Assembly (NCBI GenBank): GCA_038087875.1
Contig: CM075993.1
Coordinates: 6,202,001-6,266,000, forward strand
Reading direction: 5' to 3'
From: Malacoraja senta
Lineage: Eukaryota
DNA: 64,000 bases
Both the position numbers and the translations under genes were made by a program. The notes under the pieces are model-generated. The model worked only from the letters and a program-made list of their open reading frames with translations, was not told where the DNA came from and ran no database searches. The stretch's first letter is position 1; the number at the start of each line of letters is the position of its first letter. This document shows, one piece after another, positions 1-64,000 of the stretch.

Positions 1-528
1 GTAGTTCCTTGTATCTTCATCTCTGGTGTGACGTGACGTGACGTGACGTGACGTGAGTGAGCGGGCAGCGAGCACAGCAAGCAGTTCACGTTATCTCTAG
101 CGCAGATAACTGTAAATAAACCAAACAAAACACGACCAGATGTGCTCCGCCTGATGTTGCATGCCAAACCTCTGGATTTCGTGTCAAGCGAGAGGAGGTC
201 TCGAGAACGGAAGGGAAAGCCAGCTATTTCCCAGCGGTGATTACCATCCCATTGAGCCCTGCGTCATTAGGAGCACGCCATCTTGACGGATGAAGGCTGA
301 TACCATGAGCATCTTCACCGGCGATCCAAAGATATCCATAAAATCAGACCTACAGGTTCACGGTGACTAAACAAGTCTAATACTAATCACAGCCAGATGA
401 AATTCCACAGCATGATTCCCCAACTGCCTGTAAAAGTTTCAGAAAGCCAGTTGATAAAATGAACGTTAGACTTTCAGTAAATCCCATGACCTGGGTCATG
501 AATCATTATCCGGTCATTAAGTACTTTA

Positions 529-729
529 GGGGCCAGTCCCACTTGGGCGTCATTTGCGTGTCATTTACGTGACATCATTTACGCGTCACAACGCACGACG
601 CGTGCTTGGTGCGTAGTGACCTAGGCAGTGACGAGCGGTCGCGCGCGGTGCCCCAGGATTTTGGGATTCACAAAATCTTCGCGCGCCATCTGCGTGACGT
701 GCAAATGACGCCCAAGTGGGACAGGCCTT
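529..729. mobile_element. PIF/Harbinger-type MITE
   Basis: TIRs GGGGCCAGTCCCACTTGGGCG / CGCCCAAGTGGGACAGGCCTT, flanked by TTA/TAA; non-coding CpG-rich interior; short duplicated TIR piece at 731-746. Confidence 0.85.
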
Positions 730-819
730 TAAGTGGGACAGGCCCTTTTCAGATACACGGAGATACATTGGTTGAAACTCAGTTGACCTTCTGTAAGGGG
801 TTCCCATATTAGCATTCTT

Positions 820-1142
820 GGGTGCAACGGTGGTGCAGCGGTAGTGTTGCTACCTTGCAGCGCTTACAGCGCCAGAGACCCGGGTTCGATCCCGACTACG
901 GGTGCTGTCTGTACGGAGTTTGTACCTTCTCCCCGTGACCTGCGTGGGTTTTCTCCGAGATCTTCGGTTTCCTCCCACACTCCAAGGACGTACATGTTTG
1001 TAGGTTAATTGGTTTGCTGTATGTTTAAATTGTCCCTAGTGTGTGTAGGATAGTGTTAGGGTGCGGGGATCGCTGGTCAGCACGTACTCGGTGGGCCGAA
1101 GGGCCTGTTTCCGCGCTGTATCTCTAAACTAAACTAAACTAA
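820..1142 (+). mobile_element. tRNA-derived V-SINE (HE1-like), full length
   Basis: A-box TGGTGCAGCGG, B-box GGTTCGATCCC, V-domain GGAGTTTGTACCTTCTCCCCGTG...TTTCCTCCCAC, CR1-like tail GGGCCGAAGGGCCTG and (TAAAC)n. Confidence 0.9.
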
Positions 1143-1706
1143 GGCCCGCTCTTGTATTTGCTCAACTTCATTATCTTTGTAAGTGCGCTTGTTTCAGTGA
1201 CAGTGTGTGAATTGTGAAGGTTAATAAGAGTATGGGGCCCAAGATGGCTGGGAGGTCTTTGTACTTGCAGAAGGTATAACTGCACAGGGCTGGTGTGGGA
1301 TTTCAAAGCTAATGGGCAGTGACGGTTTGTTCCACTCTATAAAGTCTTTATTTGACACTGATGAAGTCCATTCTCCAAGTACAAAACATTGCCTGGTGGG
1401 AACAAATATTAGGCTCTGGACATTGGTGGGAACATTGGGGGGACAGTGGGGGGACATTGGAGGGAAGAGTATGGTGGGGGCACCCGTCAAACAGCGATAA
1501 CTCTCTCGACCTGAAACGTCACCCATTCCCCTTCTCCAGACATGCTATCTGACTCGCTGAGTTACTCCAGCTTTTTTTTCCCCTATCTTAGAGATAAGGC
1601 AGGGACAGATAGATTCTTGATTAGTGCGGGTGTCAGGGGTTATGGGGAGGAGGCAGGAGAATGGGTTTAGGAGGGAGAGATTGATCAGTCATGATTGAAT
1701 CTCTCG

Positions 1707-2519
1707 TGTGAGGTTATCCACTTTGGTGGCAAAAACGGGAAAGCAGACTATTATCTAAATGGTGGCCGATTAGGAAATGGGGAGATGCAGCGAGACCTGG
1801 GTGTCATGGTACACCAGTCATTGAAAGTAGGCATGCAGGTGCAGCAGGCAGTGAAGAAAGCGAATGGTATGTTAGCTTTCATAGCAAAAGGATTTGAGTA
1901 TAGGAGCAGGGAGGTTCTACTGCAGTTGTACAGGGCCTTGGTGAGACCACACCTGGAGTATTGCGTACAGTTTTGGTCTCCAAATCTGAGGAAGGACATT
2001 ATAGCCATAGAGGGAGTGCAGAGAAGGTTCCCCAGACTGATTCCTGGGATGTCAGGACTTTCATATGAAGAAAGACTGGATAGACTCGGCTTATACTCGC
2101 TAGAATTTAGGAGATCGAGAGGGGATCTTATGGAAACGTACAAAATTCTTATGGGGTTGGACAGGCTAGATGCAGGAAGATTGTTCCCGATGTTGGGGAA
2201 GTCCAGGACAAGGGGTCACAGCTTAACGATAAGGGGGAAATCCTTTAAGACCGAGCTGAGGAAAAAACGTTTTCACACAGAGAGTGGTGAATCTCTGGAA
2301 CTCTCTGCCACAGAGGGTAGTTGAGGCCAGTTCATTGGCTATATTTAAGAGGGAGTTAGATGTGGCCCTTGTGGCTAAAGGGATCAGGGGGTATGGAGAG
2401 AAGGCAGGTACGGGATACTGAGTTGGATGATCAGCCATGATCATATTGAATGGCGGTGCAGGCTCGAAGGTCCGAATGGCCTACTCCTGCACCTATTTTC
2501 TATGTATCTATGTATCTAT
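1707..2519 (+). mobile_element. CR1-clade LINE, 5'-truncated (ORF2 C-terminus and 3' UTR)
   Basis: ORF 1695-2324 reads RDLGV..LYRALVRPHLEYCVQFWSP..RTRGHSL; CTATGTAT-type tail; splits an older CR1 3' end (1590-1700 / 2517-2550). Confidence 0.93.
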
Positions 2520-2683
2520 GAATGGCGGAGTAGACGATGGGCCGAAGGGGGCCACATGAATGGCAGTGGGGCTTGGGTTAAGGATATTTTGCAAACGCTA
2601 CTGAATATGATGCTAATGAATGAATAAATGGTGAGAATGTTGTAAGAATTTTTGCACTGTTGTTGACCTGACATTTCAGACAT

Positions 2684-2974
2684 TAGAGATACAGCGCGGA
2701 AAGAGGCCCTTCAGCCCACCGAGTCCATGCCGACCAGCGATCCCCGCACACCAACACTACCCTACACACACTGGGGACAATTTACATTTATACCAAGCCA
2801 ATTAACCCACAAACCTGCACGACTTTTGAGTGCGGGAGGAAACCGAAGCTCTCGGAGAAAACCCACGCAGGTCACGGGGAGAACGTGCAAACTCCGTACA
2901 GACAGCACCTGTAGTCGGGATCGAACCCGGGTCTCTGGCGCTGTGAGGCAGCAACTCTACCGCTGCGCCACTGT
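2684..2974 (-). mobile_element. V-SINE (HE1-like)
   Basis: Reverse complement of the 820-1142 consensus, head to tail. Confidence 0.9.
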
Positions 2975-3949
2975 TTTGTATATGTTTTATATTCACTAGA
3001 AGAGTTTCTTTTTGGGACCAAAACAAATTTAGGCTGTGGAGTTTCCCAGTAGAGATACGCTCATGCGACTGCAGCCATCACGTGCAGGCAGATGCGATTA
3101 GTTTATCTCGGTGATGCAAGGAACTGCAGATGCTGGTTTACAAAAACAACATCAAATATGGAAGTAACTCAACAGGTCAGGCAGCATCACGGGAATACAA
3201 CGGTAGCCGACATTTTGGGTCGGGTCCTTTCTTCGAACTGACTTATTAGGTGCAGAAAGCTGGAAAAGGGGTGGGGTGCGTGACAAAAGAAAAAGTCACA
3301 AAGTGCTGGAGAAACTCAGTGGGTCAGGCAGCATCTCTGAAGAACTTGGACAGGTGACGTTTCGAGTCAGGCCCCTTCTTCAGACAGATTGTGGATATTT
3401 TTGATGGATTGACAGATTCTTGATCAGTACAGCTTTTATGATTTATGGGGAAAAGGCAGGAGAATGGGATTGAGTGGAAAGATAGATTTCCTAGTAGACC
3501 TGAAGGGCCGAATGGCCTAAATATGCTCCTATAACTTATGAACCTGAACGTATGGATGGGGGTGGGGGGGGGTGGGGGGGGTGTTTTGGGGGTGGGGAGG
3601 GGGTGGGGGGAGGAGGAAAGCTGGAAGAGAGGAGGGACAGAACGAATTCTAGTCAGTGATAGGTGGATACAGGTGATGGGGGGAGTTGGTCGGCGTGTGG
3701 GAGAAAACCCACGCGGTCACAGGGAGAACGTGCAAACTCCACACAGACAGCAGCAGAGGTCAGGATCGAACCTGGATCTCCGGCACTCTACCAGATGCCC
3801 CCCCCCCCCCCCCAAAGAATAGTGCTACCGTCAGAAGCCGCCGGACCTGCTGAGTTACTCCAGCACTTTGTGTCCTGGTTTGCGTCTGGTCTCGGCCGAG
3901 GGCCCTCCATTGGGAGAGAAGACTTTTGTGGCTGGGGTCGAAAAGTTGA

Positions 3950-4145
3950 TGTGTAGGAAGGAACTGCAGATGCTGGTTTAAAATGGAAGATAGACACAAA
4001 AAGCTGGAGTAACTCAGCGGGACAGGCAGCATCTCTGGAGAGAAGGAATGGATGACGTTTCGGGTCGAGTCTCGACCTGAAACGTCACCCGTTCCTTCTC
4101 TCCAGAGATGCTGCCTGTCCGGCTGAGTTACTCCAGCTTTTTGTC
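3950..4145. mobile_element. Penelope-like element family A, inverted pair of 3' ends
   Basis: Minus arm and plus arm of the pLTR sequence meet within hammerhead helix II (GTTTCGGGTCGA|GTCTCGACCTGAAACGTC). Confidence 0.8.
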
Positions 4146-4207
4146 TCCTTCGTCATAGACATGATGATGCTTTTATCTCATCCATCCAGGGCGACTGCCA
4201 AAATCAA

Positions 4208-4742
4208 GTTGAGTTTCGCTTTAGTTTAGAGATACGGCGCAGAAACAGGCCCTTCGGCCCGCCCGTGCGATCCTCGCACACTGATACTATCCGACACACA
4301 CTGGGGACAATTCCCAATTTGACACAAGCTGATTAGCCTGCAAACCTGGACGACTTCGGAGTGTGGGAGGAAACCGGAGCTCCCGGAGAAAACCCACGCG
4401 GTCACAGGGAGAAGGTACAAACCTACTACAGAACAGCTCCCGCAGTCAGCATCGAACCCGGGTCTCTGGCGCTATATAGGGCCTGTCCCACTTGGGCCTC
4501 ATTGTGAATCCCAAAATCCTGGGGCTCCGCGCGCGACCGCTCGTCACTTGCCTACGTCACCACGCACCATGCGCGCGTAATGCACGCCATGCACGCGTAA
4601 CTCCCGCCATGCGTGCATCACGTGTGCATCACGACGTGTGTGTCGTGCGTCGTGACGCGTAAACGATGTCGCGTAAATGACGTGTAAATGACTCCCAAGT
4701 GGGACAGGCCCTCAAGGCAGCAACTCTACCGCTGCACCACCG
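4208..4742 (-). mobile_element. V-SINE interrupted by a Harbinger MITE (4478-4712)
   Basis: SINE head continues on both sides of the AGGGCCTGTCCCACTTGGG...CCCAAGTGGGACAGGCCCT TIRs. Confidence 0.85.
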
Positions 4743-5378
4743 TTGATCCCCAACCTGAAGTGATTATTATTAGGGTGAATTGTTAATCGGATTTATTGTT
4801 GAAAATTGGATTAATCCTCGGCATTAGCTTTGTAATTGTGTGCATTCTTTGCAGATTCATATTATTTCCCCTTGGGAGCTTTCAGAATCTTGTTTAACCA
4901 AATGATGAATTTCATTTAATGATAGAGTACTGCCTTTGTTTCACAGTTGAAAGACTTTAATCTCTGTAATACCAACTAATAGTTGAGGCTGCACTGGTGA
5001 TTATAATCTTCATAGAATTTGGAGTCTAATATTCAGACGTCACCATTGTAGGAAATCTTGCTAAGATGTTGAAATTCTGCCAGGTTAAATCATCTTTCTA
5101 AGTAGTAGTTTGGAGGTTATGTTCTGCTTGCTGGAGTAACACTATCAATTGAGCTCAAATTCAGAAGAGACTGGATGGTCTTTCCAAAGATGAGTTGATC
5201 CCAAGGTTGTCTCCATAGATTTCATATCAAGGCCAAGACATACTGATGGTTAGTTTAGTAAGTTTAGTTTAGTTAAGTTTAGTTTAGTTTAGAGAAACTG
5301 CGGGGAAACAGGCCCTTCGGCCCACCGAGTCCGTGCCGACCAGCGATCCCCGCACACTAACACACACTAGGGTCCTTT

Positions 5379-5700
5379 TGTTGGGGGAGTCCAGAACCAG
5401 GGGCCACAGTTTAAGAATAAGGAGTAAGCCGTTTAGAACGGAGACGAGGAAACACTTTTTCACACACGAGAGTCGGTGAGTCTGTGGAATTCTCTGCCTC
5501 AGAGGGCGGTGGAGGCCGGTTCTCTGGATACTTTCAAGAGAGAGCTAGAGAGGGCTCTTGAAGATAGCGGAGTCAGGGGATATGGGGAGAAGGCAGGAAC
5601 GGGGTGCTGATTGTGGATGGTCAGCCATGATCACATTGAAAGGCGGTGCTGGCTTGAAGGGCCGAATGGCCTACTCCTGCACCCTATTGTCTATTGTCTA
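5379..5700 (+). mobile_element. CR1 3' fragment inserted into a minus-strand V-SINE (5249-5883)
   Basis: ESRTRGHSLRIR..VSLWNSLP remnant and CTATTGT tail; SINE tail on the left, SINE head on the right. Confidence 0.85.
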
Positions 5701-6019
5701 TTTTTACATCGACTCCAAGCCAATTAACCTTCAACACTGTACATCGTTGGAGTGTGGGAGAAAACCGAAGGTCTCGGAGCAAACCCACGCAGGTCACAGA
5801 GAGGACGTACAGACTCCGTACAGACAGCACCCGCAGTCTGGATCGAACCCGGGTCTGCGGCACCGCTGCGCCACCATGCTGCCCTCTACGCCATCGTGCC
5901 GAGTTGTACTACCATTTGGTATCGGTCTATTATTGCCACGTGTACAGTGAGAAGCTTTTTGTTCGTGTGCTGTCCCATTACATCAGATCATACCATTCAA
6001 CACAACAATGAAACCGTAC

Positions 6020-6187
6020 ATGGTAGACAAAAGTGCTGGAGGAACTCAGCGGGTGAGGCAGCATCTATGGAGCGAAGGAAATAGGCAACGTTTCTGAAGA
6101 AGGGTCTCGACCCAAAACGTTACCTATTTCCTTCGCTCCATAGATGCTGCCTCACCCGCTGAGTTCCTCCAGCATTTTTGTCTACCA
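6020..6187. mobile_element. Penelope-like element family B, inverted pair
   Basis: Two opposite arms joined at AACGTT|TCTGAAGAAGGG (hammerhead motif). Confidence 0.8.
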
Positions 6188-6439
6188 TGTAATCCTGTAT
6201 TGCCTTTCCGCTGACTGGTTAGCACGCAGCGAAAGCTTTTCACTGTACCACGGTACTCGTGACAAGAAACTAAGCTGAAACTGAAATGGAAGCAAACCTA
6301 TCCGTGTTCGCCAGGGATGTGGCCCGCCCTGCTGAGTTACTCCAGCGCTCTGTTCAACCCAGTGCCTTCTCCAAAGAATCTTTGCATCGTCTCAAAAAGA
6401 ATTTCTCAAGACTTTCGATAATGTGTGTATTGTTTACGC

Positions 6440-6669
6440 ATGCGCACACACTCACACACACGTGCACAAGTGCACACATGCATGGGCACACACACATGTA
6501 CACTCACTGCACCACACACACACGCACTCACCACACACACACTCACACACACACTCACACTCACACACACACTCACACACACTCACACTCACAAACACAC
6601 TCACTCTCACTCACACTCACACACTCACACTCACACACACACACACACTCACACACACACACACACACA

Positions 6670-6706
<37 letters not shown>

Positions 6707-6747
6707 ACACACACACACACACACTCACACACACACACACACACACA

Positions 6748-6789
<42 letters not shown>

Positions 6790-7014
6790 CACACACACAC
6801 TCACACTCACACACACACACACACCACACACACACACTCACACACACACACACACACACGCACACTCACACTCACACACACACTCACACTCACACTCACA
6901 CACACACACACACACACACTCACACACACACACACACACACACTCACACTCACACTCACACTCACACACACACACACACACTCACACACACACACACACA
7001 CACACTCACACACA

Positions 7015-7052
<38 letters not shown>

Positions 7053-7086
7053 CACACTCACACTCACACACACACACACACACACA

Positions 7087-7128
<42 letters not shown>

Positions 7129-7172
7129 CACACTCACACTCACACACACACACACTCACACACACACACACA
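6440..7172. repeat. (CA)n / (CACACT)n microsatellite
   Basis: Read directly; explains the His/Thr-rich ORFs. Confidence 0.98.
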
Positions 7173-7199
7173 CCGATACTACAGATAGAATGGCATATA

Positions 7200-7500
7200 T
7201 TTTAGTTTTAGAGATACAGCATGGAACAAGGCCCTTCGGCCCGCTATGTCCATGCCGACTAGTGATCACCTGTACACTATCCTTCTCTCCTTCACACTAG
7301 AGACAATTCACAGGAGCCAACTAATCTACAAATCAAAGTCTTTGGAATGTGAGAGGAAACTGGAGAACCCGGAGCAATCCCATGTGGTTTCAGACACACA
7401 AGGGGGAACGTACAAACTCCGTACAGACAGCACCCGTAGTCAGGATCGAACCCGTGTCTCTGCGCTGCGAGGCAGCAACTCTACCGCTGCGCCACCGTGC
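7200..7500 (-). mobile_element. V-SINE (HE1-like)
   Basis: Tail, V-domain and head match the reverse complement of the consensus. Confidence 0.85.
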
Positions 7501-7713
7501 TGACCCGTCACTTCACAAGACATGCAGGCAGGAACTGCAGATGCTGGTCGACACTGAAGATAGACACAAAAATGCCGGAGTAACTCAGCGCGGGTCAGGC
7601 AGCATCTCTGGAGAGAAGGAATGGGTGACGTTTCGGGTCCAGACCCTTCCCCAGACTTCAGAAAACATGGAAGATGATGACAATGATGTGACTGTGAATT
7701 AGCACATGGAGAC

Positions 7714-8122
7714 CAAAGATCCTATAGCGGAGCAAGATAGACCACTCCTGTTAAATACAATGGGCTGACGTGTGGTACGCAACGGAGCGGAACGTGGACT
7801 TTTTTTCATCCATTTCAGTAACCCGACCCGACCCAACTCGCAGTGTAATCAACGTTGCGGGGGAACAGTTTGTGTTAATAAATTAAAATTCTGAAAACGA
7901 GGAGAAGATTTTTACCAAAGAACTTTTATATTTTTACGAGGATGTTTCCGTAACCGGATTCCGTCTTCGCACTGGTTATCTTTGCTCCGCTATGACGGGA
8001 TCTTTGGTGCGGAGACGGAAGCCGGTTACGGAAATGGGGGCGAAAATTACCCATGAATCTGCCCATGACCATACTACGTCTTTTTCGTCGAGTGGACTAT
8101 CTTGCTCGCTATAGGATCTTTG
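7714..8122. mobile_element. hAT-type MITE
   Basis: TIR CAAAGATCCTATAGCG(G)AGCAAGATAG; 8-bp TSD ATGGAGAC/GTGGAGAC; second copy at 56365-56753. Confidence 0.9.
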
Positions 8123-8318
8123 GTGGAGACCAAAGCTATTGATGAACAAACACCTTTATTCAACACAAGCAAAACATTCTGGAGGACACCTGCTGGAGAA
8201 CTCTCTCCGGGGGGAAAACTCACTGGATTCTCTCTGAACAAAATAACATTCAGTTTTTATTTTCTTGAACAGCAGGTGATTGAATAGAATTTCAATGGAT
8301 GGCTATTGCATAGCCTCA

Positions 8319-8518
8319 NNNNNNNNNNNNNNNNNNNNNNNNNNNNNNNNNNNNNNNNNNNNNNNNNNNNNNNNNNNNNNNNNNNNNNNNNNNNNNNNNN
8401 NNNNNNNNNNNNNNNNNNNNNNNNNNNNNNNNNNNNNNNNNNNNNNNNNNNNNNNNNNNNNNNNNNNNNNNNNNNNNNNNNNNNNNNNNNNNNNNNNNNN
8501 NNNNNNNNNNNNNNNNNN
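8319..8518. other. Assembly gap (200 N)
   Basis: Run of N. Confidence 1.
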
Positions 8519-10044
8519 ATCTGATATTTTGTTGTTTCACATGCTTGATCAATGGTGTTTTATCATTAATGTTTTATTATAATTAATGTTTAGTGTTTTC
8601 TGAGTCATTCGTAACTGTCACTGTATGTCATGTTGTTACTTGTGGGCGGAGCACCAAGGCAAATTCCTTGTATGTGAATACTTGGCCAATAAACTTACTT
8701 ACTTACTTCCTTACACCACGCCAATTAACCTACAAACCTGTATGTCTTTGGAGTGTGGGAGGAAACCGGAGCTCCCGGAGAAAACCTATACGGGTCACGG
8801 GGAGAACAAGCAAACTCCGTACAGACAGCACCCGCAGCCGGGATCGAACCCGGGCCTCTGGCGCTGTGAGCGCTGCAAGTCAGCAACTCTACCGCTGCGC
8901 CACCATGCCGCCCTTTCAGAGTTTAATTTAATGGTACTTAAATTCCTCACCATTGGTCTGGGCATCTGGAAAATGAGCTAACCGAACCACCAGTTATCTT
9001 ATCACTTATGTCCCAAAGTGGTTGGAACTATTAATATAGAGTTGATATGATCCAGTCACTCAACTGCCATTTTTGGAAAATGTCTTTGAAAATACTAAGA
9101 TTATATCAGGGACGCATTAAAACTGCCAGGAATTAAGTCATGATTGGCTGTGTGTACAGCGAGATGATTCATTCTAAACCATGCAAACCTTTGAGAACAC
9201 CAATAAATGCCCCATATAAAGGCACGGGCTATTCTGGGATTTCGCTCCTTTCCTTCCAGTGACAGCTCGTGCAATCAGGACCAAGACTTCAAAAATAATC
9301 ATTCAGTGCAGTTGTTCAAGAAGGAACTGCAGATGCTGGAGAAATCGAAGGTAGACAAAAATGCTGGAGGAACTCAGCGGGTGAGGCAGCGTCTGTGGAG
9401 CGAGGGAAATAGGTGACGTTTTGGGTCGAGACCCTTCTCCAGACTACAGTGCAGTTGGCTGCTTTTGTTCGAGTTGGTGAATATTCTCGTTGAACTACAG
9501 TGAACGGGTTATGGATGCGGTGGGCCGAAGGGCCTGTTTCCATGCTGTATCTCTAACCTAAAGCTCTTTTAAAAGTATCTGCTTCAACTACCTCCTCTGG
9601 CTGCTCAGTCCATTTACCCATCACCCTCTGCATGAACAAGTTGCCCCTCAGGTCTCTCTTCAATACTTCCCTTCTCACCTTAAACCAATGTCCTCTGGTT
9701 CTCGATTCCCCGACTCTGGAATAAAATACTGTGCAGTCACCCTGTCTGCTCCCCTCATGATCTTATAATCAGACGTTGCTGGATTTTATCTTGCGCTAAA
9801 TGGTATATTGAGCGCAATCACGTACGGTCTTACCGCCGACTGGATAGCATTTCAAAGCTTTTCACTGTACCTCAATTGCAGAGTTGTGGACGCAGCCCAG
9901 ACCATCACACAAGCCAACCTCCCCCTACCATTGACTCCATTCACACCTCGCGCTGCCTCAGCAAGGCCAGCAGTAAAATGGAGGACGAGTTGCACCCTGG
10001 TCACTCTTCTCCCCTCTCCCATCAGGCAAGAGGGGAGAAGAGTC

Positions 10045-10681
10045 TGAACTGGACTTTGAACACTGCCGCAACAGTGAAAAAAGCCCAGCAGAGACTGTAC
10101 TTCATCAGGCTGCTCAGAAAAGCTGGTCTGCACTGTCGCCCTCTCACCCAGGTCTACAAAAGGACTGATAGAGAGCATCCTCACCACAGGCATCACGGTG
10201 TGGTATGGAAACACCACACAGACAGAGAGGAAGGCTCTGCAAAGAGTCATAAAGACTGCAGAGAGGATTATCAGAACGGAACCTCCCTCCATGGAAACAA
10301 TCTACACACAGCGCTGTCAAAAAAGAGCAGAGAGAATCATCAGAGACACACTACATCCAGCTCACTCCCTGCTCAAACACAAAAACTGCACATACAACCT
10401 CAGGCACAGACGAGCGGACAGCATCGTCACAAACAGAACACGCTTTTTCAAGAGTTTCTTCCCTGCCACAGTGAGACTCTTGGCCAAAACAAAATGAACT
10501 GATGCCCTGACCCACCTCATAACATATCATAGTATATGTGTTTATAGTTTATAGATTATGTGTTTTTCTGTGTGTCTTTTTAACTCGACTTGACTTGACT
10601 CTCTGAACAACCGCACACGAGTTCCTATGTGTGTAAGCACAAATGGCAAATAAAGTTTTTGATTTGATTTGATTTGATTTG
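10045..10681 (+). mobile_element. Rex1/Babar-type LINE, 5'-truncated, nested in an older related element (9880-10900)
   Basis: W..NT..VKKAQQRLYFIRLLRK and WYGN..RKALQRVIKTAERII..SFFPATVRLL in two frames; AATAAA and (TTTGA)n tail. Confidence 0.8.
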
Positions 10682-11361
10682 AAGAGGTACAGAAGTGTGA
10701 AAAAGCACACCTCCAGATTCAGGACAGTTTCTTCCCAGCTGTTATCAGGCAACTGAACCATCCTATCACCAAATGGAGAGCAGTTGTGCACTACCATCTA
10801 CCTCATTGGAGACCCTCAGACTATCTTTGATTGGACTTATCTTGCTCTAAACTTTATTCACTTTTTCCCCTTTATCTTTTATCTGTACACTGTGGACGGC
10901 TCGATTGTATGGGATAGGTGATGTTTTGGTCTGAAGAAGGGTCTCGACACGAAACGTCGCCCATTCCTTCTCTCCAGAGATGCTGCCTGTCCTGCTGAGT
11001 TACTCCAGCTTTTTGTGTCTATCTTCAGTTTAAACCAGCATCTGCAGTTCCTTCCTGCATTGTATACCATATCATTGATCGGACTTTGCTGGCTTTACCT
11101 TGCACTGAATGGTATTCCATTATCATGTATCCATATGCTGTAAAGGGATTGATTGCAATCCTGTATTGTCTTTCCGCTGACTGGTTAGCAGGCAACAAAA
11201 GCTTTTCACTGTACCTTGGTACACGTGACAATAGGCTACACTAAACTAACATTAGACTGCATTGCTTGCAGTTGTGATATTTGATAAAGCTACATTGCTT
11301 TGTGAGGGAGCCAAGTTTCGACAAAGTGTGGGTTTGTGAATGAGGTATTGTGTGTTGCAGT

Positions 11362-11700
11362 AGATAGACGCAAAAAGCTGGAGCATCTCAGCGGGACAGG
11401 CAGCATCTCTGGAGAGAAGGAACGGGTGACGTTTCGGGTCGAGATCCTTCTTCTGTCTGAGACCCTTCTCGACACGGAATGTCACCCATTCCTTCTCTCC
11501 TGAGATGCTGCCTGTCCCGCTGAGATTCTCCAGCTTTTTGTGCCTATCTCCGGTTTAAACCGGCATCTGCCGTTCCTTTGTGTCTGAAGAAGGGTCTCGA
11601 CCCGAAACGTCACCCATTCCTTCTCTCCAGAGATGCTGCCTGTCCCGCTGAGTTACTCCAGCTTTTTGTGCCTCTCTGCTGTTCCTCCTTGCACATAAAA
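11362..11700. mobile_element. Cluster of PLE family A ends (inverted pair plus tandem copy)
   Basis: Minus arm 11362-11455, plus arms from ~11467 and 11582. Confidence 0.8.
11582..11613 (+). ncRNA. Minimal type I hammerhead ribozyme motif (PLE family A, representative copy)
   Basis: GT-CTGAAGA-A-GGGT(CTCG)ACCC-GAAA-CGTC-AC: catalytic core, helix II, palindromic ACGT in place of helix III, GUC triplet. Confidence 0.75.
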
Positions 11701-12099
11701 GTTGAAGTACGCCAGCAGCTCGTGGCTTTGTGCTCTTGGAAGTGTAACCAGTCAGGTAACTCATACACCATGTTGGCACCCTTACAAGTTTTGGGATTGA
11801 CATTTGAGAGTTCAATAGCTGAGTGTTGTAATAGTTACAGTAGCATGTTGTTGCCATGGCTGCAGAAATCCTACACATCGCAGTGATCAAATGAGAAGTG
11901 TTCAATAGTCCTGCAATGAAAGAATCTTGCTGAGCTTTTAAGAGACGAGAGACTGTAGATGTTGTAAAGAGACACAATGCTGGAGTAACTCAGCGGGACA
12001 GGCAGCATCTCTGGGTAGAAGGAGTGGATGATGTTTCGGCTCGAGACCCTTCTTCAGCTGGGACCCTGAGCACAGAACAAGGTGCTGGAGGAACAACTT

Positions 12100-12378
12100 C
12101 AGAGTCCTCGGTTCGATCCTGACATCGGGTGGTGCCTGTGTGTGGAGTTTGCACGTTCTCCCTGTGACCACGTGGGTTTCCTCCGGGTGCTCCGGCTCCC
12201 TTCCCACATTCCAAAGACGTGCGGGTTTGTGGGTTTATCGGCCCTCTGTAAATTGTGTACGGAATGGATGAGAGAGTGGGATGACATCGAACTAGTGTGA
12301 GCGGGTGATCGATGGTCGGCGCGGACTCGATGGGCCGAAGGGCCAAAGATGCCGTATCTTAAAACTAAAAATAAAACT
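12100..12378 (+). mobile_element. V-SINE, 5'-truncated
   Basis: B-box, V-domain and tail present. Confidence 0.8.
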
Positions 12379-12435
12379 CAACAGGCCAGACAGCATCTGT
12401 GGAGGGAACTGGACAGTAGCCATTTTGAATCATGA

Positions 12436-24304: not shown

Positions 24305-24880
24305 ATTAGACAATAGACAATAGACAATAGGTGCAGGAGTAGGCCATTCGGCCCTTCGAGCCCTTCGTGGCAGCACCGCCATTCAATGTGATCATGGCTG
24401 TTCATCCCCAATCAGTACCCCGTTCCTGCCTTCTCCCCATATCCCCTGACTCCGCTATTTTTAAGAGCCCTATCTAGCTCTCTCTTGAAAGTATCCAGAG
24501 AACTGGCCTCCACCACCCTCTGAGGCAGAGAATTCCACAGACTCACAACTCTCTGTGTGAAAAAGTGTTTCCTCGTCTCCGTTCTAAATGGCTTACCCCT
24601 AATTCTTAAACTGTGGCCCCTGGTTCTGGTCTCCCCCAACATCGGGAACATGTTTCCTGCCTCTAGCGTGTCCAAACCCTCAATAATCTTATGTGTTTCA
24701 ATAAGATTCCCTCTCATCCTTCTAAACTCCAGAGTGTACAAGCCCAGCTGCTCCATTCTCTCAGCATATGACAGTCCCGCCATCCCGGGAATTAACCTTG
24801 TAAACCTACGCTGCACTCCTTCAATAGCAAGAATGTCCTTCCTCAAACTAGGGGTCCAAAACTGCACACAATACTCCAGG
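24305..24880 (-). mobile_element. CR1 LINE 3' fragment
   Basis: LEYCVQFWTPSLRKDILAIEGVQRRFTRLIPG..GYGEKAGTGY*; (CTATTGT)n tail. Confidence 0.93.
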
Positions 24881-25415
24881 TTCTTGTATGGTTCTTTTGA
24901 GTTCTTTGCTAAAAGGTGAACTAACGCTCGCTCCTCAGCTGAGCGGAGAGGGCTCTGTAGATCTGATATTCTGACTGCTTTCCTTTCTCTCGCCAATATC
25001 AGTTCGTTGAAACACAGCTTTTAAGTGGAGCGAACTGTTCATTTGTATCAATGCAACCTTTCCCATTTAGACCGGCCTCGAGCTCTCTGCAGTATTTTCG
25101 GCCTTGGTAGATGAAATATTAAATACAATAAATAGCAATTTTATGTCTCGTTCCGGAGCTCGCTGCTAAATATTTTAAAAGGTGCCCTGTCTCTCCAGAT
25201 GTGCGTAATCGGTCTTGACGAACCAACAAAAAAAATCCCGGTCCGTGTAAATGAAACAGTTCCGCACTTCGCATTCATTTTAATTTACGCGAATCTTTAA
25301 AGGAAAAATAATGCAATATTATGGTTGCGGTCTTCAGATAACTTCCTGTTGTGTTTTCGAAGTTGACAACTTAAAAGGAAAGTGACTTTACGAGCTTTGG
25401 CGTAAGCAGTTTGCG

Positions 25416-25795
25416 TTTAAGAAGGAACTGCAGATGCTGGAAAATCGAAGGTAGACAACAGTGCTGGAGAAACTCAGCGGGTGCAGCAGCATCTATGGAG
25501 GGAAGGAAATAGGCAACGTTTCGGGCCGAAACCCTGAAGGAAATAGGCAACGTTTCGGGACGAAACCCTGAAGGAAATAGGCAACGTTTCGAGATGAAAC
25601 CCTGAAGGAAATAGGCAACGTTTCGGGACGAAACCCTGAAGGAAATAGGCAACGTTTCGGGACGAAACCCGGAAGGAAATAGGCAACGTTTCGGGACGAA
25701 ACCCGGAAGGGTTTCGGCCCGAAACGTTGCCTATTTCCTTCGCTCCATAGATGCTGCTGCACCCGCTGAGTTTCTCCAGCACTTTTTTCTACCTG
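25416..25795. mobile_element. PLE family B inverted pair with six 34-bp tandem repeats at the junction (25502-25705)
   Basis: Unit GAAGGAAATAGGCAACGTTTCGGG(C/A)CGAAACCC(T/G). Confidence 0.88.
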
Positions 25796-26128
25796 CACTT
25801 CCATTTGCATTTACCTGCCAGAGGAGGTAGCCGAGGCAGTTACTGTGGCGACATTTCAAAGACATTCAGACAGGAAAGGTTTAGAGGGATATTTGGCCAA
25901 ACGCAGGCAGGTGGGACAAGCATAAACGGGGCATCTTGGTCGGCATGGGCAAGTCGGGCCGAAGGGCCTGTTTCCGCGCTGCATGATTCTATACAAAGGT
26001 AGGAATCATAAATTACATTTAAGGCGCCTCACAGCGCCAGAGACCCAGGTTCGATCTTGACTACGGGCGCTGTCTGTGCGGAGTTCGCCCGTTCTCCGAT
26101 CGCCCCGTACACTAGCGCTATCCCACAC

Positions 26129-26989
26129 ACAATACAATACAATACAATTTATTCGTCTTTTGGACAAATTTGTCATTTGGACCCCTTGAGGTCCAAACGA
26201 AATATCGTTTCTGCAGCCATACATTACAAAACGAAGAAGACCCGAGACACAACACAATTTACACATACATCCATCACAGCGCTGTGATGGAAGACAAAAA
26301 AACGTATCTCTCCTCTGCACTCCCCCCCCCCCCGATGTCAGAGTCAAAGTCAAAGCCCCCGGCGGGCGATGGTGATTATCCCGCGGCCATTAAAGCCACG
26401 CCGGGTGATGCAAGGTCGCGCACCGGGTCTTGGTGTTAGAGCCCCGGCGCGCGCTCGCAAAGTCCGGCGGCCATTCCAAGTCGCGCGGGGGGATAAAGCC
26501 CCGCTCCAGGTGCTCTTCAACCCCGCAACTCGGGCGGGAGAAGTCGCCACTGCGGAAGCCCCGAAAAGCGGTCTCCCACCAGGGGACCCCGCGGGCTTCC
26601 GGTGTTGCCGTCCGCCAGACCCGCGGTTGTAGCCTCCGAATCTCCGGGGGTCGGGTCGCAGCAGCGATTGTCTCCACCACAGCTCCACCCGCTCCGGACT
26701 CGGCCAGCCCCGCGACGGTGAGCAGTCCGCAGCTCCGCAACTGGAGCCCCAGGTCGTTCCTGCTGGAGGCCGCTCCACGTTGCCCAGCCCCAACGACAAT
26801 GGAGACCCGACAAAGAAAAGGTCGGGTCTCCCGTGCAGGGGGAAAGATTTTAAAGCCCCCCCCCCCCACCCCCACCCCCCCACACACATACCCCGACAAA
26901 AAAATAATAAAAAACTACATAAAAACGAGACAAAAATAATAAAAAGACAGACGGACTGCAGAGGCCGCTGCAGACGAGAGTCGCGCCGC
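26129..26989 (-). mobile_element. GC-rich non-coding retroelement with Rex/L2-type 3' tail, inserted in a V-SINE
   Basis: AATAAA plus (TTGTA)n tail at the left end; hairpins at 26271-26290 and 26801-26831; related to 59041-59613 and 50080-50925. Confidence 0.65.
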
Positions 26990-26999
26990 CCACAAGAGG

Positions 27000-27471
27000 C
27001 AAGTTACAATTTTTACTGAAGCCAATTAACCTACAATCCCCGCACGTCCGAAATGTGGGAGGAAACCGGAGCACCCGGAGAAAACCCGCGCGGTCACAGG
27101 GAGAACGTACAAACTCTGTACAGACAAGCACCTGTGGTCAGGTTCGAACCTGGGGTCTCTGGCGCTGTGAGGCAGCAACTCTACCGCTGCTCCACCGGAG
27201 TTGCAACCGTACAGCGCCAGAGATCCGGGTTCGATCCCGACTGCGGGTGCTGTCCGTACGGAATTTGTGCGTTCTCCCCGTGACCGCGTGGGTTTTCTCC
27301 GGGTGCTCCGGTTTCCTCCCGCATTCCAAAGACGTACAGGTTTGCAGGTTAATTGGTTTCTATATATTGTTCTGAGTGTGTAGGATAGAACTAGTGTATG
27401 GGTGATCATTGGTCGGCACGGACTCAGTGGGCCGAAGGGCCTGTATCTCAAACTAAACTAAACTAAACTAA
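27000..27471. mobile_element. Two V-SINEs head to head (minus ~27000-27195, plus ~27205-27471)
   Basis: Opposed B-boxes and V-domains; (TAAAC)n tail at 27451-27471. Confidence 0.85.
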
Positions 27472-27779
27472 ATAGTGCCTTACTTTTCATATCTTTGAAA
27501 GCTTTTGTCAAGTTAAGATCCTGCTGTAGATAGGGTCCTCAACAACTTGATGGGACGCCTTTAATAACTGAAAACATATAGTTAGCAAAGATGTAAAGAT
27601 TTTAATGAGGGTGCAATGAGTAAAAGGGTCAGTATGAGGCCGGGGTGACTTTAGCCATGAAGATACCCCCCAAAAACAAATGAAAGAATTAAAATATGGG
27701 AATAGTGATGGATGGGTATAAATGATAGTAGTGTGCACTAGTTGGGCCAAAGGGCCTCTTTCCCAATTGAATCTCTCTA

Positions 27780-28466
27780 TATGGCAGCTGGTAGAGCTGC
27801 TGCCTCACAGCTCCAGAGACCCGGGTTCGATCCTGACCTCGGGTGCTGTCTGTGTGTGTGGAGTTTGCACGTTCTCCCTGTGACTGTGTGGGTTTCCACC
27901 AGGTGCTCTGGTTTCCTCCCACATCCCAAGGACGTGCGGGTCTGTAGGTTCATTGGCCCGCTGTAAGTTGCCCCTAGTGTGTAGAGAGTGGATGTGTAAA
28001 TGGGATCAGATAGGGCTGCTGTGAACATCTGAACAAAGGTCAGTGTGGATTGTTGGTCCCAAGGGCCTGTTTCAATGCTGTATTTCTAAATTATATGAAA
28101 CTAAAATGAATTTAATGAAGATACTAGGGACTGAATTGAGACAATGGAGGTTGTGAAGGGATTTAGTTTAGTTTAGTTAACGGTACAGCGCAGAAACAGG
28201 CCCATCGGATCCACACCGACCAGCGATCCCCACGCATTAACACGATCCCACACACACGAGGGACAATTATCATTTACACCAAGCCAATTAACCTACAAAC
28301 CTGTACGTCTTTGGAGTGTGGGAGGAAACCGAAGATCTCAGAGAAAACCCACGCAGGTCACGGGGAGAACGTGCAAACTCCGTACAGACAGCGCCCGTAG
28401 TCGGGATCGAACCCGGGTCTCTGGCGCTGTAAGGCAGCAACTCTACCGCTGCGCCACCGTGCTGCC
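27780..28466. mobile_element. Two V-SINEs tail to tail (plus 27780-28100, minus 28161-28466)
   Basis: Both match the consensus. Confidence 0.85.
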
Positions 28467-29270
28467 TTTGATCTGATAGGTATCGAGAGGAGTATATACG
28501 GAGGAGTTAGCGAGGAATTATTCCCGTGGCTGATGGAATCAAGAACTAGGGGATGTAGCTTTGAAGGATTTGGCAAAAGAATCAAAGGCAACGTTGGAAA
28601 GACGTTTTTTTTTCCGATGCATTTGGTGATTAGGGTTTGGAACAGATGGCCAGCGAGGAGCAGAAATGGAAACAATTAATTCAAAAGTATGTATCAGAAA
28701 GGTAAGGATTTGCAGGGCTTCGGTGAGTGGGTGGAAGAGTGGGGTTGGCTGGATTGGTCTTGCATAGAGATAGTATGGATTCAACGGGCCGAACGTCCTT
28801 CTACTCTGTGACTTGAACACTCTTCGAGTCTTCATTTGAGTCTGAAGAAGGGTCCCGCCGAGTTACTCCAGCATTTTGTGTCTATCTTCACCCTGGTAGT
28901 TCAAACAAGGACCAAATCCAAATACAAAGAACCCTTTTGTTCCTGCCCGTACATAATAACTATTTTTTCTTGCCTCATCCTTTGACTTGTGCTTGCTCTG
29001 TAATGAATGCTGTGTGTTCTGAGGCCCTTTCGTCGAGTCATAGAGCGATACAATGTGGAAACAGGCCCTTCGGCCCAACTTGCCCACACTGACCAACATG
29101 CCCCAGCCACACTAGTCCCACCAGCCCGCATTGGGCCCACATCCCTCCAAACCTGCCCTATCCATGTACCTAACTGTTTCTTAAACATTGGGATAGTCCC
29201 TGCCTCAACTACCTCCTCCGGCAGCTCATTCCACGCACCAAGTGAAAAAGTTACCCCTCAGATTCCTATT

Positions 29271-29550
29271 GTTTAAGAAAGAACTGCAGATGCTGGAAAA
29301 ATCGAAGGTAGACAAAAATGCTGGAGAAACTCAGCGGGAGCAGCAGCATCTATGGAGCGAAGGAAATAGGCAACGTTTCAGCCCGAAACCCTTCCGGGTT
29401 TCGGCCCGAAACGTTGCCTATTTCCTTCAGGGCTGCCTCACCCGCTGAGTTTCTCCAGCATTTTTGTCTACCTTCGATTTTTCCAGCATCTGCAGTTCTT
29501 AGATCATAGATGCTGCCTCACCCGCTGAGTTTCTCCAGCATTTTTGTCTA
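29271..29550. mobile_element. PLE family B three-arm composite inserted in a CR1 3' fragment
   Basis: 15-bp TSD CCTCAGATTCCTATT at 29256-29270 and 29551-29565; one inverted arm and two forward arms. Confidence 0.87.
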
Positions 29551-30189
29551 CCTCAGATTCCTATTAAATCTTTTCCCCTTCGCATTAAGCCTACTGTTTG
29601 TCCTCTGGGTCCACGACTCTCCTACTCTGGGCAAGAGACTCTGTGTATCTACCCGATCCAGTCCTCTCATAATTTTACACTGGGATCTCTTCCATCGGAG
29701 CATTGCGCTCGGAGAAGAAAGGTCTCGGCGAGTTCAGATCCTGCCGCTGATAGGAACTCCGGAGACGGAGTGCGATTGTTTGGAAATCTCCCCCTGCCAA
29801 CAGGCCTGGATCCCTGCCGCTCCACAACTGATAACATAGCCGGAATTTTTCTCTGGAAGAGACACGGGATCAACAAACTACGAAATGCCGTTCAATGCCA
29901 ATTTTATCCAGCGTGTTTCTGCCTTTTATAGCTATTTAACCAGAGCCAAGCATCACTCATTTTACCAAGCTGGTCCGTGATGTTAAACAGGCTGTAACGC
30001 TTGGGGAACGACACAGGGAGAAGGAGAGCTTGTCTGGGGGGAGGGGGGCTCCTGAGAACAACGAAAGCACCCGGCGAAGGGGGGGGGGGGGGGGGTGGGG
30101 AGGGAGGGTGTCGAAAACAAAGAGGGACCTTCGAGATTCTTATGTGCACTCTGTAACCTCGTAGCTAATTAACCTGCAAACCTGTAAGT

Positions 30190-30561
30190 CAAGATTGTTA
30201 AGGGCTTGGACACACTAGAGGCAGGAAACATGTTCCTGATGTCAGGGGGAGCCCAGAACCAGGGGCCACAGTTTAAGAATAAGGAGTAAGCCATTTAGAA
30301 CGGAGACGAGGAAACACTTTTTCTCACAGAGAGTGGTGAGTCTGTGGAATTCTCTGCCTCAGAGGGCGGTGGAGGCGGGTACTCTGGATGCTTTCAAGAG
30401 AGAGCTAGATAGGGCTCTTAAAAATAGCGGAGTCAGGGGATATGGGGAGAAGGCAGGAACGGGGTACTGATTGGGGATGATCAGCCATGATCACATTGAA
30501 TGGCGGTGCTGGCTCGAAGGGCCAAATGGCCTACTCCTGCACCTATTGTCTATTGTCTATT
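30190..30561 (+). mobile_element. CR1 3' fragment inserted in a minus-strand V-SINE (~30165-30720)
   Basis: GLDTLEAGNMF..LWNSLP remnant; CTATTGT tail. Confidence 0.87.
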
Positions 30562-30966
30562 GGAGTGTCGGAGGAAACCGGGTTCCGGGAGAAAACCCAC
30601 GCAGGTCACGGGGAGAAGAACGTGCAAACTCTGAAGAGACAGCACCTGTAGTCAGGATCGAATCCGGAGTCTCTGGCGCTGTGAGGCAGCAGCTCTACTG
30701 CTGCTCCACCGTGCCGCCCTTGCTGTTTGATATTTCCACCCTGGGTACAAAAGGTTCTGACCGCTTATCCCGGTTACGCCTCTCATCGTTTTGCTACACT
30801 TCGCTCCTCGACCTCCGGCGATCCAGGGAAAGTCAGAGCAGAGGTCAAGGGCAGTTGTCACCTGTTCGCAGAGGTCACAGAGTTCACGAAGGGGGCAACT
30901 CTGGTGGGGGGGGGGGGGGGGGGTGGGGGGGACGCATATCCTGGTGCTACCCGGGTCATCTCAGCC

Positions 30967-31498
30967 TAGGGTCGCCAACTTTCTCACTCCAAAAAAAAGG
31001 ACAAAAGGTCAAAATACGGGACAAATTCCCGACGGCAATTCGTTGACCGACTCGGCCGTGGCTGGGTGGGTGAACGATGAGTTGGCCCGGGTGCTGGACT
31101 ACACACAAAGCCCAGCCGGCGGGCCAGCTGAGGAGTTTTGACTTGGGCCGCGCGACGCCCAGCGCCCCGTCCAACCCATGAACCGATGATCGGCCGTGAG
31201 AAGGAGGGGTGGTGGTGGTGTGGGCGGTAAGCGAAGGTCCGAAGGTCGGACAGCTGGCCGGGCTGCCGACCGACCGACGGGGCCACGGGCGAGGCGCTGC
31301 TGCTGCTGCTGCACTCCATGGGCTGCACTACGTCGGGATGGGTGAGGCGGGGGCCGGACGCGGCGCTCCGACCCGACAGTCCCCCTCGACCCGAGTAGTA
31401 GCAGTCAAATACGGGACAAGGGCGGTCCCGTACGGGACAAACCAATTTAGTCCAATATACGGGATGTCCCGGCTAATACGGGACAGTTGGCAACCCTA
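30967..31498. mobile_element. hAT (Blackjack-like) non-autonomous DNA transposon
   Basis: TIRs TAGGGTCGCCAACT / AGTTGGCAACCCTA; repeated subterminal TACGGGACA motifs; TSD not clean. Confidence 0.75.
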
Positions 31499-32029
31499 AC
31501 CCCCAACCCTCTGGTCACCAACGTCCACCCTCATGGTGTATCACCTTCACAGGGAACCCTCCATTCTCTGACTGGGTCACTTCTGACTCCAGCCTCTTTG
31601 CCTAATTTTACTTTGCATTTATTAAACAAAAATGTTTGACCACATTTCAGTTTTTAACAAAAGTTTAACGCACCAGTAACTTTCCCCACTGCAGTAACTT
31701 GGAGGTTGGACTGTGGTTTGGTGAAAGGGAAGTCGTCTATGCGTGGGGCTGTGATCACTGATGCATACGTGTACTTACTGGAGTCTAGAGTTTACAGATA
31801 CAGCCTGGAAACAGGCCCCTTCGGCCCACCGAGTCCATGCCCAACAACGATTCTCGCACACCAACGCTATTCCACACCCACTGGGGACAATTTACAATCA
31901 CACCAAGCCAATTAACCCACAAACCTGTAGAGCTTTGGAGTGTGGGAGGAAACCGGAGATCCCGGAGAAAATCCACGCAGGTCACGGGGAGAACGTACAA
32001 AGTCAGGATCCAATAGACAATAGACAATA

Positions 32030-32310
32030 GACAACAGGTGCAGGAGTAGGCCATTTGGCCCTTCGAGCCAGCACCGCCATTCAATGATCATCCCCAATCA
32101 GTACCCCGTCCCCATATCCCCTGACTCCGCTATTTTTAAGAGCCCTATCTAGCTCTCTCTTGAAAGCATCCAGAGAACCTTCCTCCACCGCCCTCTGAGG
32201 CAGAGAATTCCACAGACCCACCACTCTCTGTGAGAAAAAGTGTTTCCTCGTCTCTGTTCTAAATGGCTTACCCCTTATTCTTAAACTGTGGCCCCTAGTT
32301 CTGGACTCCC
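32030..32310 (-). mobile_element. CR1 3' fragment between V-SINE pieces
   Basis: (CAATAGA)n tail and CR1 3' UTR on the minus strand. Confidence 0.85.
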
Positions 32311-32968
32311 CCTATCCGGGTGCTCCGGTTTCCTCCCACATCCCACAAGATGTGCTGGTGTTGTAGGCGAATTGGCCCTCTGTAAATTGTGTAGGATAGG
32401 ACAAGTGTTTGTTGGTGAACATGGACCCGGCGGGCCGAAGGGCCTGTTTCCACGCGACATCACGAAACTGAACTAATCGAAACTAAAACCAAACGATCCC
32501 GCCTCATATTAAACCATTCACCGTGAAAATTAGATGATCATAACTGGCATTTTATCTTCGAACACGAAGTTCTGGAGTAACTCAGTAGGTCAGGCAGCAT
32601 CTCTGGATTGTTTGCCATGTGGACAGATGCCGTTTCAGGACGTCATGCTTGGGGATCATGACAGATTCCTCCTCGTGGCGATCCCTGGAAGCGACGGCGC
32701 GATGCACTCTGTGACGCGTCGGGTGACAATTCTGACAACATGTTGGACGACGGCAGAAACCAACAGCGAGCGACATCGTCAGTCACACGAGCGAACGAAC
32801 GAAGGACTTCATGCTGAATCTCTCTGGATATAAACTACAATTAAAATAGGATGGATGCTTAATCACACAGGATCCTTCTTCAGACCGATTGTCGTAGCAG
32901 GGGGAAGCTGGAAAAGGCTTTGCCAGTCTTTGTCTCCCTCCCCACCACCCCCAATATCTTTCTCCCCC

Positions 32969-33728
32969 CATGGTGGCCGACTAGGAAAAGGGGAGATGCA
33001 GCGAGACCTGGGTGTCATGGTACACCAGTCATTGAAAGTAGGCATGCAGGTGCAACAGGCAGTGAAGAAAGCGAATGGTATGTTAGCTTTCATAGCAAAA
33101 GGATTTGAGTATAGGAGCAGGGAGGTTCTACTGCAGTTGTACAGGGTCTTGGTGAGACCACACCTGGAGTATTGCGTACAATGTTGGTCTCCAAATCTGA
33201 GGAAGGACATTATTGCCATAGAGGGAGTGCAGAGAAGGTTCACCAGACTGATTCCTGGGATGTCAGGACTGTCTTATGAAGAAAGACTGGATAGACTTGG
33301 CTTATACTCTCTAGAATTTAGGAGATTGAGAGGGGATCTTATAGAAACTTACAAAATTCTTAAGGGGCTGGACAGGCTAGATGCAGGAGATTGTTCCCGA
33401 TGTTGGGGAAGTCCAGGACAAGGGGTCACAGCTTAAGGATAAGGGGGAAATCCTTTAAAACCGAGATGAGAAGAACTTTTTTCACACAGAGAGTGGTGAA
33501 TCTCTGGAATTCTCTGCCACAGAGGGTAGTCGAGGCCAGTTCATTGGCTATATTTAAGATGGAGTTAGATGTGGCCCTTGTGGCTAAAGGGATCAGAGGG
33601 TATGGAGAGAAGGCAGGTACGGGATACTGAGTTGGATGATCAGCCATGATCATATTGAATGGCGGTGCAGGCTTGAAGGGCCGAATGGCCTACTCCTGCA
33701 CCTAATTTCTATGTTTCTATGTTTCTAT
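32969..33728 (+). mobile_element. CR1 LINE, 5'-truncated
   Basis: ORFs 32855-33436 and 33391-33630 are CR1 ORF2 C-terminus with a frameshift; (TCTATGTT)n tail. Confidence 0.93.
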
Positions 33729-34062
33729 CCTACACCTAACGGCATTGAAGAGCAGGCTTGGATTTTGTGAACCAACTCCACATCAAAAGACAACCGGAAC
33801 ATTTAGACACACACTTTTGAGCGCACGTTAAAAAATGCCAGGCCTCAAAAAACCTACAAGCAGCACCATTAAAATTCCATTAAATTAATTGATCTCTTGT
33901 TCAGGCACAAGCCTTGCGTCGCTGGTCTGGATCCGAAATGTCACCCGTTCCTTCTCTCCAGAGATGCTGCCTGTCCCGCTGAGTTACTCCAGCTTTTTGT
34001 GTGTATCTACAAGAACATTCATTCGGATCCAGTGAGATGTTGATTACCGGTTTAGTACTTTA

Positions 34063-34360
34063 GCAGCGGTAGAGTTGCTGCCTTTACAGCGCCAGAGACC
34101 CGGGTTCGATCCTGACTGCGGGTGCTGTCTGTATGGAGTTTGTCTGTTCTGCCCGTGACCGCGTGGGATTTCTCCGGGTGCTCCGGTTTCCTCCCACACT
34201 CCAAAGACGTGCGGGTTTGTAAGTTAATTGTCTTCCGTAAATTGCAAATTGGGCCTAGTGTGTAGGATAGTGCTGATGTACGGGGTGATCGCTGGTCGGC
34301 ACGGTCTTGGTTCGCCGTGTTTCCCTGTTTCCACACTGTGTGTCTAAAGTGTAAACTCTA
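34063..34360 (+). mobile_element. V-SINE
   Basis: Head, V-domain and tail. Confidence 0.85.
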
Positions 34361-34361
34361 A

Positions 34362-34934
34362 AGGGCCTGTCCCACTTGGGCGACCTAATCCGCGAGTTCT
34401 GGCGAGTTTGCCCTCGACTCATACTCGCAGCATGGTCGACACGAGGTCGTAGGAGGTCTTCGTAACTCTCCTTCATGCTCGAGAGTGGTCTCCGCATCCT
34501 TGAGGCCTCAGCTAGGTCGCGGCGTTTTTTTCAATATGTTTAAAAAATGCCCGCGAGTAAAAAAAGGTCGCCATGGAAAAAATTGAAACTTTTTTACTCA
34601 AAGGTTTAGTTCAAGTTCAAGAGAGTTTATTGTCATGTGTCCCTGATAGGACAATGAATTTCTTGCTTTGCTTCAGCACAACAGAATATAGTAGGCATTG
34701 ACTACAAATCGTAGTCGTAGTAGGTCGGCATGTTAGCCGTAGGTAATCGAGGGTAGTCGAAGGTAATCGAAGATAGTCTTCAACATGGTCGAAGGGAGGT
34801 CGAAGGAGGTCGTCTTCACTCTCCACTATTCGGTGTCTAATTTTCCCGAAGCTAGTCGTAGTTAGTATTCAACATGTCATTTTTTCAAACTCATCTAAAC
34901 TCGCCAATTAGGTCGCCCAAGTGGGACAGCCCCT
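34362..34934. mobile_element. PIF/Harbinger MITE with a nested LINE tail (~34609-34707)
   Basis: TAA TSD on both sides; TIR AGGGCCTGTCCCACTTGGGCGACCTAAT; same family as 47208-47713. Confidence 0.9.
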
Positions 34935-35008
34935 TAAATCCTAAAACGTCCGACTCAGATATGAGAGGGTTACCAAATGAAGAAAAATTAAATAAAGTCT
35001 CGGCAGAA

Positions 35009-35208
35009 NNNNNNNNNNNNNNNNNNNNNNNNNNNNNNNNNNNNNNNNNNNNNNNNNNNNNNNNNNNNNNNNNNNNNNNNNNNNNNNNNNNNNNNNNNNN
35101 NNNNNNNNNNNNNNNNNNNNNNNNNNNNNNNNNNNNNNNNNNNNNNNNNNNNNNNNNNNNNNNNNNNNNNNNNNNNNNNNNNNNNNNNNNNNNNNNNNNN
35201 NNNNNNNN
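35009..35208. other. Assembly gap (200 N)
   Basis: Run of N. Confidence 1.
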
Positions 35209-36170
35209 GCCCTAGCACCGCTATTCAATGTGATCATGGCTGATCATCCCCAATCAGTACCCGTTCCTGCCTTCTCCCCATATCCCTGACTCCGCTATCC
35301 TTAAGAGCCTATCTAGCTCTCTCTTGAAAGTATCCAGAGAACCTGCCTCCACCGCCCTCTGAGGCAGAGAATTCCACAGACTCACAACTCTCTGTGTGAA
35401 GAAGTGTTTCCTCGTCTCCGTTCTAAATGGCTTACTCCCTAATCTTAAACTGTGGCCCCTGGTTCTGGTCTCCCCAACATCGGGAACATGTTATATGTTT
35501 TAATAAGATAACCTCTCATCCTTCTAAACTCCAGAGTGTACAAGCCCAGCCGCTCTATTCTCTCAGCATATACAGAAAACGGTCAGACAGCATGTGTAGG
35601 AAGGAACTTCTCTCTTTGGTTCCTTTTTTGGATTAAGAGACACCTCCCGGCTCAATCTCCGCAACAATCTCGGAACAGCATGAATATTTGTGGAGGTCCC
35701 TTGCAAAGAGAACGATCCCAGGAATGAGTGGGTTAACCTATGGTGAGCGTTTGTCGGCACTGGGCCTGTACCCGCTGGAGTTCAGAAGAATGACTGGGGG
35801 ACCTCATTGAAACGTATCGAACAGTGAAAGGCCTGGATAGAGTGGATGTGGAGAGGATGTTTCCACTAGTGGGAGAGTCTAGGACTAGAGGTCATAGCCT
35901 TAGAATTAAAGGATGTTCTTTTATGAAGGAGATGAGGAGAAATTTCTTTAGTCAGAGGATGGTGAATCTGTGGAATTCTTTGCCACAGGCTGTGGAGGCC
36001 AAGTCAGTAGATATTTTTAAGGCAGATAGATTTTTGATTAGTACGGGTGTCAGGGGTTATGGAGAGAAGACAGGGGAATGGGGTTAGGAGGGAGAGATAG
36101 ATCAGCCATGATTGAATGGCGGAGTAGACTTGATGGGCCGAATGGCCTAATTCTACTCCTATCACTTATG
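35209..36170. mobile_element. Two CR1 3' fragments (minus 35209-35568, plus ~35710-36170)
   Basis: KGLDRVDVERMFPLVGESRTRGHSLRIKG..LWNSLP and CR1 UTR motifs. Confidence 0.85.
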
Positions 36171-36195
36171 CTGTTTGATTTACAACTTTCTGCAC

Positions 36196-36740
36196 CAGCG
36201 GTAGAGTTGCTGCCTGACAGCGCCAGAGACACGGGTTTAGACCAGTCCACGGGTGCTGTCTGTGCGGAGTTTGTACGTTCTCCCTGTGACCCCGTGGGTT
36301 TTCTCCGGGTGCTCCGGTTTCCTCCCACACTCCAAAGACGCACAGGTTTGTAGGTTAATTGGCTTGGTATCAATTGTAAATTGTCCCCAGTGTGTTTAGG
36401 GCAGTGTTAAGCCCCTGTCCCACTTGGCCGACCTTTTTTTACTCGTGGACATTTTTTAGCAGGTTGAAAAAACGCCGCGACCTGCTTGAGGCCACGAGTA
36501 CGCGGAGACCACTCACGAGCATGAGGGAGAGTTAACGAGGACCTCCCACGACCTCCTGCGACCTTGTGGCGACCAAGCTGCGAGTATGAGTCAAGGGCAA
36601 ACTCGGCAGAGGTCGCCAATTACGTGGTACAAGTGGGGACAGGCCGTTAATGTGTGGGGATCGCTAGTCGGTGTGGACTCGGTGGGCTAAAGGGCCTGTT
36701 CCCGCACTGTATCTCTAAACTAAACCAAACTAGACTAAAC
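36196..36740 (+). mobile_element. V-SINE interrupted by a Harbinger MITE (36410-36647)
   Basis: CCTGTCCCACTTG / CAAGTGGGGACAGG TIRs at a TTA in the SINE body. Confidence 0.85.
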
Positions 36741-37199
36741 TCCAGCACTAATATCTGTCTTTATATAAAAAACGGCACTTCAAAGAAAAAAATATTTCAG
36801 ATGACATTACTTTGAGAATATACCTGCGTATTAAGGTTGTTATCACTTAATGAGGTGTCGTCAAAGTGTTTGGTCTTTGCAACTCCATTTTCACGTCCAT
36901 TATTTATTTGAAGAAAAAGTAATTAAATAACAGAAAGCAGAAAGCATTTTTTTTTAATTTTGTAAAACTATTAATCAGTTGTGTCTTTTGCAAAGACACG
37001 TTCAGAATGGCTGACCTGATGTTCAAAATAATGTTGATAAAGCTCCTCCATCTCGAATAAATTAAACGGAGGCCCTCTCGGTTTCTCCCATCTATCACTT
37101 CATTCAAGAGTAATGTTGCTTTCACCACAGCGTTGAGTTTCAACTGGATAATTAGCCCTGCCTGGGGGAGCAAAGTTCAAATGCAAAGGGTGAGAGGTT

Positions 37200-37331
37200 G
37201 GAGAGAGGGAGGAGAGAGGGGAGAGGGAGGGGGGGAGAGAGAGAGGCTGAGAATGAGAGATTGAGATAGTATGTGTGTGAGAGTGTCTGTGAGAGTGAGA
37301 GAGTGTGAGGAGAGTGAGGAAAGTGAGAGAG

Positions 37332-37425
<94 letters not shown>

Positions 37426-37531
37426 GGGAGAGAGAGAGGGAGAGAGAGAGGGAGAGAGAGAGGGAGGGAGAGAGGGAGGGAGAGAGAGAGGGAGAGAGAG
37501 AGGGAGAGAGAGAGGGAGAGAGAGGGAGAGA

Positions 37532-37615
<84 letters not shown>
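37200..37615. repeat. (GA)n-rich polypurine microsatellite
   Basis: Read directly. Confidence 0.97.
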
Positions 37616-37618
<3 letters not shown>

Positions 37619-38024
37619 GAATGAACACAGACATTTCAAGATGTCTAATTCAAGTGAGTTTATTGTCATGTGTCCCAGATAGGACAATGAAATTCTTGCT
37701 TTGCTTCAGCACAACAGAACATAGTAGGCATGAATACAGAACAGAACAGTGTGTCCATATACCATTGTATAAATATATACACACATGAATAAATAAAACT
37801 GATAAAGTGCAAATAAACTAATTCAAGATCCACCCCATTCTCTTTCAGTGAGCTGATCTTCAAAGGGTTTCTGTGAAGAGACAGACACGCCCGTAGTTAG
37901 TGTTATAGCAAGACACAAGAGATTTGCCAGGAATGTTGCTGATAAACATGTTTAATCTCTCTAGATTGGCAGCACGTCGCATAAACACACAAAGGACACA
38001 TATCAGCCAGGAACGAGATGATTC

Positions 38025-39298
38025 ATCTATGGAGCGAAGGAAATAGGCAACGTTTCGGGGCCGAAACCCTAACTGGTCCTTGATTAAGCTGCTGGACTTG
38101 CCGAGGCAGCGTGATGTGTAGATGGAGTCAATGGAAGGGAGGTTGGTTTGTGCGATGGTCTTGGCCGCGTCCACATCTCTCTGCGATTTCTTGCGGTCTT
38201 GGATGGAGCTGTTCCCAAACCAAGCCATGATGCATCCCCATAAAATACTTTCCACAGCGCATCTGTGGACGTTGGTGAGAGTTGATGGGGACATGCTGGA
38301 CTTCCTAAGGAAGTAGAGGCGTTGGAGTGCTGGAGTCAATGGAAGGGAGGTCGGTTGGTGTGATGGTCTGGGCTGCGTCCAAGTGGTTTGCCAAAAGGCC
38401 CGATTCCACGTCGAGTAACCCTTGTGACTCACTCAAGTGAAAACAATGTTGAAACCGCAGTGACAGAGGCAGCGAGAAACAGAAGAAAGTTGGGTCATTG
38501 GACACAAACAGATGTTGTGGTAGCGACAATTTGAGCCAAGCTGAGAGAAAAACTCCACAACGAAAACACATCAAAGAAAATACTTCTTGTTATCCATAGT
38601 CAGAGGCATCCATCAGCTTCTGACTCATCAAGACTGCTGGCTCAGTTGCCCCAAGCCATAGTGGCATTTAAGAGATTTTTCCATGGACATGCAGGGAATG
38701 GGGGGATATGGGTCATATGCATCAGAGGAGGGCAGTTTCATAATGTCATAAAAACTAAGGAGCTGATTGTGGACTTTTGAAGGGCACAACATCTGAGGAC
38801 GTACATGCCACTGGGGATAAATGGGGCTACTAGGGTGAGCTGCTTTAAATACCTGGGAATCCACATCGCAAAAGATCTGACATGGACAACACAGGCTGCC
38901 GCACTGGTGAGTAAAGCCTTTACCACCGCAGGCAGCTGAGGAAATTCAGAGTCTCTCTGAGGATCCTCCAGTGTTTCTACTCTGGGGCTGTGGAAAGTAT
39001 TTTATGGGGATGCATCATGGCTTGGTTTGGGAACAGCTCCATCCAAGACCGCAAGAAATCGCAGAGAGATGTGGACGCGGCCAAGACCATCGCACAAACC
39101 AACCTCCCTTCCATTGACTCCATCTACACCTCACGCTGCCTCGGCAAGTCCAGCAGCTTAATCAAGGACCAGTTAGGGTTTCGGCCCGAAACGTTGCCTA
39201 TTCCTTCGCTCCATAGATGCTGCTGCACCCGCTGAGTTTCTCCAGCACTTTTGTCTACCTTCGATTTTCCAGCACCTGCAGTTTCTTCTTAAACACTG
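38025..39298. repeat. Inverted/direct chimeric duplication of 40988-42012 bounded by PLE family B ends
   Basis: 38025-39000 is the reverse complement of 40988-41973; 38987-39257 is a direct copy of 41737-42012; TSD GAGATGA(T/C)TC at 38015-38024 and 39299-39308. Confidence 0.85.
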
Positions 39299-39375
39299 GA
39301 GATGACTCTCCTGATCTTGTGGCCCTTTTCTCATGTTTTCATCAGCAGTCTATTCCAAGAATCTTTCAACAGGGT

Positions 39376-40060
39376 TACATCGGCGAGTCCAAGCGTAGAC
39401 CGGGCGATCGTTTCGCGGAACACCTCCGCTCAGTCCGCCTGAACCTACCTGATCTCCCGGTTGCCAAAACACTTTAATTCTCCTTCCCATTCCCACACTG
39501 ACCTTGTCTGAAGAAGGGTTTCGGCCCGAAAACGTTGCCTATTTCCTTCACTCCATAGATGCTGCTGCACCCACTGAGTTTCTCCAGCACTTTTGTCTAC
39601 CCACACTGACCTTTCTGTTCTGGGCCTCCTCCATTGTCAAGAGTGAGGCTAAAGGCAAATTGGAGGAACAGCATCTCATATTTCGCTTGGGCAGCTTACA
39701 GCTCAGTGTATGAATATTGAGTTCTCTAACTTCAGGTAGCCCCGGCATTCCCTCTCTCTCCATCCCTCCCCCACCCAAGTCGCACCAGCTTCTCGTTCTC
39801 ACCCAACAAACAGCTAACAATGGCCTGTTTCCATTATCATTGTTACTTTTTTGCATATCTTTCATTCATTGTTCTTTATCTCTCCCCATCACCGTCTATA
39901 TCTCTCCTTTCCCTTATCCCTAACCAGTCTGAAGCAGGGTCTCGACCTGAAGCGTCACCCATTCCTTCTCTCCAGAGATGCTGCCTGTCCCGCTGAGTTA
40001 CTCCAGCATTTTGTGTCCATCTTCAATTTAAACCAGCATCTGCAGTTCCTTCCTGCACAC
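39376..40060 (+). mobile_element. Penelope-like element 3' part: GIY-YIG endonuclease C-terminus and pLTR (family A), with a family B insertion at 39506-39599
   Basis: YIGESKRRPGDRFAEHLRSVR..LPVAK(H)FN..KLEEQHLIFRLGSLQ..MNIEFSNFR*; nested TSD CCCACACTGACCTT (39492-39505 / 39600-39613). Confidence 0.9.
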
Positions 40061-40689
40061 TGAGATGTTATTGGTTAAGTTAGAGATACAGTGCGGAAAC
40101 AGGCCCTTCGGCCCACCGAGTCCGTACCGACCAGCGATCTCCCGTGTCATAATATCCCACTTTCGCATCCTACACGCGAGGGGCCGATGAACCTACAAAC
40201 CTGCACGTCTTTGGGATGTGGGAGGAAACCGGAGCACCCGGAGAAATCCCACCTATAATCAGTGTAGAATTCACTGCTCATTATAAAACCAGAAAACAGG
40301 GAACTGCAGCTGCCGGTTTACAAAAAAAAGGACACAAAGTGCTGGAGTAACTCAGGCAGCATCTCTGGAGAACATTGGTCGGGCTGAACAAACTATGTCT
40401 GAAGAAGGGTCCCGACCCAAAACGTCACCTATCCATGCTCCCCAGCGATGAGAGGAGGATGGGGCAGTTAGAGAGGTGGTTGTGGAACTGTCTCCGGTGA
40501 GAGGAGGAAATTCTCCCAATTTTATCCCCTCCCCTTCATCAGCCCTCTGGTTGTCTCCTCCCATCCCCCAGCCCTCGGGCTCCTCCTCCACCTGTTTTCC
40601 TTTTTTCTTTTCTTTCCCCACCCCCTATCAGTCTGAAGAAGGGTTTCGGCCCGAAACGTTACAAGAGACACAACACAACCGTAATTAGT

Positions 40690-41165
40690 CCCTGGTGAGA
40701 TCAGAGTTTACAGTCCTGATGGCCTGTAGGAAGAAACTCCGTCTCATCCTCAGCGTGACAGCGGAGGCGTTTGCCTGACCGTAGCAGCTGGAACAGTCCA
40801 TTGCTGGGGTGGAAGGGGTCCCCCATAATGTTGCTGGCTCTGGATCTGCACCTTCTGATGTATAGTTCCTGCAGGGGGGGCGAGTGTGGTTCCCATAGTG
40901 CGTTCGGCTGAACGCATTACTCTCTGCAGAGCCTTCCTGCCCTGGGCAGAGCAGTTCCCAAACCAGATTGAGATGTTGCTGGACAAGATGCTTTCTACAG
41001 CCCCAGAGTAGAAGCACTGGAGGATCCTCAGAGAGACTCTGAATCTCCTCAGCTGCCTGCGGTGGTAAAGGCTTTACTCACCAGTGCAGTAGCGTGTGTT
41101 GTCCATGTCAGATCCTCTGTGATAGGGACTCCCAAGGTATTTAAAGCAGCTCACCCTGTCCACAG
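40690..41165 (-). mobile_element. Rex1/Babar-type LINE fragment
   Basis: FKYLG..DLTWT..LRQLRRF..AVESILS..WFGNCSAQGRKALQRVMRSAER..SFFLQAIR. Confidence 0.8.
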
Positions 41166-41609
41166 TAGCCCCATTTATCCCCAGTGGCGTGTACGTCCTC
41201 AGATGTTGTGCCCTTCAAAAGTCCACGATCAGCTCCTTAGTTTTTATGACATCATGAAACTGCCCTCCTCTGATGCATATGACCCATATCCCCCCATTCC
41301 CTGCATGTCCATGGAAAAATCTCTTAAATGCCACTATGGCTTGGGGCAACTGAGCCAGCAGTCTTGATGAGTCCGAAGCTGATGAATGCCTCTGACTATG
41401 GATGACAAGAAGTATTTTCTTTGATGTATTTTCGTTGTGGACTTTTTCTCTCAGCTTGGCTCAAATTGTCGCTACAACAAAATCTGTTTGTGTCCAATGA
41501 CTCAACTTTCTTCTGTTTCTCGCTGCCTCTGTCACTGCGGTTTCAACATTGTTTTCACTTTGGTGAGTCACAAGGGTTACTCGACATGGAATCGGGCCCT
41601 TTGGCCAAC

Positions 41610-42400
41610 CGCTTGGACGCAGCCCAGACCATCACACCAACCGACCTCCCTTCCATTGACTCCACCACTCCAACGCCTCTACTTTCTTAGGAAGTCCAGC
41701 ATGTCCCCATCAACTCTCACCAACGTCCACAGATGCGCTGTGGAAAGTATTTTATGGGGATGCATCATGGCTTGGTTTGGGAACACCTCCATCCAAGACC
41801 GCAAGAAATCGCAGAGAGATGGGAACAGCTCCATCCAAGACCATCGCACAAACCAACCTCCCTTCCATTGACTCCATCTACACCTCACGCTGCCTCGGCA
41901 AGTCCAGCAGCTTAATCAAGGACCAGTTAGGGTTTCGGCCCGAAACGTTGCCTATTTCCTTCGCTCCATAGATGCTGCTGCACCCGCTGAGTTTCTCCAG
42001 CACTTTTGTCTATAATCAAGGACCAGACTCACCCCTGGCCACTCCCTCTTCTCCCCTCTCCCATCAGGCAAGAGGTGCAGAAGTGTGAAAACGCACACCT
42101 CCAGATTCAAGGGACAGTTTCTTCCCAGTTGTTATTTGGCAACTGAACCATCCTATCACCAACTGGAGAGCAGTCCTGAACTATTATCTACCTCATTGAA
42201 GACCCCTCGGACTATCCTTGATCAAACTTTAATGGCTTTACCTTGCACTAAACATTATTCAAGTTATTCCCCTTATCATGTATCTGTACACTGTGAAAGG
42301 CTCGATTGTAATCATGTATTGTCTTTCCGCTGACTGGTTAGCACGCAACAAAAGCTTTTCACTGTACCTTGGTACACGTGACAATAAACTGAACTAACTA
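41610..42400 (+). mobile_element. Rex-type LINE 3' remnant with a PLE family B insertion (41927-42012)
   Basis: QRLYFLRK..AVESIL.GCI.AWFGN; nested TSD TAATCAAGGACCAG; tail CACTGTACCTTGGTACACGTGACAATAAA. Confidence 0.8.
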
Positions 42401-42464
42401 ATCGAGTTCACACCATCTATTATCCTACAAGTTCAATATATTGTCATATACACAAGTACATTTA

Positions 42465-43141
42465 AGGGCCTGTCCCACTTGGGCATCAGTTGGTTCAAGA
42501 TTCAAGATTCAAGAGAGTTTATTGTCATGTGCCCCAGATAGGACAATGAAATTCTTGCTTTGCTTCAGCACAACAGAACATAGTAGGCATGAATACAGAA
42601 CAGATCAGTGTGTCCATATACCATTATATAAATATATACACACATGAATAAATAAACTGATAAAGTGCAAATAAACAGATAATGGGCTATTAATGTTCAG
42701 AGTTGAGTTTAATAGCCTGATGGCTGTGGGGAAGTAGCTGTTCCTGAACCTGGACGTTGCAGTCTTCAGGCTCCTGTACCTTCTACCTGAAGGTAGCGGG
42801 GAGATGAGTGTGTGGCCAGGATGGTGTGGGTCCTTGATGATGCTGGCAGCCTTTTTGAGGCAGCGACTGCGATAGATCCCCTCGATGGAAGGGAGGTCAG
42901 AGCCGATGATGGACTGGGCAGTGTTTACTACTTTTTGTAGTCTTTTCCGCTCCAGGACGCTGCATTTGCGCGGCATTTACGCTACATCATTTACGCGTGA
43001 TGTCACGTGATGCGCGCATGGTGCGTGGTGACGTAGGCAGTGACGCGCAATCGCACGTGTCGCCCCAGGATTTTGGGATGTACAAAATCTTCGCGCGCCA
43101 CCTGCGTGACGTGCAAATGCCGCCCAAGTGGGACAGGCCCT
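42465..43141. mobile_element. Harbinger MITE carrying a nested minus-strand Rex-type LINE fragment (~42494-42960)
   Basis: TTA TSD on both sides; TIRs; internal ORF ERKRLQKVVNTAQSIIG..IIKDPHHPGH..LPSGRRYRS..FRNSYFPTAIRLLN. Confidence 0.88.
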
Positions 43142-43470
43142 TTAGTTTAGTTTAGTTTAGTTTGGAGGTACGACACGGAAATGGACCCTTTGACCCACTG
43201 AGTCTGCGCCAACAATCGATCGATCGCCCATCAATAGTTCTTTCCCAAACACGAGGGACAATTTACAACCAAAGGCAATTAATCTACAAACCCGCGCGGG
43301 CTTTGGAGTGTGGGAGGAAGCCGAAGCACCCGGAGAAAACCCGGGTTCGATCCCAACGACGGGTGCTTGTCTGTACGGAGTTTGCACGTTCTCCCCGTGA
43401 CCAGGTCGGGATAGAACCCGGGTCTCTGGCGCTGCAAGGCAGTAGCTCTACCGCTGCGCCAGCGTGCCGC
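43142..43470 (-). mobile_element. V-SINE with an internal inversion (43340-43402)
   Basis: Plus-oriented B-box/V-domain segment embedded in a minus-strand copy. Confidence 0.8.
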
Positions 43471-43668
43471 CACAGATGGACATGGGCGACAAAGAGTAGT
43501 TGCTTCCATTTACGTTTCACTGGGGAGTTCTTCCTCTGTTCTTGGCTCAGGCTGTTCATTGTGACCAGGAAATCTGCCCACGTCGGACAACGGCAACTTT
43601 ACCCTGCCTCCCACTGCTTCACTCGCTTGTTTTCACTTCAATCAGTCACTCAGAGTTAAGCGGCATTC

Positions 43669-43840
43669 CGACACTGACCTTTCTGTCCTGGGCCTCCTCC
43701 AGCGTCAGAGTGAGTGAGGCCCAGCGCAAATTGGAGGAACCGCATCTCGTATTTCGCTTGGGCAGCTTACACCCCAGTGGTATGAGCGTTGACTTCTCTA
43801 ACTTCAAGTAACTCCTGCATTCCCCTTCCCCCTCTATTCC
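43669..43840 (+). mobile_element. Penelope GIY-YIG C-terminal fragment
   Basis: EAQRKLEEPHLVFRLGSLHPSGMSVDFSNFK*. Confidence 0.85.
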
Positions 43841-44370
43841 CCCCCTTCTCCTCAGGGTGATCGGAGGCCAGCGCGGACTCGGTGGGCCGAACGGCCTGTT
43901 TCTGCGCTGTATCTCTAAACTAAACCAAACTAAACTAAAGTCTAAAGAAAAGCAAAATGTTTGGCCCTGATTTGTTCCTGCCTCAACTACAGTATCTCTT
44001 CAGGCAGCTCGTTCCATCCACTCACCAACACCTGAGTGCAACAGTTGCCGCTAAGGTTCGTATTAAACCTTTCCCTTCTTTGCTTCCCTACCTCCAGTTC
44101 CCCCCTCCCCACCTCTACCCTGTGTCTGAAGAAGCGTTCCAACCCGAAATGTCACCCATCCTTTTTCTCCAGAGATGCTGCCCGTCCCGCTGAGTTGCTC
44201 CAGCACTATCTACGGTTTAAACCAGCATCTGCAGTTCCCTGACCCTCCGACATGTTTTGAGCTATTAATACTCCACAGTAAAGTGGACCATAAGGGCCTG
44301 AGAACGGAACTGATGTCAAAGGTCGTTCCTGAAGGGAACTATTTCCCAGACCCAGCGGGCGATTTCCAAG

Positions 44371-44524
<154 letters not shown>

Positions 44525-44767
44525 AAGAGACCCATCCATGGTGGCACGACGGTAGACTTGCTGCTTTACAGAGCTTACAGTGCCAGGGGTTCGATCCCGG
44601 CAACGGGTGCTGTCTGAGCAATTAATAGAAAACTTGTTCTATTTCCATTTGCTTCAGTCAACTTGCATCAAGCTGGACCCTCAAATGCAGCAAGAATCTT
44701 GTTTTCATTTTGAAGGTGAAACGTTTTAGTAAATTGTCGGATATTGAGGCAGGTTTTATCTACTTCT

Positions 44768-45520
44768 GGGTGGCACGGTGGCGCAGCGGTAGAGTTGCTG
44801 CCTTACAGCGCTTACAGCGCCAGAGACGCTGGTTCGATCCCGACCACGGGTGCTGTCGGTACGGAGTTTGTACGTTCTCCCCGTGACCGCGTGGGTTTTC
44901 TCCGAGAACTTCAGTTTCCTCCCACACTTCAAAGACGTACAGGTTTGAAGGTTAATTGGCTTGGTATAAAATGTAAAAATTGGCCCCAGTGTAGACGAGT
45001 GTGCTGGGATCGCTGGTTGGCACGGACTCGGTGGGCCGAAGGGCCTGTTTCTGCGGTGTATCTCTAGACTAAACTAGACTAAACTAAAGATAACGTACCG
45101 TTCCTGATTGTCCATTATATTGGCTCGGATCCAGGGAACAGCACTGGTGGGAAGGGGAAGGGTAGGAAGTGGGAAATATACTGGTTTTCCCAACAGATCA
45201 AATCCTGCTCTCATGAGATTTTGTTTAATTCAGTTTAGAGATACAGCGCGGGAACAGGCCCTTCGGCCCACCGAGTCGGCGCTGACCAGCGATCCCCACA
45301 CACTAACACTATCCTACACACACTGGGGAAAATTCACCCTTATACCCAGCCAATTAACCTACAAACCTGCAAGTCTTTGGAGTGTGGGTGGAAACCGGAG
45401 CACCCGGAGAAAACCCACGCAGTTCACGGGGAGAACGTACAAAATCTGTACAGCCAGCACCCATAGTCGGGATCGAACCCATGTCTCCGGTGCTGTAAGG
45501 CAGAAACTCTACCGCTGCAC
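44768..45520. mobile_element. Two V-SINEs (plus 44768-45088, minus 45230-45520)
   Basis: Both match the consensus. Confidence 0.88.
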
Positions 45521-45545
45521 AAAGATTGAATGTGTTTGCAAAGTC

Positions 45546-46057
45546 TTTTTTAATTCTTTTTATTTAATTATTTATTTTTATTAGAAGTAAGTACAATTGT
45601 ATACAATCATATTTTCATAATACATTTTATGTACAGCTTCTTATTTTTTAAATTTTGTAATAAAGAAGAAAAAGAAAAAGAAATTAGATAATGAAGAATA
45701 GAAAAATGTGAGATATATAGTGTGTGGAAAAGAAAGATAGAGAGTGAAAGAAGAAAGTTAAGAAATAGAAAATAGAAGAAAAAGAGTAAAAGAAGAAAAG
45801 AGAAGAAAAAGAAAAGAGAAGTAAGGAGATCATTTATAATCTTGACCATCCCTCACCCAATCACGGATTAGCTTTTACACCTGTGTTGCACCATATGATT
45901 CCAAAAAGACGACAAATGGAGACCAACTCGTTATGAATTGGTCAGATTTATCTATTAGGAGGAATCGCATTTCCTCAAGGTGTGTGGTATCCAACATACT
46001 TGCAATCCACATTTTGAGCGTTGGTATTGGTGTATTTTTCCAAAATTTCAATATTAA
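45546..46057 (-). mobile_element. L1-clade LINE 3' end (ORF2 C-terminus 45875-46057, pyrimidine-rich UTR, A-rich tail)
   Basis: Manual translation LILKFWKNTPIPTLKMWIASMLDTTHLEEMRF..DQFITSWSPFVVFL; 13-bp TSD TGTTTGC(A/G)AAGTC at 45533-45545 and 46058-46070. Confidence 0.85.
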
Positions 46058-46367
46058 TGTTTGCGAAGTCTGATAGACCCTGTTGAAAGTCCCTGATGGG
46101 AACTATAAAGATCTTCATGTGGAAGGTATTAGTTAACAAAAATATATATTTCCGACAGTTTTGAATTTAAGCCATTGCTTTAAAATGGTAAGAATGTGGG
46201 TGAAGAGATGAACACCTTTAGAAGGAACTTGTTAGCATTGGCAATGTGGAGGTTTTCTTTTGATTTTGCCATTATTTTTGAAGGTGGCTTTGATCGAAGG
46301 CACAGCATAAGGATTATAATATTTGTTCAAGCTACCAGGCACTCTCTAAATTCCCACACACCTAAAC

Positions 46368-46900
46368 TTTAGTTTAGTATAGTTTGGAGGTACAGCATGG
46401 AAACAGGCCCTTCGGCCCACCGAGTCTGCACCGACCAGCGATCCCCGCACATTAACACCATCCTACACTCACTAGGGATCAATTAGCCTACAAACCTGCA
46501 CGTCTTTGGAGTGCGGGAGGAAACCGGAGCACCTGGGGAAAACCCACGCAGGTCACGGGGGGAACGTGCAAACGCCGCGCAGACAGCACCCGTAGTTGTG
46601 ATTGAACCGGGGTCTCTGGCGCTGTAAGGCAGCAACTCTACCGCTGCGCCACCGTGCCGCCCAACTTGCGTCGTCTATCCCACCTATCTGCAGAGAAGGG
46701 AATTTGACCGTGAGGTGACATGAAATCCGATCCTGCTCGGAAAGGGAGCGCAGCGGTAGAGTTGCTGCCTTACAGCGAATGCAGCGCCAGAGACACGGGT
46801 TCGATCCCGACTACGGATGCTGTCTGTACGGAGTTTGTACGTTCTCCCCGTGACCTGCGTGGGTTTTCTCCGAGATCTTCGGTTTCCTCCCACCCTCCAA
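46368..46900. mobile_element. Two V-SINEs head to head (minus 46368-46662, plus 46747-46900)
   Basis: Both match the consensus. Confidence 0.85.
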
Positions 46901-47207
46901 AGTGCCAAGGGTTACGGGGAGAAGGCAGGAAAATGCCAAGTCAATGGTTATTTTAAAGGCAGAGTTAGACAGATTCTTGATTGGACTCAAAATGCTGGAG
47001 TAACTCAGCGGGACACGGCATCTCTGGAGAGAGGAATGGGTGACGTTTCGGGTCGAGGCCCTTCTTTAGACTTGATTAGTACAGGAGTCATGGGTTATGG
47101 GGAGACGGCAGGGGGAGAGGGGGCGAGGGAGATTGAATGGTGGGGTAGACCTGGTGGGCTGAATGGCCTAAAATTCTGCTCCTATCACTTATGTACTCAT
47201 GAACTTA

Positions 47208-47713
47208 AGGACCTGTCCCACTTGGGCGACCTAATCCGCGAGTTCTAGCGAGTTTGCCCTCGACTCATACTCGCAGCATGGTCGACACGAGTTCGTAGGA
47301 GGTCTACATAACTCTCCTTCATGCTCGAGAGTGGTCTCCGCGTACTCAAGGCCTCAGCTAGGTCACGGCATTTTTTTCAATATAAAAAAAAAATGCCCGC
47401 GAGTAAAAAAACGTCGATACTTTTTTTACTCTAGGTTTAGTCGGAGTAGGTCGGCACGTTAGTCGTAGGTAATCGAGGGTAGTCGAAGGTAGTCGAAGAT
47501 AGTCTTCAACATGGTCGAAGGGAGGTCGAAGGGAGGTCGAAGGAGATCGAAGGAGGTCGTCTTCACTCTCCGCTATTCGGTGTCCAATTTCCCCGAAGTT
47601 AGTCGTAGCTAGTCCTAGCTAGTCTTCAACATAGTCGAAGGAGGTCTTCAACATGTCATTTTTTCAAACTCTTCTAAACTCGCCAATTAGGTCGCCCAAG
47701 TGGGACAGCCCCT
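47208..47713. mobile_element. PIF/Harbinger MITE
   Basis: TIRs CCTGTCCCACTTGGGCGACCTAAT / ATTAGGTCGCCCAAGTGGGACAG; TWA flanks; collinear with 34362-34934. Confidence 0.9.
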
Positions 47714-48134
47714 TAATGATCCAAACCTTGCTTATCCAACCTCTCCTTAATATTAATAATTAGTAGTGAATCCCTTGACTACGTGTAGGAACTTTAGGAT
47801 GCAGGATGAAAGTGGCGCTATAGAAATGCAAGTATTTGTACCATTTAGTGATGAGTCCAATAGTAGTTGTTAGTGGAGTGACTTGACTTGTTCTCTCTAA
47901 TGACACAGTAATCACTCTTTACATGGGCATAAGACGTATGGTTTTTGGAGTAATTAAGAACGACATGTTTTTAATTAACCCAATTATTAAGAATAGATGA
48001 GGTTTAATTAATATGTTATCTGTATTGACAGTTGTTGGAAGCATAGTGGTTTTTCCTGGAAGTTTTCTCATCCCATTTAATGGGTATTCCCACTCCATGT
48101 TAGATCTCTCATTCCTTTTTGCTCAGGATAAACC

Positions 48135-48870
48135 TTCCCTCTCCTTCTCTCTCCCCCTCTCTCCCCCTCGCCCCCTCCCCTCTCTCCCTCTCCCCCCTCT
48201 CTCCCCCTCGCCCTCTCTCCCCCTCTCCCCTCTCCCACCCCATCTCTCCCCCTCTCCCCCTCTCTCCCCCTCTCTCCCCTCTCTCCCTCTCCCCCTCTCC
48301 CCTCTCCCACCCCATCTCTCCCCCTCTCTCCCTCACCCCCTCTTCCCTCTCCCCTCTCTCCTCTCCTCTCTCCTCTCTCCTCTCTCCTCTTCCCCTCTCC
48401 CCTCCCCCCTCTCCCCTCTCCCCCTCTCCCCTCTCTTCCTCTCCCCTCTCTCCCTCTCCCCTCTCCCCTCTCCCCTCTCCCTCTCCCCTCACCCCTCTCC
48501 CCTCTCCCCTCTCCCCTCTCCCCCTCTCTCCCCTCACTCCTCTCCCCTCTCCTCTCCCCTCTCTCCCCTCACCCCTCACTCCTCTCCCCTCTCCCCTCTC
48601 CCCTCTCTCCTCTCCCCTCTCCCCTCTCCCCTCTCCCCTCTCCCCTCTCCCCTCTCCCCTCTCTCCTCTCCCCTCTCCCCTCTCTCCTCTCCCCTCTCCC
48701 CTCTCCCCTCTCTCCTCTCCCCTCTCCCCTCTCTCCTCTCCCCTCTCCCTCTCCCCTCTCCCCTCTCTCCTCTCCCCTCTCCCCTCTCCCCTCTCCCCTC
48801 TCCCCTCTCCCCTCTCTCCTCTCTCCTCTCTCCTCTTCCCCTCTTCCCCTCTCCCCTCTCCCCTCTCCCC
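48135..48870. repeat. Polypyrimidine (CCCCTCT)n-like repeat
   Basis: Read directly; explains the Pro/Ser/Leu and Gly/Glu/Arg ORFs. Confidence 0.97.
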
Positions 48871-49308
48871 ACTGCCTGCATCTGCAGTTCTTTGTTTCAA
48901 CAAGGTGATCTGGCTGACGAGTGGCTGGAAGAAGAGACATTGAGAACATGGACGAAAGAAAATACGGGAGCAGTAAAACCCACAGCAGGAAGAACTTCCC
49001 CTCGTTCCTCCTCGCAGTGTAACAAGCTTCTTGTGCTGAAGACAGACACAAAAAGCTGGAGTAACTCAGCGGGACAGGCAGCGTCTCTGGAGAGAAGGAA
49101 TGGGTGACGTTTCGGGTCGAGCCCCTTCTTCAGACTCGTGTCTCCCTCCCTCTTCTGATGCAGGTCTTTGATTCTGTTTCTCTTCCCACAGACGACCTCT
49201 GACCTGCTGAACATTCACCGCTAATCCTGTATTTATATTTTACAAAGACTGGTCTAGGCTGCAATCCTACAAAGGGTGTGCTGGTCCTTGAGGATCTCTG
49301 CAGAGTTA

Positions 49309-49391
49309 CGGGCCCTGTCCCACTTGGGCGTCATTTGCGCGTCACGCAGATGGCGCGCGAAGATTTTGTACATCCCAACATCCTGGGGCGA
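49309..49391. mobile_element. Truncated Harbinger MITE (one TIR)
   Basis: GGCCCTGTCCCACTTGGGCGTCATTTGC; reverse complement of the right end of 529-729. Confidence 0.7.
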
Positions 49392-49749
49392 CCCCCCTCC
49401 ACTGCACACTGGCCAACCTGAGGAGCACCTTCAGCAACAGACTGGTTCCCACCAAGATGCAGGACAGAACGCCACAGGAGATCCTTCTTCCCTGTGGCTA
49501 TCGAACTGGACAACTCCTCCCCCTTCTGTCGTGGGGAAGACTGACTCCCCACCCCCCCCTCAATCATTGCACATCCCCAATTGTGGACTTTCCACTCATC
49601 ACTTAAAAAATTAAAATAAAAAAAAATCTTTGATATCTTTTTTATTTCGAACGATTAAAGTTTAATTTCATGTTTCATGTATCTGGTCGTGTTTTATGAT
49701 TGTTGGCAGATCAACTTCTCTCCTGGGATAAATAAAGTTCCATCGTATT

Positions 49750-51000
49750 GTATCGTTGTGGGCATTACTGTGACGTGGCTGCAAGAGGGTCAGAGCTGGG
49801 AGCTGAATAGCCAAGGTTAATCGTCTTATCGAAAAGACAGAGAGGTGGGCAGAGAGGGTGTGGGGGGTAGCTCTGCCGGTAAGGAATGAAATTCGGTCCT
49901 TCGCAAGAAGTAACATAGGATCAGAAGATGGAGAATCCTTGTGGGTATAGATGAGAAACGCCAAGGGTGAAAAAAGACCCTGATGGGAATTATTTACAGG
50001 CCCCCGAACTGTAGCCAGGATATAGGGTACAAATGACATCAGGAGATGCAATCGGCATGTAAGAAAGACAATGCTGCAGTGGTACCTTGCCGTGTTGCGG
50101 ACTTTAACATCGGGAGCTGCGATCCCTTGCCGAGGGTCGCCAGCGGAGCCTGTGGACTTTAACACCGTGAAGCACGCGGTCTCCGGTAAGAAGAAGCCGA
50201 CTCGGCAGCTCCAATCCATCCAGTGCTCCAATCCAGTGTTCCGATCCATCCCGACGCCGGAGTTTCGATCCATCCCGACGCCGGAGTTGCGATCCATCCC
50301 GACGCCGGAGTTTCGATCCATCCCGACGAGAGGGCTTGAACATCGGACCGTCGGCAGCGGCAAGTGCGGAGGGTTCAAAGGCCCCCGACCACGGGTGAAC
50401 AAAGGAGGAAGAGGACGGAATTTTATTGCCTTCCATCACAGTGAGGAATGTGGATTCCACTGTGGTGGATGTTTATGTTAAATTTTATTTTATGTGGCTG
50501 TGTGTATTGTTGTGTTTCACTTAGTATGGCTGTATGGTAACTCAAATTTCACTCTACCTAAAAGCCCTGTCCCACGGTACGAGTTCATTCCAAGAGCTCT
50601 CCTGAGTTTAAAAAAAATTCAAACTCGTGGTAAGCACGGAGAATGAACGTAGTGGGTATGTCGGAGCTCGGGGACGTCTCTTAGCGGCTCGTAACGCTAA
50701 CGGCAGGTACTCGGGAAGACTCGCTAACAGCAAGTAAGCACGGGAAGACTCGTGAAGATTTTTCAACATGTTGAAAAATGTCCACGAGAGCCCCGAGTAC
50801 TGACGAGTGGCCATTACCGTAAATCTCCGAGTTCGAATCAGGTCAAACTCGGGAGAGCTCTTGGAATGAACTCGTACCGTGGTTTTAGTTGGTTAAGTGA
50901 GAATAAACGCAAACTTGAAGTTGAAGGAGGATTTCAATGCGCAGGTAGACTGGGAAAATCAGGTTGGTACTGGACCCCAAGAGAGGGAAATTGTAGAGTG
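49750..51000 (+). mobile_element. CR1 endonuclease-domain remnant with a nested GC-rich element (~50080-50925) and Harbinger MITE (50562-50882)
   Basis: Decayed VGIT.TWL..WELN..YRKDR..ESLWV..IYRPPN, then DFN.QVDWENQ after the insert; MITE with long TIR CCACGGTACGAGTTCATTCCAAGAGCTCTCC. Confidence 0.75.
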
Positions 51001-51701
51001 GTTTAGCTCGTTCTCCTTGCTGTAAGGAATGAAGTGCCAAGTTGAAACTCTACCAAGGAGAAGATTGACTAAAATAAATCTCAAAATGTCCAGTGATGGC
51101 ATTCAGTAAATTCATGGGCTGTCCGCTGATATTTTTGAGTGGTGAGCAAATTTAATTTCAGGCGCAGGTGATTCCTGAGGTTTCTCTTCCTGACATTTAG
51201 AGAGTGGAATAACGCTGTTTGTGCTCAGAGTGGGAACGTTGAACAGTATTTTCCACTTGTTCAGCGGAGTGATCTAATCTTGGCTGGGACCTATCTGTCA
51301 GTCTTACCAGTGGAACTGTCTGACCCTTGGACTCTATGCTGGCAATGCCATAGCTCCGATCTTGCCCTGACAACTCCCCGCGCCCAAGACCACACGTTAT
51401 AGAAACATAGAAACATGTGTGCAGGAGTAGGCCATTCGGCCCTTCGAGCCAGCGCCGCCATTCAATATTATCATGGCTGATCATCCAAAATCAGTACCCC
51501 GTTCCTGCTTTCTTCCCATATCCCCTGATTCCGTTAGCCCTAAGAGCGAATACTAACTCATGACCCCGTTATGTCCCTGTTGTAGAATAATAGAGGTGTA
51601 CAGAGCGGAAACTGGCCCTTCGGCCCATCACGTCTGTGTGAGAGAAATCAAGTTGCCAATAAGATCCACTCCTGCTGTTTGTGTGGAGTTACTTAGTCGA
51701 A

Positions 51702-52585
51702 CGATAGTCAATGGTCGATGGTCGATAGTCAATGGGCGATGGGCGATGGTCGATGGGCGATGGTCCATGGTCAATGGTCGATGGTCCATGGTCAATGGTC
51801 AATGGTCCATGGTCCATGGTCAATGGCCGATGGTCGATGGGCGATGGTCGATGGTCAATAGTCAATGGTCCATGGTCCATGGTCCATGGTCGATGGTCAA
51901 TGGTCAATGGTCAATGGTCCATGGTCCATGGTCGATGGGCAATGGTCGATGGGCGATGGTCGAGTGTCCATGGTCAATGGTCAATGGTCAATGGTCCATG
52001 GTCGATAGTCAATGGTCAATGGTCCATGGTCAATGGTCGATGGGCGATGGTCGATGGGCGATGGTCAATGGTCCATGGTCCATGGTCCATGGTCGATGGG
52101 CGATGGGTGATGGTTGATGGTCCATGGTCGATGGGTGATGGGTGATGGTCGATGGTCCATGGTCGATGGTCGATGGTCCATGGTCGATGGGCGATGGGCG
52201 ATGGGCGATGGTCGATGGTCCATGGTCCATGGTCAATGGTCAATGGTCAATGGTCCATGGGCGATGGGCGATGGTCAATGGTCCATGGTCAATGGTCAAT
52301 GGTCCATGGTCCATGGTCCATGGGCGATGGGCGATGGGCGATGGTCAATGGTCGATGGTCGATGGTCCATGGTCCATGGTCCATGGTCCATGGTCGATGG
52401 GCGATGGTCCATGGTCGATGGGCGATGGTCGATGGTCGATGGTCCATGGTCAATGGTCAATGGTCCATGGTCCATGGTCCATGGTCAATGGTCAATGGTC
52501 CATGGTCCATGGGCGATGGGCGATGGTCAATGGTCAATGGTCCATGGTCCATGGGCGATGGGCGATGGTCGGTGGTTAATGGTCG
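51702..52585. repeat. 7-bp degenerate tandem repeat (ATGGTCN / ATGGGCG)n
   Basis: Read directly, ~125 units; abuts a minus-strand LINE tail motif at 52590-52620. Confidence 0.95.
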
Positions 52586-52784
52586 CTGGTTACGTGTACC
52601 AGGTACAGTCAAATACATTGTTTGCATACAGATCAGCAAGACTATCCTTGTACGTAAGGACAATTCCCAGTTAATGCAGAATGCACAGAATAGCCCACCA
52701 GGTCCACATGCAAGAGGCGCCATTTTAGTCATTGAATTTTGTTGGATAAGGAGGTAAAGCTATGATATTCACAATTCACATGTA

Positions 52785-53102
52785 GGGCAGCATGGTGGCA
52801 CAGCGGTAGAGTTGCTGCCTCACAGCACCAGGGACCCTTGTTCGATCCCAACCATGGGCGCTGTCTGTATGGAGTTTGTACGTTCTCCCCGTGACCACGT
52901 GGGTTTTCCCCGGGTGCTCCGGTTTCCTCCCACACTCCAAAGGCACACAGGTTTGTGGGTTAGTTGGCTGCGGTAAAATTGTAAATTGTCCCCAGTGTGT
53001 GTCGGATGGTGTTAGTGTACGGGGATCGCTGGTCGGCGCGGGCTCGGTGGGCCCAAGGGCCTGTTTCCAGGCTGCATCGCTGAAACTTAAACTAAAAACT
53101 AA
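52785..53102 (+). mobile_element. V-SINE, full length
   Basis: Matches the consensus. Confidence 0.88.
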
Positions 53103-53523
53103 ATGCCAGGTGCTTGTGGTTTCCTCCCACGTCCCAAACGTGTGCCGGGACGGATGTGGTAAATGGAGGTGAGGGCAGAAGATCAAAGGGAAGTTGATGA
53201 GCTTGTGTGAGAGAGACCTGGAGAGGCAAGAGTCAAGTGTGTTTTATTGTCATTGGCACTAAAACAGAACAATGACATTATTACTTGCAGCAGCACAAGT
53301 TTGTAAACCCAGTCTGAAGCCAGTCTGAAGAAGGGTTTCGGCCCGAAACGTTGCCTATTTCCTTCGCTCCATAGATGCTGCTGCACCCGCTGAGTTTCTC
53401 CAGCATTTTTGTGTACCCTTGTAAACACAGAACTCTATAGATAATGTAATGAACCGTCAAAAAAAAGTTAAATAGATTTTAAAAAACCCAATATGGTTTG
53501 GCGGTCGCAAGAACGACAACTAA

Positions 53524-54087
53524 AGGCTCTGTCTTACGTGTTTGCGGTCATCGGCGGTGAAGCGCGGCTTCGCCTGTAGAGTGGACCGCCGAGCCTATCC
53601 ACGGGAGCGCCGCACAGATGCTGCGCGGGGGCCGAGTGATTCAAATACGGCTGGTCCCACGTGCTTGCGGTAAGTAAAAAAAAGTGCGGGCCGACTGCGA
53701 TGACGTCGGCCCGCCGCACGTGACTCACCAGCGGCGGCTGTGGCGGCGGCCGTTCTGATCGCGGCGCTGTAGCGGTGGCTGTGCCTGCGGCCGTGCCGCA
53801 CACGTGCCTCACTGGCGGAGGCTGTGGCAGTGGAAGTTTGACGCACGGCGCTCGAGCCACACTGGCGGCGGCCCGTGCGGGCGGCCGTGCCGCACTCGTG
53901 CATCACTGGTGGAGGTTGTGCGGTAAGAATATATTTTTCAACAGTGTAGGTTTTATTTTAGCACCGTGCGGTGTTGGGAACACCGCCGCACGGCCCCGGA
54001 ATTGTGTGTTCTCACGAGTGCGCGGTCTATGGCGGCAGATTCTTCCCGTTTCGCCGCCAATGACTGCAGACTCGTGAGACAGGCCTT
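53524..54087. mobile_element. CpG-rich PIF/Harbinger MITE
   Basis: TAA TSD; imperfect ~35-bp TIRs AGGCTCTGTCTTACGTGTTTGCGGTCATCGGCGG / CCGCCAATGACTGCAGACTCGTGAGACAGGCCTT. Confidence 0.85.
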
Positions 54088-54129
54088 TAAGTTTTGTAAC
54101 GTATTTTATCCTGAAAATAGCTACTTAGC

Positions 54130-54330
54130 TCACAGGTTCTTACAACACGTCTGGCCACAACGGTGATCAGCGCTCAACTGCCGCGCGACAGCGAAACCGC
54201 GCCAAAAAACAGCAGCCCCTCCCGAGTCACGTGACCGCGGCTTCCGAACGCCGGGTTCGATACCTGCGTGCGCCAGCAGGTGCCGCTACAATAGTGCGAA
54301 ACAAAACGGAAGCCCAAAGACCAGTTCAAC
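54130..54330. promoter_or_regulatory. Candidate CpG-island promoter (E2F, E-box/CLEAR and ETS motifs)
   Basis: Non-repetitive CpG-dense stretch with GCGCCAAA 54199-54206, GTCACGTGAC 54226-54235, CTTCCG 54241-54246 and CGGAAG 54307-54312. Confidence 0.4.
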
Positions 54331-54436
54331 AAGGACATTCGCAGTTCGGAGTTTAGTTGAGGTTCGTTGGGCCTGTTTCCCGCGCTGTATCTCCAAACTG
54401 AACAAAAAATGCCTGTTCCTCTGCTGTACCGTTCTA

Positions 54437-54900
54437 TGTGGGAAGGAACTGCAGATGCCGGTTTAAACCGAAGATAGGCGCGGGAAAGCTGGAGTAACTC
54501 ATCGGGACAGGCAGCATCTCTGGAGAGAAGGAATGGGTGACGTTTCGGGTCTGAAGAAGGGTCTCGACCCGAAATTTCTCACAGAGAGTGGTGATTCTGT
54601 GGAATTCTCTGCCTCAGAGGGCGGTGGAGGCGGGTTCTCTGGATGCTTTCAAGAGAGAACTAGATAGGGCTCTTAAAAATAGCGGAGTCAGGGGATATGG
54701 GGAGAAGGCAGGAACGGGGTACTGATTGGGGATGATCAGCCATGATCACATTGAATGGTGGTGCTGGCTCGAAGGGCCAAATGGCCTACTCCTGCACCTA
54801 TTGTCTATTGACTATTGTCTATTGAAAAGTCACCCATTCCTTCTCTCCAGAGATGCTGCCTGTCCCGCTGAGTTACTCCAGCTTTTTGTGTCTATCTTCT
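54437..54900. mobile_element. PLE family A inverted pair split by a CR1 3' fragment (~54575-54823)
   Basis: The hammerhead GAAA is interrupted by CR1, and the PLE resumes at GTCACCCATTCC. Confidence 0.8.
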
Positions 54901-55189
54901 GTACAGTTCTATGTTCATAATAATGCAAAAATGAAATATGTAGCACAAGGTTGTCCATGGTACATCATCGTTGCTGAGGTAGGGTGGTGTTTGCGTCGTG
55001 CAGTTTCCAAGGGTCTGATGGCTGTAGGGAAGCGGCTCTTCCTGAACCTGGGCGTTACAGTTTTCAGGCTCTTGTATCTTCTTCCCGATGGCAGGAATGA
55101 AATGAGAGCATGGCCAGGGTGGTGTAGGGTCTCTGATGACGCTGGCTGCCATTTTGAGACAGCGCCTCCTGTAGATCCCCTCGACGGTG

Positions 55190-55992
55190 GGGCGGCACGG
55201 TGGCGCAGCAGTAGGGTTGCTGCCTTACAGCGGCGGAGACCCGGGTTGGATCACGACTACGGGGGCTGCTGTTGGCACGGAGTTTGCACGTTCTCCCCGT
55301 GACTTTTCTCCAAGATCTTCGGTTTCCTCCCACACCCCAAAGACGTACAGGTTTGTAGGTTGATTGGGTTGCTCAGCATAAGTGTAAAATGTCCCTGGTG
55401 TGTGCAGGATAGTGTAAAGGGCCTGTCCCACGAGCATGCGACTGCATGCGGCAAGCGCAACCTAACGTGGTCGCGCTACCCGTGCGGCCTCGCCTGGCCG
55501 GTCCCACTTTGATCGCTGGAGCCGCATGGAGTTGTGCGGAGTTGGTCCCGACATCGCGCGGGGCTCCGAAAAACTGACCGTGTTCAAAAATTCCGTGCGG
55601 CAACGGCCTGCCGGCCCGCAGCCGCATGGAGGCCGCACGCACCGCCTCAACGCCGTACTCAGCGTCTTGACGCCGTACGTCACGCGCGAACTTACCGCGT
55701 ACTTCGCTCGAACTCCACGTCACTCACTCGACCTCCGCGCGGCCCCCGTTTCCGGTTTGGTCGCGTTCGCCACGTGCAGCTGCATGCTGGTGGGTCCGGC
55801 CCTGTACGGGGATCACTCGACCTCCGCGCGACCCCCACGCGGCCCCCCGCTTCCGGTTAGGTCGCGCTTGCTGCATGCAGTCGCATGCTCGTGGGCCCTT
55901 TAGTGTGTGGGGATCGCTGGTAGGCACGGACTAGGTGGGCCGAAGGGCCTGTTTCCAGCGCTGCATCTCTAAACTAAACTAAACTAGACTAA
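55190..55992 (+). mobile_element. V-SINE interrupted by a Harbinger MITE (55418-55899)
   Basis: TIR AGGGCCTGTCCCACGAGCATGCGACTGCATGC / GCATGCAGTCGCATGCTCGTGGGCCCT; TWA flanks. Confidence 0.87.
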
Positions 55993-56364
55993 AGGTGAGT
56001 TCCTGTGATGGACCGGGCAGTGTCCACCACTTTTTGTCATCTCCTTTCGTTCCTGGGCATTCAATAAGGTCATGGGCTGATCGCTGACATCCACTGCTCT
56101 TCCTTGTCCCAGTTCTCACAACCCTTGGATTCCCGACTCTACCGCAAAGCTTATTATCTCAGCCTGCACTTTTCTGAACGACTCCAGCTCTCCAGCTGCC
56201 TGGGTCTGTGAACAAGGAATTCCACAGATTCACCACCCTCTGACTAAAGACATTCCTCCTCATCTCCTTCCTAAAGGAACGTCCTTTAATTCTGAGGCTG
56301 TGCCCTCTGGTCCTAGACTCTCCCACTAGTGGAAACATCCTCTCCACATCCACTCTATATTCAC

Positions 56365-56753
56365 CAAAGATCCTATAGCGAGCAAGATCGCCCACTCGAC
56401 GAAAAAGACGTAGTACGGTCATGGGCAGATTCATGGGTAATTTTCGGCCCCATTTCCGTAACCGGCTTCCGTCTCCGCACCAAAGATCCCGTCATAGCGG
56501 AGCAAAGATACTAGTGCGGAGACGGAAGCCGGTTACGGAAACATCCTCGTAAAAATAAAAGTTATTTGGTAAAAATCTTCTCATTTTCAGAATTTTAATT
56601 TATGAACACAAACTGTTCCCCCGGCAACTGCGAGTCGGGTCGGGTTACGGAAATGGATGATAAAAAGGCCCACGTTCTTCTCCGTTGCGTACTACACGTC
56701 AGCCCATTGCATTTAGCAGGAGTGGTCTATCTTGCTCCGCTATAGGATCTTTG
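56365..56753. mobile_element. hAT-type MITE inside a minus-strand CR1 fragment (~56215-56835)
   Basis: Perfect 8-bp TSD ATATTCAC; reverse complement of 7714-8122. Confidence 0.92.
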
Positions 56754-57413
56754 ATATTCACTATTCTGTACGTTTCAATGAGGTTCCCCCCCCCCCTCAT
56801 CCTTCGAGTACAGGCCCAGTGCCGACAAACGCTCTTCCTATGTTATGGAGTGCTGCAGGAGGCGGGAGCTAAACTGGGACATATCCATCTACGAGGAACA
56901 GGGCCATGCTCGGACTGACATTCCACGTTCAACTTTTTATTTTTACCAAGCTTTATTTACAGTTTTATGACAACATTTACCATAAAAGGGAAAGTCCCAC
57001 AAGTTCTAGCCGGCAGTCAGTCGGCCACCTCTGGCCTGAGTGCTAAATGCGGTGCTAATTGTTGTCTTATTTACCCGACGGTCACCTTCCGTTGAGAACC
57101 ATCCGTAAAGAACATTTCAGCTTATATGGTCACATTAAACAGTGCCAATCTGATACCAGCAGTAGAGTTCGACTATAGATTGACCCGCTGTGAATTCCGT
57201 AATACATTGTACAGGCAACCGTGCCAAGCTACGAGTCACTTGACGTCCGTTTACATTGAAATCCCTGCTTAACTTTTACTGCAAGATAAATTGTTTAAAC
57301 TATCCGGTGATGACAGATCTAATTTAAGAGGCATTTCATGTCTGCGTTTCGTCTACAGTGGCTTGTTAATGGAACATCACTCTCATCTCTGGCCTTCCAG
57401 AGTGAAATCCAGG

Positions 57414-59040
57414 TTAGTCGGGAAGTGGTGTTGGGTAAATTGAATGGATTATAGGCCGATAAATCACCAGGGCCAGGTAGGCTGCATCCCAGAGTACTTA
57501 AGGAAGTAGCTCCAGAAATAGTGGATGCATTAGTGATAATTTTTCAAAACTCTTTAGATTCTGGAGTAGTTCCTGAGGATTGGAGGGTAGCAAACGTAAC
57601 CCCACTTTTTAAGAAGGGAGGGAGAGAGAAAACGGGGAATTACAGACCAGTTAGTCTAACATCGGTAGTGGGGAAACTGCTAGAGTCAGTTATTAAAGAT
57701 GGGATAGCAGCACATTTGGAAAGTGGTGAAATCATTGGACAAAGTCAGCATGGATTTACGAAAGGTAAATCATGTCTGACGAATCTTATAGAATTTTTCG
57801 AGGATGTAACTAGTAGAGTGGATAGGGGAGAACCAGTGGATGTGTTGTATCTGGACTTTCACAAGGCTTTCGACAAGGTCCCACATAAGAGATTAATATA
57901 CAAACTTAAAGCACATGGTATTGGGGGTTCAGTATTGATGTGGATAGAGAACTGGCTGGCAAACAGGAAGCAAAGAGTAGGAGTAAACGGGTCCTTTTCA
58001 CAATGGCAGGCAGTGACTAGTGGGGTACCGCAAGGCTCAGTGCTGGGACCCCAGCTATTTACAATTTATATTAATGAACTGGATGAGGGAATTGAAGGCA
58101 ACATCTCCAAGTTTGCGGATGACACTAAGCTGGGGGGCAGTGTTAGCTGTGAGGAGGATGCTAGGAGACTGCAAGGTGACTTGGATAGGCTGGGTGAGTG
58201 GGCAAATGTTTGGCAGATGCAGTATAATGTGGATAAATGTGAGGTTATCCACTTTGGTGGCAAAAACAGGAAAGCTATTATCTAAATGGTGGCCAATTAG
58301 GAAAAGGGGAGATGCAGCGAGATCTGGGTGTCATGGTACACCAGTCATTGAAAGTAGGCATGCAGGTGCAGCAGGCAGTGAAGAAAGCGAATGGTATGTT
58401 AGCTTTCATAGCAAAAGGATTTGAGTATAGGAGCAGGGAGGTTCTACTGCAGTTGTACAGGGTCTTGGTGAGAGCACACCTGGAGTATTGCGTACAGTTT
58501 TGGTCTCCAAATCTGAGGAAGAACATTATAGCCATAGAGGGAGTGCAGAGAAGGTTCACCAGACTGATTCCTGGGATGTCAGGACTTTCATATGAAGAAA
58601 GACTGGATAGACTCGGCTTATACTCGCTAGAATTTAGGAGATTGAGAGGGGATCTTATAGAAACTTACAAAATTCTTATGGGGTTGGACAGGCTAGATGC
58701 AGGAAGATTGTTCCCGATGTTGGGGAAGTCCAGGACAAGGGGTCACAGCTTAAGGATAAGGGGGAAATCCTTTAAGACCGAGATGAGTAAAAACGTTTTC
58801 ACACAGAGAGTGGTGAATCTCTGGAACTCTCTGCCACAGAGGGTAGTCGAGGCCAGTTCATTGGCTATATTTAAGAGGGAGTTAGATGTGGCCCTTGTGG
58901 CTAAAGGGATCAGGGAGTATGGAGAGAAGACAGGTACAGGATACTGAGTTGGATGATCAGCCATGATCACATTGAATGGCGGTGCAGGCTCGAAGGGCCG
59001 AATGGCCTACTCCTGCACCTATTTTCTATGTATCTATGTT
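57414..59040 (+). mobile_element. CR1 LINE, 5'-truncated, with complete RT domain (ORFs 57521-58285 and 58312-58947, one frameshift)
   Basis: KSPGP..NYRPVSLTS..QHGF..YLDFHKAFDKVPH..GVPQGSVLGP..FADDTKL; 4-nt deletion near 58275 relative to the copy at 1741-1756; CTATGTAT tail. Confidence 0.96.
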
Positions 59041-59613
59041 TCTTCTGCCTCGCCAGCAGTCTGTCTGTCCCTTCCTTCTCTGTTGTTTCTTTAGTATGTG
59101 TTAACATGTATGTTTTTAGTGTTGTTTAGCTTGTTTTTATGTGGGGGATGTGTGGGGGGGCGGGGATTGAGGGAAACCATTTTAAATCTCTTACCTCGAC
59201 GGAGATGCGACTTTTTCCGTGTCGTAACTCCGTCCGCACTGCGGCCTAACATCGTGGAGCTGGCGGCCTCCGATGCGGACCGACTTCGGGAGGTCCAACT
59301 GCGGGAGCCTGCGGACTTACCATCGTGGAGCTGGTGGTCCCTGGTTAGAGACCGACTTCGGGAGCTCCAAGCCGCCGGAGCTACGCGGGAGCTTCGATCG
59401 CCCCGACGCGGGAGAAAAATGTGGGAAGAAGATTGGACTTTATTGCCTTCCATCACAGTGAGGAGCGTGGGGAATCCACTGTGGTGGATGTTTATGTTAA
59501 CTTTATGTAGTTGTGTGTCTTGTTGCTTATTTAAATAATGCTTTATGGTAATTTGCATATCACGGCACCTTAATTGGTGGACGTGACAATAAAAGACCTT
59601 TGAAACCTTTGAA
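59041..59613 (+). mobile_element. GC-rich non-coding retroelement inserted in the CR1 tail
   Basis: Hairpins at 59198-59234 and 59450-59487; GTGACAATAAA plus (ACCTTTGAA)2 tail; homologous to 26129-26989. Confidence 0.65.
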
Positions 59614-59854
59614 TGTATCTGTGGAGAGCTATGCATGACTGCCAATGATATCTGTAAGTTTCGTACATGCAGCCTTCAATAAGAACATCGTGGAGTTGGT
59701 GTTATTGTAGGATTCATAGAGTCCCACACTATGGAAACAGGCCCTTCGGCCTAACTTGCCCAGGCCGACCAACATGCCCCGTCTGCACCAGTCCCACCTG
59801 ACCTTGTCCAGTCCCATATCCCTCCAAACCTCTCCTATCCATGTACCTGTCGAG

Positions 59855-60330
59855 TGTGTAGGAAGGAACTGCAGATGTTGGTTTCCACCGAAGATAGCCA
59901 CAAAAAGCTGGAGTAACTCAGCGGGTCAGGCAGCATCTCTGGAGAGAAGGAATGGGTGACGTTTCGGGTCGTGACCCTTCTTCAGACTGAGAGTGAGGGG
60001 GAAAGGGAAACGAGAGATATAGACGTTGATGTAGAGATATAGAACAAATGAGTGGAAGATATGCAAAATGGCAACGGTGACCAAGGTTAGGTGGAGCCCA
60101 TAATGGTCCATTGTTGGAATTCTCTGTCTCAGAGGCCGGTGGAGGCGGGTTCTCTGGATGCTTTCAAGAGAGAGCTAGATAGGGCTCTTAAAAATAGCAG
60201 TCAGGGGATATGGGGAGAAGGCAGGAACGGGGTACTGATTGGGGATGATCAGCCATGATCACATTGAATGGCGGTGCTGACTCGAAGGGCCGAATGGCCT
60301 ACTCCTGCACCTATTGTCTATTGTCTATTG
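59855..60330. mobile_element. Minus-strand PLE family A pLTR (59855-60115) with an inserted CR1 3' fragment (~60115-60330)
   Basis: Hammerhead core on the minus strand at ~59957-59986; CR1 UTR with CTATTGT tail. Confidence 0.8.
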
Positions 60331-60865
60331 GCTGTGGGGTAGGTGATACCTGTCTAAATGCTTTTTAAACATTGCTTAACTACCTGTTCTGTCAACTCAT
60401 TCCATACACCTACCACCCTATGTGCAAAAACTTTACCCCTCGGGTTCCTATTAAACATTTTCCCCCCTCACCTTAAACCTCTGTCCTCTGGTCCTCGATT
60501 CCCATACACTGGGCAAGAGACTCTGTGCGTCTACCCGATCTATTCCTTTCATGATTTTGTACACCTCTGTAAGATCACCTCTCATCCTCCTGTGTGTGGT
60601 GGCTATTTGGTCCTTTGAGACTGCCCTGAGAGCTACAGTGTGGAAACAGGCCCTTCAGCCCACCGAGTCTGTGCCGACCAGCGATCACCCACACACCAGT
60701 TCTTTCCTGCACACTAGGGACAGTTTACAGAAGCCAATGAATGTACAAACCAGCACGCCTTTGGGATGTGGGACTTCGCAGAGTTACTCCAGCACTTTGT
60801 GTCTTTTTTTTGTGTGAACTAGCATCTGCAGTTCCTTGTTCATCAGGGTTTTTTGGGGAAGTTTG

Positions 60866-61151
60866 GTTTAGTTTAGAGATATAGGGCAGAAACAGGCCCT
60901 TCGGACCAACGGGTCCGTGCCGACCAGCGATCTCCGCACATTAACGCTATCTACACACACTCGGGACAAATTAGAATTTAAACCAAGCCATTCTGCCGAC
61001 AAACCTGCACGTCTTTGGAACGTGGGAGGAAACCGGATCACCCGGAGAAAACCCACGTGATCACATATGGACAGCGCCTGTAGTCGGGATCGAACCCGGG
61101 TCTCTGGCGCTGTGAGGCAGCAACTCTACCGCTGCGCCACCGTGCCGCCCC
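60866..61151 (-). mobile_element. V-SINE
   Basis: Matches the consensus with an internal deletion. Confidence 0.85.
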
Positions 61152-61451
61152 CGGTAACTCTGGAAAGCTTTGAGCAAGATTCACCACGCACACCTGCAGC
61201 TGATGCCTGTGTTTGGACTGCACGCATGCTGAGCGCTTTCAGGCGTTTGTGGGGTTATAGGATCTGACGGCTCCAGTGGAGCGCGGAGATGGAAGAGAGC
61301 TCTGGTCTCGGGGGACCCACAAGGTCGTTCCACTGACTGGGAGAGAGGAAATGAAATCCTTCCCACAGCAAAATGCTGGGGCAACTCAGCGGGACAGGCA
61401 GCATCTCTGGAGAGAAGGGATGGGTGATGTTTGGGGTCGAGACCCTTCCTA

Positions 61452-61674
61452 AGAAACATAGAAACATAGAAAATAGGTGCAGGAGTAGGCCATTCGGCCC
61501 TTCGAGCCTGCACCGCCATTCAATATGATCATGGCTGATCATCCAACTCAGTATCCTGTACCTGCCTTCTCTCCATACCCCCTGATCCCTTTAGCTACAA
61601 GGGCCACATCTAACTCCCTCTTAAATATAGCCAATGAACTGGCCTCAACTACCTTCTGTGGCAGAGAATTCCAG
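61452..61674 (-). mobile_element. CR1 3' end nested in a PLE family A inverted pair (61369-61880)
   Basis: (AGAAACAT)n tail and CR1 UTR between PLE arms. Confidence 0.8.
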
Positions 61675-62704
61675 AGAAGGGGATATCGAGAGGATGTTTT
61701 TCCTAGCGGGAGAGTCTATGACCAAAGGCCTTCTTACGAAGGATCGTATACTTAAAAACAATCTCGACTGAAACGTTACCCATTCCTTCTCTCCAGAGAT
61801 GCTGCCTGTCCCGCTGAGTTACTCCAGCTTTTTGTGTCTATCTTCGATATAAACCAGCATCTGCAGTTCCTTCCTGCACATGCTGGATGGACTCAAAGCC
61901 TTGTCGGGTAAGACCCACCATTGTCCCATACATGTCCCAACTCCATAGCCTCCCATTCCTTCCCTGATGTCTCTCCTCCCCCCTCAGATGCTGGAAGCCC
62001 TGATGTGGAAACAAAGAACTGCAGACACTGGTTGATGCGCAAAAAGACACAAAGTGCTGGAGTAACTCAGTAGGTTAGGCAGCATCTGTGGAGAACATGG
62101 ATGGGTGACGTTCCGGGTCGAGACCCTTCCTCAGGCTTTGGTGTAATGCCTAACGAGTCCGGTGGCCGTGAGGCCTCTGGTCCAAGCCTCTCCCACTAGT
62201 AAAAACATTGTCTCCGCATCCCTCCACCTTCCGGAATAATCTCTGCTGTTGGGCTGTCCACCTGACAACACTTTTGAGAGACACAAGCACGGTAACAGGC
62301 CCTTCGGCCCACCGAGTCCACGCTGACCATCGATCACCCCAGTTCTACCTTATCCCACTCTCTCATCCACTCCCTGCTCACCAGGGCGACGTTACCTCAG
62401 AGGGCCAATTAGCCTACGGACCCTCACGACTTTGGGATGTGGGGGGGAAACCGGAGCGCGGTCGTGGGGAGAGCATGCAGACTCCGCGCAGACAGCACCG
62501 GACGTCAGGATCGAACCCGGGTCTCTGACGCTGTGATCCGGCGGCTCTCCTCGCAGCGCCACCGTGCCTGAAAACGTCCACCAGACGTTCATCGGCTTGC
62601 CGGGATGTGGGCGGGGTAGTTAATAGCCATCACCACCAATGGTAGCAAATGAACGCCCAGTTGGCCCAACATTCCCAAGTGATTGAACCAGGTCCCCGGT
62701 TTGT

Positions 62705-63372
62705 ATAAGTTCATGGATTATAGAAGCAAAATTAGGCCATTCGGCCCATCAAGTCTACTCCGCCATTCAATCATGGCTATTCTATCTTTCCCTCTCGACC
62801 CCATTCTCCTGCCTTCTTCCCATAACCCCTGACACCCGAACTAAACAAGATTCTCTCAATCTCCGCCTTAACTTGGCCTCCACAGCCTTCTGTGGCAATG
62901 ATTTCCACAGATTCACCACCCTCTGACTAAAGAAATTCCTCCTCATCTCCTTTGTAAAGGTACGTGCCTTTATTCTGAGGTGGCCTCTGGCCCTAGACGC
63001 TCCCACTAGTGGAAACAGTCTTGCCTTATTCGGTGAAGAGTTTAGTTTTAGTTTAGTTTACAGATACAGCGCGGAAACAGGCCCTTCGGCCCACCTCGTC
63101 TGCACTGCCCAGCGATCCCCAGTGGATCCCATTAACACTACCCTATGCACACTAGGGACAATCTTACATTGATACCAAGCCAATTAACCTACAAACCTGC
63201 ACGTCTTTGGAGTGTGGGAAGAAACCGAAGATCTCGGAGAAAACCCACGCAGGTCACGGGGAGATCGTTCAAACTCCGTACAGACAGCACCGGTAATCGG
63301 GATCGAACCCGGGTCTCTGTTGCTGTAAGCGCTGTAAGGCAGCAACTCTACCGCTGCGCCACTGTGGCGCCC
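62705..63372 (-). mobile_element. CR1 3' fragment (62705-63016) and full-length V-SINE (63039-63372)
   Basis: EMRRNFFSQRVVNLWKSLP; SINE consensus with (TTTAG)n tail. Confidence 0.87.
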
Positions 63373-63396
63373 TAACGAACTTCAGTTCCTATTGAG

Positions 63397-63720
63397 TGGG
63401 AAGGAACTGCAGATGCTGATTTAAACTGAAGATAGACACAAAAAGCTGGAGTAATTCAGCGGGACAGGCAGCATCTCTGGAGAAAAAAAGATGATTGACG
63501 ATTCGGGTCGAGACCCTTCTTCTGACTGGTTAGGGATAAGGGAAACGGGAGATATAGACGGCCATGTGGAGAGATAAAGAACAAGGAATGAAAGATATGC
63601 AAAAAAGTAACAATGAGAAAGGAAACAGGCCATTGTTAGCTTGTTCGCTGGGTGAGAATGAGAAGCTGGTGTGACTCGGGTGGGGGAGGGATGGAGAGAG
63701 AGGGAATGCCGGGGCTACCA
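63397..63720 (-). mobile_element. PLE family A pLTR / 3' UTR
   Basis: Reverse complement of 39735-40058. Confidence 0.85.
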
Positions 63721-64000
63721 GTCATCCACCATGTGGATAGACTCGGATATTTTAAAATGTCCGCTGCCATCTTAGCGTCCTTTTTCCACTCCGCAGAACA
63801 GCCCCATGTTCTCCGGAGACCACATTGCACAGCGCTGTTCCATCTGCACGGCTGACTGGAGCAGTCATATCCTATGCCCCTCAAACGCCCTGAAGCACTC
63901 AGCGTGCTTAACACGTCCACGGACACAGGGCGCGCACTTCACTTGCAGGTGCGTGGAGATCGCTTTCTTCAATGGTTTCCAGAGCTGCTCGTGAGCGAAA

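What the first reader, a model, noticed from the sequence alone, without database searches (positions are those of the whole stretch)
38015..42026. 1.27 kb TSD-bounded inverted duplication of nearby DNA, apparently made by Penelope machinery
Seen: 38025-39000 is the reverse complement of 40988-41973, including ~450 bp that I do not recognise as repeat. It switches at a 12/14 microhomology GCTGTRGAAAGYAT to a direct copy of 41737-42012 and ends with the full family B terminus (CCTTCGATTTTCCAGCACCTGCAG..CTTAAACA), which the donor copy lacks. Both ends are PLE sequence, and a 10-bp TSD (GAGATGAYTC) flanks the unit. The copies have diverged, so this is not a simple assembly duplication. Inference: cDNAs primed from both target strands began on PLE sequence, switched by homology to the neighbouring locus or its transcript, and joined. 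This would be a route for PLE-driven transduction of host DNA.
Basis: partly seen in the sequence, partly recalled or inferred. Interest (0 to 1): 0.7.

Follow-up and report, generated by a model that had tools for sequence, protein, structure and literature searches.

The report
Penelope insertion that copied neighbouring DNA
In a fish genome, a short jumping-gene fragment appears to have landed next to an older copy of itself and, while the insertion was being sealed, copied about 1.1 kb of the neighbouring DNA, partly back to front, which is a rare variant of known messy insertions and a clue to how these elements finish integrating.

Summary
The structure is in the assembly as described: 38025-39000 is the reverse complement of 40988-41973, 38987-39257 repeats 41737-42012, a 38-nt Penelope-like (PLE) tail follows, and a 9/10 target-site duplication flanks it (chance about 0.2%). 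The right-hand locus is the donor. The switch is not random microhomology: it joins two oppositely oriented LINE fragments in codon register. Best reading (0.45): PLE reverse transcription began at the tail, the new strand moved onto the older pLTR copy 2.6 kb away, folded back at the LINE similarity onto the opposite DNA strand, copied 1 kb and was end-joined. Against two-strand priming on RNA: the donor lacks the tail, the arms overlap by 238 bp, and the left arm misses both usual PLE ends (44 of 47 pieces hit them). L1, R2 and rotifer PLE precedents exist. The copied DNA is mostly LINE debris. No reads, empty site or genome survey were obtained.

The parts
38015..38024 (+). Left target-site duplication copy, GAGATGATTC
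   Evidence: chance estimate
38025..38072 (-). Left outer end: inverted, 3'-incomplete family-B pLTR piece copied from the donor; stops 38 nt short of the tail-less PLE end
38073..38386 (-). Inverted copy of donor LINE fragments (paralogue B; Rex1/Babar-type label recalled)
38387..38750 (-). Inverted copy of the low-copy spacer of the donor (about 41250-41610); part has a 61% match at 43482-43666
38751..38991 (+). Inverted copy of donor LINE paralogue A, now reading in sense
38987..39000 (+). Strand-switch junction: A-type to the left, B-type at both diagnostic sites of the 14-mer and beyond; gives an in-frame chimeric LINE reading frame
38987..39172 (+). Direct copy of donor LINE paralogue B (41737-41926)
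39173..39257 (+). Direct family-B pLTR piece with the donor's own 5' junction; lacks the CTGAAGA hammerhead core
39258..39295 (+). 38-nt PLE tail, absent from the donor
   Evidence: tail defined in PMC11167929 and PMC8557442
39299..39308 (+). Right target-site duplication copy, GAGATGACTC, preceded by 3 unexplained bases
39372..40060 (+). Neighbouring 5'-truncated family-A PLE (GIY-YIG fragment, 3' UTR, pLTR with tail) holding a nested family-B piece with a 12-14 bp TSD; basis for calling these repeats PLE pLTRs
40682..41250 (-). Donor LINE paralogue A, continuing past the switch point to its 3' end
41250..41610 (.). Donor low-copy spacer
41611..41926 (+). Donor LINE paralogue B, upstream of the pLTR insertion; carries a donor-only patch at 41822-41834 and a donor-only substitution at 41786
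41927..42012 (+). Donor family-B pLTR piece, tail-less
42013..42026 (+). Right copy of the donor's 14-bp TSD TAATCAAGGACCAG (left copy 41913-41926); LINE B continues after it

Best explanation
A PLE insertion finished by DNA-templated synthesis from one growing strand. Shown by the sequence: the right-hand locus is the older template; the unit carries a tail the donor never had; both changes of template fall in homology; a TSD flanks the whole. Inferred: (1) PLE endonuclease made a staggered cut at GAGATGAYTC; (2) its RT primed on the bottom strand at the tail start of a true family-B RNA and copied tail and part of the pLTR; (3) the new 3' end paired with the older pLTR copy 2.6 kb away (86 bp of homology) and ran 190 nt into its flank; (4) inside LINE B it folded back onto LINE A, which lies in the opposite orientation 1.7 kb from the cut, and copied about 975 nt of the other strand; (5) synthesis stopped inside the donor pLTR and the end was joined to the left target end. 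Steps 3-5 use both strands of the donor, so DNA is the simplest template and host repair (or the RT acting on DNA) the likeliest agent. The product is dead sequence with no function evident.
For: The right end is a usual PLE end and the left is not: 44 of 47 pLTR pieces of 40 bp or more end at the tail end (23) or the tail-less end (21). RT start sites flank the tail, and the RNA must extend well past them (PMC11167929); a donor transcript has neither. The crossover lies at the left edge of the best similarity block and the block is B-type (unit vs B 14/14 then 47/48; vs A 58/60 to the left), as expected if the strand grew right to left. The arms overlap by 238 bp. The template lies 1.7-2.6 kb from the site although the window holds 69 pLTR pieces. 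No one-directional substitution excess as RNA editing would leave. Precedent: L1 insertions with fold-back inverted duplications and locally templated DNA (PMC11702581 Fig S9-S10 legends); R2 cDNA ends priming on nearby DNA (PMC11371274).
Against: It does not predict that synthesis stops inside the 86-bp donor pLTR. One other head-to-head arm (40397-40450) ends at the same GATG base as the left arm, which may mark a minor priming site; that arm and another short one were among the 22 pieces under 40 bp left out of the 44-of-47 count. An intact TSD is argued to favour priming of the second end before processing (PMC11702581). The crossover polarity is also allowed by two-strand annealing followed by mismatch repair. 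The three-copy part is less diverged than the two-copy part (2/225 vs 30/729, p=0.018, post hoc), which no model here explains. One event, assembly only.
Confidence: 0.45

Rival explanations
1. One reading: both target strands were primed by PLE protein. One cDNA began at the tail and jumped to the donor or its transcript; the other began inside the donor pLTR; both ran leftwards and annealed at the LINE A/B similarity.
For: PAc cleaves and extends both strands and is modelled as a dimer. Both arms need only the + strand as template. Both outer ends are pLTR sequence. In 6 of 8 head-to-head pairs in the window both arms end at usual PLE ends (my reading of the table), so two-ended priming looks routine here. 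The left arm's end recurs once. L1 makes opposite-orientation chimeras from two RNAs.
Against: PAc uses the same RT start sites on both strands and the left arm uses neither. 1 nt of microhomology at the left junction, against 2 or more in 71% of L1 cases; 238-bp overlap against 1-10 bp. No host exon was found to suggest a + strand transcript (109 open frames scanned: one LINE-domain hit, one weak unrelated hit), though short exons would be missed.
Confidence: 0.27
2. Two steps: an ordinary short or palindromic pLTR insertion made the TSD and tail; later a break inside it was repaired by strand invasion of the nearby pLTR copy (synthesis-dependent annealing or replication template switching). 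PLE machinery supplied only the homology.
For: Eight head-to-head pLTR pairs lie in the window, one with a 13-15 bp TSD (29270-29548): a ready precursor. Short palindromes are break-prone (recalled). It explains tail, TSD, pLTR at both ends and the nearby template without any RT jump.
Against: A palindrome precursor should usually leave both outer ends at the usual positions (6 of 8 pairs); a simple precursor needs the left remnant trimmed to the TSD. Divergence of the unit (3.4%) is like that among family-B copies (93-96% identity), leaving little sign of a long gap, though not excluding one.
Confidence: 0.22
3. Assembly artefact or coincidence: a chimeric or fold-back read, a haplotype mix, or a chance TSD around an unrelated rearrangement.
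For: No reads were laid and no second assembly was seen. Three GAGATG words lie next to PLE ends in this region, so the TSD pairing is not unique.
Against: 3.4% divergence spread along 960 bp, donor-only changes with both arms keeping the older state, an added tail, an in-frame paralogue junction, and TSD chance of about 0.2%. No assembly gap nearer than 35208.
Confidence: 0.06

Closest known systems
PLE insertions with inverted pLTRs, tail and TSD, and host DNA captured between pLTRs (Adineta vaga; Arkhipova et al. 2013, PMC3846280; passages and two sections read)
   Same: Head-to-head pLTRs, 30-40 nt tail on one end, 8-10 bp TSD, unrelated sequence between pLTRs.
   Different: There the cargo (an intron-bearing NRPS gene) lies between direct pLTRs at a new location with a verified empty site. 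Here the cargo is the flank of a pLTR copy 2.6 kb away, copied twice in opposite directions and joined at a LINE similarity; no empty site seen.
L1 insertions with fold-back inversions, inverted duplications and locally templated DNA (PMC11702581; passages, sections 6-7, part 3 of 5 of supplement 1)
   Same: Retrotransposon end on one side, nearby genomic DNA inverted or duplicated, short homology (6-14 bp) at the fold-back.
   Different: Somatic, induced L1 in human cells; there the reciprocal target end folds back on adjacent DNA. Here the element is a PLE, the event is in an assembled fish genome, and entry to the template is through an older element copy.
R2 snap-back 5' junctions (PMC11371274; passages)
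   Same: cDNA 3' end primes further synthesis on cDNA or nearby target-locus DNA before the 5' junction forms.
   Different: Engineered site-specific insertions in rDNA; here two successive switches are needed.
L1 twin priming (as described in PMC11702581 and PMC13174262; original paper not read)
   Same: Two segments in opposite orientation inside a preserved TSD.
   Different: One RNA cannot supply both arms and the tail; overlap is 238 bp; 1 nt microhomology at the second end.

Membership tests
Penelope-like element (PLE) insertion | Terminal repeat belongs to an element encoding RT plus GIY-YIG endonuclease | tested here: met
   Indirect. The frame at 39307-39474 hit 14 proteins; 8 have a GIY-YIG Pfam match, 2 an RT match; P0036 has RT then the endonuclease region. 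That fragment runs into family-A pLTR; family B is 79% like A. No family-B ORF was found.
Penelope-like element (PLE) insertion | Optional 30-40 nt tail at one end | tested here: met
   38 nt at 39258-39295; two 3' end classes in the window, 23 and 21 of 47.
Penelope-like element (PLE) insertion | Short TSD | tested here: met
   10 bp, 9/10; 9-15 bp repeats flank 5 of 10 single copies and 1 of 7 pairs examined.
Penelope-like element (PLE) insertion | Hammerhead motif in the pLTR | tested here: inconclusive
   CTGAAGA..GAAA core visible in fuller family copies but cut off in donor and both arms; Rfam gave 0 matches in 37000-43000.
Penelope-like element (PLE) insertion | Both outer ends at PLE RT start sites, as two-ended PLE priming predicts | tested here: not met
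   Left arm stops 38 nt short of the tail-less end; the same position recurs once.
Twin priming (L1 type) | Inversion inside a preserved TSD | tested here: met
Twin priming (L1 type) | Breakpoints of the two arms within 1-10 bp on one RNA | tested here: not met
   238-bp overlap, 41737-41974; L1 range.
Twin priming (L1 type) | RNA template (lost introns, editing, transcribed strand) | tested here: inconclusive
   No intron to test; substitutions show no one-way excess; host transcription strand unknown.
Retrotransposon transduction (flank carried on the source element's transcript) | All element sequence in the new copy is present in the source copy | tested here: not met
   Tail absent from donor.
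Retrotransposon transduction (flank carried on the source element's transcript) | Empty site collapses to one TSD copy | not tested
   No reads or orthologue obtained; a 22-nt flank motif found 0 matches in metagenome contigs.
Locally templated insertion / snap-back at a retrotransposon 5' junction | Template within a few kb, homology at each switch | tested here: met
   1.7-2.6 kb; 86 bp pLTR and 12/14 LINE block.
Locally templated insertion / snap-back at a retrotransposon 5' junction | Formed in the same event as the insertion, by DNA-templated synthesis | not testable with these tools
   Needs alleles, orthologues or an insertion assay.

The most novel reading that the evidence does not exclude
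PLE cDNA ends routinely seek out older copies of their own pLTR nearby and use them as entry points to copy flanking DNA, so each pLTR relic (69 pieces in this 64 kb) is a latent handle for local duplication, inversion and in-frame joining of paralogous sequences; in its boldest form the PLE dimer itself extends both target strands and jumps from its RNA onto chromosomal DNA or nascent RNA.
Probability: 0.2. Interest if true: 0.7.

Novelty: new variant of a known kind. Interest (0 to 1): 0.4.

Why it matters
How PLEs complete integration and make their inverted structures is stated to be unresolved (PMC8557442, PMC11167929). Ordinary pLTR palindromes cannot tell priming from fold-back because both arms are element sequence. 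Here the arms run into low-copy flanking DNA, so template, direction and switch points can be read. A set of such loci would test RNA versus DNA templates directly and show whether PLEs drive local duplication in genomes rich in them. This single copy moved no recognisable gene and has no evident function.

Tried and rejected
Whole genome: none held, so no genome survey. Sequencing runs: 21 listed, 20 holding 0.27-0.48 of the words; none was laid, so they are not evidence. Metagenome and viral contig scans with a flank motif and a pLTR motif: 0 matches. Rfam: 0 matches. Host gene: 109 of the 149 open frames of 45 aa or more in unmasked DNA were scanned in Pfam; one LINE-domain hit and one weak unrelated hit. 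Protein search with 43500-43808 for longer relatives: none. Reverse direction (left unit as donor): rejected, since the right locus has the rest of both LINEs and the pLTR's own TSD. Error-prone or edited copying as the source of divergence: spectrum mixed, 21 transitions of 32; a 9-substitution cluster in 55 bp (p=0.004) is unexplained. Dating with the epaulette shark rate (7e-10 per generation, abstract of PMC10587355) gives about 10^7 generations and is not trusted. Other local captures: of 9 local low-copy matches listed, 3 are this unit and the other 6 have no pLTR ends. PMC9977147 (passages) did not bear on it; the retrozyme preprint 10.64898/2026.07.22.740005 was seen as abstract only.
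Full report
Setting. The window is repeat-rich (70% masked) animal DNA. A LINE frame from the unit hit 25 proteins with PF09004 and often RT domains, the best named ones from a skate and from bony fishes, so a cartilaginous fish is likely (inference). The label Rex1/Babar for these LINEs is recalled, not from a call. No whole genome is held and no reads were laid, so everything below rests on the assembly.

Observation. Self-comparison gives three strong local matches: 38024-39039 against 41974-40949 (inverted), 38987-39257 against 41737-42012 (direct), and the two arms against each other over 235 bp at 98.7%. The inverted arm differs from the donor by 32 substitutions, 3 small indels and one patch; the direct arm by 1 substitution, 1 indel and the same patch. 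A 38-nt terminus follows at 39258-39295, then CTG, then GAGATGACTC, matching GAGATGATTC at 38015-38024. Such a match arose in 314 of 152,703 random pairs once low-complexity flanks were set aside, 4,505 of 200,000 otherwise.

Direction. The right-hand pLTR piece (41927-42012) sits in a LINE between perfect 14-bp repeats, and the LINE continues beyond. Both arms of the unit carry that insertion's 5' junction, and both keep the older state at two places where the donor alone has changed (41786, 41822-41834). The donor is therefore older and the unit derived.

The repeats are PLE pLTRs. The frame at 39307-39474 hit 14 proteins, 8 with a GIY-YIG match and 2 with RT; P0036 has the RT-then-endonuclease order. 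This fragment leads into family-A pLTR, and family B is 79% like it. The window has 69 pLTR pieces; of the 47 of 40 bp or more, 23 end at the tail end, 21 at a tail-less end about 38 nt earlier and 3 elsewhere (donor and both arms included). This fits the two RT start sites that bound the PLE tail (PMC11167929, main text read). Of the 3 exceptions one is an alignment overrun, one a 70% relic and one the unit's left arm. The 22 shorter pieces left out include two short arms of head-to-head pairs that also end elsewhere, one at the same GATG base as the left arm; this weakens the point and may mark a minor start site.

The switch. The two donor LINE fragments lie in opposite orientation and the junction joins them at the same codon, giving an open chimeric frame. 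The unit matches A at 58 of 60 bases to the left, B at 14 of 14 in the block and 47 of 48 after it; A and B match each other at 26/60, 12/14 and 27/48. Only two blocks of 12/14 or better exist between the opposite strands, both in this register. A strand growing from the right would carry B sequence up to its 3' end and cross at the left edge, as seen. A strand from the left would have had 5 matched bases behind it. Two annealed strands could give either result.

The cargo. About 780 of 1,150 copied bases are LINE fragments. Of the remaining spacer, 190 bp match 43482-43666 at 61%, so it is an old repeat or old local duplicate and not clearly unique. One + frame covering part of it had no Pfam hit. 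No host exon was recognised in the window.

Mechanism. Tail and TSD point to a PLE cut and a true PLE RNA, because the donor has no tail and PAc needs RNA well beyond its start sites. From there three routes give the same map. One strand can enter the donor by pLTR homology, fold back at the LINE block and be end-joined (0.45); this accounts for the odd left end, the 238-bp overlap, the crossover side and the nearness of the template, but not for stopping inside the donor pLTR. Both strands can be primed and meet at the LINE block (0.27); PAc does extend both strands, 6 of 8 head-to-head pairs here have two usual ends (my reading), and a kept TSD suits early priming. Or a small insertion came first and a later break was repaired from the donor (0.22); a TSD-flanked palindrome at 29270-29548 shows such a precursor exists. 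An artefact is unlikely (0.06). Unexplained under all: lower divergence in the three-copy part (2/225 vs 30/729, p=0.018, post hoc) and a cluster of 9 substitutions in 55 bp.

What is known. Inverted pLTRs, tails, TSDs and capture of host DNA between pLTRs are described in Adineta vaga (PMC3846280: passages and sections 9 and 11) and generally (PMC8557442: passages). L1 insertions with inverted duplications and nearby templated DNA are described (PMC11702581: passages, sections 6 and 7, supplement part 3 of 5), as are R2 snap-back junctions (PMC11371274: passages) and twin-primed chimeras (PMC13174262: passages). Seven searches listed no PLE insertion that copies its neighbourhood through an older pLTR; the library lacks most subscription papers, and supplements other than the one named were not seen, so this is weak evidence of absence. 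Earlier scan notes on shark pLTR palindromes agree on the background and are not independent support.

Verdict. A real-looking, old, single event: a new variant of known non-canonical retrotransposon insertions, in a family whose integration is still unsolved. It works like a snap-back or locally templated insertion; it fails the tests for L1-type twin priming and for ordinary transduction. Interest 0.4; 0.7 if a genome survey shows the route is common.

Noticed in passing
window 3950-4155, 6022-6186, 11362-11578, 23347-23529, 25415-25794, 29270-29548, 40300-40450, 54441-54574: Eight head-to-head pLTR pairs; a clear TSD in 1 of the 7 examined. The 25.4 kb pair has a run of 34-bp tandem copies at its centre; at 6.0-6.2 kb the inverted symmetry runs about 9 nt into the flanks.
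   Followed up: partly
window 40397-40450 and 38024-38072: Two unrelated pLTR arms end at the same GATG base, neither usual end; possible minor priming or break site.
   Followed up: partly
window 39293-39304 and 40056-40068: The bases after the unit's tail (ACACTGGAGATG) nearly repeat those after the neighbouring family-A tail (ACACTGAGATG); could be a remnant TSD of the family-A element or chance.
   Followed up: no
window 38016-38028: A 6-bp inverted repeat with 1-nt spacer (AGATGA T TCATCT) spans the left junction; may reflect short fold-back synthesis during joining, or chance.
   Followed up: no
window 41822-41834: Donor-only patch that copies a word from about 40 bp upstream, a later local template slip.
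   Followed up: partly
window 41398-41587 and 43482-43666: 61% similar low-copy stretches 2 kb apart; old repeat or old duplication, no convincing protein-level match.
   Followed up: partly
window 19058-19086: 29 extra bases between TSD and a family-B pLTR piece; no template within 6 kb (best 12 mismatches of 29).
   Followed up: yes
window 17400-22700 (-): Near full-length LINE with long frames (535, 306, 146 aa and a gag-like 5' frame); Tx1-like label recalled.
   Followed up: no
window 37635-37818, 42494-42676, 34610-34706: A 185-bp repeat end, 96% identical, lies in direct orientation on both sides of the locus, with a third partial copy; probably family copies.
   Followed up: no
window 1707-2517, 32970-33728, 57455-59044: CR1-like LINE pieces 95-97% identical (label recalled), the longest with RT frames.
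   Followed up: no
window 8319-8518, 35009-35208: Two 200-base assembly gaps.
   Followed up: no
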